Assembly (NCBI GenBank): GCA_016186765.1
Contig: JACPLD010000003.1
Span: 6,121 to 70,120, forward strand
Origin: Candidatus Kaiserbacteria bacterium
Lineage (GTDB): Bacteria; Patescibacteriota; Minisyncoccia; Phycocordibacterales; UBA2100
Direction of reading: 5' to 3'
DNA: 64,000 nt
In this document: piece after piece, positions 1 through 64,000 of the stretch
How positions within the stretch are numbered: the stretch's first letter is position 1
How the letters are laid out: the number at the start of each line of letters is the position of its first letter
Notes under the pieces: model-generated
Told to the model about the DNA's origin: nothing
Database searches by the model: none
Seen by the model: only the letters and a program-made list of their open reading frames with translations
Program-made: the position numbers and the translations under genes

Positions 1-199
1 GATGCCCCAGAGCATATGCTTGATGTGCTGCTCGCGGTTCGCCCCCTTGTCGAGATCGAGCAAAAATTGCACGAGACCGAAGACAAAGAGAAAAAATCCG
101 GCAGCAATGACGAGAAGTATTGCCGGATCGATGACGTAGGTGACGAAATTCTCGAGAAGTTGTGCACCGCTCATGTGGGATCAGCGGGCGGGATCAAAT

Positions 200-556
200 T
201 TAGTATGTCCTTCCCGGATTTACAACAATGCCCTTCGGAATGACTGGGTCGGTCGAGGTGACCTTGAGCGTGCTCTGTAGCAAGCGGATGATACCCCAAA
301 TACTGACCATGACAAAAATCGCGATGACACCCCAGAACATGATCTTAAGACCCTCACTTGCGTTCTCATGGTCCATGCTCATGAGGTACTTGATAAGACC
401 CCAGAAGAAGACAACGATTGCAAGGGTGATAAAGAGTCCGATGACGCCGTTTAAGAGCGTGCTCGCAAGCACGAGCACGTTAGTCAAGGTCTGTGCGCTC
501 GCAAGCGACGGCAGAAGGAGCGCAAGGAGAGCTACAGCGCGGCTAATTCCTTTCAT
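200..556 (-). CDS. small secreted protein with a signal peptide and two hydrophobic helices carrying conserved FWG...SIWGII(R/H)LLQ motifs; paralog 1 of 3; candidate VirB2/TrbC-like pilin
   Basis: N-terminal signal peptide (LALLLPSLASAQ), two TM helices, and motifs shared with the ORFs at 1072-1494 and 1521-1874. Size of about 118 aa. Confidence 0.4.
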   Translation of the reverse strand: MKGISRAVALLALLLPSLASAQTLTNVLVLASTLLNGVIGLFITLAIVVFFWGLIKYLMSMDHENASEGLKIMFWGVIAIFVMVSIWGIIRLLQSTLKVTSTDPVIPKGIVVNPGRTY

Positions 557-658
557 AGGTATGGCGATGCACAGATAAGTAACTAAGTACTCTCATGCTA
601 TCGGGCCCCCTGAAAAACACAATCGGCCGCGCGTCAATCGTGTGGATAACGTCCTCGC

Positions 659-1075
659 TCACTCGCGCTCTCGAGGCGAAGCTGGAGGCTTCTTTTTCGA
701 GGTCGCTATGAGGCGTATGATGAAAAAGGCCACAACAGCTATGATGAGAAAGGCGATGATCGGCAGCGCTACGCTGCCGTGGTGCTGAATCGCATTGACG
801 ATCGAAAGCACGACAATGAGGACAAAGAGCATTACAATCGCCCACTCAAGCACCCGTATCGCGGCGTCGCGGTACGAAGGCCATGTGTTAAAACGTGCGA
901 CGTATATCGAAAACCCCGCCACGAAAATGAGAACGATACCCGTCAGGACGAGACCTACGACGATATGGAAAAAGCCAACTACCTGCGGCAGCGTGAGTGC
1001 GTCCACATTTCCCGGTGCGAGAAAGAGTGTCGCGACTGTGCATGTACCGACAATAACTCTACGTTCACCGTTCAT
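659..1075 (-). CDS. hypothetical integral membrane protein (about 4 TM) lying between the paralogous small secreted proteins
   Basis: Four hydrophobic segments and a K-rich C-terminal tail; no recognisable motif. Confidence 0.3.
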   Translation of the reverse strand: MNGERRVIVGTCTVATLFLAPGNVDALTLPQVVGFFHIVVGLVLTGIVLIFVAGFSIYVARFNTWPSYRDAAIRVLEWAIVMLFVLIVVLSIVNAIQHHGSVALPIIAFLIIAVVAFFIIRLIATSKKKPPASPRERE

Positions 1076-1494
1076 ATCTCGAGCCGGCCGACCGAACAGT
1101 TGCCGAAGTTGTCGCAGAGCGTTGCCGACTCGCCTGCGCCCGGAGTAAACTGCGAATCGCCACCGAAGAGTGTGTTTTGCAGAAGGTGAATGATGCCCCA
1201 GATCGAAGCCATCACAAAAAGTACGACGAGGCCCCAGAAAAAGAACGATTTCCTCTTCTCTGCACCCTTTTCATCTCCGAAGTGCGGAATGTTCGTCGCC
1301 ATCCCCCAGAAGTACACGACGAGCCCGAAGATAATGAGCGTGAACGTGGCAGTATCGAGGATCTCGACGACGTCATAGGCGAGCTCTTGAAATGTATTCG
1401 GCGCGGCGAGCGCCACGGAAGGAAGAAGAAGTATCGCGTATGGAGTATAGAGTATGGAGGAAAAGATTGTTTTCAGAGTCCTGCAACCCCCCAT
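1072..1494 (-). CDS. small secreted two-helix protein, paralog 2 (pilin-like); likely start at MGGCRTLK (ATG at 1494) rather than the ORF-track start at 1575
   Basis: Shares ...VYFWGM...FFFWGLVVLFVMASIWGIIHLLQNTL with paralog 1. A signal-peptide-like N-terminus follows the internal Met. Confidence 0.4.
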   Translation of the reverse strand: MGGCRTLKTIFSSILYTPYAILLLPSVALAAPNTFQELAYDVVEILDTATFTLIIFGLVVYFWGMATNIPHFGDEKGAEKRKSFFFWGLVVLFVMASIWGIIHLLQNTLFGGDSQFTPGAGESATLCDNFGNCSVGRLEI

Positions 1495-1520
1495 ACGCGA
1501 TACTCCATACTCCATACTCA

Positions 1521-1874
1521 CTATCTGCCGGTGAGCTGCGACACGGTGCCGGCAATCAGAGTTGCAATGATCCACGCCCCAAGTATGAGAAGTGCGCCAA
1601 TGATGACGTAGAAAAAATTGAGCTTCGCTTTCTGAAGTTTTTCCTGATTTCCCTGCGCAGTGATGAAGTAAAAACCGGAGACCACGAGAAAGAGCGTAAC
1701 GATGGGAAGCGCTATCATCGCGAGCGCTTTTAAGGCGCCGGCGATAAAAAGTGGTATGGTATCGAAATTGAGAGGATTTTTGAGCCCCACACCTTGCGCG
1801 AACGCCGTAGATGCGAAGGAAAGAACCGTGAGGAGAGTCAAGATCGCGATTCGGTAGGCCTTTCGTGTATGCAT
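1521..1874 (-). CDS. small secreted or membrane protein, paralog 3 of the pilin-like cluster (more divergent); start probably MHTRKAYRIAIL at 1874, right after the stop of the upstream gene
   Basis: Signal peptide (LSFASTAFAQ) plus two hydrophobic helices. It sits in tandem with paralogs 1 and 2 and its architecture resembles theirs. Confidence 0.3.
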   Translation of the reverse strand: MHTRKAYRIAILTLLTVLSFASTAFAQGVGLKNPLNFDTIPLFIAGALKALAMIALPIVTLFLVVSGFYFITAQGNQEKLQKAKLNFFYVIIGALLILGAWIIATLIAGTVSQLTGR

Positions 1875-1875
1875 A

Positions 1876-3177
1876 CTATTCCCCCATCGCTTGCGCGAGC
1901 TCCTGATTCGCGCGGCCAACTGCCTCCGAAAGACGCGAGGAGCCCGTTGTCACGCTCTCAATCATACCGCGGAACACGCCATCCGTCTTTTCCGGATCGG
2001 GATCCACCCACGAGCGTGCGATGAGAGCTTCTCCCTCGAAGAGCACGTTCTCGCCCTTCAGGCTCTCCGCGATGACGTCGCGTCTTGCCGAAGGGATACC
2101 CACCGCAACCGAAAGTGCGCGCGCAACAGAAGTGTCGGCAATAAGAGCCGCGACCGTCATGGCGCCCTCTGGATTGCGGCTCGTCCGCGAAACCGAAAGC
2201 GCGTAGACATGCGCAGCGTTCGTGGAGCGCGTAGCCGTCTTCCCTTGCGGAACCGCGGCGCCTGCGAAATTGAGGTTCGGGTTCATGCGCGCAAGCAGCG
2301 TCGATTCTGATGCATAGCCGAGGTAGAGCGCGAGATCGCCTGCGGCAAACTCAGCCCGAGAGCTCGGGAGCGATCGATTCCACGAGTAGTGGACTTTGGA
2401 GGGATCGGCAAATTCCGTATAAAAACGAAGCGCGGATTCTGCAGCCTGCGAGGGCGAACCCGCGACGCGAAGCGTGAGCGCGGGGACAAGGCGACCCGTG
2501 CCATCTTCCTGCGTAATAGTGCCCCCAGCCTGCTGTATAAGAAGAGTGATGATGTCCTTTGCGTGATTCACATTCGCGAATTCACCCAGCGATATCGCAG
2601 ATAGAACAATGCCACCGGAGTCGTCTCTCTTCGTGACCTTCTGCGCAAATTCAGGTACGTCCTCCCAGTACTGCGGGGGCTTCGCAAACCCTGCGGAAGC
2701 CAAGATGTCTCGGTTCCAGTAAAAAATCAGGGGATCGACAAAAAGTGGAATGCCGAGCACTCCTTCCTCCGAAAGATAGGGGTTTGCTGCCTCGAGGAAC
2801 GTATCCTTGAACTTCGTTTCGGAAAGGAATGTGTAGGGAACAGGTATGACCTTACCCTTGTCGCGCATGGCGTAATCTTGCCGCAGAAGAAAGAGATCGG
2901 GTCCCGTGCCGTTTGCGAGCGCTTCGGTGAGATCAGCCTCGTAGGTAGCCGGATCTCTTTGAACGTAGGTGACTTGCGAGAGCCTACCGTCGTTCTCGGA
3001 CGCTTGTCGTAAGACAACCGCAAATGCGTTTGGCTCGAGCGTACCCCATATCGTCATCGGCCCGATAGAATTGCGCCCACCTGAACCAACGACAAGCGCG
3101 AAAATGAGTATGCCAGAGATCGCAAGAGCTCCGAATGCGGAGAGCAGGATGATCTGAAAAACCGACAGATTCTTCAT
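1876..3177 (-). CDS. extracellular solute-binding protein (ABC-type, family 1-like) with an N-terminal membrane anchor
   Basis: N-terminal TM segment followed by a periplasmic-binding-protein-like sequence of about 400 aa. No permease or ATPase gene is adjacent. Confidence 0.45.
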   Translation of the reverse strand: MKNLSVFQIILLSAFGALAISGILIFALVVGSGGRNSIGPMTIWGTLEPNAFAVVLRQASENDGRLSQVTYVQRDPATYEADLTEALANGTGPDLFLLRQDYAMRDKGKVIPVPYTFLSETKFKDTFLEAANPYLSEEGVLGIPLFVDPLIFYWNRDILASAGFAKPPQYWEDVPEFAQKVTKRDDSGGIVLSAISLGEFANVNHAKDIITLLIQQAGGTITQEDGTGRLVPALTLRVAGSPSQAAESALRFYTEFADPSKVHYSWNRSLPSSRAEFAAGDLALYLGYASESTLLARMNPNLNFAGAAVPQGKTATRSTNAAHVYALSVSRTSRNPEGAMTVAALIADTSVARALSVAVGIPSARRDVIAESLKGENVLFEGEALIARSWVDPDPEKTDGVFRGMIESVTTGSSRLSEAVGRANQELAQAMGE

Positions 3178-3782
3178 ATCGCAGCGTACGGCACAGGCCC
3201 CAATACTAATCCATAGTGGTGCGCGCCCGCCGGAAACTCTCGGATAAGTTCCAAGCTACTCCTGCGCGCAAGGTCGAGAGCCATTTCCCTGCTGACTACA
3301 TCTTCCTTGCGCGGACCGAACGAACCTGCCTCGTTGGAACGCGAAGCGTTTTCTTCGGGGTTACTCCAGTCGACGATCGCGACTGTGCCGGTCGATTTGA
3401 TAATACGTCGCGCTTCGCGCAAAACTGGCAGCTTGTCGGGCACTTGAAAGAGAAGATTCGATATGAGCACAAGATCGATCGAGCTATCGGCAAGCTTGGA
3501 GGCGCGCGGAACCTCAAGATCTGCCCAGATAACCTCGACATTTTTGTAGCCGCGACGCACCGCTTCGTTGTGAATGCGCCGTAAGAGATCACGCTGCACG
3601 TCGATGGCATAGACCGCGCCGCTGCCTCCCAGTCGCTCGGCGATCGCGAGCACGTACGCACCACTTCCCGCACCAAAATCCGCAACGCGCATGCCACTCT
3701 GGATCCCCAGTGCGCCAACATTCTTCTTTGGGTGCGCAAAGCCTTCCGTATTCAACGGAGCATGATGTGCAGTCTGCTGCAT
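3174..3782 (-). CDS. class I SAM-dependent methyltransferase
   Basis: Motif I VADFGAGSGAY. Its stop overlaps the downstream gene start by 4 nt. Confidence 0.6.
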   Translation of the reverse strand: MQQTAHHAPLNTEGFAHPKKNVGALGIQSGMRVADFGAGSGAYVLAIAERLGGSGAVYAIDVQRDLLRRIHNEAVRRGYKNVEVIWADLEVPRASKLADSSIDLVLISNLLFQVPDKLPVLREARRIIKSTGTVAIVDWSNPEENASRSNEAGSFGPRKEDVVSREMALDLARRSSLELIREFPAGAHHYGLVLGPVPYAAI

Positions 3783-3827
3783 CCTATACAGTATATATGG
3801 ACTCCGAGCGACAATCCTTAGTTTTCC

Positions 3828-6314
3828 TCAACTCGCTGCTTCAGCTGTCTCAAACACAACGAACGAAGCAACACTATCTCCTTCTCGCAATTTCATGACT
3901 CTGACTCCTTGAGTTGCGCGGGAGAGGGTCGGGATCTCGTCGAGACCAGTGCGGATGGTTTGTGATTTCTTTGACATCGCGACGAGCTCACCTCCACCGA
4001 GAACGACCGCGGCACCCACGAGCTGCTTTGTCTTCGGCGTGATAGACATCGTCTTGATACCGCTTCCGCCCCTGCCTTGCACCTTGTACTCATCGAGCTT
4101 CGTCTTCTTGCCATAGCCGGTCGAAGAAACAACGAGCAATTCTCCTTTTGCGCCTTTCGGCACGACGCCCGTGCCGACGATCATATCTCCCCTTCCAAGC
4201 TTCATGCCGCGCACACCAGCGGCTTGCCGCCCCATCTCGCGCACTGCTCTTTCGTCAAACCGGATCGACTGCCCTTTCCCGGTCACCAAGACTACCGAAT
4301 CACTCTTGCGCACGAAGGCCGCGGATATGAGGGCATCACCCTTATCCAAATTGATCGCTATCAATCCAGAGCGGCGTACCTCGTGGAACTTATTCGCCAC
4401 GACTTTCTTGACGGTACCGTTGCGAGTCGCCATCAAAAGCGCAAGCCCTTCCACAGCCTTCTTTTCTTTCGGCATAGCGAGGATCGAAGTGATGCTTTCT
4501 CCCTGCTCGAGCGAGATGAAATTCATAATCGACTTACCCTTAGTCGCGCGTTTTCCCTCCGGCAGCTCGTACATCTTGAGTTGATACACCTTCCCACGAT
4601 CGGAGAAAAAGAGAAGGTCGGAGTGCGCGGAGGAGGTGAGAAACTCAGTCACGAAGTCTTCTTCTTTCGTGTCGAGATCGACGACGCCGATACCTCCGCG
4701 CTTCTGGCGCCGGTACTCTACCGGGTTCGTGCGTTTGATGTAGCCGCCCTGCGTGAGGACGACGACATAGTCCTCGTCTGCGACGAGATCCTCCGCAGAG
4801 AGAAGCTTCGCGGGGCGCTTCACGATCTTCGTGCGCCGCTCATCGCCATATTTTTCGATCACCTCGCGAATCTCCTTTTTGATAAGTTCGAGGAGTTTCC
4901 TCTCGCTCTTAAGGAGCGCCGCAAGCTCCTCAATCAGCGCTTGCACTTGCTTCAGCTCGTCCTCGATCTTTTTTCTCTCCAGACCGGCAAGCTTTTGGAG
5001 CTTCATGTCAAGAATCGCGTTTGTCTGCCGCTCAGAGAATTTGAATGTCTTTATCAACTCCGCGCGTGCGTCCTCCACGTCCTTGCTCTTCTTGATGAGT
5101 TTGATGATCTCGTCGATGTGGTCAAGCGCCTTCTTGAGACCAAGCAAGATGTGCTCGCGCTCCTCAGCCTTTTCCAGATCAAATTTCGTTCGCTTTGTAA
5201 CAACTTCTCTGCGAAAGGCGATAAAGTATTCGAGGAGCGCTTTGAGAGGAAGCGTCTGCGGCACGCCATCGACGAGCGCGACGATGTTGTAGTGGAATGT
5301 TTCCTCAAGCTGCGTGTGCTTGTAGAGGTAATTGAGAACAGTCTGCGCATTCGCATTGTTCTTCAGTTCAATCACCACGCGAATGTCTTTCGTCGACTCG
5401 TCGCGGATATCCCGGATCCCTTCCAACTTTTTCTCGTGCACGAGATCGGCAATCTTCGTCAGAAGATCGGCCTTATTCACGCGGAACGGTATCGATGTGA
5501 TAACGATCTGGTAATCGCCTTTCTTTCCTTCAACGATCTCCGCATCTCCGCGCACGACGACAGGACCGCGGCCAGTCGCATAGGCATGCGCGATGTCTTT
5601 TTGGTTGAAGGCGATACAACCGGTCGGAAAATCAGGTCCTTGGACGAATGAAAGCAGCTCCTCCGTCGTCGCCTCTGGATTTTCGATGAGATGCATGGCA
5701 GCCTCGCACACTTCGCGCAGGTTGTGCGGCGGAATGTTCGAGGCCATGCCGACTGCGATCCCCAGTGTACCGTTCAGAAGGAGATTCGGGATCGCCGCAG
5801 GTAACACTCCCGGCTCCTGCTTCGTGTTGTCGTAGTTGGGGCGGAACTCGACGGTCTCCTTCTCGATATCACGGAGCATTTCTGACGCGAGACGCGACAT
5901 TTTGGCTTCGGTATAGCGATATGCTGCGGGCGCGTCGCCGTCGATTGAACCGAAATTTCCCTGGCCCACGATAAGCGGGTAGCGCATCGTAAAATCCTGC
6001 GCCATCTTCACCATCGCGTCGTACACGGCCGCATCGCCGTGCGGATGGTATTTACCGATCACGTCGCCTACCACGGTTGCAGACTTTCTAGTCTTCGCGG
6101 AAACCGTGAGTCCGGCTTCCTGCATCGCGTACAAAATCCGTCGATGCACCGGCTTTAGCCCATCGCGCACGTCGGGAAGCGCGCGCGCGGTAATCACCGA
6201 CATCGCGTAGTCGAGATAGCTCTCCCGCATCTCGGTCGAGATGTCCCGCAAAACGACGCCGCGCGCGCTTCCCGGTGCGGGAGCATGAGCAGATGTGTTC
6301 TTCTCGCGTGCCAT
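3828..6314 (-). CDS. gyrA: DNA gyrase subunit A
   Basis: Contains [18 protein letters not shown] and AAYRYTE (active-site Tyr region); 828 aa with C-terminal beta-pinwheel repeats. Confidence 0.95.
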
Positions 6315-6379
6315 GACCTGTTAATTCTAGCAAAAAATAAGGCTTTTAGCTATATTTTCCTGCAAAGCTCAACGACCCC

Positions 6380-6736
6380 CTACTCGGTCGTTTCGTAGCC
6401 ACCGAAGGGTGGTGGTTCGCCTGAGACATCATCGTAGGTGGGCAGAGGTTGGTACTGCGATGAAGACTCTTTGCGCGCCTCCAGCAAGGCATCGACGTCG
6501 TTGAACGATTCCATCAGCTTTTCTTGTGCATCACGCACGTTGGAGAAATTGAACTCGTCCTGCGCGCCGCCGCCGAGCTGCTGAAGCTGCTCGCCACGCT
6601 GGATCTTTTTGAAAAAGAGCAACGTCCAGCCAATAAGTAGTATCAGCACCACCGCAATCGCGATACCACCAGCAATCGCCTTCTTCTCGTCCTTCGGCTT
6701 GTCCTTCAAATTGTCGACAGCTTTTTGTATCACCAT
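6380..6736 (-). CDS. hypothetical single-pass membrane protein
   Basis: One TM helix (IAGGIAIAVVLILLIGWTLLFF); no known motif. Confidence 0.3.
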   Translation of the reverse strand: MVIQKAVDNLKDKPKDEKKAIAGGIAIAVVLILLIGWTLLFFKKIQRGEQLQQLGGGAQDEFNFSNVRDAQEKLMESFNDVDALLEARKESSSQYQPLPTYDDVSGEPPPFGGYETTE

Positions 6737-6760
6737 GGCGTTTTCCCTATCGGCTATACT

Positions 6761-7378
6761 CTAGTGGCTAAGAACTACCACTTCACTTTCTTTGCCAACG
6801 ATGTCGCGCGGCTTCAAGGTAAGTTTCTCGACAGGCTTCACGTCTTCGCCTGCCTCTTTCAAAAATTGCTTGAGTGTTTTGTCATCGTATAAAACGGGAA
6901 TCACGATCTTTGCCTCGATTTTCACCGCAAACTTTTGTGCTTCTGCGGGCGAGAGCGCGCCGCTTCCGCCGATAGGAACGATGAGAACATCCGGCGCATC
7001 CATCTCCAAAACTTCAGACGGGAGATCGAGGTCTCCGAGCGCGCCCAAGTACATGATAGAAAGTCCATCGAAGTGAACCGAGTACACGGTATTCGTGTGG
7101 GCTTCGCCTCCATATTTCGAGCCAGAAGGAAAACCGGTCGCCGTGATGTCCTTCACTTCGTATTCACCTGGCCCTGAAATCACAAACGGTTGTTTTTCGC
7201 CGCGTCCCGCTTCCTCCGCGCCGTTCATGTCGGGATGATCGAGCGGGATGAACGCGACGTCAGCACCGAAATTTGTCGGTTTGAAGTCTTTGGATTTCTT
7301 AGACACTGGTCCGAACACGAGAGCGGTTTCTCCAGCACTCGCGCGAATACACGCGCCCCCGTGGAACGTCAGAATCAT
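6761..7378 (-). CDS. MBL-fold metal-dependent hydrolase; probable start at MILTFHGG (ATG at 7378), so the ORF-track start at 7558 is an over-extension
   Basis: N-terminal ILTFHGGAC and a beta-lactamase-fold pattern (D..H..D.G.L...). Length of about 205 aa is typical for the UPF0173-like family. Confidence 0.55.
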   Translation of the reverse strand: MILTFHGGACIRASAGETALVFGPVSKKSKDFKPTNFGADVAFIPLDHPDMNGAEEAGRGEKQPFVISGPGEYEVKDITATGFPSGSKYGGEAHTNTVYSVHFDGLSIMYLGALGDLDLPSEVLEMDAPDVLIVPIGGSGALSPAEAQKFAVKIEAKIVIPVLYDDKTLKQFLKEAGEDVKPVEKLTLKPRDIVGKESEVVVLSH

Positions 7379-7767
7379 GCGTATGCAGTATACCGTAACT
7401 ATCCACTCGCAGCACCTTGCGCGTTCGCGCTTAAGATGTAGTGTGTCGAGGTTCGGGACTTCCAAGAATCTCCCGAGCATGGTCCTCATTCGAGAGGAGG
7501 CGAACGTGAACTTGTTCGTGTTCATCGCCCCAGCGGACTGGACGCTGTAAGGCAACAAATCCTCGGAACGAAGGGTCGAGGAGGGCCGCGGCTCACACGC
7601 TGCTGCCCTCCTTCTCTTTTCAAGAGCTTCAATAGTTTGCGCTCCTCACGCTCTTCCTATATATTGTATGTCCCCATTGGGGGATTATTTATTAGTAACG
7701 CGTTCGGTAAAACTTCCCTGCTGACTGTCTTGGGTAGCGTAGGCAGGATAGTCCGAGCACAAAGAAC

Positions 7768-8922
7768 ATGGGTGCAATAGCAACTGAAGATACCAGGCTT
7801 AAAGGAGCAGAAGACAGCGATGCCGACGTGCCCGCCGAAGCGGGAGCGGAGGCAGGAACCTCGGCGAAGGAGGGGCCGATGGCGGAGCTTTTGAATTCCG
7901 TTGGAAAGCCGCCTTTTGTCGACGATGTGGTCGAAGGTCCCGTCGTCGCGGTCGGTCGCGCGCGCGTATTCGTCGACCTTCACCCCTTCGGGACTGGCAT
8001 CATATACGGCCGCGAATACCTTTCTGCGCGTGAAGCCTTGAAGAACGTCAACATCGGCGACACCATCACGGCAAAAGTGATGGGCACTGACAACGAGGAA
8101 GGGTACATCGAGCTTAGCTTGCGCGAGGCTAGACAAGCCCTCATTTGGAACGAAGCCGAAATCGCGATGCAAAAGAAGATTTCCTTCGAGCTTCCTGTCA
8201 CAGAGGCAAATAAAGGTGGACTTATCATTCAGTGGAACGGTTTGCAGGGATTCCTGCCGGCCTCGCAGCTTTCGCCTGCGCACTACCCACGCGTGCCGGA
8301 TGGTGACAAAGACAGGATTTTCGCCGAGCTCAAAAAGCTTGTCGGTACGAAACTTGAGGTGATGATCATTACGGCTTCTCCAAAAGAGAACAAACTCATC
8401 TTCGCGGAGAAAGGCGCAGGCGGAAGCGAGCGCGCGTCGCTCGTGGAAAAGTACCGCGTAGGCGATTGTTTAGAAGGCACCGTGACCGGCGCGACGGAAT
8501 TCGGCGTCTTCGTGAAGCTCGAGGAGGGACTCGAAGGTCTCGTACACATTTCCGAAATGGATTGGGCGCTCGTCGAGAATCCGAAGACACGCTATCGTGT
8601 AGGAGAGGTGGTGAAAGTGAAGGTGATCGAGATCAAGGATGATAAAGTCTCTCTTTCCATCAAGGCCTTGACCGAAGATCCCTGGAAGGCGGCCGCGGTA
8701 AAGTATCACAAAGACGAGAAGGTGGATGCTGTCATCATCAAGTACAACAAGCATGGTGCGCTCGCATCGATAGAGGAAGGTGTTGCGGGCCTCGTGCACA
8801 TTTCCGAGTTCGCCAACGAAGAAGACCTACGCTCTCGCCTCGAGCTTGGCAAGGTCTATCCGTTCACCATCACGTTTTTCGAACCAAAGGATCGTCGAAT
8901 GACTCTCAAACCGGCGGGCTAA
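7768..8922 (+). CDS. rpsA: 30S ribosomal protein S1 (short form, 4 S1 domains)
   Basis: Repeated S1 domains (G..V.G.V.....G.FV.L..G..GL.HISE...). A long 5' leader of about 150 nt precedes it. Confidence 0.8.
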   Translation: MGAIATEDTRLKGAEDSDADVPAEAGAEAGTSAKEGPMAELLNSVGKPPFVDDVVEGPVVAVGRARVFVDLHPFGTGIIYGREYLSAREALKNVNIGDTITAKVMGTDNEEGYIELSLREARQALIWNEAEIAMQKKISFELPVTEANKGGLIIQWNGLQGFLPASQLSPAHYPRVPDGDKDRIFAELKKLVGTKLEVMIITASPKENKLIFAEKGAGGSERASLVEKYRVGDCLEGTVTGATEFGVFVKLEEGLEGLVHISEMDWALVENPKTRYRVGEVVKVKVIEIKDDKVSLSIKALTEDPWKAAAVKYHKDEKVDAVIIKYNKHGALASIEEGVAGLVHISEFANEEDLRSRLELGKVYPFTITFFEPKDRRMTLKPAG

Positions 8923-8939
8923 TCGCGGTCTCAAGATTG

Positions 8940-9715
8940 TTTTTCCACACCCTTGTGTGTCAAGGTGACACCTTGACGCAAGGTTGCCGTATTATCCTGA
9001 GAATGAACAGAGCCCCTTTCGGAAGCGGCGAATGGTATCACTGCTTTGCACGAGGCATCGACAAACGGAGGACATTCGTTGACCGTTCCGACTACAATCG
9101 TTTTTTAGGGCTCCTCTACTTGTGCAACAATACCTCCACTATCCACAGAAGTAATCTCCGTTCCCCGACACTCTTTAACTTACTTTCGATGAATCGCGGG
9201 AAACCCCTCGTCGGAATCGGAGCTTTCTGTCTGATGCCGAACCACTTTCATCTTTTACTGAAAGAAATTACAGATGGCGGTATTTCAGCCTTTATGCAGA
9301 AGCTTGGTACTTCATATGCAATGTACTTCAACATGAGGCGCAACCGTGCCGGAAATCTGTTCACAAAGCCGTTTCGGTCACGGCACATCAGTGATGACCG
9401 ATACCTTCAGCAAGTTCTGCAGTACATTCACTGCAATCCAGCAGAGCTCTTCGAGCCCGGATGGAAAGATGGACGAGTTAAAGACTTATACATACTTCAG
9501 AAGAAACTGCTCATATATCCATATTCAAGTTTTGGCGCTTTCACTGACACAAGCAATGTTCTGGGAAAAATCCTTGACTCGTCGATCTTCGAAATTGAAA
9601 CTCAATTCTCGCCCGGCAAAATGCTCAAGGAAGCTCTCGAATACTATCGCGATGTCAAGGTGACACCTTGACGCACCCTCCTTGACGCACCCTTGACGCA
9701 CGGAGAATCATCTCC
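8940..9715 (+). mobile_element. IS200/IS605-family-like minimal element: tnpA (Y1 HUH transposase) flanked by identical palindromic hairpins in direct orientation
   Basis: The palindrome TCAAGGTGACACCTTGA occurs at 8960-8976 and again at 9655-9671. CCTTGACGCA is repeated three times at 9666-9700. Confidence 0.6.
9003..9671 (+). CDS. tnpA: HUH Y1 transposase, IS200-like / RAYT-like (TnpA)
   Basis: HuH motif NHFHLLL and conserved YIHCNP Tyr region; paralogous to the ORF at 37581-38243. Probable start MNRAPFG at 9003. Confidence 0.65.
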   Translation: MNRAPFGSGEWYHCFARGIDKRRTFVDRSDYNRFLGLLYLCNNTSTIHRSNLRSPTLFNLLSMNRGKPLVGIGAFCLMPNHFHLLLKEITDGGISAFMQKLGTSYAMYFNMRRNRAGNLFTKPFRSRHISDDRYLQQVLQYIHCNPAELFEPGWKDGRVKDLYILQKKLLIYPYSSFGAFTDTSNVLGKILDSSIFEIETQFSPGKMLKEALEYYRDVKVTP

Positions 9716-9942
9716 ATTTGCGGAATGTTAGCGTCGCTTCTGAATCTATATCGTTCATCTGTGAAGCATTTGCCTGTATCAACAAAACCGAGCTTCGCAT
9801 AAAACGCAATTGCATTCTCGTTGAATGTCGCGACGTTCACGATCGTGTCTTTCGACAAATCAAGAAACTTCAGCGCTGCCGCCCAGAAAAACTTCCCGAC
9901 TCCCCTATTCTGGTACTCCGGCAGAACATAATTCGAATCCAT
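9655..9942 (-). pseudogene. GNAT-family N-acetyltransferase fragment (C-terminal half only), abutting the IS right end
   Basis: Acetyl-CoA motif QNRGVGK and the beta4-alpha3 region are present; the N-terminal roughly 70 aa are absent. The C-terminal tail runs into the IS hairpin repeats. Confidence 0.45.
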
Positions 9943-9952
9943 GCATTAATTA

Positions 9953-10543
9953 TTAGTTGAACTGATTCATTGCGCGTTCGCGACCTTCGCGCACGATAGT
10001 TTCGAGTGCATGCGAGACGCGTTTGAAAACAGGCTTCAGTGTGGCAATCTCGTGCGCACGGAACTTTGTGAGTATAAAATTGTTGACGACTTTTTTGCCT
10101 TCCGGCTTCCGCAGAGTGCCCGCAGCCGTTGAAGGAGAGACCCCAATGCGCACGCGAGTAAACTTTTGCGTCTTCAGCGCGCGTATGACCGACTCGAGTC
10201 CCTTGTGTCCGCCGCTTCCCCTGTCGAACGAGAGCTTTATCTTCCCCAAAGGGAGGTCCAAATCGTCGTGGACGACGATCATGCGCTCCACCGCCCTCTG
10301 ATTTTTGACGAAACGTGCAACCGTAGCGCCCGATTTGTTCATAAACGTGTCGGGGAGCACTAAGGCAACCGCGGTTTTTCCTACCATACCGCCTCCGGTG
10401 GTCGCCTTTTTTGCATAATCTCGCTTGAAACCGTTCAGATGCATGGTTTTTCCAAAAAATTCGACTGCCATGCGGCCACAGTTGTGCCGCGTCGAGTCAT
10501 ATTCCTCTCCCGGATTTCCCAAACCGACGATAATCCAAGCCAT
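9953..10543 (-). CDS. pth: peptidyl-tRNA hydrolase
   Basis: Contains GLGNPG, TRHNCG and the HNG region. Confidence 0.9.
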   Translation of the reverse strand: MAWIIVGLGNPGEEYDSTRHNCGRMAVEFFGKTMHLNGFKRDYAKKATTGGGMVGKTAVALVLPDTFMNKSGATVARFVKNQRAVERMIVVHDDLDLPLGKIKLSFDRGSGGHKGLESVIRALKTQKFTRVRIGVSPSTAAGTLRKPEGKKVVNNFILTKFRAHEIATLKPVFKRVSHALETIVREGRERAMNQFN

Positions 10544-10778
10544 GAGGCGCTATTCTAGCAGATTTTCTAAACAATCACCCACAAAAGCATGTCGACGAGG
10601 CGCGGTGTGGTCTTTGGAGTCTTCGCGCAGGCCGTCCGGTCTCTCCTTTCGGAGAGGCCCAGCTAATGAGAGCAATTTTTCAGCAGAAAAATATGCGACT
10701 CCAAAGATCGTATCGTGCCAAGGAGACATGCAACACCACAAACGCTTTGTGTCAATCCGCGCATGAGAGTAGAATGCC

Positions 10779-11378
10779 GTGATGAAACATCCCGTGATGG
10801 AGGGAAACGCATCACAGGAACATCAAAATACGAATCCGCGAGGCTCACTCCTCGGCTACACGGTCGTCGTGCTCGGCTTAGCACTCTTCATTCGCTTCTT
10901 CATCGCTGCTCCGTACGTCGTTTCCGGTGCCTCGATGGATCCGAGCTTCGACGACTGGCACTATCTCATCATTGACCGCATTTCATACGACATCGGAGCG
11001 CCACAGCGAGGCGACGTAGTCGTCTTCAACCTCCCACAAGAGGGTGGTCGCTCACTCATCAAGCGTATCATCGGCTTGCCTCACGAGACTGTCGTCCTCG
11101 ATGGGCAAAAGGTAACTATTTTCAACGACGAACACCCGGATGGATCCACGCTCGAAGAGCTCTACCTCGATCCAAAGAACCTCGAGGGCAGGAACGAAAT
11201 GCGAATTGAGCTCGGCGAGGACGAATATTTCGTACTCGGCGACAATCGACGTGTCTCGGCCGATTCACGCCTGTGGGGAACGCTCGCGCGCGAGAACATT
11301 GTCGGACGCGCGTTCGTCCGTCTCTACCCATTCGATCAGATTTCTCTCTTGCCCGGAGAAGCGCGATACGAAGAGTAG
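10779..11378 (+). CDS. lepB: signal peptidase I
   Basis: SGASMDP (catalytic Ser box), GLPHETV and GDNRRVSADSR. Confidence 0.85.
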   Translation: MMKHPVMEGNASQEHQNTNPRGSLLGYTVVVLGLALFIRFFIAAPYVVSGASMDPSFDDWHYLIIDRISYDIGAPQRGDVVVFNLPQEGGRSLIKRIIGLPHETVVLDGQKVTIFNDEHPDGSTLEELYLDPKNLEGRNEMRIELGEDEYFVLGDNRRVSADSRLWGTLARENIVGRAFVRLYPFDQISLLPGEARYEE

Positions 11379-11426
11379 CTTGCAGGTGGCAGGCGTCAGG
11401 TTTCAGAAAAAAATTCATGACTCAAG

Positions 11427-11462
11427 AAAACCTAATCCTTAAAACCTAATCCTTAAAACCTA
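11427..11462 (+). repeat. tandem 14-nt direct repeat (AAAACCTAATCCTT x2.5) immediately upstream of the HisRS-like gene
   Basis: Repeat visible directly in the sequence; the ATG of the downstream gene is at 11468. Confidence 0.7.
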
Positions 11463-11467
11463 TTTAT

Positions 11468-12658
11468 ATGATGCGTCTGAAGGATACGCGGTATCAGAAT
11501 ACGGCGTCGTTCTTAAATTCCGCCATCGCGATCGCAGAGTACTTCGGATTCATTCCGTTCGAAGAAGCGGCCCGCAGAGATCTGGCGCAGATCCGGGAAA
11601 TCCGCCGGCGCGCGCGCGGAAGCGAACGCGAGATCTCCTTCGCCCGCAAGGAAGAGCGAGTACTCGCAGTCGCCGCGCGACGTCTCTCGATCCTTGCTCA
11701 CGCACCCCCTGAATCGCTGCTCCTGTGGCGTGTCGGGAGTGACGCCAAAGCAGCCATGCCCACTGCCTCACTCGAGCTGCATATCATCGGGACGCAATCG
11801 GCGATCGCGGAGGCGCTTCTCATCGTGATAGCAAATGCGATCGCGCGCGAAGCGGGACTTCCCGAGCGCGTACTCTCGATCAACAACATCGGCTCTCCTG
11901 AATCGTCGGGGCGCTTCGTCCGCGACGTCGCGAGTTTCTTGCGCAAGCACATCGAATCGATCTCCGTAACACTGCGTCCTCGCGCCGCGACCGACCCGCT
12001 CGGAGCCCTCGTCGCACTTATCGAGCGCGGCCACCCCGCGATCCCGCGCTCGCCACAAGCGATGGAATATCTCACCGAAGAGGAGCGCCGCCGGTTTTGG
12101 GAGCTTCTTGAATACATCGAGGCACTCGGACTCTCCTACGAGCTCTCGCCCACGGTTTTAGGGAGCAGGGATTGTTGGGCGCATACTCTCTTTCAGATAT
12201 CGGTGATCGATGCGGCAAGTGGTTCACGCATACCTGTTGCCTTCGGCGGCCGCTACGACCCGCTCGCCTCGCGATTTGCCGCCGCCGCGCTTCCCGCCGT
12301 AATGATATCGATTACCTGCGAGCTGCGAGGCAAGACACGCGTGAAGCGCGAGCACCCACTTCCTCCAAGCATCTACTTCGCGCATTTGGGGGCAGAGGCT
12401 CGCCGCCGTGCGCTTCCTATACTCGAGAATTTGCGTGAGGCTGGCATCCCCGTGAGCCATGGCCTCTACCACGAACGTATCGGTGAACAAATGGCAGCGG
12501 CACGAAGGCTAGCCTCTCCCTACATCCTCATCATGGGACACAAAGAGGCCGTCGAGGGAACGATCCTCGTGCGAGAGGCTGCAACGAACTCACAGGATGC
12601 GATCCCACTCCAAGAACTGACCGGCTATTTGAAGCGCAGGAGATTTGTCTCCGCATGA
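11468..12658 (+). CDS. histidyl-tRNA synthetase-like protein (class II aaRS fold, HisZ/HisRS-like) lacking a recognisable motif 2
   Basis: HisRS-like N-terminus (YFGFIPFEE), ELHIIG...AEALLIV (cf. HisRS fDiiG...DAEvi), motif-3-like FGGRYD, and a C-terminal anticodon-binding-like domain. No arginine-rich motif 2 is seen. Confidence 0.45.
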   Translation: MMRLKDTRYQNTASFLNSAIAIAEYFGFIPFEEAARRDLAQIREIRRRARGSEREISFARKEERVLAVAARRLSILAHAPPESLLLWRVGSDAKAAMPTASLELHIIGTQSAIAEALLIVIANAIAREAGLPERVLSINNIGSPESSGRFVRDVASFLRKHIESISVTLRPRAATDPLGALVALIERGHPAIPRSPQAMEYLTEEERRRFWELLEYIEALGLSYELSPTVLGSRDCWAHTLFQISVIDAASGSRIPVAFGGRYDPLASRFAAAALPAVMISITCELRGKTRVKREHPLPPSIYFAHLGAEARRRALPILENLREAGIPVSHGLYHERIGEQMAAARRLASPYILIMGHKEAVEGTILVREAATNSQDAIPLQELTGYLKRRRFVSA

Positions 12659-12725
12659 GCTCCCTTTTTCATTCCCACAACGTGAGTTGCTGGATAGCTA
12701 TATGTTGTGCTAGAGTAGCGACCAC

Positions 12726-13025
12726 ATGTCGGTAAACACAGAGGTCCAGAAGAGCGGAAACGAGACTGCGCTTTCCGTCATTCGGAAGTTCAGCCGCCGC
12801 GTGCAAGGCACCGGCCTGATCAAAACAGTCCGCAATCGACGCTACTTTGCACGCGACACCTCGAAGATCGTGAAGAAGAAGCGCGCACTGAAGCTCCTGA
12901 AGCGCCGTGCTGAATACAAGCAGCTCGTTAAAGAGGGGAAGATCATCGAGGCGCCCGCGAGGCGCGGCAGCCCCGTGCGAGAGCAAACACCGCGGCTCGG
13001 CGAAGGAACTCCGATCGCACGATAG
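12726..13025 (+). CDS. rpsU: 30S ribosomal protein S21 (with a C-terminal extension)
   Basis: ALSVIRKFSRR...RNRRYFARDT...KKKRALK matches the S21 pattern ALRRFKR...RRREFYEKP. Confidence 0.55.
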   Translation: MSVNTEVQKSGNETALSVIRKFSRRVQGTGLIKTVRNRRYFARDTSKIVKKKRALKLLKRRAEYKQLVKEGKIIEAPARRGSPVREQTPRLGEGTPIAR

Positions 13026-13029
13026 ATCG

Positions 13030-13413
13030 ATGCGAGGAAAAAAGCTCGAAATCAAAACAGTGATCCGCGGCAAACTGCCGCAGATTCCCTTTCAAAGGAT
13101 CGCGAACGAGATTCTTCCAGGGCGCTACGAACTTTCCCTTGTGATATGCGGGGATGTACTTGCAAGGAGAATAAATCGGCAACACCGAAAGAGATCCTAC
13201 GCTGCCAACGTGCTCTCATTCCCGCTCGAAAAGAACGAGGGCGAAATTTTTTTGAATATGGAAGCGGCACGACGGGAGGCCAAACAGTATGGCGTCTCTC
13301 TTCGAGCCCGCCTTATGCTCCTCTTCGTACATGCATGTTTGCATCTCAAGGGCATGCAACATGGCACGAAAATGGAGAGGGCGGAGAAGAAGGTGCTCAT
13401 GAGATTCTCATAG
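13030..13413 (+). CDS. ybeY: endoribonuclease YbeY (rRNA maturation factor)
   Basis: Metal-binding motif HACLHLKGMQH (H..LHL.G.DH). Start MRGKKLEIK is 5 nt after the rpsU stop, so the ORF-track 5' extension is rejected. Confidence 0.75.
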   Translation: MRGKKLEIKTVIRGKLPQIPFQRIANEILPGRYELSLVICGDVLARRINRQHRKRSYAANVLSFPLEKNEGEIFLNMEAARREAKQYGVSLRARLMLLFVHACLHLKGMQHGTKMERAEKKVLMRFS

Positions 13414-13473
13414 CCGTTCGATGTCCCCCTCATTTTGACTTTTGCCCTTCTCCTTTTGCCTTACAATGAGGCA

Positions 13474-14643
13474 ATGCGGAAAGTCTATACAGGAATTGAT
13501 GTCGGTACCTACCACGTCAAAGTCGTAATCGCTGCCGCCGGAGAATCGCCTGAGCTTCCGATGCAGATACTCGGTACTGGCACCTCAAACTCAAAGGGCA
13601 TGCGCCACGGCTACATCGTCGACACGAGAGAGGCTACCAAAAGCATCCGCGAGGCGCTCCACCGCGCCGCAAGCCTTGCAAAGGTGCGTGTGCGGCGAGC
13701 GCGAGTCGCCTTGGGCGGCGTTGGCCTCGAAGAGACCAGAGGCTCTGCCGACGTGACACTCACACCATCCGGCGGCATCGTCACGGACCGCGAGATCGAG
13801 CGCGTCCTCCGAGAAAGCGAGAAGCGCGCATCCGGAAAACTCGTAAATCGCACGATCCTTCACACTATTCCGCTCGAGTTCCGCGTCGACGGCACAAAGG
13901 TGTTTGGAAAGCCACAGGGCCTCCAGGGCACGAAACTTTCAGTCGATACGATGCTCGTTACCATACTGACGCATCACCACGACGATCTCATCGAAGCAGT
14001 TGAGAACGCCGGCGTGGAAGTCGAGGGTGTGATGGCGGCACCCTTGGCCGCCTCGCTCGTAACACTCACGAAAGCCCAAAAGACCGCGGGTGTCGTGCTT
14101 GCTAACGTGGGCTCTGAAACGCTCTCCATCGCCGTTTTCGAGAATGACGTCCCCGTTTCCATTAAGGTATTTTCCATCGGCTCTTCCGACATCACGAACA
14201 CGATTGCGCTTTCGCTGCGGATCACGCTGCCTGAAGCGGAGCAAATGAAGCGCGGCGCCGTGACGGGCAGCGACGTGCCGCCGAAGCAGATGCTCACTAT
14301 CGTTTCGACACGCCTGAAAGACATGTTCGCGCTCGTAAACGCGCATCTCAAGGAGATCGGGCGCCTACGCCTGCTTCCGGCCGGCGTTGTCATCACCGGC
14401 GGTGGCTCGGGACTCTCCGGCATCTCGGATGTCGCGCGCGCGATATTGAAACTGCCCTCGCAAGTCTCGCAGATTGGTTACTTGCCGCGCTCCTCGTCAG
14501 TGGATGCAACGTGGGCCGTCGCGTATGGCCTCTGCCGTTGGGCGTACGCGGAAGAAGTAGCAGGAAGCGGTCACACGCTCGGAGAGATTGTCGGAAACGC
14601 GTGGGACTCGGTAAAGCAAGCCATCCGCTCGCTGCTTCCTTAA
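13474..14643 (+). CDS. ftsA: cell division protein FtsA
   Basis: Actin-like ATPase with GIDVGT, VITGGGS and the FtsA architecture, immediately upstream of ftsZ. Confidence 0.85.
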   Translation: MRKVYTGIDVGTYHVKVVIAAAGESPELPMQILGTGTSNSKGMRHGYIVDTREATKSIREALHRAASLAKVRVRRARVALGGVGLEETRGSADVTLTPSGGIVTDREIERVLRESEKRASGKLVNRTILHTIPLEFRVDGTKVFGKPQGLQGTKLSVDTMLVTILTHHHDDLIEAVENAGVEVEGVMAAPLAASLVTLTKAQKTAGVVLANVGSETLSIAVFENDVPVSIKVFSIGSSDITNTIALSLRITLPEAEQMKRGAVTGSDVPPKQMLTIVSTRLKDMFALVNAHLKEIGRLRLLPAGVVITGGGSGLSGISDVARAILKLPSQVSQIGYLPRSSSVDATWAVAYGLCRWAYAEEVAGSGHTLGEIVGNAWDSVKQAIRSLLP

Positions 14644-14721
14644 ACCGACATAGGGCGAGATAACAGACACTCACGTGTGTCAAGTTTGCCCTTTTTCCGG
14701 AAGTGATACTATTGCCCCAAT

Positions 14722-15897
14722 ATGTCCAAGCAGGTGAAGCCCGACGTGGAGTCGTTCGCAAGAATTCGGGTGGTGGGAGTCGGGGGTTCGGGCGGCAACG
14801 CAGTAAATCACATGGTCGCCTCCCACGTGCAGGGCGTCGATTTTATCGCCGTGAATACCGACGGCCAGGACCTTCACAAGAACAAGGCAAAGCGGAAGAT
14901 CCACATTGGAAAAGCGCTCACGCGCGGTCTAGGCACCGGCATGAATGCCGATCTCGGGAAACAGGCCGCCGATGAGACACGCGAAGACATCCAAGATGCG
15001 CTCAAAGGCTCCGACATGGTGTTCGTCACCTGCGGCATGGGCGGTGGCACCGGCACCGGCGGCGCGCCCGTCGTTGCAAAAATCGCACGCGAAATGGGCG
15101 CGCTTACGGTGGGTGTCGTCACAAAACCCTTCGGCTTCGAGGGCGCGCAGCGTGCGCGTCTCGCCGATCAGGGCATTGCAGAGCTTCGCAAGGCCGTCGA
15201 CGCAGTTATCGTTATCCCGAACGACAAGCTTCTTTCGATCGTCACACGCGAAACGGGCATCAAGAACGCCTTCGCAATGTGCGATGACATTTTGAAGCAG
15301 GCCGTTGAGGGCATCTCCGACATCATCACGCAAACGGGCATCATCAACGTCGACTTCGCAGACGTCCGCGCCGTCATGCAAAACGCAGGAAGCGCGCTCA
15401 TGGGCATCGGTACGGGTATCGGCGAGAAACGCGCCGAGCTCGCCGCGCGCGCGGCAATCAACTCTCCCCTCTTGGACGTTTCGATCCATGGCGCGAAGGG
15501 TGTCCTCTTTTCGATCGCAGGCGGAGAAGATTTGGGCATGCTCGAGGTACAGGATGCTGCGAATGTTATTACCGAGGCGATCGATCCAGACGCGAAGGTT
15601 ATCTTCGGCGCGGTTACCGACCCGTCGCTCAAGAAAGGTGCGGTACGCGTGACCGTAATTGCAACTGGCTTTCCCGAAGCGGTAGGCCCTCGCGCATCGC
15701 TCTTTGGCGGTAGAGAGCGCTTCACACCCAAGAAAGAGACTGACGTACCGCCGGCGACAATGCGCGAACGAGAAGAAAAGAAATCTGAAAGATCTACGCA
15801 CGCAGAAAAACCAAAAGCAAAAGAACCGGTGCGTGTTGCCGCTGAAGATGAGGACGAAGGATGGGGAGGACTGCCTTCCTTCTTGCGAAGGAAGTAG
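14722..15897 (+). CDS. ftsZ: cell division GTPase FtsZ
   Basis: GVGGSGGNAVNHM, the tubulin signature GGGTGTG and a C-terminal tail. Confidence 0.95.
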   Translation: MSKQVKPDVESFARIRVVGVGGSGGNAVNHMVASHVQGVDFIAVNTDGQDLHKNKAKRKIHIGKALTRGLGTGMNADLGKQAADETREDIQDALKGSDMVFVTCGMGGGTGTGGAPVVAKIAREMGALTVGVVTKPFGFEGAQRARLADQGIAELRKAVDAVIVIPNDKLLSIVTRETGIKNAFAMCDDILKQAVEGISDIITQTGIINVDFADVRAVMQNAGSALMGIGTGIGEKRAELAARAAINSPLLDVSIHGAKGVLFSIAGGEDLGMLEVQDAANVITEAIDPDAKVIFGAVTDPSLKKGAVRVTVIATGFPEAVGPRASLFGGRERFTPKKETDVPPATMREREEKKSERSTHAEKPKAKEPVRVAAEDEDEGWGGLPSFLRRK

Positions 15898-15967
15898 CAA
15901 ACAGAGAACAGTGAACAGAGAACAGAAAATTCTGTGATATCCTACTGTTCACTGTTTTCTGTTCACT
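15898..15967 (+). terminator. long near-perfect inverted repeat (arms of about 20 bp built from ACAGAGAACAG units) between ftsZ and trxB; putative terminator or hairpin
   Basis: AACAGAGAACAGTGAACAGAGAACAG ... CTGTTCACTGTTTTCTGTTCAC. Confidence 0.5.
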
Positions 15968-16909
15968 ATGTATGACTTGATTATTGTCGGTGGTGGTCCT
16001 GCTGGAGTTGCCGCAGCTGTCTACGCTGCGCGCAAACGCTTGAAAACATTGCTCGTTGTCGATGAGTGGGGCGGGCAGAGCAATGTCTCTCTCGACGTGC
16101 AGAACTGGATTGGAACGAAATCTATAACGGGGACAGATCTCGCCAAGAAATTCCGCGAGCACATCGAGGCGTACAAGGACAACTACATCGAAATCCTCTC
16201 GTCGGCGCGCGCCACTGCGCTTGATGTAACCGACGGTGTTGTACAAGTCAGACTTGCACAAGGAAAAAAAGAAACAACAGCTGAGTCAAGAGCACTCCTG
16301 ATTGCAAGTGGCGCGCGCCGGCGTACGCTCACTATTCCTGGTGCAAAAGAATTTGATCAGAAGGGTCTCACCTACTGCGCTTCCTGCGACGGCCCGTTGT
16401 TCGCAGACAAAGATGTCGTCGTGATAGGCGGAGGCAATGCCGGCTTCGAAACTGCTTTGCAGCTCCTCGCGTACTGTAAGAGCGTTACGCTCTTACATCG
16501 CGACGGCGTGTTCAAAGCCGACGAAGTCACCATAGCTGCTGCGATAGCGCACAAAAATATGCGCGCGCTTTTGAATGCCGAGCCGATGGAAATCGTCGGC
16601 GAAACGTTCGTGACTGGTCTGAAGTGGAAGGACACAAAAACTGGTAAAGAGGAGATGCTTCCGGTCGAAGGAATTTTCGTAGAGATCGGTCTCCTGCCGA
16701 ATACCGAATGGATCGGGGACAAACTAGAAAAGAATGCGATTGGGCAGATCAAGGTTGATCACAAATCGCAACGCACCTCGCACCCGCGTGTGTGGGCGGC
16801 CGGCGACGTAACCGATGGCCTGTACCACCAAAACAACATCGCTGCCGGCGACGCCGTCAAAGCCCTCGAGGATATCTACATGACCTTGCGCCGCGCTAAG
16901 AATGATTGA
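15968..16909 (+). CDS. trxB: thioredoxin-disulfide reductase
   Basis: FAD motif IIVGGGPAG, redox CASCDG, NAD(P) motif VIGGGNAG; 313 aa. Confidence 0.85.
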   Translation: MYDLIIVGGGPAGVAAAVYAARKRLKTLLVVDEWGGQSNVSLDVQNWIGTKSITGTDLAKKFREHIEAYKDNYIEILSSARATALDVTDGVVQVRLAQGKKETTAESRALLIASGARRRTLTIPGAKEFDQKGLTYCASCDGPLFADKDVVVIGGGNAGFETALQLLAYCKSVTLLHRDGVFKADEVTIAAAIAHKNMRALLNAEPMEIVGETFVTGLKWKDTKTGKEEMLPVEGIFVEIGLLPNTEWIGDKLEKNAIGQIKVDHKSQRTSHPRVWAAGDVTDGLYHQNNIAAGDAVKALEDIYMTLRRAKND

Positions 16910-16924
16910 AAAGGGAAAGCGCGA

Positions 16925-16952
16925 ATAAATGCTCCGCGCTTTATCGCTCTAG
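16925..16952. terminator. hairpin (GAAAGCGCG/CGCGCTTT) between convergent trxB and purH; likely bidirectional terminator
   Basis: 8-9 bp GC stem with an 11-nt loop; flanked by A/T. Confidence 0.5.
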
Positions 16953-17929
16953 TGTCTGAAATGTCGCACTCCCGTAAAGACCATGGCCATGCCGAACTTG
17001 TCGGCGGCGTCGATCGAGTCTTGGTCTTTCTGCGATCCACCAGGCTCTATGATAGCGGTCGCCCCCGCCTGATGCGCAGTCTCGACGACATCCGGGAACG
17101 GGAAAAAGGCGTCAGATGCCAGTACCGAACCTTCTAGAGATAGTTTCGCGTTGTTCGCCTTGTGCCATGCGATGTACGCTGATTCGATACGGCTCATCTG
17201 CCCTGCTCCAATGCCGACCGTTGCACCGTCTTTCGCGTAGACGATAGCGTTCGACTTCACGTGCTTGCAGACGGTAAATGCGAACTCAAGATCTTTCATT
17301 TCCTTCTCCGTCGGCGCGCGCTTCGTAACGACGCGCGGTTCGTCTTCAAAAACAGTATTGTCACGGCTCTGCACGAGAACGCCGCCTGCAATCGTACGCA
17401 GCGTGAATGACGAGGCTTTCGGATCGGGCATGGAGCTCGTCAAGAGAACGCGGATGTTCGGCTTCGTCGCAAGAATTTTCAAGGCGGCATCGTCGGCAGA
17501 GGGTGCAATAACGACTTCAAGAAATATCTTCACAAGCTCCTCGGCGACCTTAGCGTCGATCTCACGATTGACTGCGACGATGCCGCCGAATGTAGAAATA
17601 GGATCGCACACAAGCGCCTTTTGGTACGCCTCAAGCGGTGAGGTACCTAGCGCGACGCCGCAGGGATTTGTATGCTTCACGATAACGGCGGCAGGCTCGG
17701 AAAATTCAGCGACACACTCGAAGGCCGCATCGGCATCGAGAAGGTTGTTGTACGAAAGCTCCTTGCCCTGCACCTTTCGTGCGTTTGCAGCACCGGGGCG
17801 CTCGGGATCGAGCAGATTTTTGTAGAGCGCCGCGCTCTGGTGTGGATTTTCGCCGTAGCGAAGGGCTTCTTTGCGTTCGAGCCTAAGCTGCAGTTCCTTC
17901 GGGAGCTCCGGCTTTTCGCTCATCGCCAT
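16949..17929 (-). CDS. purH: AICAR transformylase domain protein (PurH C-terminal domain only; no IMP cyclohydrolase/MGS domain)
   Basis: Hallmark LRYGENPHQ and an AICARFT fold of about 320 aa. The N-terminal roughly 200-aa IMPCH domain is absent. Confidence 0.75.
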
Positions 17930-18269
17930 AGCTTATCATGGCTAAACCTAAAGCCACTGCCGAAAGCGCGACATCGCGGAAGAGCACCTGAAAGTTGCCT
18001 GGGTTGAATACGACAATCGCAAGCAGCATCCCTGCCGCCAGCAGAGATGGCCAGAATATCCGCCATCCCGAAAGGAGCCAGAGCGCGATCACCACCTCCA
18101 CAAAACCAAAAGCATGCAGAAGAACGAGGTCGGGAACGTAGCCCTTCGCGAACGCGGGAAAGTAGCCAATCCAGCTGTACGGATCGACGATGGCATTGAG
18201 TGGAGGATAGAGGAAGGCAAACGCGATACCTGCGCGAAGTAAAAGATGTGCGACTTTCTCCGCATTCAT
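17883..18269 (-). CDS. DoxX-like small membrane protein
   Basis: Four hydrophobic helices in about 128 aa. Confidence 0.3.
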
Positions 18270-18316
18270 GCTACTTGTGGTGAGCTTGCTTGTGGTGAGT
18301 TCGTCGAATCATCGAA

Positions 18317-18865
18317 CTATTCAACAACAACAACGACTTTCCCGAATTTTTGCGCGTTCAGATGGTCGTGGTAGTTCCACGTGCCTACTTTCTGGAAGGT
18401 AAAGCTGTAGTCGCCGGTGCTTCCCGCACACTGATCGAATGCTGCTCCCGTAGCATCAGGGCAGTGCTCTTCACGCGACGTGCCGGCATATACCACGTGC
18501 GAAGGGTGCTGTGCCGAGGCGATCCACATCTGCCCACCGCTTGAATTCGTCCACGTCACGGTACCTCCTTTTTTGATGGTCACTTCCGAAGGACTAAATC
18601 CGCTCGCTGAATAGGTGACAGTCGCGCTCATCGGAGCGGTCGGCGTTGCTTGCCCTGAGCTTGTCGCCCCTCGAATCCCTCGGGGCGACCCTGAGTCCGT
18701 CGAACGGGTCGAAGGGACTGGAGTCGGTGTCGGAGTCGGTTCAGGCGATGGCGAGGAAGGTGTTGGCGTTGGTGTTACCCCTGCGCTTGGGGTGCTACTC
18801 TGCCAAAACAGATAGCCTCCCCCGAGAATAATGACGATAGCGAGAGCCCAAAGAAAATTTTTCAT
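18317..18865 (-). CDS. secreted or membrane-anchored cupredoxin-like domain protein with a Pro/Thr-rich linker
   Basis: N-terminal TM segment, TPTPTPSSPSPEPTPTPTP linker, and a C-terminal beta-rich domain (TVTWTNSSGG...YSFTF.KVGTWNYHDHLN) resembling the cupredoxin_1 fold. Confidence 0.35.
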   Translation of the reverse strand: MKNFLWALAIVIILGGGYLFWQSSTPSAGVTPTPTPSSPSPEPTPTPTPVPSTRSTDSGSPRGIRGATSSGQATPTAPMSATVTYSASGFSPSEVTIKKGGTVTWTNSSGGQMWIASAQHPSHVVYAGTSREEHCPDATGAAFDQCAGSTGDYSFTFQKVGTWNYHDHLNAQKFGKVVVVVE

Positions 18866-18898
18866 AGGTAGTAATAAAACTTATAAGACACACAGTAT

Positions 18899-18935
18899 AC
18901 CCCATGAGATGGCGGCTTCGCCTATCTCACGGGGT
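18899..18935. repeat. copy 1 of a 37-nt palindromic intergenic element (CCCCATGAGATGGCGGCTTCGCCTATCTCACGGGG)
   Basis: Near-identical copy at 48277-48314. Both lie immediately 3' of a minus-strand gene (pyrE and trmD respectively). Confidence 0.6.
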
Positions 18936-18949
18936 ATATCACGACCGTG

Positions 18950-19585
18950 TTAAGCCCTCTTTTTACGCATAAATTCATATCCGTGGCCGATGTCAGTATT
19001 CACCGGGATACCTCTCTCGCAGAGCTCGCATTCCGACTCTTCCCACGATTCGAGGTGCAGATCCACGAGTGACTGAAACTCTCCGGGATTTCCGACTTGC
19101 TCTTTTGTGACTTCACCCCGATTCACAATCGCGATCGCGCCAATGACATTCCCTCCTGCCGCGCGTACCGTCTCAACGACTTTCTTTATCGAGCCGCCCG
19201 TCGTCGTGAGATCCTCGACGACCAACGCGCGTTTTCCCCTAACGATCTGATCGTACCCCCGCTTGAGAGTGAACCCACCCTGTCCATCCTTGTCGGCATA
19301 CGCGCCATAGACTTCTTCGCCCCGCATCTCCGTAAGGTGGTACGCTACCCACTGCGAAAGTATCGCCGCCCCGACCGCGGGACCGACAACGACCTCGATG
19401 CCTTTCTTTGCAAATCGCTCAGCCATCGTCTTGCAAAGGAGCGACGTGTCGCGCGTGTAGGGGTAGAGGGCATCTTTGTTGACGTAGGAGTCGCTGTGCC
19501 TTCCTGAAGTAAAGACGAAATGTCCACTTCGAAATGCACCGACCTTTTGAAGCAAATCCAAAACTTCAGATTCCGTCATAGACAT
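18950..19585 (-). CDS. pyrE: orotate phosphoribosyltransferase
   Basis: PRPP motif ALVVEDLTTTGGS and an OPRT N-terminal region. Start MSMTESEV at 19585 sits 5 nt after the pyrF stop. Confidence 0.8.
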   Translation of the reverse strand: MSMTESEVLDLLQKVGAFRSGHFVFTSGRHSDSYVNKDALYPYTRDTSLLCKTMAERFAKKGIEVVVGPAVGAAILSQWVAYHLTEMRGEEVYGAYADKDGQGGFTLKRGYDQIVRGKRALVVEDLTTTGGSIKKVVETVRAAGGNVIGAIAIVNRGEVTKEQVGNPGEFQSLVDLHLESWEESECELCERGIPVNTDIGHGYEFMRKKRA

Positions 19586-19589
19586 TCCA

Positions 19590-20420
19590 TTATAGCGATT
19601 CACGGATCTTGCTATCGAGCTCCCGCGCTCGCGCACCCGCAATCTCTGCAAAATCTTCGCCCTTCGATGCAAAAATAACTGAGCGTGACGCGTTTACGAT
19701 GAGGCCGCGGCGTCGACTGTCCAATCCCCTCTGTACCGTTTTTTCGAGATCTCCATTCTGGGCACCGACGCCCGCAACAAGGATCGGCATATCACCAACG
19801 ATGCTCCGGACTTCTCCGAGCTCTTCAGGATACGTCGCACCGACCATGAGAGAGCAGTTTCCCTTTGCGTTCCATCGCTCCGCAGCGGAGCGTGCCACGT
19901 ATTTGTAGAGCTGCTCTCCGCCATCCACCGAGAGATTTTGCATTTCCTTCGCGCCCGGATTCGAGGTATGACAGAGAACAATGATGCCTCTCTCTTCACG
20001 ATCAAAAAAAGGCTTGAGAGGTTCCGCGCCAAGGTAGGGATGGACGGTGATCGCGTCCGCTCGAAGATGCTCGAAGGCGGAAATCGCGTACTGCTCGTTC
20101 GTCGAGAGTATGTCGCCACGCTTCGCGTCGAGAATCACGGGAATGTCGGGGGCCACATCGAGAATGTACGCGATCGTCTCCCGCAGGGCAGCGTAGCCCT
20201 CCTCACCCCGCGCTTCGTAAAACGCGGGATTCGGCTTGTAGGCGCAAACCACCGTTTTCGTGGCATCGATAATGGCTCGATTGAACGCAACCATTGTTGT
20301 GCGGGTGTCTTCCTTTTGTGCCGCCTCGGGGATTTTCACCAAGTCGCTATCGAGACCAACGCACAAAAATTTCCCTTCGTCCCATTTTGTCTCCAAAAGC
20401 TCCCGAAAATCCCGCGCCAT
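19590..20420 (-). CDS. pyrF: orotidine 5'-phosphate decarboxylase (type 2)
   Basis: LCVGLD, DAKRGDI (D.K..D) and a length of about 276 aa. Confidence 0.8.
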   Translation of the reverse strand: MARDFRELLETKWDEGKFLCVGLDSDLVKIPEAAQKEDTRTTMVAFNRAIIDATKTVVCAYKPNPAFYEARGEEGYAALRETIAYILDVAPDIPVILDAKRGDILSTNEQYAISAFEHLRADAITVHPYLGAEPLKPFFDREERGIIVLCHTSNPGAKEMQNLSVDGGEQLYKYVARSAAERWNAKGNCSLMVGATYPEELGEVRSIVGDMPILVAGVGAQNGDLEKTVQRGLDSRRRGLIVNASRSVIFASKGEDFAEIAGARARELDSKIRESL

Positions 20421-20494
20421 TGGGCTCTATCCTACCACAGCCTTCGCCGAAAAAGGAAAGCTGGGGACACGAAGCACGCTATAATAGTTCCACA

Positions 20495-21103
20495 ATGAAG
20501 CATACTCTCTATGCGCACGCGCGTCGCTACCTTGCTCGAAGGAAGCCGGGAGAGCGACACATTCTTACCGACGTCGTGTTCATCCTAATGAGCGTTCTCA
20601 TCGCGGTCATTCTCGCGAGCACGCATGCTATTACTCGATTCATTACTGCGACAAGTGGGCTCGAACTTCTAGGCACGTTCGTTGCGGGAATGTTCTTCAC
20701 ATCCATTTTTACGACCGCGCCGGCGATGGCGACCTTGGGAGAGATCGCGCTCTCGCAGTCGGTGTATGTGACGGCGTTTGTAGGCGCCATAGGCTCGGTA
20801 CTTGGAGATCTTCTGATTTTTAAATTTGTGAGAGACAGAGTAGCAGCCGACATCCTCGAGCTGCTTCAAGAAGAAGGAATACTCCGCAGAGCGAGGAAGA
20901 TCTTCAAATTCAAACACTTTCGATGGTTCACGCTCCTTGCCGGCGTGCTTCTCATAGCCTCTCCGCTGCCGGATGAGCTCGGCATCACCCTCCTTGGCTT
21001 CTCGCACGTGAACGCGCGCTACTTCGTTATGCTCTCGTACGTCTTCAACTTCCTCGGCATTCTCGGTATCGGCTTTACCGCACGCGCGATCGCTGGTATT
21101 TAG
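20495..21103 (+). CDS. hypothetical integral membrane protein (4-5 TM); start MKHTLYAH at 20495
   Basis: Multiple TM helices. The ORF-track 5' extension overlaps pyrF on the opposite strand and is rejected. Confidence 0.35.
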   Translation: MKHTLYAHARRYLARRKPGERHILTDVVFILMSVLIAVILASTHAITRFITATSGLELLGTFVAGMFFTSIFTTAPAMATLGEIALSQSVYVTAFVGAIGSVLGDLLIFKFVRDRVAADILELLQEEGILRRARKIFKFKHFRWFTLLAGVLLIASPLPDELGITLLGFSHVNARYFVMLSYVFNFLGILGIGFTARAIAGI

Positions 21104-21732
21104 ACCTTGAGCTTGTTGTGGTTCGTCGCTCGAATCTCTTTGCCGAGGATTTTCCCGCTGCCGTCTACATCGTAGATGTACACTTCGCCCGTGCCAAATT
21201 CGAGGTCGCTGACACCCTCTTCACCCAACCCCTCCAAATATTTCACGAGGGCCCGAAAGTTATTACCGTGCCCGATCGCAAGCACATTCTCCCCGCGCTT
21301 TAGCTCGGGAAGCACGTGCTCTTTATAGTACGGCACGACCCGATCATGCACGTCTTTCATCGTCTCGCCCTCGGGAATAGGATGATCCCAGCGGCGCCGG
21401 ATTTTTCTGAATTCTTCCTCACCCACCTCCTCTTTCACTTGCCATTTGTTCTTCCCCGTGTAAATACCGTAACTTCGCTCCTTGAGCGCGCCATGCACAC
21501 GCGGCTTGAGTCTTTCAAGCTCGAGAATGCCTTTCATTTCCTCAAAAGTTTCTTGCGCACGCTTCAGAGTAGAAACATGAACGTGGTCGATCTTCAAACC
21601 TTTGATCGACTCCGCCGCGCGGCGCGCCTCTTCAATGCCCTCTTCAATAAGACCGATGTCGGTCCAGCCAGTCCATTTGCCCAGTTTGTTCCATTCGGAT
21701 TTGCCGTGACGGACGAGGATCAGTTTTGCCAT
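21100..21732 (-). CDS. gpmA: 2,3-bisphosphoglycerate-dependent phosphoglycerate mutase / histidine phosphatase family
   Basis: LVRHGKSEWN catalytic His motif and a later ...HGN... (second catalytic His). Confidence 0.8.
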   Translation of the reverse strand: MAKLILVRHGKSEWNKLGKWTGWTDIGLIEEGIEEARRAAESIKGLKIDHVHVSTLKRAQETFEEMKGILELERLKPRVHGALKERSYGIYTGKNKWQVKEEVGEEEFRKIRRRWDHPIPEGETMKDVHDRVVPYYKEHVLPELKRGENVLAIGHGNNFRALVKYLEGLGEEGVSDLEFGTGEVYIYDVDGSGKILGKEIRATNHNKLKV

Positions 21733-21744
21733 CGCGGGAGTATA

Positions 21745-22551
21745 TCAAATCACGAACCATCCACGTTCACTCCCAACCTTGGAGAGCTCATTGGTACGAT
21801 CTACGACCACTTTGATCTCCGCTGTTTCAAGCATCGGCAGGTCGCTCATACTGTCGCCTACAGCAAGAAGAGGCGCATGCTCGGAGTCGATGTACTTCTG
21901 CACGCATGCCACCTTACCTTCGAACATGGATAACGGCTCTTCAAGCACCGACGTAAACACGCCGCTTTGCACAACGCTCCTCATGCCGATAAGACCTGCC
22001 TCGATCCCGAAGTGTTGCATCGCCGCGCGCACCGCAGGCTCCGGCGTCGCGCTTATCACCCACACAGAAACTCCCTTTGACTTCAAGAAGTCTGCGATTG
22101 CGAGTACTTCACGGCGCAGTGCAAGGCCGCGCTCAATGTGGAATCCATAGAGCACTTTGGAGCCGATCCGCCTTCCCTCCTCCGTTATAGCAGCGAGTGT
22201 GAGAGCTTCCACTTCTCCGGGAGTAAAGCCAGAGAACATCCTCGCGATGAGTACGTATGCCGCCTTGAGCCGCCCGTTTTTGAGCAACGAGTAGTAGGTG
22301 CTAAACACGCGCTCATGGTAGTCGGAAGAAGGATTTTCTTTGCCAAGAAGCGCTCGATCGCGCAAAAGCTCATGGCCGCAGAGGTACGCAAACGTAGCTT
22401 CACAGACATCGTTCACGATGCACGTGTTGTCGAAGTCGAAAACTGCAAAAGGGGTCTCCCCGGTCTCTCGCAGTCTCCGCGCAACTGCATCTCGAATCCG
22501 GGCAAGATCATCCATGGGGGAACTCCCATGGAAACACGACCCACGCGCCAA
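21745..22551 (-). CDS. HAD-superfamily hydrolase (HAD-IB / phosphoserine phosphatase-like)
   Basis: Motif I FDFDNT and later GDS.SD-type motifs. Confidence 0.55.
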   Translation of the reverse strand: MARGSCFHGSSPMDDLARIRDAVARRLRETGETPFAVFDFDNTCIVNDVCEATFAYLCGHELLRDRALLGKENPSSDYHERVFSTYYSLLKNGRLKAAYVLIARMFSGFTPGEVEALTLAAITEEGRRIGSKVLYGFHIERGLALRREVLAIADFLKSKGVSVWVISATPEPAVRAAMQHFGIEAGLIGMRSVVQSGVFTSVLEEPLSMFEGKVACVQKYIDSEHAPLLAVGDSMSDLPMLETAEIKVVVDRTNELSKVGSERGWFVI

Positions 22552-22966
22552 CTTCGAGCACGTAGAAGTCGGGCGTAAAGACGCGGTCCTTTTTCTTGAG
22601 GACGAGGGTCGCCGCTCTCACCTCGGCAGCACCGTAGTCGCGCTTGAGAATATGCGAAACATGCCGGAGTGTGTGACCCCCATCTACGATTTCGTCCACG
22701 AGGAGAACCTTCTTTCCGCGCAGGTCAACCTTCGGGAGTGCCGTCACTCGGAGCTTCCCTTTGCGCCTTCTCCCATACGAGCGAACCGAGATCGTCGCGA
22801 CATCTTTCGTGCCTAACTCGCCGGCAAGGAGCGCGAGCGGCACGAGCCCGCCAACGGTAACGCCAACAATGCAGTCCGGGCGAAACTTTCGCGCGCGTAC
22901 CTTGCGCGCCAAAAGCTTCGCGAGCTCTTGGACTCTTCTCCACGAAACTCTGGTTGTTTTTTGCAT
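22508..22966 (-). CDS. gpt: xanthine-guanine phosphoribosyltransferase-like PRTase
   Basis: PRPP motif VLLVDEIVDGGHTL and Gpt-like GGLVPLALLAGELG; about 153 aa from MQKTTRV. The ORF-track extension to 23026 would overlap tRNA-Ser. Confidence 0.6.
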   Translation of the reverse strand: MQKTTRVSWRRVQELAKLLARKVRARKFRPDCIVGVTVGGLVPLALLAGELGTKDVATISVRSYGRRRKGKLRVTALPKVDLRGKKVLLVDEIVDGGHTLRHVSHILKRDYGAAEVRAATLVLKKKDRVFTPDFYVLEVGAWVVFPWEFPHG

Positions 22967-22986
22967 GTTACGGTTTTTGGACACTG

Positions 22987-23071
22987 CGGAGGAGGTGAGA
23001 TTCGAACTCACGATGCCTTTCGGCATGGCGGTTTTCGAAACCGCTGGAATAAACCACTATCCGACTCCTCC
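22987..23071 (-). tRNA. tRNA-Ser (anticodon CGA), class II with a long variable arm
   Basis: Hand-folded: acceptor GGAGGAG/CTCCTCC, anticodon stem GCGGT/ACCGC, loop TTCGAAA, variable hairpin ATGCC-GAAA-GGCAT, T-arm GTGAG-TTCGAAT-CTCAC. No encoded CCA. Confidence 0.8.
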
Positions 23072-23188
23072 GTTCGGACAAGCATCGCTTGTCCGCGACT
23101 TCGATAAAGGGAAGCCGCAAACGATCAAACCAGACGACAAAATATCACATTTTATTACTGAGACATAATGCGTTATCATTGCGACGCG

Positions 23189-23260
23189 GCCCTATCGTCT
23201 AACGGTTAGGACGGCTTTCTTTCAAGAAGCAAATCGGGGTTCGACTCCCCGTAGGGTCAT
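23189..23260 (+). tRNA. tRNA-Glu (anticodon TTC)
   Basis: Close to E. coli tRNA-Glu: acceptor GGCCCTA/TAGGGTC, D-arm TCGTCTAACGGTTAGGAC, anticodon loop CTTTCAA, T-loop GGGGTTCGACTCCCC. Confidence 0.85.
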
Positions 23261-23278
23261 CGCATCAAACGCAATCTT

Positions 23279-23530
23279 ATGACCAAAAAAGGGGTCGCCG
23301 GTGGTGTGGTACATAAAGTGCCGGAGGATTTGCGAAAGGCCCTAATTCAGACGCCTGCGGCGCGAGCAGCGTGGGAAGATATTACGCCACTCGCGCGCAA
23401 TGAGTGGATCTGCTGGGTCATCTCCGCTAAGAAAGCGCGGACGCGAAGCCACCGGATCGAGAGGACGCGTACGGAGCTTATAGAAGGAACGCGCAGGCCT
23501 TGTTGTTGGGCCGGCTGTATTCATCGTTGA
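23279..23530 (+). CDS. YdeI/OmpD-associated (OmdA) family small protein
   Basis: Pattern AARAAWEDITPLARNEWICWVISAKKARTRSHRIERTRTELIEG is typical of the family. Confidence 0.5.
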   Translation: MTKKGVAGGVVHKVPEDLRKALIQTPAARAAWEDITPLARNEWICWVISAKKARTRSHRIERTRTELIEGTRRPCCWAGCIHR

Positions 23531-23539
23531 AATAGAATT

Positions 23540-23755
23540 GTGGCGGTCCAAACCCCAAGTAATAAAATCAATATGGAAACTAAAGATAGCAAAATGGATG
23601 ATGAGAATGGCAACTGCAAACAATGTGGGCATCCCTTTGACCCGCATCAAATCATTGCAAATCCCAAAGATTTAGCAGCGGGTGGGATAATGAAGTGCCC
23701 TGTAGATGGGTGTCCTTGTTTCAATACGATCAGTTTTGATTTTAAGAAAGAATGA
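23540..23755 (+). CDS. small Cys-rich (zinc-ribbon-like) protein in the low-GC islet
   Basis: C..C...(18)...C....C.C arrangement (NCKQCGHP ... MKCPVDGCPCF). Local GC is about 40% against about 58% elsewhere in the window. Confidence 0.35.
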   Translation: MAVQTPSNKINMETKDSKMDDENGNCKQCGHPFDPHQIIANPKDLAAGGIMKCPVDGCPCFNTISFDFKKE

Positions 23756-23864
23756 TTTTAGTTCCAACATCGTTCCAGACATCCAGCCAGTTTGAGAAAG
23801 CTCGAGGGGGCGCTGCAGGCAATTTGTTGCTATACAAATTTAATGGATACGATACTATAAAAGT

Positions 23865-24143
23865 ATGAGAAATCCATTTAGGAAAAAGAGTCCAGAGGAA
23901 GAATTTGTAGATTCTTTTCTGAAGGGCATGACAGAGACTATGGGTGATAATCAAGAAGCAAAAGATATGTATGCTCTGATTAAATCGCGTCGAGATTCTG
24001 GCGACTATATAGCTGTCCAAGAGCTTGCGAATAATTTTGTTCAAGCTGCAGGAGCATTGCATCGGGCGGAAAAAGACAGAAAACTTATGGAGGAATTAGG
24101 TTTAGATGAAGATGCTAACATTAAAGAAGAAGGCTCTCGATAG
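23865..24143 (+). CDS. small acidic helical hypothetical protein in the low-GC islet
   Basis: ORF with AT-rich codon usage distinct from its neighbours; no recognisable motif. Confidence 0.3.
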   Translation: MRNPFRKKSPEEEFVDSFLKGMTETMGDNQEAKDMYALIKSRRDSGDYIAVQELANNFVQAAGALHRAEKDRKLMEELGLDEDANIKEEGSR

Positions 24144-24477
24144 ACTTGGAAACACGATTAGTCATAGAAGACTGATTACGTGGGCTCTCGTCGTAGCGCT
24201 CATACTACTGATACCCTTGGTTTTGACGCTCCTTAACCCGAATGCGCGAGTATACGGAGGTGAAGGAGGGGATTGGGATTGGGCACCTGGCGGCTTCGTT
24301 GTCATGGGCCTACTCCTCTTCTGCACGGGTCTCGCCATTGACTTCGCGGTGAGAAAGATTACTCACCCGATATTTCGAATGTTCGCCGTCGCCGCTATCG
24401 TACTCACGCTTCTCGCCATTTGGGTGGAGCTCGCTGTCGACGGGGTGAGCCAGATGATAACGGCACTTGTTGGTTGA
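24106..24477 (+). CDS. hypothetical membrane protein (3 TM)
   Basis: Hydrophobic helices; GC returns to the window average here. Confidence 0.3.
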   Translation: MKMLTLKKKALDRLGNTISHRRLITWALVVALILLIPLVLTLLNPNARVYGGEGGDWDWAPGGFVVMGLLLFCTGLAIDFAVRKITHPIFRMFAVAAIVLTLLAIWVELAVDGVSQMITALVG

Positions 24478-24554
24478 ATTCTTGTCGTATCGGGTTTGCT
24501 CTTCCGCTGCGCCGCCATTTCAAATTCCTAAGGCAGTTTGGGTCATAGCGTATA

Positions 24555-24866
24555 ATGCTCTGCGTGACTCTCAATCCGCTCTACAATGCCCTTCTCGCAG
24601 CCGGCTACATTGTGCTCGTCGCGACTGTCATGAATCTCGCCCACCAGGTGGACGTTCCTGAAAACGGTATTCTCATTCCCATCACGGTGCTCTCCCTCTT
24701 CGTTCTGTCGGCCGCAGTAATGGCGTATCTCTTTGTCTTTCAGCCAGCCCAACTCTACCTTGATGGCAAGAAAACAGAGGCGGTGAATTTGTTTTTGAAA
24801 ACCGTCGGCTTCTTTGCAGGAATAACCGTCATCCTATTAGGAATACTTTTTTGGACTGCCGTCTGA
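24555..24866 (+). CDS. hypothetical membrane protein (3 TM)
   Basis: Three hydrophobic helices in about 103 aa. Confidence 0.3.
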   Translation: MLCVTLNPLYNALLAAGYIVLVATVMNLAHQVDVPENGILIPITVLSLFVLSAAVMAYLFVFQPAQLYLDGKKTEAVNLFLKTVGFFAGITVILLGILFWTAV

Positions 24867-24869
24867 AGT

Positions 24870-25445
24870 TTATTGTGCGGAGAAGACGTCGCCGGCGACA
24901 CTGCCGTCACCACCCGTGACCAGGATGTCTTTGTGGAGGTCGAACTCCCCATCGCCATCGTCAACGTAGATCAAAACTTGATAGCGCTCTCCCGCTGTCG
25001 TTGCCCGAAGAAGCGGGACCTCAATGTCAGCGTGCGTACCCGGCTCGAAGCGCCCAGCGCCGAGCGTGCGGCCATCAGCGTCGCGCACCGCGATCCAGCC
25101 CATCTGTGCAAGCGTAGCGGATTTCACCTTCACACTCATGCCAGCCAGCTGGTCGGTCACGTCAACCGATTCTCTGCTTCCCGCAATCGTCGGCGTCTCC
25201 TCCGAAAGCGGCCCGAATACCGATGTCGGATTTACCGGGGAACTTTCGCTCGTTCTGCCCGCGACCTCTTCTTCAACATCCTCGGTCTCAGAGAGAGACA
25301 CTGAGCCATCGTACGCATTGCGAGCAATGAGCCACCAGCCACCGATGAAGATGAGCGCGAGGATAATGGCCGCGATGATGCGATTCGAGGTGTCGTTTAG
25401 GTCGATACCGGGCTTTTGAGGCATAGCTATCTCGTACAGCCCCAC
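24870..25445 (-). CDS. membrane-anchored hypothetical protein with an acidic extracellular region
   Basis: N-terminal TM (IIAAIILALIFIGGWWLI), an acidic linker, and a C-terminal beta-rich domain. Confidence 0.3.
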   Translation of the reverse strand: MGLYEIAMPQKPGIDLNDTSNRIIAAIILALIFIGGWWLIARNAYDGSVSLSETEDVEEEVAGRTSESSPVNPTSVFGPLSEETPTIAGSRESVDVTDQLAGMSVKVKSATLAQMGWIAVRDADGRTLGAGRFEPGTHADIEVPLLRATTAGERYQVLIYVDDGDGEFDLHKDILVTGGDGSVAGDVFSAQ

Positions 25446-25467
25446 TATAGGTGGAGCGTGAAGTCTG

Positions 25468-26127
25468 TCAAAGGCCTTCCCGTTCGCGCGGCATCCATCC
25501 TAAAACGTCATAGATATCGCTTGCAGGTATTGCCCCCTCGCGCAAGATAACGACGTCCTGTCCTCGTACGCCGACAACGGTGGAAGGCAGAGAGGGTGGA
25601 AGCTCTCCTGCGTCGATCACGAGATCGATTTGCTTAGCCGATTCACCTAGCTGCGTGAGAATTTTCTGCACACTTCGCTCCGATACTTCCCCGCTCACAT
25701 TTGCGCTCGTTGTCGTGTACGGTTTGCCAAACTCCCGCGCGAGCGCGATACAGAAATCATTTTTTGAGACTCGAACGCCTATCGTGCCAACCCCACGAGC
25801 GATCCCCATATCGACTCCCTGCTTCCTCTTGAGAACGAGCGTGAGCGGCCCCGGGAAAAACTCTTTCGCAAGAAGACGCGCACTGTCGTTCACATCGGCA
25901 TACTTCCCCGCCATCGCAAGATCGGCAACGATGCAGTGAATCGGTTTTCCTTCCTCCCTTCCTTTGATATTCCGTACTTTTGCAACAGCTTCATCCGAAA
26001 GTGCATCAGCACCAAGTCCATAGAGCGTGTCCGTGGGATAGAGAACGACGCCGCGCGCGCGCAAAACTTCTGCTGCGCGAAGTGTAGAAGTCTCTATTCC
26101 GACGTCCGAAAGCTGAATCACCTCCAT
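25468..26127 (-). CDS. tsaC: L-threonylcarbamoyladenylate synthase (YrdC/Sua5 family)
   Basis: Signature YPTDTLYGLGADA. Start MEVIQLSD gives about 220 aa. Confidence 0.8.
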   Translation of the reverse strand: MEVIQLSDVGIETSTLRAAEVLRARGVVLYPTDTLYGLGADALSDEAVAKVRNIKGREEGKPIHCIVADLAMAGKYADVNDSARLLAKEFFPGPLTLVLKRKQGVDMGIARGVGTIGVRVSKNDFCIALAREFGKPYTTTSANVSGEVSERSVQKILTQLGESAKQIDLVIDAGELPPSLPSTVVGVRGQDVVILREGAIPASDIYDVLGWMPREREGL

Positions 26128-26174
26128 TGGTTGAATACTAAAAGAAAAAACGCTATCCTGCGACCTGCCTGCCG

Positions 26175-26194
26175 CCTGCCTGCCGGTAGGCAGG
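26175..26194. repeat. GC-rich palindromic repeat (CCTGCCTGCCGGTAGGCAGG), REP-like family copy A
   Basis: Related palindromes at 49422-49441 and 60978-60998, all intergenic. Confidence 0.55.
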
Positions 26195-26209
26195 GTAGGC
26201 AAGGGTGCT

Positions 26210-26283
26210 GCACGCGTAGCTCAGTTGGTTAGAGCGTGTCTTTGACGTAGACAAGGCCCCAGGTTCGAATCCTGGCGCGTGCA
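26210..26283 (+). tRNA. tRNA-Val (anticodon GAC)
   Basis: Acceptor GCACGCG/CGCGTGC, D-arm GCTCAGTTGGTTAGAGC, anticodon arm TGTCT-TTGACGT-AGACA, T-arm CCAGGTTCGAATCCTGG. Confidence 0.85.
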
Positions 26284-26294
26284 CAAAAGAAGAA

Positions 26295-27071
26295 CTACAC
26301 CTCTTTCTTTTCGAGCTTCGCCATGAGCTCGCGCGCCTCTTGAGGAAATCCTTTCTGTGCGATTTGCGTGCCGCTATACTGCACATCAGCTGTAACATCT
26401 TTTCCGATCCAATCTGGTAAAAAACTGTCATCCGCACGACTGCAAAACAAGGTCTCGTCAGCTTTAGAGTGGAACTCGATTTCTATCCTGACTACCCTCT
26501 CCATCCCCTCTCCGTGATGCACGTCGTAATGAATCTCTACGCTATTCCCATTTGGTAATGTGAGGGGGATATAGTAACGGGTCTTTGCGATCGCGTTCCA
26601 AACTCGAGCATCCCACAAACGATTGAATTCCTCTGTTCTCGGATCATCCTCCGAGAATTTGAGTTGGTATTCGTCTTTTCCCAATTCGCCACCGTCAATC
26701 TTTTTCTTAATCGCGACGCGTAACAACCGACCTTCAGCAGGGTGATCGGTGCGACGCAAGCGGAACGTTCTGTCCGCACCACCTGCCATGTGTGCGAGGA
26801 CGTATGCTTGCTCAATTCCCCGCATGTGCCCGTGCGAAAGAGCCATGCACTCATCCTCACTTAGAAGACGTTTCGGAAGAAATCTGCGTTCGACCTCTGC
26901 TTCCCTCTCTACACCCTCGTCACGGTGGTATACCGCATCGAGAAGAGGTGAATCTTTAATGTAGAGCTTCCGTTCTCTCTCATTCTTGCCTGGGTTTCCT
27001 TCGCGGCGTCCCGTCAGAGATTCCGGCATGCTCCTCATGATACGTGAAAACACTTTCCGGTTGTAGCCCAC
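26295..27071 (-). CDS. CYTH-like (triphosphate tunnel metalloenzyme) domain protein
   Basis: N-terminal EVERRFLPKRL (cf. CYTH EiErKfL) and C-terminal VRIEIEFHS (cf. the ElEiE motif). Confidence 0.35.
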   Translation of the reverse strand: MGYNRKVFSRIMRSMPESLTGRREGNPGKNERERKLYIKDSPLLDAVYHRDEGVEREAEVERRFLPKRLLSEDECMALSHGHMRGIEQAYVLAHMAGGADRTFRLRRTDHPAEGRLLRVAIKKKIDGGELGKDEYQLKFSEDDPRTEEFNRLWDARVWNAIAKTRYYIPLTLPNGNSVEIHYDVHHGEGMERVVRIEIEFHSKADETLFCSRADDSFLPDWIGKDVTADVQYSGTQIAQKGFPQEARELMAKLEKKEV

Positions 27072-27098
27072 CTATTGCATATGCGGTATAACGCTCTC

Positions 27099-28133
27099 AT
27101 GCATATACTCGGCATAGAAACTTCTGCAGATGACACGGGTGTTGCGCTCATCGAGGCCGAAGGAGAGGGGCAAGGTTTTCGGTTCAAGATGCTAGGTAAC
27201 GAGGTTTCATCGCAGGACATTCATAAAGCGTACGGCGGTATTTTCCCCACGATGGCAAAGCGCGAGCATATAAAAAACCTGCCTGCCCTCTTCGATCGAA
27301 TATTAGGGGTTTACGAAACCACTAATATCGATGCTGTCGCTGTCACCGTCGGCCCAGGTCTTGAGCCGTGTTTATGGACCGGCATTACTTTCGCGCAAGA
27401 GCTTTCGGAAAAGTGGAGTGTCCCCATCGTTCCGGTCAACCATATGGAAGGGCACATCCTTATTTCGATGACGGAAAAGGGAAGGCTCGCGAAGTTCGAC
27501 TTCCCTGCACTCGCGCTCCTCATCTCCGGCGGACACACCGAGCTCGTCTTGATGAAAACGTTCGGGCAATACGCATATATCGGTCGCACGCGGGACGACG
27601 CTGTGGGCGAAGCCTTCGACAAAGTCGCACGGCTCTTGGGCCTCTCCTACCCGGGCGGCCCCGAGATTTCCCGCCTCGCGCTCGCAGCTCGAAGCTCGAG
27701 GCTCAAAGCTGACTTCACGCTCCCCCGTCCGATGATACACAGTGACAATTACGACTTCTCATTCGCAGGTCTGAAGACCGCCGTCGAGCGTTATGTGCAA
27801 GCGCATGAACTCCATTCGCTCGACAGAGAAAAGATCGCACGTGAATTCGAAGATGCGGTGACAGATGTGCTCGTCTACAAGACGCTCCACGCCGTCGAAG
27901 AATTTGGTGTGAGCACAGTCATTATGGGTGGCGGCGTCTCCGCCAACAAACATATCAGGAGTGAACTGTCCTCAAAGCTCGAAGCTATGGGCTCGAAGCT
28001 ATTGGTGTGTCCGCCCGAATATTCGACCGACAATGGTCTCATGATCGCGCTTGCAGGATACTTCCACGCGCTGAAAAAAGATTTCATCGATCCTCAAAAT
28101 CTGAAGGCAAACGGGAATCTGAAATTGTGCTAA
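27099..28133 (+). CDS. tsaD: tRNA N6-adenosine threonylcarbamoyltransferase
   Basis: ILGIETSADDTGVAL, HMEGH (metal-binding) and GGGVSAN; Kae1/YgjD family. Confidence 0.85.
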   Translation: MHILGIETSADDTGVALIEAEGEGQGFRFKMLGNEVSSQDIHKAYGGIFPTMAKREHIKNLPALFDRILGVYETTNIDAVAVTVGPGLEPCLWTGITFAQELSEKWSVPIVPVNHMEGHILISMTEKGRLAKFDFPALALLISGGHTELVLMKTFGQYAYIGRTRDDAVGEAFDKVARLLGLSYPGGPEISRLALAARSSRLKADFTLPRPMIHSDNYDFSFAGLKTAVERYVQAHELHSLDREKIAREFEDAVTDVLVYKTLHAVEEFGVSTVIMGGGVSANKHIRSELSSKLEAMGSKLLVCPPEYSTDNGLMIALAGYFHALKKDFIDPQNLKANGNLKLC

Positions 28134-28142
28134 TGTAGCCAA

Positions 28143-30419
28143 ATGGAGCCCTCAAAGGCGCCCGAGATATTCCTCAAACCGTACGACCCTGCCATGCAGG
28201 AGCCTCGCGTATTGGCGTTGTGGGAGAAGGGCGGCTACGGGAATCCCGATGTATGCGTTGAGAAGGGGGTAACGAAAACGGACGCTCCAAGCTATTCTAT
28301 CGTTCTCCCTCCACCAAATGTTACGGGGACGCTCCATATGGGACACGCAGCAATGCTCGCGATTCAGGACATTCTGATTCGCTACCACCGCATGAAAGGA
28401 CTGAGAACGCTGTGGCTCCCCGGCACCGACCATGCTGCTATCGCGACGCAATCGGTTGTCGAAAAAGAATTGCAGAAAAAGGAAAAGAAAACTCGGCATG
28501 ATCTCGGCCGTGAGGAATTTCTGAAGCGAGTGGAGGATTTTGCGCAAATGAGCCACGATACTATCGTCGGTCAGATCAAGGCGATGGGGGCATCGGTGGA
28601 TTGGAGCCGCGAAGCGTACACGCTCGATGAGACGCGCAGCCGCGCTGTGCAGGAAGCATTCAAGCGGATGTACGATGCTGGCCTTATTTACCGAGGCAAT
28701 CGCATCGTGAATTGGGATCCCAAAGGACAGACGACAGTTTCTGACGATGAGGTCACCTACGAAGAAACAACAGGGGTGCTCTATACATTCCGCTACAGCA
28801 AGGATTTTCCGGTCGCAATAGCAACGACGCGACCGGAGACAAAAGTCGGTGATACGGCTGTTGCCGTTCATCCTAATGACAAACGGTACAAAGAATTCAT
28901 TGGGCAAAAATTTGACGTGGAGTTTGCAGGCGCAAAACTCGCACTGAAGATTATTGCTGACACTGCCGTCGATCCCGAATTCGGCACAGGCGCTGTCGGT
29001 GTCACGCCCGCGCATAGCTTTACCGATTGGGAGATCGCACAGCGACATGAGCTTCCTCTCGTGCAAGTGATCGACGAGCATGCTCGGATGACAGAGGCCG
29101 CAGGCGAGCTCGTCGCGGGCAAAAAAGCGAGTGAGGCACGCGAACGTATTGTGTCGTGGCTAAAGGAAAACGATCTCCTCGATAAAGAAGAGCAGACGCC
29201 GATGAATATCGCGAAGGCCGATCGCTCCGGTGGCACGATCGAGCCACTGCCCAAGCTCCAGTGGTGGGTAGCTGTCGACAAGGAAGTGCAATTCCCCAAT
29301 GGGAAGACTATGACTCTTAAGGAATGGATGAAAGACGTGGTCTCGTCGGGGCAGATCAAAATCGTTCCCGAGCGCTTCGAAAAGATTTACTACAACTGGA
29401 TAGACAACCTGCGCCCCTGGTGCATCTCACGGCAGATCTGGTATGGACACCGCATACCTGTTTGGTACCACGAGCCAAAGTGCATTCCGATCCCGGGTCG
29501 TGAGAGCGACATCGAGAAATGTATTCCCATTATCGTCTCAGCCGAGAGACCCGAATGTAAGTTCTGCGCTGCGCAATATCACCAAGACCTCGATACGCTC
29601 GACACATGGTTTTCATCGGGGCTTTGGACTTTCTCGACGCTTGGGTGGCCTGAAAAGACAAGGGATCTTGAGATGTATCATCCGACGGACGTGCTCGAGA
29701 CTGGGTATGACATCCTCTTTTTCTGGGTCGCGCGGATGATACTCATGACAGGATTTTTGCTCGCGGATATTCCGTTCAGGAACGTCTATTTACACGGCCT
29801 TGTGCGCGACGAGAAAGGACGGAAAATGAGTAAGTCGCTCGGAAACATCATCGATCCTCTGGTGATGATCCAAAAGTATGGGGCTGACGCCGCTCGTCTC
29901 TCGCTCATCATCGGCGCCTCGCCCGGCAACGATGTGAAGCTCTCTGAGCCACGTGTCGCGGGATACAAAAATTTCGCTAATAAGATTTGGAATATTACTC
30001 GCTTCGTTCTTGAGAACTTCGATGTAAATGCATTGAGCGCTAAACTAAACAAAAACGACGAAGTGCTACTAGAGGAAGCAAAGAATATTGCACGAGAGGT
30101 CACAAAAAATATTGAAGAATTCAGGCTCGATTTAGCTGCTAACTCTATCTACCACTTCGTCTGGGACCGATTTGCAGCGGAGATTATTGAAGAATCTAAG
30201 CCAATTTTTAAAGCGGACGACGGCAGCCCTTCGAGTCCCTCAGGGCAAGCAGCCGCCTCTCGCCGCTATACCCTATACTCCATACTCTATGCTTCCCTGA
30301 AGCTCCTCCATCCCTTCATGCCCTTTGTGACCGAGGCGATATGGCGGGAGCTTCCACAGAAAGAAGCCGAACTCCTCATGGTCGCGCGATGGCCGCAGTA
30401 CAATAGTAGGAATGTCTGA
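28143..30419 (+). CDS. valS: valyl-tRNA synthetase (compact, lacking the long C-terminal coiled-coil)
   Basis: PPPNVTGTLHMGHA (HIGH) and KMSKSLGN; 758 aa. Confidence 0.85.
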   Translation: MEPSKAPEIFLKPYDPAMQEPRVLALWEKGGYGNPDVCVEKGVTKTDAPSYSIVLPPPNVTGTLHMGHAAMLAIQDILIRYHRMKGLRTLWLPGTDHAAIATQSVVEKELQKKEKKTRHDLGREEFLKRVEDFAQMSHDTIVGQIKAMGASVDWSREAYTLDETRSRAVQEAFKRMYDAGLIYRGNRIVNWDPKGQTTVSDDEVTYEETTGVLYTFRYSKDFPVAIATTRPETKVGDTAVAVHPNDKRYKEFIGQKFDVEFAGAKLALKIIADTAVDPEFGTGAVGVTPAHSFTDWEIAQRHELPLVQVIDEHARMTEAAGELVAGKKASEARERIVSWLKENDLLDKEEQTPMNIAKADRSGGTIEPLPKLQWWVAVDKEVQFPNGKTMTLKEWMKDVVSSGQIKIVPERFEKIYYNWIDNLRPWCISRQIWYGHRIPVWYHEPKCIPIPGRESDIEKCIPIIVSAERPECKFCAAQYHQDLDTLDTWFSSGLWTFSTLGWPEKTRDLEMYHPTDVLETGYDILFFWVARMILMTGFLLADIPFRNVYLHGLVRDEKGRKMSKSLGNIIDPLVMIQKYGADAARLSLIIGASPGNDVKLSEPRVAGYKNFANKIWNITRFVLENFDVNALSAKLNKNDEVLLEEAKNIAREVTKNIEEFRLDLAANSIYHFVWDRFAAEIIEESKPIFKADDGSPSSPSGQAAASRRYTLYSILYASLKLLHPFMPFVTEAIWRELPQKEAELLMVARWPQYNSRNV

Positions 30420-30972
30420 AGAAAGGATACCGGTGTCGTCTCAAAGGCTCAGCGAGGGTGACATTTTAAAGATCCTCTCGGAAGAAGGCGTACATATCGA
30501 ATCGCCCCCGATAGCCGAGTACACTCGCGGAGAGATCGAGCATGACGGCCTTGAAGGGCTTGATGAGCACGCTGTCCGTTTTCTCGACTCCGTCGAGGGA
30601 GTGTGCGAATCCTACCTCTCGGGCCCACTCATTCGCGACTCGTTCGCGACTCACCCGGAGCGCAGAGCATGGCGCAACGAGATTGAGACTAAGTATGGTC
30701 GTGCCGTAACCGACGTTCTGAATAGAAACAGACTGAGGCTGAACAATATTGGAGCACTGCATTCCTACTTTACGCACATTGGCATGATCCTCGGTACGAG
30801 AAGGGATCGTACACCGAAAATGAACGCTATTCTGGAGGTTTCTAAGCTCACCCCCGATATCTCACGCTACGATGACATGAGCGTTGCGGAAAAGGCTGCC
30901 GTCGTATCACAATTCGATGAGATAGCAAAAAAATACCTACGAATCGTGCATAACGACGAGACACATGAATGA
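30412..30972 (+). CDS. hypothetical protein
   Basis: 186-aa ORF overlapping the valS stop by 8 nt; no recognisable motif. Confidence 0.3.
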   Translation: MSEERIPVSSQRLSEGDILKILSEEGVHIESPPIAEYTRGEIEHDGLEGLDEHAVRFLDSVEGVCESYLSGPLIRDSFATHPERRAWRNEIETKYGRAVTDVLNRNRLRLNNIGALHSYFTHIGMILGTRRDRTPKMNAILEVSKLTPDISRYDDMSVAEKAAVVSQFDEIAKKYLRIVHNDETHE

Positions 30973-31675
30973 AGTCGCTCCATTCCTCGGTGCAATCGCG
31001 GGAGGGATGTTCCCCGCCCTCGCGTGGCTGTGGTTTTGGCAGCGGGAGGATGCGCCGCATCCAGAACCACGAAAGCTCATCGCACTCGCCTTTTTTGCCG
31101 GCATGGTCACGGTCGCTATCGTCATTCCAATTCAGAAGCTCGCCGCCACCTTTCTCATATCACAAACCGCTATTTTTATCGCCTGGTCGGCAATCGAAGA
31201 AGTGATGAAGTACTTCGCCGCGCGCATCACGGTCTTATGGCGCCGCGACGACGACGAACCGATCGACCCCGTGATCTATATGGTCACGGTTGCCTTAGGC
31301 TTCGCAGCCCTCGAAAACACGCTCTTCCTCCTCTCGCCGCTTTCGGGAGAGACCTTCGTTCAAACGATACTCACTGGAAATCTCCGCTTTGTCGGAGCTA
31401 CCCTCCTCCACGTGCTCTCATCAGCCGTGATCGGTGTTGCTCTCGCGCTCTCGTTCTACAAGCCGAAACGCGTAAAGCGTCTCTACGCGCTCATGGGAGT
31501 TATCCTCGCCGTCGCTTTGCACTCACTCTTCAATCTTCTTATACTCAATACGGCGGAAGAACACATCCTGCGCACGTTCGGGCTCGTATGGCTTGGGCTC
31601 GTTGTACTTCTCGCCGTGCTAGAATACGTAAAAAGGATCCATCCTATGATCAAACGTAAATTCGCAAGATTATAA
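30965..31675 (+). CDS. PrsW-family intramembrane metalloprotease
   Basis: Motifs AIEEVMKY (EExxK), GFAALEN (FxxxEN) and LLHVLSSAVIG (HxxxS..G) within a multi-TM protein. Confidence 0.55.
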   Translation: MNEVAPFLGAIAGGMFPALAWLWFWQREDAPHPEPRKLIALAFFAGMVTVAIVIPIQKLAATFLISQTAIFIAWSAIEEVMKYFAARITVLWRRDDDEPIDPVIYMVTVALGFAALENTLFLLSPLSGETFVQTILTGNLRFVGATLLHVLSSAVIGVALALSFYKPKRVKRLYALMGVILAVALHSLFNLLILNTAEEHILRTFGLVWLGLVVLLAVLEYVKRIHPMIKRKFARL

Positions 31676-31679
31676 AACC

Positions 31680-32162
31680 ATGGCCAAAGGCTTTCTCTCA
31701 AAACTCACCGGCGGGGGCGACGACTACGACAACTTTTTTGACGATCCGAAAGCCACGCGCGCTGTTTTTGAGGGAGAAGGCGGAGAACGCCACGCACATC
31801 TTGTCCCGCGCGAGCCAGGGGAGGACGAACCGGCGGGAGAACTCGCAGTCGACGTCTACCAAACACCCGATGCGATTGTGGTGAAGGCACTCATCGCGGG
31901 AGTGCACCCCAATTCCATTGATATTTCGCTGACGCGCGAGATGCTTACGATCTCGGGGAGCCGCGAAGACGAGCGCGAAGTGGACGAAGAGCACTACTTT
32001 CAGCGTGAGCTCTACTGGGGTTCGTTTTCGCGCACGATCCTCCTTCCAGAAGAGGTCGACGTCGACATGGCAGAAGCTTCCGAGCGCCACGGCGTACTCA
32101 TGATCCGCCTTCCAAAAATCAACAAAAAGCGGCAAACGAAGTTGAAGGTGCGCAGCCGATAG
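31680..32162 (+). CDS. Hsp20/alpha-crystallin family small heat shock protein
   Basis: Alpha-crystallin domain (VDVYQTPDAIVVKALIAGV...FSRTILLPEEVD...HGVLMIRLPK). Confidence 0.8.
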   Translation: MAKGFLSKLTGGGDDYDNFFDDPKATRAVFEGEGGERHAHLVPREPGEDEPAGELAVDVYQTPDAIVVKALIAGVHPNSIDISLTREMLTISGSREDEREVDEEHYFQRELYWGSFSRTILLPEEVDVDMAEASERHGVLMIRLPKINKKRQTKLKVRSR

Positions 32163-32179
32163 GATATACTCCACCGATC

Positions 32180-32896
32180 ATGCCCGACACGCAGAGCGCC
32201 CTTCAAAAGTATTTGGTCCCAATCGCAATCGTGGTTGCGGGCGCTCTTATCGCGGGGGCAGTGTACTTCTCAAACAGCGGAGGCTCCGGCGCGCCCGATG
32301 ACGGACTTCCGACAGTCAACGTCGAGGACGTCAACATTCAGGCGGACGATCCCGTGCTTGGTGAGGAGAATGCGCCAGTCACGCTTGCGTATTGGTTCGA
32401 CTATCAATGCCCATTCTGCAAGGCCCTCGACGTCGGCGGCGTTCCCCAGATTCCTATCGATCCGTCTCTGCCTACTCTCATCAAAGAGTACGTCGAGACA
32501 GGCAAGCTCAAGATCGTTTTCAAAGACTACGCCTTCCTCGGCGAAGACTCTCTCACGGCCGCGCTGTATAAGCACGCGATATGGGAACTCTACCCCGACA
32601 AATTCTACGAATGGCATGAAGCAATGTTTACGGCGCAGGACGAGGAGAACGGCGGGTTCGGTGATGAAGATTCCATCCTCGACCTCATTCGTACAATTCC
32701 TGGACTCGACGCAAATGCGCTCAAGGCCAAGGTCTCGGAGAAACGCGATGAGTATCTTGCTCTCATCGAGGAAGACCGCGCTGAGGGCGCTTCCTTCGGC
32801 GTCCAAGGAACGCCGGCCGTGATCACAGGCACGACCCTCATCCCAGGAGCCGACGATTTACGTACGTTCAAAGCCGCAATCGAAGCACAACTTTAA
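32180..32896 (+). CDS. DsbA-family thiol:disulfide oxidoreductase, membrane-anchored
   Basis: N-terminal TM, CPFC active site and GVQGTPA. Confidence 0.8.
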   Translation: MPDTQSALQKYLVPIAIVVAGALIAGAVYFSNSGGSGAPDDGLPTVNVEDVNIQADDPVLGEENAPVTLAYWFDYQCPFCKALDVGGVPQIPIDPSLPTLIKEYVETGKLKIVFKDYAFLGEDSLTAALYKHAIWELYPDKFYEWHEAMFTAQDEENGGFGDEDSILDLIRTIPGLDANALKAKVSEKRDEYLALIEEDRAEGASFGVQGTPAVITGTTLIPGADDLRTFKAAIEAQL

Positions 32897-33717
32897 TCGC
32901 TCGTAAGTCCAAGGCGGTAGAGATTGAACGAATCGTCTCCTTCGAACATATCGGAAGGGTTCGGGAGATACGTGCGAGGGCGGGATATCTCCGCTGTCGC
33001 ATCCGTAATGAGCCGATGGAAAAGCGCGAAATCTTCCTTGCACTCCGCATACTCGATGACGTAGCGGCGTACTTGTGATGAGCCGTCGCTATTCTTTCTT
33101 TTTTTGCATTCGTAGAGAATGAAGCGGTGCACTGGTTTTTTATACAGCTCGCGGACAACGTAGTAGTTGAAAATCGCCTGGATCACAAAGAGGGGCTTCT
33201 CTTTGCGGAGCATGCTGAACGCATCGACGAACTTATGATCGACAATATCGATAGCTTGACGGTCGCGCTTCGAGCGGACGACGAGGTCGGACACTGCCTT
33301 CAAGGGGAGCGGCAAGCCTTCGACCTCTGCGGTCCCCTTCACTTCAACGCCCAGGACGTTGTGACGAGGCGGCCGCTCGAGATAGAAAGAAACTGCCTGC
33401 AGATACTCCCGCTCCATCAGCTGCCGCTTGAGTTTCTTCGCACGAGCCGAGCGGGCCTTGCCGAAATGTATCTCAAAATCGGATACGTTGCGAAGGTATT
33501 CCAGCCCAAGCTGTATGGCGCCGTCCTTGCCGATCCCCCCATAGAAATTCTGCAGCGCCACGTGAGCAGCGCGGCCGACAACAGACGATGGCGAAGCTGG
33601 AATATCATACACCCCCTCAACATAGCGCTTATACCACGCAAGGGGGTTGCGCAGGAACGTGACGAGCGAGGAATGACTCCAATGCTTGATGGGAAGTGGT
33701 GAATGTGCGTTCGACAT
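32893..33717 (-). CDS. PD-(D/E)XK nuclease superfamily protein (RecB-like nuclease domain, no Cys cluster)
   Basis: N-terminal HWSHSSLVTFLRNPLAWYKRY (PDDEXK_1-like), then ...AVSDLVV... and IVDHKF (D...D.K). Confidence 0.45.
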   Translation of the reverse strand: MSNAHSPLPIKHWSHSSLVTFLRNPLAWYKRYVEGVYDIPASPSSVVGRAAHVALQNFYGGIGKDGAIQLGLEYLRNVSDFEIHFGKARSARAKKLKRQLMEREYLQAVSFYLERPPRHNVLGVEVKGTAEVEGLPLPLKAVSDLVVRSKRDRQAIDIVDHKFVDAFSMLRKEKPLFVIQAIFNYYVVRELYKKPVHRFILYECKKRKNSDGSSQVRRYVIEYAECKEDFALFHRLITDATAEISRPRTYLPNPSDMFEGDDSFNLYRLGLTSD

Positions 33718-33934
33718 ACCAGCGAGTATACCCCGTTAGACAAAGCGAGCGAGCTCTGAACTTTTTACAAAAAAGAACGCCAGTGGTACAAAGCCCGCTA
33801 GCGTGCCGAATTCGGCGAAGTTGACAACCCTTAGAGAAGCTTAACGACCCATCCCGGATTCGCTCGAAGTTCGAGCATCGCCGGTCGGACCATTCCCTTA
33901 AACGTAAAACCCCCGAGCCTTTGGTCACGTTTGG

Positions 33935-33963
33935 TTGACAAAGGTATAGAAACCATACATAAT
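33935..33963 (+). promoter_or_regulatory. sigma70-like promoter TTGACA-17nt-CATAAT upstream of the ORF at 33984
   Basis: Consensus -35 with 17-nt spacer and a near-consensus -10, about 20 nt before the ATG. Confidence 0.4.
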
Positions 33964-33983
33964 GATGACCGGATCAAATACAG

Positions 33984-34352
33984 GTGGAGGACACAATGGC
34001 GAAAATGACACACCATAAGATCTGGGCAATCGTTGGAGCACTATTCGGCCTTGCTATCGGTACCCCCCTTCTCTACATTGTGCTTGACGGATTCGGTAGC
34101 GCGCATGGATGGTGGCAGGCAGGTCCAGCCGGGCAAGCGCTTGCGGACTACATGGACCAGATCCTCAACGGCATGCTCCGGTCCGTCGGAAAGTTGTTCG
34201 AACTGACCGGACTGTCGGAAGACAATGCGAAAACGGGCGCGGCAATCACACTGCTTATCTTGTCCCTCCTAATCTTGGCCTTGCTGATGCAGAGTTGGAG
34301 TGCCAAGATCAAACGGGACATCGCTCGTTTACGAGACTTTTTCTCCGAATAG
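33984..34352 (+). CDS. hypothetical small membrane protein (2 TM)
   Basis: Two hydrophobic helices in about 122 aa. Confidence 0.35.
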   Translation: MEDTMAKMTHHKIWAIVGALFGLAIGTPLLYIVLDGFGSAHGWWQAGPAGQALADYMDQILNGMLRSVGKLFELTGLSEDNAKTGAAITLLILSLLILALLMQSWSAKIKRDIARLRDFFSE

Positions 34353-34416
34353 CTGCTGCCACACGGTGCATACATCATGCGGCTCGATCTTTGCGTCGAG
34401 CCGCATTCTCTTTTAT

Positions 34417-35679
34417 TTAGTAACTCCGGAGCTGCTTTGCTCTTTCATGAAATCTTATGCGCTCCAAGGCTTTTGCTTCGATTTGGCGGATGCGCTCGCG
34501 CGTGACACCGAACTCGCGACCCACTTCTTCGAGCGTGTAGCAAATGCCGTCGCCCGAGAGGCCGTTGCGCATTTCCAAGATCTTTCGCTCTTTAGGCGAG
34601 AGCTCGTCGAGGATTTCCATCATCTGCTCCGAGAGGATACGACGCGACGCATCTTGATCAGGTGCCGCGATCGCGTCGTCTGCAATGAAGCTCCCCAAGG
34701 TCGAGCGCTCGTCATCATCTTCGCCCACCGGCGATTCAAGCGAGACGGTATCCTGATTTATCTTCTGGATCGTATAAATTTTGTCTACCTCAATTCCCAT
34801 CTCGGCAGCAATTTCTTCCGGCAGCGGGTCGCGTCCCAGATGTTGGCTCAATTCGCGGACTTTTTGCTTATACTTCGCGATGGTTTCAACCATGTGCACG
34901 GGTATACGGATCGTGCGCGACTGATCGGCAAGTGCGCGTGTGATCGCCTGCCTAATCCACCACGTCGCGTAGGTTGAGAATTTGTAGCCCTTCGTGTGGT
35001 CAAATTTGTCGACAGCCTTGAAGAGACCGAGGTTCCCCTCCTGAATGAGGTCGAGGAGCGTGAGATCGGGCGAGCGATTCACGTATTTCTTTGCGATGGA
35101 AACGACCAAGCGAAGGTTGGAGCGTGCGAGGATCGAGCGAGCCTCTTCATCACTCTCAAGGATGCGCTTCGCAAGTTCTTTCTCCTGCTCGCCGGTGAGG
35201 AGAGGATACTGGCCTATCTCGCGCAAATACATTTGCACCGAGTCGTAGCTCGAATCAGCGCGACGGTGCTGGAGTTTCTTGCTCGCGAGCACGGAATCCG
35301 CCGAAGTATCCTCAAGCATGCCGCCGCCCTCCAAGACGTCGATGCCCGCCGTGCCAAATCGCTCATACATCTCATCGAGAAGGACAACATTATTCTCGAT
35401 GGTGGGAAATTCACGCAGAATTTCATCGTACGTGATGTAGCCGCGCTCCTTGCCAAGCCTGATCAGCGCTTCGACTTTCGCATTCACTTTTTGCGCAGCT
35501 TTGCCACTCAAAGTCTTCGCAGTGATCAGCTTACCCCGCTTTTCTTTGCGCGAGATTTTTCTCGTGCCTGCCTTCGGCTTCGCGCGCCTCAACGCCGCGG
35601 TGCGCTTGCCGGCCTTACCGCTTTTTAGAGTGCGTCGCGCCTTCGTTTTCTTTTTCATTGTTCTTTTGCCTTTTGTCAT
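34417..35679 (-). CDS. rpoD: RNA polymerase sigma factor RpoD (sigma-70) with a Lys-rich N-terminal extension
   Basis: Region 2 ([31 protein letters not shown]) and region 4 ([23 protein letters not shown]). Confidence 0.9.
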
Positions 35680-35793
35680 AGATTTATGCAGCGTGCAGAA
35701 ATTCCTCCCCTTCCCCTTGAGGGAGACAACGCCTATGAATAAGCCTCCCGCATGTATTCACTGTGAAGACGCGAGGAGACTAAGTGGCTTACT

Positions 35794-37521
35794 CTACATC
35801 ACTTCGTGGAGCCTCGCAATTCGCCTTGTCAACACGTTACACACAGACATATGCACAGCCGTCTCCTCCTCGTCGCCGCGGTTTTCAGCCTCTTTGAGGG
35901 CACGCGTCGCCTCCATAAGCTGCCGAGAAAGACGCTCTTTGAGAAGCACGTTCAGGAGAGCCCGCGTTTCCGCCTGAAGGGCAGTGCTTCGCCCGTACAT
36001 CCACTCTGCCAAAAATCGTAATCTCTCTTGCTCCTGCTCTGGAAGCGTCCGCAAGCGCTCAAGCGTATCAGCCCCGAGTGCTTCTTCGAGTTCGCGCTCG
36101 TATGTGTCAAGGTCAAGTGAGGGTTTCGGGAGCACCTTTTGCCAGAGGAGTATCGAGTAAGCATTCCCGGCACGATCCACCGCTTCCCCCGCCGCAGAGC
36201 GACCGGCATCACGCGATTCGGTTCGTGGGATAATTTCAGGGGCATGCGGTATTTTTTCGAGTGCTTCGGCAACAGCCTGTATGGAAACGTCGAGGCGCCC
36301 TGCAATCTCACGCAGGTACTGTTCGCGCGCGATCGGACTTTGCACATCGGCCACGTAGGGCAACACAGCGCCCTCAACGTTGCGGCGAAACCAGTCGATT
36401 CCCCTTGAACGCTCTTGTAAAACGTCGAGAAGAAATGTAACGATATCTTTTGCTTCGCGAAGAGAGCGGCTCCACGCCTCTTTCCCTTCTTTCAAAATCA
36501 AATCCGCCGGATCCAATCCCCTTGGGAGCTGTGCGACTTTGACATTAAGTCCATTTTGGAGAGCCGCCCTGGCGGCCCGGCCGGCTGCCTTAATCCCCGC
36601 TTCATCCGGATCGAGTGCAATCACGAGGTTATCGGTGAGACGACGGATAATCAAGGCGTGCTCCCCTGTAAAGGCAGTTCCCGAAACCGCAACGGTATTT
36701 CCCCATCCTGCTTGATGTGAAGCCAAGAGATCCATCTGTCCTTCTACCAAGACGGCGCAATTGTGCTTCCTCATGGGGAGTTTTGCTTTGTCGAGTCCGT
36801 AGAGAATTCGCGATTTGTGAAAGAGCGGCGTCTCGGGACTGTTGAGATACTTAGGTGCTTCAGGCGACGCATCTTCTCCAAAAATGCGACCGGAGAATCC
36901 GACAACTCGCCCCGCGGAATCCGAGATCGGAAACATGATGCGATTGCGGAATTTGTCGTTCACGAGACCGTGTTCCGTCTTCTTGCCCACCCCCGCATCT
37001 AGAATTTCCTTTTCCGAGAATTTCTTTGCCTTCAGATGATCAAAGAGGTCGGTCCAGCCATTTCCCCCAAAGCCGAGCCGGAACACCTTGATGGTCGCGT
37101 TGTTCAGACCGCGCTCGTGCAGGTACTGCTCTACTTCATTATTCAGTCGGGACGCATAGAAAATCGTTGCAACCTCCATGAGCTCGAACAGGCGATCTCG
37201 CTCATCCTTTTCCCGCTTGTCGCTTCGACTGTAGACGAGAGGCACCCCTGCCTTTTCTGCAAGCACTTTGAGTGTCCCCTTGAAATCAAGTCCCTCGATC
37301 TGTTCGACGAACGAGAAGATGTCGCCACCCACGTTGCAGCCGAAGCAGTGGAAGGTGCCGCGCTCGGGCGAGACAAAAAACGACGGCGTCTTCTCCGCAT
37401 GGAAGGGACACCGGGCGCGCAAGGAGGTACCGCTCCTCTCGAGCTTCACATACTGGCTTACGACATCAACGATAGACAACCTATCCTTGATCTGCTGCAC
37501 CGTGTCGGACATGCAGCACAT
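35794..37521 (-). CDS. dnaG: DNA primase
   Basis: Zinc ribbon CPFHAEKTPSF...HCFGC, TOPRIM (EGQMDLL) and a C-terminal helicase-interaction region. Confidence 0.9.
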   Translation of the reverse strand: MCCMSDTVQQIKDRLSIVDVVSQYVKLERSGTSLRARCPFHAEKTPSFFVSPERGTFHCFGCNVGGDIFSFVEQIEGLDFKGTLKVLAEKAGVPLVYSRSDKREKDERDRLFELMEVATIFYASRLNNEVEQYLHERGLNNATIKVFRLGFGGNGWTDLFDHLKAKKFSEKEILDAGVGKKTEHGLVNDKFRNRIMFPISDSAGRVVGFSGRIFGEDASPEAPKYLNSPETPLFHKSRILYGLDKAKLPMRKHNCAVLVEGQMDLLASHQAGWGNTVAVSGTAFTGEHALIIRRLTDNLVIALDPDEAGIKAAGRAARAALQNGLNVKVAQLPRGLDPADLILKEGKEAWSRSLREAKDIVTFLLDVLQERSRGIDWFRRNVEGAVLPYVADVQSPIAREQYLREIAGRLDVSIQAVAEALEKIPHAPEIIPRTESRDAGRSAAGEAVDRAGNAYSILLWQKVLPKPSLDLDTYERELEEALGADTLERLRTLPEQEQERLRFLAEWMYGRSTALQAETRALLNVLLKERLSRQLMEATRALKEAENRGDEEETAVHMSVCNVLTRRIARLHEVM

Positions 37522-37529
37522 TATGCCCT

Positions 37530-38280
37530 TTTACTCCTACATATTAGTGGTTTCGTAAACCACTAATATATACTGGCGATATGGAACTCTACCACGTCCT
37601 AAATAGAGGTGTAGAAAAAAGACTAATTTTTCTAGACGAAGCAGATCGGGCTCGCTTTGTCCACGACCTTTGGGAATTCAACGATACAGAAGATGCGAAA
37701 AATGTATGGTACCGAGTCTCCCAAAATAAGGGTTTACGAAACCACTATATTGAAAAGGAAAGGATTGTAGATCTTCATGGGTGGTGTCTGATGGGGAATC
37801 ACTATCACTTGCTTATATCAGAAAAGCATGACGGAGGGCTTACGAAATTCATTCGTCGGCTCAACGTCGGATACGCCAACTACTTTAACGAACGCTATAG
37901 GCGCCAGGGTACTCTTTTCCAGGGTCGCACGAGGAAAGTTCTAATCAGCACCGACGCGCACTTCTTGCACATACTGAACTACATCCATTGCAACCCGCTC
38001 GATTTCTTAAAAAACGCAGCAGATTGGAGAGAGCACAAGATTGGTAGCGCGGCTTATGCGCTGCGCTATCTCTCTAACTATAGATGGAGCAGCTACCTCG
38101 ATTACTCGGGAGTCCGGAATTTCCCTTCGGTATTGACTACAGAGCTGTTTTCCGATGTTTTCAAGGACTACAAAAAGGAAATTTCTTCTTTTCTGCTTAC
38201 AAACGAAACAAAAAGGCTGAACGGTTATCAACTCGAATATTAGTGGTTTACGAAACCATTAATATCTGTCGGAAAAAGAG
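37530..38280 (+). mobile_element. second IS200/IS605-family-like minimal element (tnpA flanked by palindromic hairpins ATATTAGTGGTTT-NNN-AAACCACTAATAT)
   Basis: Perfect 13-bp-stem palindrome at 37541-37569 and a 1-mismatch copy at 38237-38265 (contains the tnpA stop codon). A partial third copy (GGTTTACGAAACCACTATAT) lies inside the ORF at 37731-37750. Confidence 0.6.
37581..38243 (+). CDS. tnpA: HUH Y1 transposase, IS200-like / RAYT-like (TnpA), divergent paralog of the ORF at 9003-9671
   Basis: HuH motif NHYHLLI and YIHCNP; shares LNRG...R.iF.D..DR..F with the first copy. Confidence 0.65.
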   Translation: MELYHVLNRGVEKRLIFLDEADRARFVHDLWEFNDTEDAKNVWYRVSQNKGLRNHYIEKERIVDLHGWCLMGNHYHLLISEKHDGGLTKFIRRLNVGYANYFNERYRRQGTLFQGRTRKVLISTDAHFLHILNYIHCNPLDFLKNAADWREHKIGSAAYALRYLSNYRWSSYLDYSGVRNFPSVLTTELFSDVFKDYKKEISSFLLTNETKRLNGYQLEY

Positions 38281-38297
38281 AAGGGTAGGTTGCACGC

Positions 38298-38963
38298 CTA
38301 CCCTTCTTCGAGAACGATGTGACCATCGAGGCCGACGAAGCGAAGTTCAATGCCCTCGTGACTAAACGGAACATCCTCATAAGGCTCATCCCACCAGGAC
38401 TTTGGCCGCGCCGTATCGTCATGCTTAGGTTGCTTGCGATTAACTCCTTCCTGTTTGCGACGATATGCGCGCGCTTCGTACTCGAAGAGCGCCTTGCGTA
38501 ATAACTCGGCTTTGTCGAATTCGAATGATAGGGAACGCTCATGGCCGAGATACTCCGCATGCTCGATGAGTGCCCGTAAAACTTCCTGCGTTTGTAGGCC
38601 GGCCCATTCTTTTTCGTAGCGGATTGCACCGCCTGATCGCTTCACGAATATAAGGCGTTGTTTCCACAGCCAAGGCCCCTCGACATCGAACTGATAGATA
38701 TGCCCCGGATCGAGAACTTGAAATGCAGACGGGGCGGACTCTCCAAGCGCCATGCGCAACCACTCTTCGGCGTTCGCTGTCTCTCTACAGGGCAAGATGT
38801 CGTAGAGATATCGTGTCCTGTCGACAAGCGCGCCTATCAAATCGACGTTTCTGAGACCGGGATGGACATTTTCGCTGTACGGATCAGCAAGAAGAAGCGT
38901 CTGTACGCCGCCACCGAGCTGATCGAGCTCATAGACATGTCCGGGATCAATGATTCGCATCAC
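38298..38963 (-). CDS. hypothetical protein with an internal duplicated DPGH(V/I)Y(E/Q)(L/F)D motif
   Basis: IIDPGHVYELDQLGGG near the N-terminus and QVLDPGHIYQFDVEGP mid-protein; no other recognisable motif. Confidence 0.3.
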   Translation of the reverse strand: MMRIIDPGHVYELDQLGGGVQTLLLADPYSENVHPGLRNVDLIGALVDRTRYLYDILPCRETANAEEWLRMALGESAPSAFQVLDPGHIYQFDVEGPWLWKQRLIFVKRSGGAIRYEKEWAGLQTQEVLRALIEHAEYLGHERSLSFEFDKAELLRKALFEYEARAYRRKQEGVNRKQPKHDDTARPKSWWDEPYEDVPFSHEGIELRFVGLDGHIVLEEG

Positions 38964-39152
38964 TCACCTCCTCCGAGCCAACGCTCGGGTTGTGTGCTTC
39001 TCCAAGAGATTTCTAGCACGGCTCCACTTACTGCTCAACTCTCTCGCGCTCTCCTCCAGGTAGCTCAAGCAGCTCTTGCGAGGCGAGCTCGGCTTCCTTG
39101 TGCTCTACCGTCTACCGAAATCAATTGACTTTTGAAGCACATGCCGTAGCGT

Positions 39153-39845
39153 TTGCGGATGGAACAACAGATGCCCGCATGCATTGGCATAATGCTCGAT
39201 GGAAATAGACGGTGGGCAAAAAAGAATGGCCTGCCGAAACTCGAAGGACACCGACGGGGTTATGAACGAGCCCTCGAATGTGCACGCTGGGTGCGCGACC
39301 GAGGCATCAAACACCTTGCGTACTTTGTCTTCTCAACGGAGAACTGGAACCGCGAGGCTGACGAGGTTGCGTATCTCATGAAGCTTGTAGAGCACATGGT
39401 CAGTAAGAATGGTGCGCTTCCGCGTCTTTCAGAAGAAGGTATCCGTCTCCGCTTTATCGGGAAGCGTGAGATGCTTGCCGAATCCACGCAAGATGCGATG
39501 CTCACGGCAGAGAAGCAAAGTGCCCAAAATACACAGATGACGCTGTGGGTGGGTATCTCCTATGGCGGTCGAGCGGAGATACTTGAAGCGGCAAAACGTA
39601 TCGCGAAAACGGGCGAAGAGGTAACCGAAGAGTCTTTCCGAAAACATTTCTGGAGTGCGGAGATGCCGGATCCGGATATCATCATACGGACAGGAAACGT
39701 ACAGCGGCTGTCGAACTTCCTGCTCTGGCAAGCGGCGTACAGCGAACTTTTTTTCATCGATACGCTCTGGCCGGATTTCTCTGAAGAAATGCTGGACCGG
39801 ATACTTGCTGAATACAACAAGCGCGAGCGGCGCATGGGCAGGTGA
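39153..39845 (+). CDS. uppS: undecaprenyl diphosphate synthase (isoprenyl transferase)
   Basis: IMLDGNRRWA, FSTENWNR and IIRTGNVQRLSNFLLWQ. Confidence 0.9.
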   Translation: MRMEQQMPACIGIMLDGNRRWAKKNGLPKLEGHRRGYERALECARWVRDRGIKHLAYFVFSTENWNREADEVAYLMKLVEHMVSKNGALPRLSEEGIRLRFIGKREMLAESTQDAMLTAEKQSAQNTQMTLWVGISYGGRAEILEAAKRIAKTGEEVTEESFRKHFWSAEMPDPDIIIRTGNVQRLSNFLLWQAAYSELFFIDTLWPDFSEEMLDRILAEYNKRERRMGR

Positions 39846-39923
39846 AAAGAGGAGGGGCGGCACGGAGGAAAGAAAGATGATACAATCGCGGTTCGTTCTT
39901 TCGTTTTTTGAGGAGGGTCGCAC

Positions 39924-40397
39924 ATGAAGCGAAACCGTCGCGCCCTCCGCAGAGGAGTGGCGCTAATCGTCGTCAATCCTAACGGTGAGGTTTTGGTTCT
40001 GAAGGAACTTGAAGCAAAGCCTGACCTTGAAAAATACGTGGGGATTTACTCGATTCCCATGGAGACCGTTGAGAAAGGTGAGAGCGAGCAGGAAGCGCTC
40101 GCCCGTCTCATCACCGAAGAGCTGGGCGGTCTGTCGGTGGAAATCGAGTCTAAGAAGCGCGGCTTTTACTGGATCGCGCAAGACGCCCGAGCTTCACTCT
40201 ACGTTGGGCAGACTGATACAAGAGATCTACGCTGCCCCAGCAAGTCGGGCGAGGTCGACGGACAGCGGTGGGAATCCCCGCGAGAGGCTCTCAAGCTCTG
40301 GATCCGGCGGGGAGTGCGAGAAATGCTCCACGATTACCTCGCCGGGCGGCGAGGAGTGACATGCAGTCACTGCCGTTCCGTGGCTCCCAAGAGTTAG
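39924..40397 (+). CDS. NUDIX hydrolase
   Basis: Nudix box GESEQEALARLITEELG. Confidence 0.7.
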   Translation: MKRNRRALRRGVALIVVNPNGEVLVLKELEAKPDLEKYVGIYSIPMETVEKGESEQEALARLITEELGGLSVEIESKKRGFYWIAQDARASLYVGQTDTRDLRCPSKSGEVDGQRWESPREALKLWIRRGVREMLHDYLAGRRGVTCSHCRSVAPKS

Positions 40398-40433
40398 CGC
40401 GCGTGTCGGACAATCGGCTCGCGCGCGCTTTTT
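40396..40433 (+). terminator. Rho-independent terminator after the Nudix gene (stem AGCGCGCG/CGCGCGCT followed by a T7 run)
   Basis: GC stem followed directly by TTTTTTT. Confidence 0.6.
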
Positions 40434-41231
40434 TTAAAGCACGACTGTCGAACCGGGAGATTTGCCTTGCAAGGCATCCGCGAGCAAACCCGGTTTCTTC
40501 GCGTTAAAAATCACTACTTCACAACCTCGGAGCGGGAGGAGCGCGCGAAGTTTACCTCTCATTGCGCCGGTAACGTCACGGGTATGACTCGCGGCACGCA
40601 ATGTCATGCCACGCAGTGCGCTGCGGCGTATCCGCGGAAGCGGACGCTCGCCGCGGCGCGGAGGAAAATGCTCGTACACGCCGTCAACATCCGTGGCAAA
40701 GAGAATTCTCTTCGCCCGAAAATGCGCCGCGAGCGCCGCGGCGAGCGCATCGGCCGAAGCGATCGCGCTCCGGCGACCACCCAAAACGACGTCTCCACCA
40801 AGAAGCGGCACACCGCCGTGCGCAAGAATGGTTTCAACAAGGGCGTGGCCCCCAAAAACCACCTTTCCTTTTACTTGCCGCACAAGCGAACTTGTTTGCA
40901 GAGGGACGACGGGGATTCCTGCAGTGAGAAGAATATCACTTAGGCGGTTCCCAAGCTCGCGCATGGAAAGAGCGGCATGTCCCACACCGATCAGGATATC
41001 TGGCTCGAGTACTGAATTCCAAAGGCGATACCGATGCGCAAGCGGATGCCCGAAAGAGCCAGCACCATGCAGAAGAATCAGTCGCGCGTGTTTCCGCGTG
41101 GAAGCGGATGCGTGCCAGTGAGAGAGTTCTTCGACCAAACGCGTCACGAGGCGGGTTCGCAGCATTGGCTTGCCGCTCTTCTTCGCGGTAATCACGCTTC
41201 CGCCAAGCTTCACGATGATAAGCTCCGACAT
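40434..41231 (-). CDS. isopentenyl phosphate kinase (amino-acid kinase family)
   Basis: IVKLGGSVIT and LHGAGSFGH (cf. the IPK signature GGGSFGH). Start MSELIIVKLGG at 41231 sits 5 nt after the rpoC stop. Confidence 0.6.
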   Translation of the reverse strand: MSELIIVKLGGSVITAKKSGKPMLRTRLVTRLVEELSHWHASASTRKHARLILLHGAGSFGHPLAHRYRLWNSVLEPDILIGVGHAALSMRELGNRLSDILLTAGIPVVPLQTSSLVRQVKGKVVFGGHALVETILAHGGVPLLGGDVVLGGRRSAIASADALAAALAAHFRAKRILFATDVDGVYEHFPPRRGERPLPRIRRSALRGMTLRAASHTRDVTGAMRGKLRALLPLRGCEVVIFNAKKPGLLADALQGKSPGSTVVL

Positions 41232-41235
41232 TTCA

Positions 41236-44933
<3,698 letters not shown>

Positions 44934-44937
<4 letters not shown>

Positions 44938-47900
44938 ACTCGTCTTCCTTCAAATCGCTCCCCGCCGATAAATTCGACATCAATGCCAAGACCGCGAAGG
45001 TGCCGCACGAGCACGTTGAATGTCGCCGGCGTGTGCGTTTCAGTGATGCGTTTGCCCGAGACGATCGCATCGAACGCCGCCGAGCGGCCGAGAATGTCGT
45101 CGGATTTGTACGTGAGGATCTCACGAAGGGAATGCGCCGCGCCGTAGCCAAGAAACGCCCACACCTCCATTTCCCCGACGCGCTGACCACCGTTTTGCGC
45201 CTTGCCGCCCAAGGGTTGCTGCGTCGTAAGCGAGTAGGGACCGATCGAGCGCATGTGGATCTTGTCCTCGACCATGTGGTGCAGCTTCAGCATGTACATG
45301 GTGCCGACCGCAACCGGCTGGGCGAAGGGCTCGCCGGTGCGACCATCGAAGAGAACTCGCTTGCCGCTTTCGTGAAATCCTGCCTGCTTCAATTCTGCCC
45401 TGATCTCCGCTTCGGTAGCCCCGGCAAATGAAGGTACGACTGCCTGGTAGCCCAAGGTTTCGGCCGCAAGCCCGAGGTGGAGCTCGAGGATCTGCCCGAG
45501 ATTCATACGGGATGGCACGCCTAGCGGGGTGAGGATAATGTCCACGGGATTTCCCTCCTCGTCGAAGGGCATGTCCTCCTCGGGCAGCACGCGCGAAATC
45601 ACGCCTTTGTTGCCGTGGCGTCCGGCGAGTTTGTCGCCGACCGCGATCGTTCGAAGCTGCGCGACTTCAACATGCACGCGCTTAATGACACCGCTTTCGA
45701 GTTGGTCGCCGCTTTCGCGCGAGAATATTTTGATGCCCACCACGCGACCGCGCTTCCCGCCTTCCATGCGCAGAGAAGTGTCCTTCACGTCTTTGGCTTT
45801 CTCCCCGAAGATCGCGTGCAAGAGCCGCTCCTCGGGCGTGAGCTGCGTTTCTCCCTTCGGCGTCACCTTTCCCACCAAAATATCGCCCGGGCGCACCTCG
45901 GCGCCGATGCGGATGATACCGTCCTCGTCAAGGTTGCGTAGCTTGAATTCCGAGACGTTCGGGATGTCATGCGTCGTCACCTCAGGCCCGAGCTTGGTGT
46001 CTCGGACGATGCAGACGAACTCCTCCATGTGGATGGAGGAGAAGCGCGCCTCCTTCGCGAGACGCTCGGAAATAACGATTGCATCCTCGAAATTTGCACC
46101 GAACCACGGTAAAAAGGCGACGCGAACGTTCTGCCCTATCGCAAGCTGACCCCCGACAGAAGTAGAGGTGTCGGCAAGAACAGTTCCCTTCTTCACATTG
46201 TCTTCGACGGAAACGAGTGGCCGCTGATGGAACGTCGTGAAGCCATTCGTACGCTGGAAATTGACGAGCGGGTATTCCTTCGTCTTCCCCTCCGCGTTCT
46301 TCACCTTGATGAGCGACGCATCCACGTAGGTCACTTCGCCCGCCTCTTCCACGATCACAAGACGCCCCGAGTCCCGCGCAGCGGAGGCCTCGACGCCGGT
46401 TGTGACCAAAGGAGCTTCCGGCACGACAAGCGGCACTGCCTGCTTCTGCATGTTGGAACCCATCAGAGCGCGGTTTGCGTCATCGTTCTCGACGAACGGG
46501 ATCAAGGACGTAGCGACCGAGAAGAGCTGGTTCGTCGCGACCTCGATCAGATCGACTTCCTCACGCTTGACGATCATCGGTACGCCACCTTTGCGCACAT
46601 CGACGAGCTTCTCCTTGATGTGGCCCTCATCATCACGCGGCGTTGCAGCGTGTGCGATCGCATGACTTTCCTCCTCAAGGGCGTTTATGTAGACGACCTC
46701 CTTCGTCACGCGGCCCTTCTCAACCTTCGCGTAGGGTGTCTCGATAATGCCGAATTGGTTCGGGCGCGCATAGAGCGACATGTGCAACACAAGGCCGATG
46801 TTCTTGCCTTCGGGCGTGTGAATGGGACACACGCGGCCGTAGTGCGAGGAATGCACGTCGCGCACCTCTAAGCCTGCTCGCTCGCTCGTCAAGCCACCGC
46901 GACCGAGCGTCGAGAGCGTTCGCAGGTGCTCGATCTCGTCGAGCGTGTTGTACTGCTGCATAAGCTGCGAGAGCTGATCGGTCGTGAAAAATTCGCGGAC
47001 CGCCGCCTGGAAGGGCCGAGGATTGATGAAGTGCACCGGGAGCGTGGTCGTGGGATCTACCATCGCCATCCGATCTTGAATGTTGCGCTTCATGCGTGAG
47101 AGCCCGACGCGCATACGCTGCTCCAAAAGCTCGCCAACGAAACGAACGCGGCGGAAGCCGAGGTGATCGATGTCGTCCGGCAGCGCTGCAGGATTGTCGT
47201 TGCTCTCGGCAATGTGCGTCACGATGCGTGCGATGTCCTCGGAGTTGAGGGTCGCGCGCTCCAAATCTTTGTGCGAGGTCGGGAGACCAAAGCGACGGTT
47301 GAAGTGGAAGCGGCCGACTTTGGAGAGATCGTAGCGTTCGGCGGAGAGGATCGCCTGCACGTGCTCCCGAGCGCTCTCAGGAGTCGCGATATCGCCGTCT
47401 CGCAGACGCCGGTAGATCTCGACGTATGCCTCCTCGGGCGTGTGCGCCTGGTCGTGCCCAAGTGTCGCTGCAATAGCCTCAGAGGCTGCGCGAGACTTTT
47501 CGAACCTCGCGCGCATCTCTTTTTCGGTCGCAAGTCCGAGCACCCGCAAGAGCGCGGTAACGGGAAAACGCCGCTTGCGATCGATCTTCACATAGATCCC
47601 GCCATCGGGATCCGACTCGAGTTCGATCCACACGCCGCGCGAGGGAATTATTTTTGCCGCAAAGTAGTTCTTCCCTTTGTACGGGACGGTTTCAAAAAAC
47701 ACACCGTAGCTTCGCGCGAGCTGCGGCACGACGATACGCTCAACACCGTTGATAACGAATGAGCCATGAGCCGTCATCCATGGAAAGTCTGCGAGGAAGA
47801 TTTCCTGCTCCTTCTCGGTGCCCGTCGTCTTGTTTTTGAGTCGCACCACGATCGAAAGCGGCGCCTCGTACGTGCGCATCGTTTTCTTCGCGTGATGTTC

Positions 47901-48122
47901 GTTCCAGCGCAGCTCGCCAAAAGCAAATTCCACAAGCTTAAGCTCGAATTTCTTGCCCGAGTGGTCACCGATCGGGAAAAACTCACCGAAGACGCGCTCC
48001 GCACCCCCCTCGATGAACTCGCGGAAGGAGGCGAGCTGTGAATCGACGAGCGACGGCAGCTTCACGAGAGGCTCCCGGAACGCGGAGAAGTATTTCTGCG
48101 GCCGCTGCTTGGTTTTTCTCAT
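44934..48122 (-). CDS. rpoB: DNA-directed RNA polymerase subunit beta
   Basis: Conserved rpoB blocks (GEMEVWAFLGYGAAHSLREILTYKSDD etc.). Probable start MRKTKQRPQKYF at 48122, so the ORF-track start at 48221 is an over-extension. Confidence 0.95.
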
Positions 48123-48276
48123 TGTGCAACAAGCTACCCGTACAGCGCGCTTTCGCGCTGCAGGTATGAACGATATTAAATTTTTATGAAAAACGTTTGC
48201 CGAAGCGCGCCCGCAACTCACTCGAAGCTAACGTGCAAATGTCCGAGGAGTATAAACAAAGGCACCTTTTCCGTCA

Positions 48277-48314
48277 ACCCCATTGAGATGGCGGCTCACG
48301 CCTATCTCACGGGG
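48277..48314. repeat. copy 2 of the 37-nt palindromic intergenic element (CCCCATTGAGATGGCGGCTCACGCCTATCTCACGGGG)
   Basis: Matches 18899-18935 apart from 2-3 substitutions/indels; it abuts the trmD stop codon. Confidence 0.6.
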
Positions 48315-49052
48315 TCAAGAGTCCCGGCGCCTCTTCCACTCGTCGATCTTTGCATGGTGGCCCGAGCGCAAAACCGCCGGAACTTTATATTTCTTGCCCT
48401 TCCAGACAAGCATTTCCGGCCTCGTATAGACCTCGGGGCTCGAAACACGGCTTGCCTCGAGAGATTCGGCTTTTCCCAAGACACCTGGTACAAATCGAGC
48501 AACAGCGTCGATCAGGGTCGCTGCGGGAAGCTCGCCACCGGTGAGTACATAGGGACCCATGGAGACTTTTTTGGCTTTCAGTATTTTCTGCACGCGCGCG
48601 TCTACTCCTTCGTAGTGCCCTGCGATAAGCACAATGTTCCTTTCTCGTGATAATTTCTTTGCGAGTGCCTCGCTAAACTGTTCACCGTCGGTTGAGAAAA
48701 AAATGAATTTTGCCTTTTGCCTTTTGCCTTTTGCCTTCTTGAGAGCGGCTTCCGCCGCTCTCAAGATAGCATCCGGCTCCAAGACCATCCCGGGCCCGCC
48801 GCCGTACGGCCGTCTGTCCACGCGGCCATATGTATCTCGCGTGAAATCTTTTGGATCGTAGAAAGAAATTTTTATCTTTCTCGCATCTCTAGCGCGGCCG
48901 ATGATCGAGCTTTTGAGATATGGCTCGATAGATCCGGGAAAGAGCGTAACAATGTGAAAACGAAGCGGAGCGGAGCCCCTTACCAAGCGGCCCTTTGCCC
49001 GTGACTTGCCACGACCAGATAAGTTCGAACGCTTGGTGCGGGGGTGGAGCAT
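48315..49052 (-). CDS. trmD: tRNA (guanine37-N1)-methyltransferase
   Basis: FHIVTLFPG, DRRPYGGGPGMV and GHYEGVDARV. Confidence 0.9.
   Translation of the reverse strand: MLHPRTKRSNLSGRGKSRAKGRLVRGSAPLRFHIVTLFPGSIEPYLKSSIIGRARDARKIKISFYDPKDFTRDTYGRVDRRPYGGGPGMVLEPDAILRAAEAALKKAKGKRQKAKFIFFSTDGEQFSEALAKKLSRERNIVLIAGHYEGVDARVQKILKAKKVSMGPYVLTGGELPAATLIDAVARFVPGVLGKAESLEASRVSSPEVYTRPEMLVWKGKKYKVPAVLRSGHHAKIDEWKRRRDS
48706..48733. repeat. perfect (TTTTGCC)x4 heptanucleotide tandem repeat inside the trmD coding sequence
   Basis: Visible directly in the sequence; it encodes KAKGKRQKAKF on the minus strand. Confidence 0.9.
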
Positions 49053-49363
49053 TACTCGCTCTTGAGAGAATCAATGACGTCATCCACTGATCGATCTGGC
49101 GCAAACATGCGTTCACTGCCCTCAGGCTCTTCGATCTTGAGGTTTACGCGCGCATCGTTTTTCATGCCGACGACCCGGAGGATCGTACGAATCGCCTTCG
49201 CGGTCTGCCCCGAGCGGCCGATGACCTTGCCCATGTCGTCCTTGTGCACGCTAAGCGTGAGCAAGACGCCCATCTCATCCACAGTGCGGTTAATTTTCAC
49301 GTCGTCCGGATTGTCGACCAATGCCTTCACAACGTACTCCAGAAATTGCTGATCTCTTTCCAT
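49052..49363 (-). CDS. KH-domain RNA-binding protein (YlqC/UPF0109-like)
   Basis: LEYVVKALVDNPDDVKI...MGKVIGRSGQTAKAIRTIL (KH GxxG). Start MERDQQF at 49363. Confidence 0.7.
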   Translation of the reverse strand: MERDQQFLEYVVKALVDNPDDVKINRTVDEMGVLLTLSVHKDDMGKVIGRSGQTAKAIRTILRVVGMKNDARVNLKIEEPEGSERMFAPDRSVDDVIDSLKSE

Positions 49364-49421
49364 GCAACTAGTGCAGTTAGTGGTTAGTAGTCTGTAGTAA
49401 TATGACCGTCGGACAGTATAC

Positions 49422-49441
49422 CCTGCCTGGCGGCAGGCAGG
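49422..49441. repeat. GC-rich palindromic repeat (CCTGCCTGGCGGCAGGCAGG), REP-like family copy B
   Basis: An 8-bp stem CCTGCCTG/CAGGCAGG located between rpsP and the KH-protein gene. Confidence 0.55.
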
Positions 49442-49445
49442 CAAA

Positions 49446-49898
49446 TTACTCGTTTTTTGCCTCGCCAGAGCCTTGAGGGGGTTCTGCAGGTGCAGCTTCC
49501 TCTACGTTCGCTTCAGCCGCAGCTTTCACTTCTGCGTCGTGTGCAGCCTTCGTTTCTGCCTTCGCTTCCTGCTCAGCAGCCTTCTTTGCTTCTTCCGCCT
49601 TTGCCTCCGCCGCTGCCTCGGCGGGAGCTTTGTATGCCGGAAGAACGTTTATCTTTTTAGCATCCAAAATACCCAAGCTAACGAGAGCATTGTGAACGGT
49701 CGCAGAAGGCTTCGCGCCGACGGACATCCAATACTTGACTCGCTCAGCGTTCATAGTGCGCTCCTTGGTTTTCGGGTTGTAGGTGCCAAGCTTTTCGATG
49801 AAGTTACCGGTCTTTGGGCTTTCGGTGTGCTCCGTCACGATAATGCGAAACGTCGGCATGTTCGTTCTGCCGGTTCGCTGCATCCTGATTTTCAACAT
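49446..49898 (-). CDS. rpsP: 30S ribosomal protein S16 with a C-terminal Ala/Glu/Lys-rich extension
   Basis: MLKIRMQRTGRTNMPTFRIIV... matches the S16 N-terminus. Confidence 0.9.
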   Translation of the reverse strand: MLKIRMQRTGRTNMPTFRIIVTEHTESPKTGNFIEKLGTYNPKTKERTMNAERVKYWMSVGAKPSATVHNALVSLGILDAKKINVLPAYKAPAEAAAEAKAEEAKKAAEQEAKAETKAAHDAEVKAAAEANVEEAAPAEPPQGSGEAKNE

Positions 49899-49984
49899 AA
49901 CCGCGACACTGTACCAGCAAGCATCACTGCGGTCAATTGCGCTTTCAAACCTGTTTGATTGAATGGAAATAGGAAGGGAAGGAG

Positions 49985-50251
49985 GTGAGTAGAGTGAACC
50001 CGGTACCGAAGAATAAAGCGTACAAGGTGATAGTCACAGGCAGCTTCGACTACGAAACGTACCTGCGAATATCCGGATTGCTCAGGGAGTTTGGAAGTGT
50101 GCAAAGCGCATTTTTCGACGCCAAGAGCAAGAAGCTAGACGCTGCGGCAACATTCATGGTCTCGACCATGCATGACGCCGATGACATGCGGGTTCTGCTC
50201 GAGCAGAACCCAGGAGTCCACCGTGTCCTCGTGGAGGCAAACCATGCCTGA
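49985..50251 (+). CDS. hypothetical small protein
   Basis: 88-aa ORF in an otherwise gene-free gap; no motif. Confidence 0.25.
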   Translation: MSRVNPVPKNKAYKVIVTGSFDYETYLRISGLLREFGSVQSAFFDAKSKKLDAAATFMVSTMHDADDMRVLLEQNPGVHRVLVEANHA

Positions 50252-50323
50252 AATTTTGCCACAGAAGGCCAGTACCTCGTTTCTTCCCCAGAAACACCTG
50301 GCCTTCTTCACTACATACTCGAG

Positions 50324-52540
50324 CTATTTTACAACTTTTTCAGCTTCCTCAAGTTTTACAGACAACAACTTCGACACTCCATCCTGCCCCATCGTGACGC
50401 CATAGAGCTCGCCTGCAACTGTCATAGTGGCGCGGTTGTGGGTAATGACGATAAGCTGAGATTTTGCCGCGAGTTCGCGAATCATGTCGGCGTAGCGTTT
50501 ACTGTTCGCTTCATCGAGCGCTGCGTCGGTTTCATCGAGAACAAGGAACGGCGGGGGATTCACCTGCGTCATGGAAAAGATAAGGGCGATCGAGGTAAGC
50601 GCCCGTTCGCCGCCAGAGAGCACTTCGAGTCCCTTTATCTTTTTTCTCGGTAGAGAGACAGATATGGTGAGTCCAGCATACAATTCTTCTTCTTCCTGGA
50701 ATTCTTCCTCCTCCCCCACCTCTTCGAGTTCTTTTCGAAATACTCGTCTCGGCTCTTCGATGCGCAAGCGAGCTTCCCCACCGCCGAAAAGTTTGACGAA
50801 GAACCCTTTGAGCGCCTCATTGATGCCCTCGAGTCCCTCGCGGAAGCGCACATCGATTGTCTTTTCGAGCTCTGCAATGATGTCTTTCAGCGATGCGGCA
50901 GACTTCTCTAAATCAACGAGCTCGTGCGCAAGAAATTCGTCGCGCTCCTTCATCTGTTTGAACTCTCTTACTATCTGCTCGCCGCTTCCTACTCCCGACT
51001 CTTCTATCTTGATCTTTAAACGCTCTATCTCTCGCCGTCGCTTCTCCTGCGCACCACGGTCTTCGGAAAGAGCACCAGCAGGGATGCTACCACTCTCCCA
51101 CGCTCGGACAGAGGCGCCGACGAGTACCACTCCCTCGCGCACTTCGTCATCGAAACGCTGACGAGAGACCGCAACATTTGCCCGCGCGGTCTGCACACCC
51201 GAGAGCTTCCCCTGCACCTCGCGCACCGAAACCTCGAGCTCCACGAGGTCGCGCTCGGCCGCGAAGCTCTCCTCACGCGTCTTTGCGATATTCCTTCGCA
51301 AATTCTCAAGCTCCTCTGCAAGCGCGCCTTCCTCCTTCTGCACGCGCTCAAGGGATCGGGAAAGCGTTTCCACCTGCTCCTGCACCTCTTGGTTCGTGAC
51401 CGGCGCTCCTCCTGAAAGCCCCTCGATGAACGACTTGATCCGCCTATTTGCGTCTTTAATGAGATTCATCAGATTAGGCAGGTCATCCATCCTCTCACCA
51501 TCGGACAGCAGCGCCATGAGGTCTCTTGCAAATTGGCGGACGTGCGGCACTGGCACGATTGCCTCCACCGTCACCACATTCGCTTCAAGCGCGCCTTCCG
51601 CCCTCCCGAGCTCGCGAGCAAGCCGTTCGCTCTCGCGGTGCGCCTCCGAAAGTTTGCTCTCCCTCTCTGCAAGTTTTTTCTGCAGTTCTGCGAGCGTACC
51701 GTCTCCTGCACCCTTGCTTGCAGAACGCGCGCGCGAAACGGATTCCGAGAGCTTCCTAAGCTCGGAAGCAAGAGTCTGCTCGATCTCCCGCAGGTGGACG
51801 TCCTCCTGTGTAATCCACGCATTCTCCCTAGCGAGGTAGTCGTTCAGCTTCTCTGCGAGCATCTCCTTCATTTCCCGCACCCTTTCGATTTTCTCCACCT
51901 GCTGCCGCAAAAAATTGAGATGCGGCGCAAGCTCTCTGCGGAGCGATTTAGTTTTATCGATATTGACGGCTGTTTCCTCGAGCTTCCGCTCACTCTCAAC
52001 CTTCTTGTGCTGGTAGAGCTTCAAGCCGAGCGCATCCTCCACCATCTCACGGCGCTCTCTCGGAGAGGCGTTCAAAATCCGATCGGCCTCGCCTTGCGAA
52101 ATGATCTGGTAGCCGCTTCCACCGATGTTTGCACCGGCAAGAAGCCGAATCACATCCTTCAGGCGTACTTGCGTGCCGTTCAGAACGTACTCGTTTTGCC
52201 CATCGCGGTGCACGACACGCTCGATCGCGACTTCGACAAAGTCGATGTCTAAAAGCCGCTTCATGTTGTCGAAGACGACCTTTACCGACGCGCGATTCAT
52301 GCGTGAAAGAGAAGGTGAGCCACCCCATATTAGATCTTCGCCCCTCTTGCTACGCAAACTCTTCATCGACTGCTCTCCAAGCACAAAACGAAATGCCTCC
52401 GCAACGTTCGATTTCCCCGAACCATTGGGACCTACGACGGCGACGATCGGCGAGCCAAATACAAGCTCTGTCTTTTTGCCGAAGGATTTAAATCCTGAAA
52501 GTTCTATCGATTTCAGATACATTGGCTTTAATTGTATCAA
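50324..52540 (-). CDS. smc: SMC-family chromosome segregation ATPase (short, about 738 aa)
   Basis: N-terminal Walker A GPNGSGKSN. C-terminal signature LSGGERALTSIALIF and Walker B LVLDETDAALDE. Long coiled-coil in between. Confidence 0.7.
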   Translation of the reverse strand: MIQLKPMYLKSIELSGFKSFGKKTELVFGSPIVAVVGPNGSGKSNVAEAFRFVLGEQSMKSLRSKRGEDLIWGGSPSLSRMNRASVKVVFDNMKRLLDIDFVEVAIERVVHRDGQNEYVLNGTQVRLKDVIRLLAGANIGGSGYQIISQGEADRILNASPRERREMVEDALGLKLYQHKKVESERKLEETAVNIDKTKSLRRELAPHLNFLRQQVEKIERVREMKEMLAEKLNDYLARENAWITQEDVHLREIEQTLASELRKLSESVSRARSASKGAGDGTLAELQKKLAERESKLSEAHRESERLARELGRAEGALEANVVTVEAIVPVPHVRQFARDLMALLSDGERMDDLPNLMNLIKDANRRIKSFIEGLSGGAPVTNQEVQEQVETLSRSLERVQKEEGALAEELENLRRNIAKTREESFAAERDLVELEVSVREVQGKLSGVQTARANVAVSRQRFDDEVREGVVLVGASVRAWESGSIPAGALSEDRGAQEKRRREIERLKIKIEESGVGSGEQIVREFKQMKERDEFLAHELVDLEKSAASLKDIIAELEKTIDVRFREGLEGINEALKGFFVKLFGGGEARLRIEEPRRVFRKELEEVGEEEEFQEEEELYAGLTISVSLPRKKIKGLEVLSGGERALTSIALIFSMTQVNPPPFLVLDETDAALDEANSKRYADMIRELAAKSQLIVITHNRATMTVAGELYGVTMGQDGVSKLLSVKLEEAEKVVK

Positions 52541-52555
52541 AAAGTTCGAGTCTCA

Positions 52556-52594
52556 GGCTTCAAGCCTGAGACTCGGTTTTCTGTCTCCGCGCAA
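52556..52594 (-). terminator. Rho-independent terminator on the minus strand (perfect 13-bp stem GAGTCTCAGGCTT/AAGCCTGAGACTC followed by a T-run)
   Basis: Perfect palindrome; on the minus strand the hairpin is followed by CTTTTTG. Confidence 0.6.
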
Positions 52595-52608
52595 GAGACG
52601 AAGTGGGC

Positions 52609-52827
52609 TCAGCCGCCGAGGGCGGCTGCGACAATGCCCGAGGCGCGTTCAGCACAGGCGCCAAGAACAACGATCAAACCGGCCGCAACGATCACGACTG
52701 CGATCACATAGCCGGGCGTGTGCTCGACCTTGAGGGCCTCGGAGAACTTCTTCAAGGCCTCGTAGTCTTTGACTGGACTGATGTCCGCATAATCACGGCG
52801 CTTCTTCATCGCCCTCCTCCTTAGCAA
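52609..52827 (-). CDS. hypothetical small membrane protein
   Basis: 72 aa with one C-terminal TM helix. Confidence 0.25.
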   Translation of the reverse strand: MLRRRAMKKRRDYADISPVKDYEALKKFSEALKVEHTPGYVIAVVIVAAGLIVVLGACAERASGIVAAALGG

Positions 52828-52865
52828 AAACGGGACTACCCGCTAGCCCCACTTGTAGATTGCCA

Positions 52866-53573
52866 CTACCAACCCTTAGCTGCAAGAGCTCTCTGTGCAG
52901 CACTCTGTTCAGCTTCCTGCTTGCTTCTCCCCTCGCCTGTGGCGACACGCTCGGCTCCGATGTATGCACCGACCACGAAACGTTTGTCGTGGTCGGGGCC
53001 GGACTGATCCAAGAGTTCATACTTCGGGGTGATGCCCAAAAGGTCCTGCGAGGCCTCCTGCAAACGGCTCTTCGCATCCTGCCAGAGACGCTTTGCGACG
53101 ACCTCGTCGGCCTTGTGGAATACCTGGTCTGCGATAAATCGCTGTGCGGTCGGATACCCGCCGTCAAGGTAGAGTGCGCCTATCAATGCCTCAAACGCAT
53201 TTGCGAGGATTATCTGTCGCGCGCGACCCGTGTCGCGCGCCTCGCCACGGGAGAGAAGGAGGTACTCGTTCATGCCGAGCTTCGTCGCAGCATCAGAAAT
53301 GCTCTGCGTATTCACAAGCGCGGCGCGATACGCCGTGAGGTCGCCCTCCGGCTTATCCGGATACTTTGCGTATAGAAATTCAGTCACCGCGAGTTCAAGA
53401 ACAGCGTCACCCAAGAATTCCAGCCGCTCATTGTGATCGCGCCCGAGCTCGCGGTTCTCGTTGAGATACGAGCGGTGCGTGAACGCCTGCTCCAGTAAGC
53501 GTTGGTTTCTGAAATGATGCCCGATTTTCTTTTCAAATTGAGTGAAATCCATATTCGATAAGCCATTAGCCAC
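52866..53573 (-). CDS. rnc: ribonuclease III
   Basis: RNase III signature ERLEFLGDAVLELAV and a C-terminal dsRBD. Confidence 0.9.
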   Translation of the reverse strand: MANGLSNMDFTQFEKKIGHHFRNQRLLEQAFTHRSYLNENRELGRDHNERLEFLGDAVLELAVTEFLYAKYPDKPEGDLTAYRAALVNTQSISDAATKLGMNEYLLLSRGEARDTGRARQIILANAFEALIGALYLDGGYPTAQRFIADQVFHKADEVVAKRLWQDAKSRLQEASQDLLGITPKYELLDQSGPDHDKRFVVGAYIGAERVATGEGRSKQEAEQSAAQRALAAKGW

Positions 53574-53630
53574 TAGGGTTTAGGGATGAAAAAAACATGA
53601 TGCATTGTACAAGTGGCTATACCCTATTGG

Positions 53631-54542
53631 CTAATTACCTTTCTTGGCGAGGGCATTTATCGCAGGAATGATGATCTTCAAGGTGTCGTCATAAAAGTTC
53701 AAATCTCCGACCGTGGAGAGCGGAAACCACTGCGCATCATCCAAACCGCCAGATGGACCGAGCTTCAGCTCCGTAAACGGCGACTCCGCTAGAAAGTACG
53801 TAACACGTTTCCGCTTCTTGCCACCTTCGACCTTCGAATCGTTCGCAACATACTCGTTGACGCCGAGCTCCTCCTTGATCGTGATATCGAGTCCCATTTC
53901 CTCTTTTATTTCACGCACGGCACCCGCACGGATGTCTTCACCCTCCTCTATCTTGCCCTTAGAAATCGTCCAATGGCCGAAAATGTCGTGCACGAATGCG
54001 AGATACGTCTCACCCTTGTTCTTCGCGTATACGACGGCTCCCGCGAGGTGTTCGGTCGGCATCTTTGCGGGTTTGTCTCCCTCTTTCTTGCGCGTGCCGC
54101 CCTCGTTCTTCCCCGGCTCGCCGAGCTCTATGTAGACAGCGCCCAATACGCCGTTCACAAAGCGTCCCGAGGAAGCGGAGCCGAACGTCTTTGCGAGCTC
54201 GATAGCCTCATTGATTGCTACTTTTGCGGGCACCTGCGTGCGGTCGGCAAAAAGAAGTTCCGCAAGGCCGAGGCGAAGGACATTGCGGTCGATCGCTGCA
54301 ATCTTCTCAAGCGGCCACTCAGGTGCAGCGCGCACGATCACCTCGTCGATTTCTTTTTGCTTTGCAACCGCCGTCTGCAGGAGCTGTTCCATGAACGGCA
54401 TATCGCTCTCGCGCGCGCCGAATTCTTTCGCATACTCGACAAGACGCGAGCGCGCCTCGTCACCCTCGATTTTGCCGCCCGATTGATCGCGCTCGAAAAG
54501 CACTTGGAGCACTACACAGCGAGCTAGGTGTCGGTTGGCCAT
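53631..54542 (-). CDS. nusB: NusB antitermination domain fused to a C-terminal NUDIX hydrolase domain
   Basis: N-terminal roughly 140 aa match NusB (AAIDRNVLRLGLAELLF...PAKVAINEAIELAK..GS..SGRFVNGVLG). The C-terminal half carries the Nudix box GKIEEGEDIRAGAVREIKEEMGL. Confidence 0.6.
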   Translation of the reverse strand: MANRHLARCVVLQVLFERDQSGGKIEGDEARSRLVEYAKEFGARESDMPFMEQLLQTAVAKQKEIDEVIVRAAPEWPLEKIAAIDRNVLRLGLAELLFADRTQVPAKVAINEAIELAKTFGSASSGRFVNGVLGAVYIELGEPGKNEGGTRKKEGDKPAKMPTEHLAGAVVYAKNKGETYLAFVHDIFGHWTISKGKIEEGEDIRAGAVREIKEEMGLDITIKEELGVNEYVANDSKVEGGKKRKRVTYFLAESPFTELKLGPSGGLDDAQWFPLSTVGDLNFYDDTLKIIIPAINALAKKGN

Positions 54543-54596
54543 ATCAGCTCGAAAGATCAGACGAACGAAAGAGCCAGTGATTTCAAGTCCAAAAGA

Positions 54597-54869
54597 TTAT
54601 GACTGGGCGGTTTCCTTTTCCTTATCCTCAGTAATCTGTCCGGATTCGCGGAGTGCTTTTTCACGACGCGTATCACGTCGGGCCTGCCGTTTCGCGCGCG
54701 CGACAATGTCGATGACGATGCGACCGTTGTATTTTCCACAGGATGGGCACGCGCGATGCGGAAGGCGCGCTGCGCCGCACTCGCATTTCACTGTATGGAC
54801 ACCCTCAAGCGCATGATGGCTCCGTCGCTTCGCGGTTTCCGACCTGTTCCGGCGCATTCGCACTACCAT
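54597..54869 (-). CDS. rpmF: 50S ribosomal protein L32
   Basis: RRSHHAL...C.CG...LPHRACPSCGKYNGR. Confidence 0.75.
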   Translation of the reverse strand: MVVRMRRNRSETAKRRSHHALEGVHTVKCECGAARLPHRACPSCGKYNGRIVIDIVARAKRQARRDTRREKALRESGQITEDKEKETAQS

Positions 54870-54892
54870 AGTCTCGCGATTATACAGAAATT

Positions 54893-55486
54893 TCAGCGAA
54901 CAGCAAACTTCTGACTGTACGTCATTCGGTGGATTTCGCAGAGACCAAATCGTCGGATAGCCTCGCGATGGCTTCTCGTTCCATATCCTTTATGCTGTTC
55001 GAAGCCATAGCTCGGGAATTTTTTTGCAAACCTCGTCATGAGCCTATCGCGGGTAACTTTGGCTGCTATTGCCGCAAGCGATATGATTGGAAGCACATCG
55101 TCTCCCCCAACGATCGTTTGTTGATTTTTGAACTCATCCGGTGCCGAGAGGAGGCCGTCGAGAAAGACGTTCGAACGAGAAGGATCGGCACGAAGCATCT
55201 GAAGCGCGCGCTCGATAGCGAATTGCACCGCCATAGTGATCCCCTTCTCGTCTATCATCGAGTGCGGCGCGAACGCGACAGAGAATTTCAAGATTCCTTC
55301 GCGCTGCATTTGTTGCATCAGTCGAAAATATCGCTCGCGCGCGGGCTTTGACATGAGCTTCGAGTCGCGCACCCCTCCAACGAGCGACCAATCAAACCCG
55401 CTCTTCACCATCGCCGCACCGACGGCGACTGGTCCCGCCAGGGGCGCTCGTCCTGCTTCGTCAATGCCGATGAGATACCGCATCAC
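54893..55486 (-). CDS. rnhB: ribonuclease HII
   Basis: LIGIDEAGRAPLAGPV and the DDSK region. Confidence 0.85.
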   Translation of the reverse strand: MMRYLIGIDEAGRAPLAGPVAVGAAMVKSGFDWSLVGGVRDSKLMSKPARERYFRLMQQMQREGILKFSVAFAPHSMIDEKGITMAVQFAIERALQMLRADPSRSNVFLDGLLSAPDEFKNQQTIVGGDDVLPIISLAAIAAKVTRDRLMTRFAKKFPSYGFEQHKGYGTRSHREAIRRFGLCEIHRMTYSQKFAVR

Positions 55487-55550
55487 GTCACATCATAGCA
55501 GAAGGGACCGAACGACGTCGGTCCCTCTGTAAGTCTCGCGAAGTGAGCCG

Positions 55551-55814
55551 TCATACCGGGAGATCAAACTCAATCTCCTCGACGTACCCCTCTTCCGAGA
55601 TGACAGCAACGTAGAACTGGCTCACGCTCAGCGTCACGCCGCCATTTAGCGGCGCGAAGTTGTGGCGCTCAATGACCTGCTCAAGTTCCGCGTCATCCGC
55701 GCCAGCTGCGAGGCGTTCTCGCAGCTCAGCCTCTAGTACTCCAGCCTTTGCTTGACGAGCATTATGCAGCTCGTCGCGCAATAGCGATGTCGCTTCAGCC
55801 ATAGGACTCTCCAT
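55551..55814 (-). CDS. hypothetical small protein
   Basis: 87-aa ORF upstream of rnhB; no motif. Confidence 0.25.
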   Translation of the reverse strand: MESPMAEATSLLRDELHNARQAKAGVLEAELRERLAAGADDAELEQVIERHNFAPLNGGVTLSVSQFYVAVISEEGYVEEIEFDLPV

Positions 55815-55935
55815 TGTCGGATTTCGGCCCCGACTTTACCGCCGCGCGCAGGGCACGGGCAATCTGCTAGAGCTCAATATATCACGCAGCGAAGCCTCAA
55901 ACAACGGAAAAAAACGCGAGTGATATACTTCGTGT

Positions 55936-58900
55936 ATGTCGCGTGATTTTGTCCACCTACACACACATTCGCACTACTCGCTGCTTGAGGCACTGCCAAA
56001 AATTCCCGAGCTCGTTGCTGCAGCGGCGAAAGACGGGCAGAAAGCGCTCGCGCTTACCGACAACGGGAACCTCTACGGTGCAATAGAGTTTTACAAAGAG
56101 TGCAATGAAAACAGCATCAAGCCCATCATCGGCGTTGACTTCCACGTAGCCCCGCGCTCACGCGCACAAAAGGAGCATCGCGTGGACGACCAAACTTCGC
56201 GCCTTGTGCTTCTCGCGAAGAATGAAACGGGATACCGCAATCTCATTCAACTGGTCTCGAAAGCGCATCTCGAAGGCTTCTACTACCGCCCTCGCATCGA
56301 CCGCGAGCTTATCGAGAAGTTCCGGGAGGGCCTCATCGCGATTCTTCCCAGCTACGGTGGCGAGCATGCGCATGCGATCCGCCACGGCTCTGCAGCGTAT
56401 GCCGAAGAAATCATGCACTGGTTCAATATGCTCTTTGGAGAAGATTGCTACGCGGAGATAACGCGCCATCCGGAGATCGTAGAGCACGAAGAGCAGATGC
56501 AAGATATCGTCGCGCGTGCGAAAGCGGTAGGAGTCCCGCTCGTTGCAGCGCACGATGTCTACTACCTTTTGCCCGAAGACTTGCTCGCATGCGATCTTGT
56601 CAACAAAATCCGGACGGGCGGGGCACTCAACCGCGATGCAGAAACCACGCTGCGCAACTTTTCTTTTATTCCCCGCGCGCGCGCGGCGGAGCTGTTCGCC
56701 GATCTGCCCGATGCGCTCGAAAATACTCTGAAGATCGCAGAAGCGTGCGGCCTGCGACTAACCTTGGGAAAAGCCATCCTTCCACACTTCCCCATTGCAG
56801 AGCATTCGACGCACAACGAGGAATTGAGAGCGCTCGCAGAGAGCGGAATCCCCTTGAGAGAACTCTCCGACACCCCGGAGTTGCGAGCTCGACTCGAGTA
56901 TGAGCTCGATATCATCGGCAAGAAGGGCTATGCGTCTTACTTCCTGATCGTCGCGGATCTCCTCCGACACGCGCGGGAACGCGGCATCTACACCAACACG
57001 CGCGGCTCCGCCGCTGGCTCCCTTGTTTCCTACCTCTGCGGCATCACGACGGTTGATCCAATCAAATTCCAAATGCCGTTCGAGCGCTTTCTCAATCCCG
57101 AGCGGCCTTCCGCGCCCGACATTGATATGGACATCGCCGACGACCGCCGCGACGAATTGATTGAGTATGTGCGTCACAAGTACGGAGAAGATAGAGTGGC
57201 ACAGATTGGCACCTTTGGCACGATGATGGCACGCGCTGCTGTGCGCGATGTCGCGCGGGCACTCGGCCACCCCTACGGATTGGGCGACACGATCGCGAAG
57301 CTCATCCCTTTCGGCAAACAGGGCTTCCCCGTTTCTATCAAGAGCGCGCTCGAGAGCACGCCAGAGCTCGCGCAAATCTATAAGAGCGATGCCGCGAGCC
57401 GTGAGATCCTCGATCTCGCGCAAAAGGTCGAGGGCAACGCGCGACACGTCGGCGTGCACGCAGCGGGAGTCGTTATCGCGCCCTCACCGGTCACCGACTT
57501 CTCGCCTATCCAGCTCGATCCCAAAGGCGGAAAAACGATCACGCAGTACGATATGTACTCGATAACCGATGAATATGGGGGAGTCGGACTCCTCAAATTT
57601 GACCTTCTCGGACTCACCAACCTCTCCGTCCTCTCAGACGCCGTGAATCGCGTCCGCGAGCGCCTTGGCATTGAGATTGATCTCGATCGCCTCCCCCTCG
57701 ATGATGAGAAAACATACGCGATGCTTTCAAGCGGGCAGACGCATGGCGTTTTCCAGCTTTCAGGCGGCGGTATGACGAGCTACCTCACAAACCTTGAGCC
57801 CTCGACCATCCACGATATCAACGCGATGGTCGCCCTCTACCGCCCAGGCCCGATAGCCTTCATCCCCGCGTACATCGAACGCAAAAAGAACCCGAAACTC
57901 ATCCGCTACCTTGATCCGCGCATGGAGCCGATCCTCAAAAATTCATACGGCGTCATCGTCTACCAAGACGATGTCTTGGAGATCGCAATAAAGCTTGCGG
58001 GCTACAGCTGGCTCGAAGCTGATAAATTCCGCAAGGCGATGGGGAAAAAGATCCCCGCAGAAATGCGCGCGCAAAAGGAAAAGTTCACGAGCGGCTGCGT
58101 GAAGCACGGGATGAAGAAGGATGTGGCGCAAAGACTATGGGAGCAGATCGAAACCTTCGCAGCGTATGGCTTCAATAAGGCGCATGCTGCAAGTTATGGC
58201 AATCTCGCCTACAAAACGGCATACATGAAGGCGAATTTTCCGGTGCACTACATGGCGGCACTTCTCACGGCAGACGCGGGCGACGTGGATAAGACCGCAG
58301 AGACGGTGCAAGAGTGTAAACGAATGGGGATCTCGGTCTTGCCTCCATCGGTCAACGAGAGTCGAGGCGACTTTACGGTCATAGGTGACACAAGTATTCG
58401 TTTCGGTCTCTATTCCATAAAAAACTTCGGCCGCGGCGTCGCCAACTCCATCGTTGCCGCCCGCCTTCGCTCCGCCGAAGCTCGCAAGAGCGAAGGCGAG
58501 CTTCCCGGAGCTTCGGCGAGGCAAGCACGCGAAGGTCCGTTCAAGGACATCGCCGACTTCCTTTCCCGTGTCCCCGACAAGAACCTCAACAAGAAACAGC
58601 TCGAGTCGCTCGTCCAATCAGGCGCGCTCGACGAGCTCGGAGAGCGCGGTGCGCTCCTCTCAAACATCGACCTCCTTTTGAATTACCATCGCGAGCACAT
58701 GAAGGCCCCCTCGGACCAGGGATCGCTCTTCTCCTCGGCTTCGCTTGGGGTACGTGGTGCGCTGCCACTCAAACTACTCGCTGGAAAACAAGCGACGCTC
58801 GAAGAGCGGCTCGCATGGGAAAAAGAGCTGCTCGGCCTCTATGTTTCAGGTCATCCCCTAGACAAGTACAAGGCGAAGTTTGCTAACCCCAAGAAAACCA

Positions 58901-59172
58901 TCAGGCACGCTAAGGAGCATTTGCGCGGCGTAGAGACGGTCATCGCAGGATTCGTCGAGACTAGCCGCGTCAACATGACAAAGAATGGCGAGCGAATGGG
59001 CTTTCTGAAGATAGCAGATTTCTCTGATGCGATCGAAGTGGTCGCATTTCCTCGCACGTTCAAGGAGTATGAATCTCTCATGGCACCAGGCACATGCATT
59101 GTGATCAAAGGAAAAATCTCGGAGAGAAATGGCGAGCCAAGTTTCGTGGTTGAGCGCGCGAAAGCGCTCTAA
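55936..59172 (+). CDS. dnaE: DNA polymerase III alpha subunit
   Basis: PHP domain FVHLHTHSHYSLLEA, polymerase core, and a C-terminal OB fold. Confidence 0.95.
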   Translation: MSRDFVHLHTHSHYSLLEALPKIPELVAAAAKDGQKALALTDNGNLYGAIEFYKECNENSIKPIIGVDFHVAPRSRAQKEHRVDDQTSRLVLLAKNETGYRNLIQLVSKAHLEGFYYRPRIDRELIEKFREGLIAILPSYGGEHAHAIRHGSAAYAEEIMHWFNMLFGEDCYAEITRHPEIVEHEEQMQDIVARAKAVGVPLVAAHDVYYLLPEDLLACDLVNKIRTGGALNRDAETTLRNFSFIPRARAAELFADLPDALENTLKIAEACGLRLTLGKAILPHFPIAEHSTHNEELRALAESGIPLRELSDTPELRARLEYELDIIGKKGYASYFLIVADLLRHARERGIYTNTRGSAAGSLVSYLCGITTVDPIKFQMPFERFLNPERPSAPDIDMDIADDRRDELIEYVRHKYGEDRVAQIGTFGTMMARAAVRDVARALGHPYGLGDTIAKLIPFGKQGFPVSIKSALESTPELAQIYKSDAASREILDLAQKVEGNARHVGVHAAGVVIAPSPVTDFSPIQLDPKGGKTITQYDMYSITDEYGGVGLLKFDLLGLTNLSVLSDAVNRVRERLGIEIDLDRLPLDDEKTYAMLSSGQTHGVFQLSGGGMTSYLTNLEPSTIHDINAMVALYRPGPIAFIPAYIERKKNPKLIRYLDPRMEPILKNSYGVIVYQDDVLEIAIKLAGYSWLEADKFRKAMGKKIPAEMRAQKEKFTSGCVKHGMKKDVAQRLWEQIETFAAYGFNKAHAASYGNLAYKTAYMKANFPVHYMAALLTADAGDVDKTAETVQECKRMGISVLPPSVNESRGDFTVIGDTSIRFGLYSIKNFGRGVANSIVAARLRSAEARKSEGELPGASARQAREGPFKDIADFLSRVPDKNLNKKQLESLVQSGALDELGERGALLSNIDLLLNYHREHMKAPSDQGSLFSSASLGVRGALPLKLLAGKQATLEERLAWEKELLGLYVSGHPLDKYKAKFANPKKTIRHAKEHLRGVETVIAGFVETSRVNMTKNGERMGFLKIADFSDAIEVVAFPRTFKEYESLMAPGTCIVIKGKISERNGEPSFVVERAKAL

Positions 59173-59225
59173 ATTTGACGCCCGGCTGTTTTTAGGTTAG
59201 AAAAAAGACCGCTGGTTCCCAATCA

Positions 59226-59600
59226 ATGCAAAGGAGACAACGGATGCCACAAACTAGAGCGTCGATTCTCAAAGGCTGCGGCAAGGCTGTCCGGTCGGTT
59301 TACGCCAACGGAAAAGTATCCGAAGCCGACCGAAACAACCTCGAACGAGGCCACCAACTCCTGTTCGGCCTGATCAGAAACTTGGCGAGCGAGACGCCGA
59401 AGTATCGACTTCAAATCGAACGCGCGCTACAAGATGTGCATCCGCGGACCGATTATTGCATTGCGATGTTGATCCGCGACATCGCCGACGTTTGTGTCAC
59501 CCTGAACCGACTTCGAGCGGGTGGCGGCCGCTCAGTCGAATCGAAGGTGGTTGATGCTTCTGCACTCTGCATCCACCTCGGCTACGAGTTTAGGGCTTGA
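59226..59600 (+). CDS. hypothetical protein
   Basis: 124-aa ORF preceded by an AAGGAGA ribosome-binding site. Confidence 0.3.
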   Translation: MQRRQRMPQTRASILKGCGKAVRSVYANGKVSEADRNNLERGHQLLFGLIRNLASETPKYRLQIERALQDVHPRTDYCIAMLIRDIADVCVTLNRLRAGGGRSVESKVVDASALCIHLGYEFRA

Positions 59601-59683
59601 ATTGTCGGCCTCGCGCAAACGAAGGCGGCGAGCGTTTCGCTCTCGCCTTCGTTTTTTTGGAAAACTTGCTACTATCCACTGTT

Positions 59684-64000: not shown

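Follow-up and report, generated by a model that had tools for sequence, protein, structure and literature searches.

Is the nusB gene of this Candidatus Kaiserbacteria genome really continuous with a Nudix gene, and if so, what would a Nudix domain do on a transcription factor? In bacteria, NusB is a core factor of rRNA transcription and is found universally. Together with S10 it binds BoxA RNA, and it accompanies RNA polymerase along rRNA operons. We know of no enzymatic or nucleotide-binding appendage that has been characterised on it. The initial annotation of the window (the whole stretch of DNA that was analysed, 64 kb) read one open reading frame as a fusion of NusB and a Nudix domain and considered the architecture undescribed; literature searches agree, no published description of a NusB-Nudix architecture having been found in the searchable literature. 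The gene and its parts are the following.

53631..54542, minus strand: entire nusB::nudix gene of 303 codons and a stop, a single open reading frame with both Pfam domains
54123..54542, minus strand: NusB domain, residues 1-140, seven helices (TIGR01951, predicted structure, Foldseek)
54057..54122, minus strand: flexible tether, residues 141-162 (pLDDT, family alignment)
53634..54056, minus strand: Nudix domain, assigned to the Ap4A-hydrolase type, residues 163-303 (PF00293, profile against the PDB, Foldseek)

A single gene conserved in Parcubacteria

The open reading frame starts with ATG and codes for 303 aa with zero internal stops. Domain annotation put both the NusB and the Nudix profiles above their cutoffs, and the fusion was confirmed as such, with about 140 aa of NusB at the N-terminus by TIGR01951 and the Nudix domain by PF00293. 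A protein identical to the product of 53631-54542 (P0001) is recorded on 6 contigs, and both domains were present in an unbroken reading frame in all of the 120 best homologues (120/120, from NCBI, JGI, ENA and Logan assemblies), and therefore a missing stop or a frameshift in this assembly can be excluded. The survey of related genomes gave the same picture, since the loci of all the GTDB species checked (80/80) spanned residues 1-300 of the fusion. Uninterrupted versions were also found on contigs up to 710 kb, and two-domain proteins, identical or related, appear in thousands of independent assemblies or metagenomic sequences. Clustering of the full-length members at 50% identity gave about 56 clusters, and the family reaches down to 31% identity. 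Hence, nusB::nudix is a real gene, conserved across a large clade of uncultivated Parcubacteria.

There are a few short database entries that contain only the Nudix or only the NusB part. Their starts fall within the final NusB helix or in the linker, which suggests gene calls that were truncated. These entries, and nothing else, would speak for the trivial explanation that a nusB and a Nudix gene were run together through an error of sequencing or assembly, or because a stop codon was overlooked. Against the 120 closest homologues, the 80/80 GTDB species loci and the contigs up to 710 kb we consider the probability of such an artefact negligible, and it was discarded.

The NusB half

The N-terminal half matches Pfam NusB (PF01029) over residues 7-136 (E 1.3e-29; 103.7 bits, cutoff 23.1) and passes the NCBIfam nusB equivalog model TIGR01951 (112 bits, above the cutoff of 88.35). 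In the AF2 model this half is all-helical, with seven helices and pLDDT mostly >90. Foldseek superimposed it on 3r2c, 3r2d and 1tzv with TMt 0.84-0.88 and rmsd 1.8-2.0, the values for Aquifex NusB in the NusB-NusE-BoxA complex (3r2c) being TMt 0.87-0.88 and rmsd 2.0. Residues R4, R8, D85-R90, E95, F128 and G131 are kept family-wide, R4 and R8 forming the N-terminal Arg motif. Its dN/dS among close relatives was about 0.15. Judged by profile and predicted fold, the N-terminal domain is the orthologous NusB of the organism; no second NusB was found within the 64 kb window.

The similarity to known NusB proteins (TIGR01951/PF01029) thus covers the equivalog model, an rmsd of about 2 Å to the Aquifex and Thermotoga proteins and the same slot between rpmF and rnc. 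The difference is in the extra 160 residues (tether plus Nudix), which are present in no characterised NusB. RsmB/Sun already shows an RNA-binding module of the NusB fold placed N-terminal to an enzyme acting on rRNA. However, RsmB combines a NusB-like paralogue with a SAM-dependent m5C methyltransferase of 16S rRNA, and the fusion combines the orthologous NusB with a Nudix domain. Against the RsmB models TIGR00563 and PRK14902 the NusB half scored 29-40 bits, with cutoffs of 269-319, and the NusB part alone aligned.

Gene neighbourhood and origin of the fusion

The fusion gene is part of a co-directional cluster.

54893..55486, minus strand: rnhB (RNase HII), first gene of the cluster (Pfam RNase_HII)
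54597..54869, minus strand: rpmF (L32), upstream of nusB::nudix with a 54 nt gap (Pfam Ribosomal_L32p)
52866..53573, minus strand: rnc (RNase III), next downstream of nusB::nudix with a 57 nt gap (Pfam Ribonucleas_3_3 and dsrm)
50324..52540, minus strand: smc, last conserved member of the cluster (tblastn synteny; SMC_N domain in locus L161)

The order rnhB-rpmF-nusB::nudix-rnc-smc is conserved, the synteny with rnc being found in 77 of the 80 GTDB loci and also in L161. The gene does lie just upstream of rnc (52866-53573), as the initial annotation had pointed out. Related Patescibacteria with a stand-alone nusB have the same rpmF-nusB-rnc-smc order, therefore the adjacency to rnc is not specific to the fusion; judging from this synteny, the adjacency is older. 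We have accordingly rejected it as evidence of a coupling, since it predates the fusion. A scan for promoters and terminators of 52400-56000 gave nothing above chance, with no terminator between nusB::nudix and rnc. The Rfam scan of the window found two tRNAs only, and no rRNA operon, rRNA leader or BoxA.

As for the origin of the second domain, we searched for Nudix genes within 4 kb of the stand-alone nusB at 58 loci (related metagenomes) and obtained a single weak match (1/58), leaving the merger of a pre-existing nusB-nudix gene pair unsupported. The separate Nudix gene that had been noticed in the same window is real:

39924-40397: stand-alone Nudix gene (PF00293, 41 bits)

A recent duplication of this gene as the source of the fused domain was discarded, their identity being merely 23%. 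The NJ tree of the NusB domain (138 columns), built to weigh one origin of the fusion against several gains and losses, contains large blocks of purely fused or purely stand-alone sequences, yet there are 9 changes of state.

The tether

The connection between both domains opens with a conserved E-(L/I/M)-G-E-P-G-K motif (residues 139-145), found in about 245 of 297 sequences. The AF2 model has an overall pLDDT of 85.6, with values <50 at residues 143-158 and a pTM of 0.53, and predicts no defined interface between NusB and Nudix. The tether is about 20-30 residues long here and 10-47 aa across the family, with roughly neutral charge, and its dN/dS (0.34) compares with 0.13-0.15 in the two domains. 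In this model NusB and Nudix would be independent domains on a disordered tether. A positively charged, RNA-binding linker was also considered; the net charge of about 0 and the variable length speak against it.

The Nudix half belongs with the Ap4A hydrolases

The C-terminal half matches Pfam NUDIX (PF00293) over residues 186-278 (E 8.2e-15; 55.4 bits, cutoff 21.1). When the family profile was compared with the PDB, the best match was the Ap4A hydrolase of Aquifex (3i7u, E 7.8e-22), aligned over its full length (positions 2-137 of 142), followed by CT771 (3e-16), NUDT2 (2e-13), the Ap4A hydrolase of C. elegans (9e-13) and Ndx1 (2e-12). Foldseek gave a consistent result, with 3i7u at TMt 0.85, Ndx1, CT771, NUDT2 and MutT1/Rv2985 near the top and the Ap4A hydrolases at TMt 0.83-0.85; the Nudix domain of NrtR with bound ADP-ribose (3gz8) is also among the top matches. 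On the evidence of profile and fold, the Nudix half is a member of the Ap4A-hydrolase family (Aquifex aq_158, NUDT2, CT771, N-domain of MutT1). To the full-length profile match, the top structural neighbour and the canonical box of this copy can be added the W-T-x-x-K-G motif, the two stacking aromatics and the acidic residue that follows the second of them, which all align with those of NUDT2, aq_158, CT771 and the C. elegans enzyme. The fusion differs from these hydrolases in the attached NusB and, going by the alignments, in that most of its members lack E211 (E58 of NUDT2).

The domain had been described at first as RppH-type, and this did not hold. The models of the E. coli type (PRK00714) gave 24.2-25.8 bits against 118 and 17.8-19.3 against 116, with only the box region aligned, and YtkD/BsRppH (TIGR02705) gave 12.9 bits against a cutoff of 154.4. 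The family profile aligned to Bdellovibrio RppH across the Nudix box alone (6e-5). Membership of the RppH family is thus ruled out by the cutoffs of the family models and by the ranking against the PDB, which favours the Aquifex Ap4A hydrolase. What the fusion shares with RppH (E. coli NudH, B. subtilis YtkD) is being a Nudix protein with a possible action on nucleoside 5'-polyphosphate ends. E. coli RppH also hydrolyses ApnA. NUDT2, an Ap4A hydrolase, turns PPP-RNA into P-RNA like RppH does (PMC8616924), and therefore RNA 5'-end chemistry is possible for the fused domain. The best NCBIfam match of the Nudix half was the MutT1 model NF052459, at 38-41 bits far below the cutoff of 475 and with no second catalytic domain. 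Mycobacterial MutT1/Rv2985, also a top structural match, has been described as a diadenosine polyphosphatase; unlike in the fusion, its partner is a histidine phosphatase located C-terminal, on the opposite side from NusB here.

Decay of the Nudix box and retention of the predicted pocket

The catalytic motif and the residues predicted to form the nucleotide pocket are located as follows.

53889..53957, minus strand: Nudix box GKIEEGEDIRAGAVREIKEEMGL, residues 196-218 (regular expression match)
53685..53960, minus strand: span of the predicted nucleotide-pocket residues K195 (53958-53960), Y231 (53850-53852), Y284 (53691-53693) and D286 (53685-53687) (alignment to NUDT2)

In this genome the box GKIEEGEDIRAGAVREIKEEMGL fits GX5EX7REUXEEXGU exactly, with every catalytic residue intact, just as the initial reading of a canonical box had it. 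This is not the rule in the family. Of the 121 closest sequences, 108 keep all seven key box residues, as do 62 of 120 at mid-distance and 9 of the 56 diverse representatives (one per 50%-identity cluster). E211 is conserved in just 25% of the representatives, and other glutamates are often lost too; across the family the box is no more conserved than the rest of the Nudix domain. The predicted pocket residues behave differently. By sequence alignment, without superposition, K195, Y231, Y284 and D286 correspond to K42, Y82, F128 and E130 of human NUDT2, where the aromatic pair stacks the adenine and the Lys and Tyr hold the P1 phosphate (PMC4734340). Among the 59 members with at least two catalytic changes, K195 is kept in 95%, Y231 in 85% (plus 8% with F), Y284 in 90% and D286 in 86%.

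As far as the alignments go, the catalytic glutamates have been lost repeatedly across the family while the residues for purine stacking and phosphate binding were kept. With this pattern, the function common to the whole fusion family looks like the binding of a nucleoside 5'-polyphosphate moiety. In the Kaiserbacteria lineage itself the predicted hydrolysis is probably retained. Both domains are under purifying selection, the dN/dS of the Nudix half among close relatives being about 0.13 (all dN/dS values come from about 10 unsaturated pairs).

The same pattern would be expected if the Nudix domain were a nucleotide sensor, in which occupancy by Ap4A, ATP or a related adenine-nucleotide alarmone modulates the engagement of NusB with BoxA, S10 or RNA polymerase and tunes rRNA synthesis, any hydrolysis merely resetting the sensor. 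There are parallels for a Nudix fold kept for binding. NrtR, whose ADP-ribose complex (3gz8) resembles the domain, is one, and CF Im25, a Nudix protein of RNA processing that has two box glutamates missing and binds Ap4A at 2.4 uM without hydrolysing it, is another (PMC2425470). CF Im25/NUDT21 and NrtR resemble the majority of the fusions, those with a degenerate box, in that the fold is retained for binding (Ap4A or RNA in one case, ADP-ribose in the other) and tied to a nucleic-acid-binding function; they share with the present copy, which has a canonical box, only the fold and no specific sequence relation. A pure sensor would have no need of the full catalytic set that this lineage keeps under purifying selection (108/121 canonical, dN/dS about 0.13), and the model offers no interdomain interface (pTM 0.53) through which binding could be transmitted. 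We regard a sensor as unlikely.

An enzyme fused for co-expression only is a second alternative, that is, an Ap4A/ApnA hydrolase, or else an enzyme that hydrolyses oxidised nucleotides as MutT1 does, acting on the free pool, where the fusion saves a promoter and at most cleans NTPs near the rRNA operons. The nearest solved relatives of the domain, which are also its best matches in sequence and structure, are indeed known from work with free dinucleoside polyphosphates or 8-oxo-(d)GTP and not with RNA, and a flexible linker with no predicted interface fits functionally independent domains. However, an enzyme kept for its chemistry alone should not lose its glutamates in most lineages while the binding residues stay, nor does mere co-expression sit well with a fusion that is intact down to 31% identity and in about 56 clusters. 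Besides, the relatives with stand-alone nusB have no such Nudix gene as a neighbour, which speaks against the merger of an operon pair. This explanation too appears improbable to us.

In a third alternative the Nudix fold would be a structural subunit, a scaffold for protein-protein or RNA contacts in the rRNA antitermination complex. SuhB, a protein with the inositol-monophosphatase fold that has a non-catalytic role in the rrnTAC of E. coli, is a parallel for this. The dispensability of catalysis in most lineages and the conserved E-x-GEPGK junction motif are compatible with a scaffold, while the strongest conservation in the domain falls on residues that align to the Ap4A-hydrolase nucleotide pocket and not on an obviously new surface. 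We regard a purely structural role as very unlikely.

A possible action on the RNA 5' end

The explanation that we consider best overall, and to which we would give an even chance of being right, is that NusB carries a tethered pocket of the Ap4A-hydrolase type, most likely for the RNA 5' end of the transcript held by NusB. Since NusB binds BoxA RNA and travels with RNA polymerase, a purine nucleoside 5'-polyphosphate pocket tethered to it would be able to reach the leader RNA as it emerges. The likeliest ligand would be the 5'-terminal pppA or pppG, or an Np4-type cap, of that transcript. Roughly weighed, an RNA 5' end is the leading candidate although somewhat short of even, free ApnA or NTP is a weaker one, a regulatory small molecule is unlikely and any other ligand more unlikely still.

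In the Kaiserbacteria lineage the domain would probably hydrolyse the transcript end to a 5'-monophosphate, in the way NUDT2 and RppH do. After cleavage by RNase III, the monophosphate would expose the excised leader, still bound by NusB, to decay that depends on the 5' end, and this decay would recycle NusB. Where the box is dead, the domain would bind the transcript end and do no more. We put forward this complete scheme tentatively and consider it less likely than not: the tethered Nudix would read the 5' end (pppA/pppG or Np4 cap) of the BoxA-held transcript, an intact box leading to monophosphate and to leader decay and NusB recycling coupled to RNase III, a dead box serving to anchor or sense. 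Both the substrate and the mechanism of coupling are inferred. The AF2 model gives no geometry that links the pocket to BoxA RNA, a point against a reading of the RNA 5' end.

A coupling of antitermination to RNA 5'-end processing had been proposed for this locus from the start. What stands of that proposal is the possibility of 5'-end chemistry, with NUDT2 as precedent. The proximity of rnc is unspecific, and an obligatory enzymatic coupling is weakened because most of the diverse members have lost catalytic box residues.

A predicted pocket attached to NusB in a whole radiation

Throughout a radiation of ultra-small, uncultivated bacteria, with the fusion confirmed in 80 or more species genomes, NusB has a predicted nucleoside 5'-polyphosphate pocket permanently attached. 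Should RNA 5' ends, or a signal of the Ap4A type, be what this pocket reads or processes, rRNA synthesis would be coupled in a new way to the maturation of RNA or to signalling by nucleotides, in organisms whose regulatory repertoires are minimal. Catalytic residues lost again and again, with the binding residues kept, would amount to a natural experiment in the conversion of an enzyme into a binding module. Were the 5'-end reading true, there would be a previously unknown, hard-wired link between the antitermination complex and 5'-end-dependent RNA processing, and one orthologous fusion would span the natural range between enzyme and pseudo-enzyme. In the databases the NusB-Nudix fusion proteins are named plainly "NusB", an annotation that conceals their second domain.

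Identity and distribution of the fusion gene

The gene under study and two other genes of the window that bear on it are as follows:

53631-54542, minus strand: nusB::nudix, a single 303-codon open reading frame with an ATG start and no internal stop
52866-53573: rnc (RNase III), next downstream after a 57-nt gap
39924-40397, plus strand: stand-alone Nudix gene, 157 aa

Upstream of the fusion gene lie rpmF and rnhB, downstream smc, and the wider window carries housekeeping genes (rpoB, rpoC, trmD, rpsP, dnaE). The initial annotation had described a NusB joined to a canonical Nudix box just upstream of rnc, and all three elements were recovered. Residues 7-136 match Pfam NusB (E 1.3e-29) and the protein passes TIGR01951, the NCBIfam nusB equivalog (112 bits, cutoff 88.35); residues 186-278 match Pfam NUDIX (E 8.2e-15), with a box at residues 196-218 (window 53889-53957) that fits GX5EX7REUXEEXGU exactly.

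We have found the same architecture in many relatives. Six contigs on record encode a protein identical to that of the window, which bears the label Candidatus Kaiserbacteria (Parcubacteria group). Both Pfam domains are present in every one of the best 120 homologues (82-100% identity; NCBI, JGI, ENA and Logan assemblies), which are called only "NusB" where they are named. Among GTDB contigs, one genome per species, 440 stretches encode a relative; nearly all of the best 80 (58-88% identity) span residues 1-300, the two exceptions being cut by a contig end or reaching only residue 252, and Kaiserbacteria, Adlerbacteria, Paceibacterota, Minisyncoccia and Parcubacteria are among the names in the titles of these records. 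When 1.84 billion cluster representatives were scanned exhaustively with HMMER, 107 clusters had E <= 1e-30; among the matches listed, about 56 are full-length two-domain proteins (identity down to 31%). A profile search provided another 120 two-domain proteins on contigs of up to 710 kb. The few short "Nudix-only" matches start within the last NusB helix or the linker and hence look like truncated gene calls. Because two-domain proteins recur across independent assemblies and GTDB species while the short entries look truncated, a missing stop codon or frameshift is excluded and the claim of a fused gene stands.

Many TPA_asm MAG contigs (among them loci L001, L002 and L010) encoding proteins 70-88% identical to that of the window bear the title 'uncultured Candidatus Saccharibacteria bacterium'; as taxonomy, this is probably wrong or a label applied wholesale. 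One homologue, P0239, is a 142-aa stand-alone Nudix protein in which a half that looks MutT-like (GQWVAPGGRIEFGE...) precedes a C-terminal half that hardly differs from the fused-type domain; this is a recombinant gene or else a chimeric assembly.

The architecture had been thought undescribed; we too found no account of a NusB-Nudix fusion in the literature searched, and no curated NCBIfam model exists for it. The nearest architectural precedent is RsmB, a NusB-like domain fused to an rRNA methyltransferase, but the NusB-like domain of RsmB is a paralogue, whereas here NusB is orthologous, and the methyltransferase is unrelated to Nudix. As judged from sequence, NusB and an Ap4A-hydrolase-type Nudix, each of a known kind, are newly combined. 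The fusion is abundant in databases yet unremarked, and its function unexplored.

Synteny and origin

The co-directional order (dnaE<) rnhB-rpmF-nusB::nudix-rnc-smc is kept in 77-80 of the best 80 GTDB loci. It is identical in the locus (L161, on a 657-kb contig) of P0150, a relative with a degenerate box and 35% identity; there nusB::nudix ends, with its stop, 8 nt inside rnc (L161 5893-5900; the window has the 57-nt gap), which suggests translational coupling. For comparison, we used 80 metagenomic loci picked for similarity to stand-alone Patescibacteria NusB. In 58 of them a stand-alone nusB of 137-230 codons occupies the slot rpmF-nusB-rnc-smc, and a fused-type Nudix gene is essentially absent within 4 kb of it. 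The occupation of the identical slot with essentially no such Nudix gene nearby argues that nusB acquired the Nudix domain in situ, at its 3' end. On an NJ tree of the short NusB domain (138 columns), fused and stand-alone forms fall into large pure blocks, yet with 9 state changes. By the same gene orders, the nusB-rnc adjacency is older than the fusion. Since stand-alone nusB relatives also adjoin rnc, this adjacency cannot count as evidence of functional coupling.

Domain anatomy

An AlphaFold2 model built with a 103-sequence alignment (mean pLDDT 85.6) has a seven-helix NusB domain at residues 1-140 and a Nudix alpha/beta sandwich at residues 163-301. With pLDDT below 50 in the tether (residues 143-158) and a pTM of only 0.53, the model shows two well-folded domains of undefined mutual orientation. 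By Foldseek, Aquifex NusB, as it stands in the NusB-NusE-BoxA complex, can be overlaid on the NusB half (TMt 0.88, rmsd 2.0). Across the family the tether has 10-47 residues and a roughly neutral charge. It opens with a strongly conserved, nearly invariant motif, E-(L/I/M)-G-E-P-G-K (residues 139-145; window 54108-54128, minus strand), that directly follows and caps the last NusB helix. The motif also ends at least one stand-alone NusB, P0211 ('...EIGEPNKDQKTKDKKSKK'), a hint of either secondary truncation of a fusion or a Nudix-independent role. In about 10 close pairs with unsaturated synonymous sites dN/dS was ~0.15 for NusB, ~0.13 for Nudix and 0.34 for the tether, indicating purifying selection on both domains in the Kaiserbacteria lineage. 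At the start of the Nudix domain, an internal ATG (Met161; window 54054-54095, minus strand) has a purine-rich AAGAAAGAGGGAGA ~14 nt upstream; separate translation from it is conceivable, but this Met is not conserved across the fusion family.

The Nudix half is of the Ap4A-hydrolase family

The label "RppH-type" did not hold, the RppH models giving 24-26 bits (cutoffs 116-118) and the YtkD model 12.9 (cutoff 154). A profile of 36 diverse C-terminal halves of the family, searched against a structure database, gave its best match along the entire Aquifex Ap4A hydrolase aq_158 (3i7u; E 7.8e-22), followed by CT771 (3e-16), human NUDT2 (2e-13), the C. elegans Ap4A hydrolase (9e-13), Thermus Ap6A hydrolase Ndx1 (2e-12) and Dcp2 (~1e-8). 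Bdellovibrio RppH reached 6e-5, in an alignment confined to the box. Foldseek agrees, with 3i7u best (TMt 0.85) and MutT1/Rv2985 (a structure titled "a Nudix diadenosine polyphosphatase"), Ndx1, CT771 and NUDT2 in the top set, which also holds the ADP-ribose-binding Nudix domain of NrtR. By profile and predicted fold, the Nudix half belongs to the Ap4A-hydrolase family.

The free Nudix gene at 39924-40397 is present as had been reported, with only 23% identity to the fused domain. In NCBIfam it comes closest to RppH models (20-27 bits, far below cutoffs). In the translation, read by eye, its box is non-canonical (ARLITEELGG, with E at the first Gly position and 'RL' for 'RE'), so that this genome region lacks a clearly canonical free Nudix hydrolase.

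Decay of the box and retention of the pocket

All seven key box residues (G196, E202, R210, E211, E214, E215, G217) are kept in 108 of the 121 closest sequences, in 62/120 profile matches at 53-62% identity and in only 9 of 56 full-length representatives of 50%-identity clusters. E211, which aligns to NUDT2 E58 (changed in the E58A structure 4ijx), is kept in 25% of the cluster representatives. Conservation in the box does not exceed that in the remainder of the domain (mean pairwise identity 28.5% vs 29.4%). Canonical boxes are scattered over an NJ tree, on which at least 8 state changes imply that decay occurred repeatedly and independently. The most conserved residues of the domain are G168, D186, F188, W191, T192, K195, Y231, Y249, W272 and Y284. 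Through the profile, K195, Y231, Y284 and D286 align to K42, Y82, F128 and E130 of NUDT2, where Lys42 and Tyr82 hold the P1 phosphate, a conserved Tyr and Phe128 stack the adenine and Glu130 hydrogen-bonds its amino group (PMC4734340). Among 59 members with at least two catalytic substitutions, K195 is kept in 95%, Y231 in 85% (plus 8% Phe), Y284 in 90% and D286 in 86%. Since catalytic residues are lost while predicted pocket residues stay, the simplest reading of the family-wide function is that the domain binds a purine nucleoside 5'-polyphosphate moiety, with hydrolysis predicted to persist in some lineages, including the Kaiserbacteria one, in which the pocket looks catalytically complete.

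A possible role at the rRNA leader

NusB and S10 bind BoxA in the rRNA leader and travel with RNA polymerase. In our comparisons and model, an orthologous NusB bears a predicted Ap4A-hydrolase-family pocket on a flexible leash, which, given this biology, would hold the pocket close to the nascent leader. We tentatively favour as ligand the leader's own 5' pppN or Np4-capped end. The Nudix domain would convert it to a 5'-monophosphate; the excised leader, bound by NusB, would thereby become open to decay once RNase III has cleaved. There is precedent in NUDT2, an Ap4A hydrolase that trims PPP-RNA to P-RNA, like RppH (PMC8616924). Somewhat less likely is a housekeeping enzyme acting on free ApnA or oxidised NTPs; the decay pattern speaks against a purely catalytic role of this kind. 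Less probable again would be a sensor of a regulatory nucleotide, by analogy with NrtR or with CF Im25, which lacks two box glutamates and binds Ap4A at 2.4 uM without hydrolysis (PMC2425470). Purifying selection on an intact box argues against a purely non-catalytic role in Kaiserbacteria.

Other features of the window

Three open reading frames matched no Pfam family at the thresholds used:

55551-55814, minus strand: 87 aa, acidic
59226-59600, plus strand: 124 aa
61022-62452, minus strand: 476 aa

In the 52400-56000 region, terminator-like sites did not exceed shuffled expectation in number. At 52546-52576, just upstream of the smc start, is a perfect 14-bp GC-rich hairpin, symmetric on both strands; the ORF upstream of it (52609-52827) codes for a hydrophobic 72-aa protein without a Pfam match.
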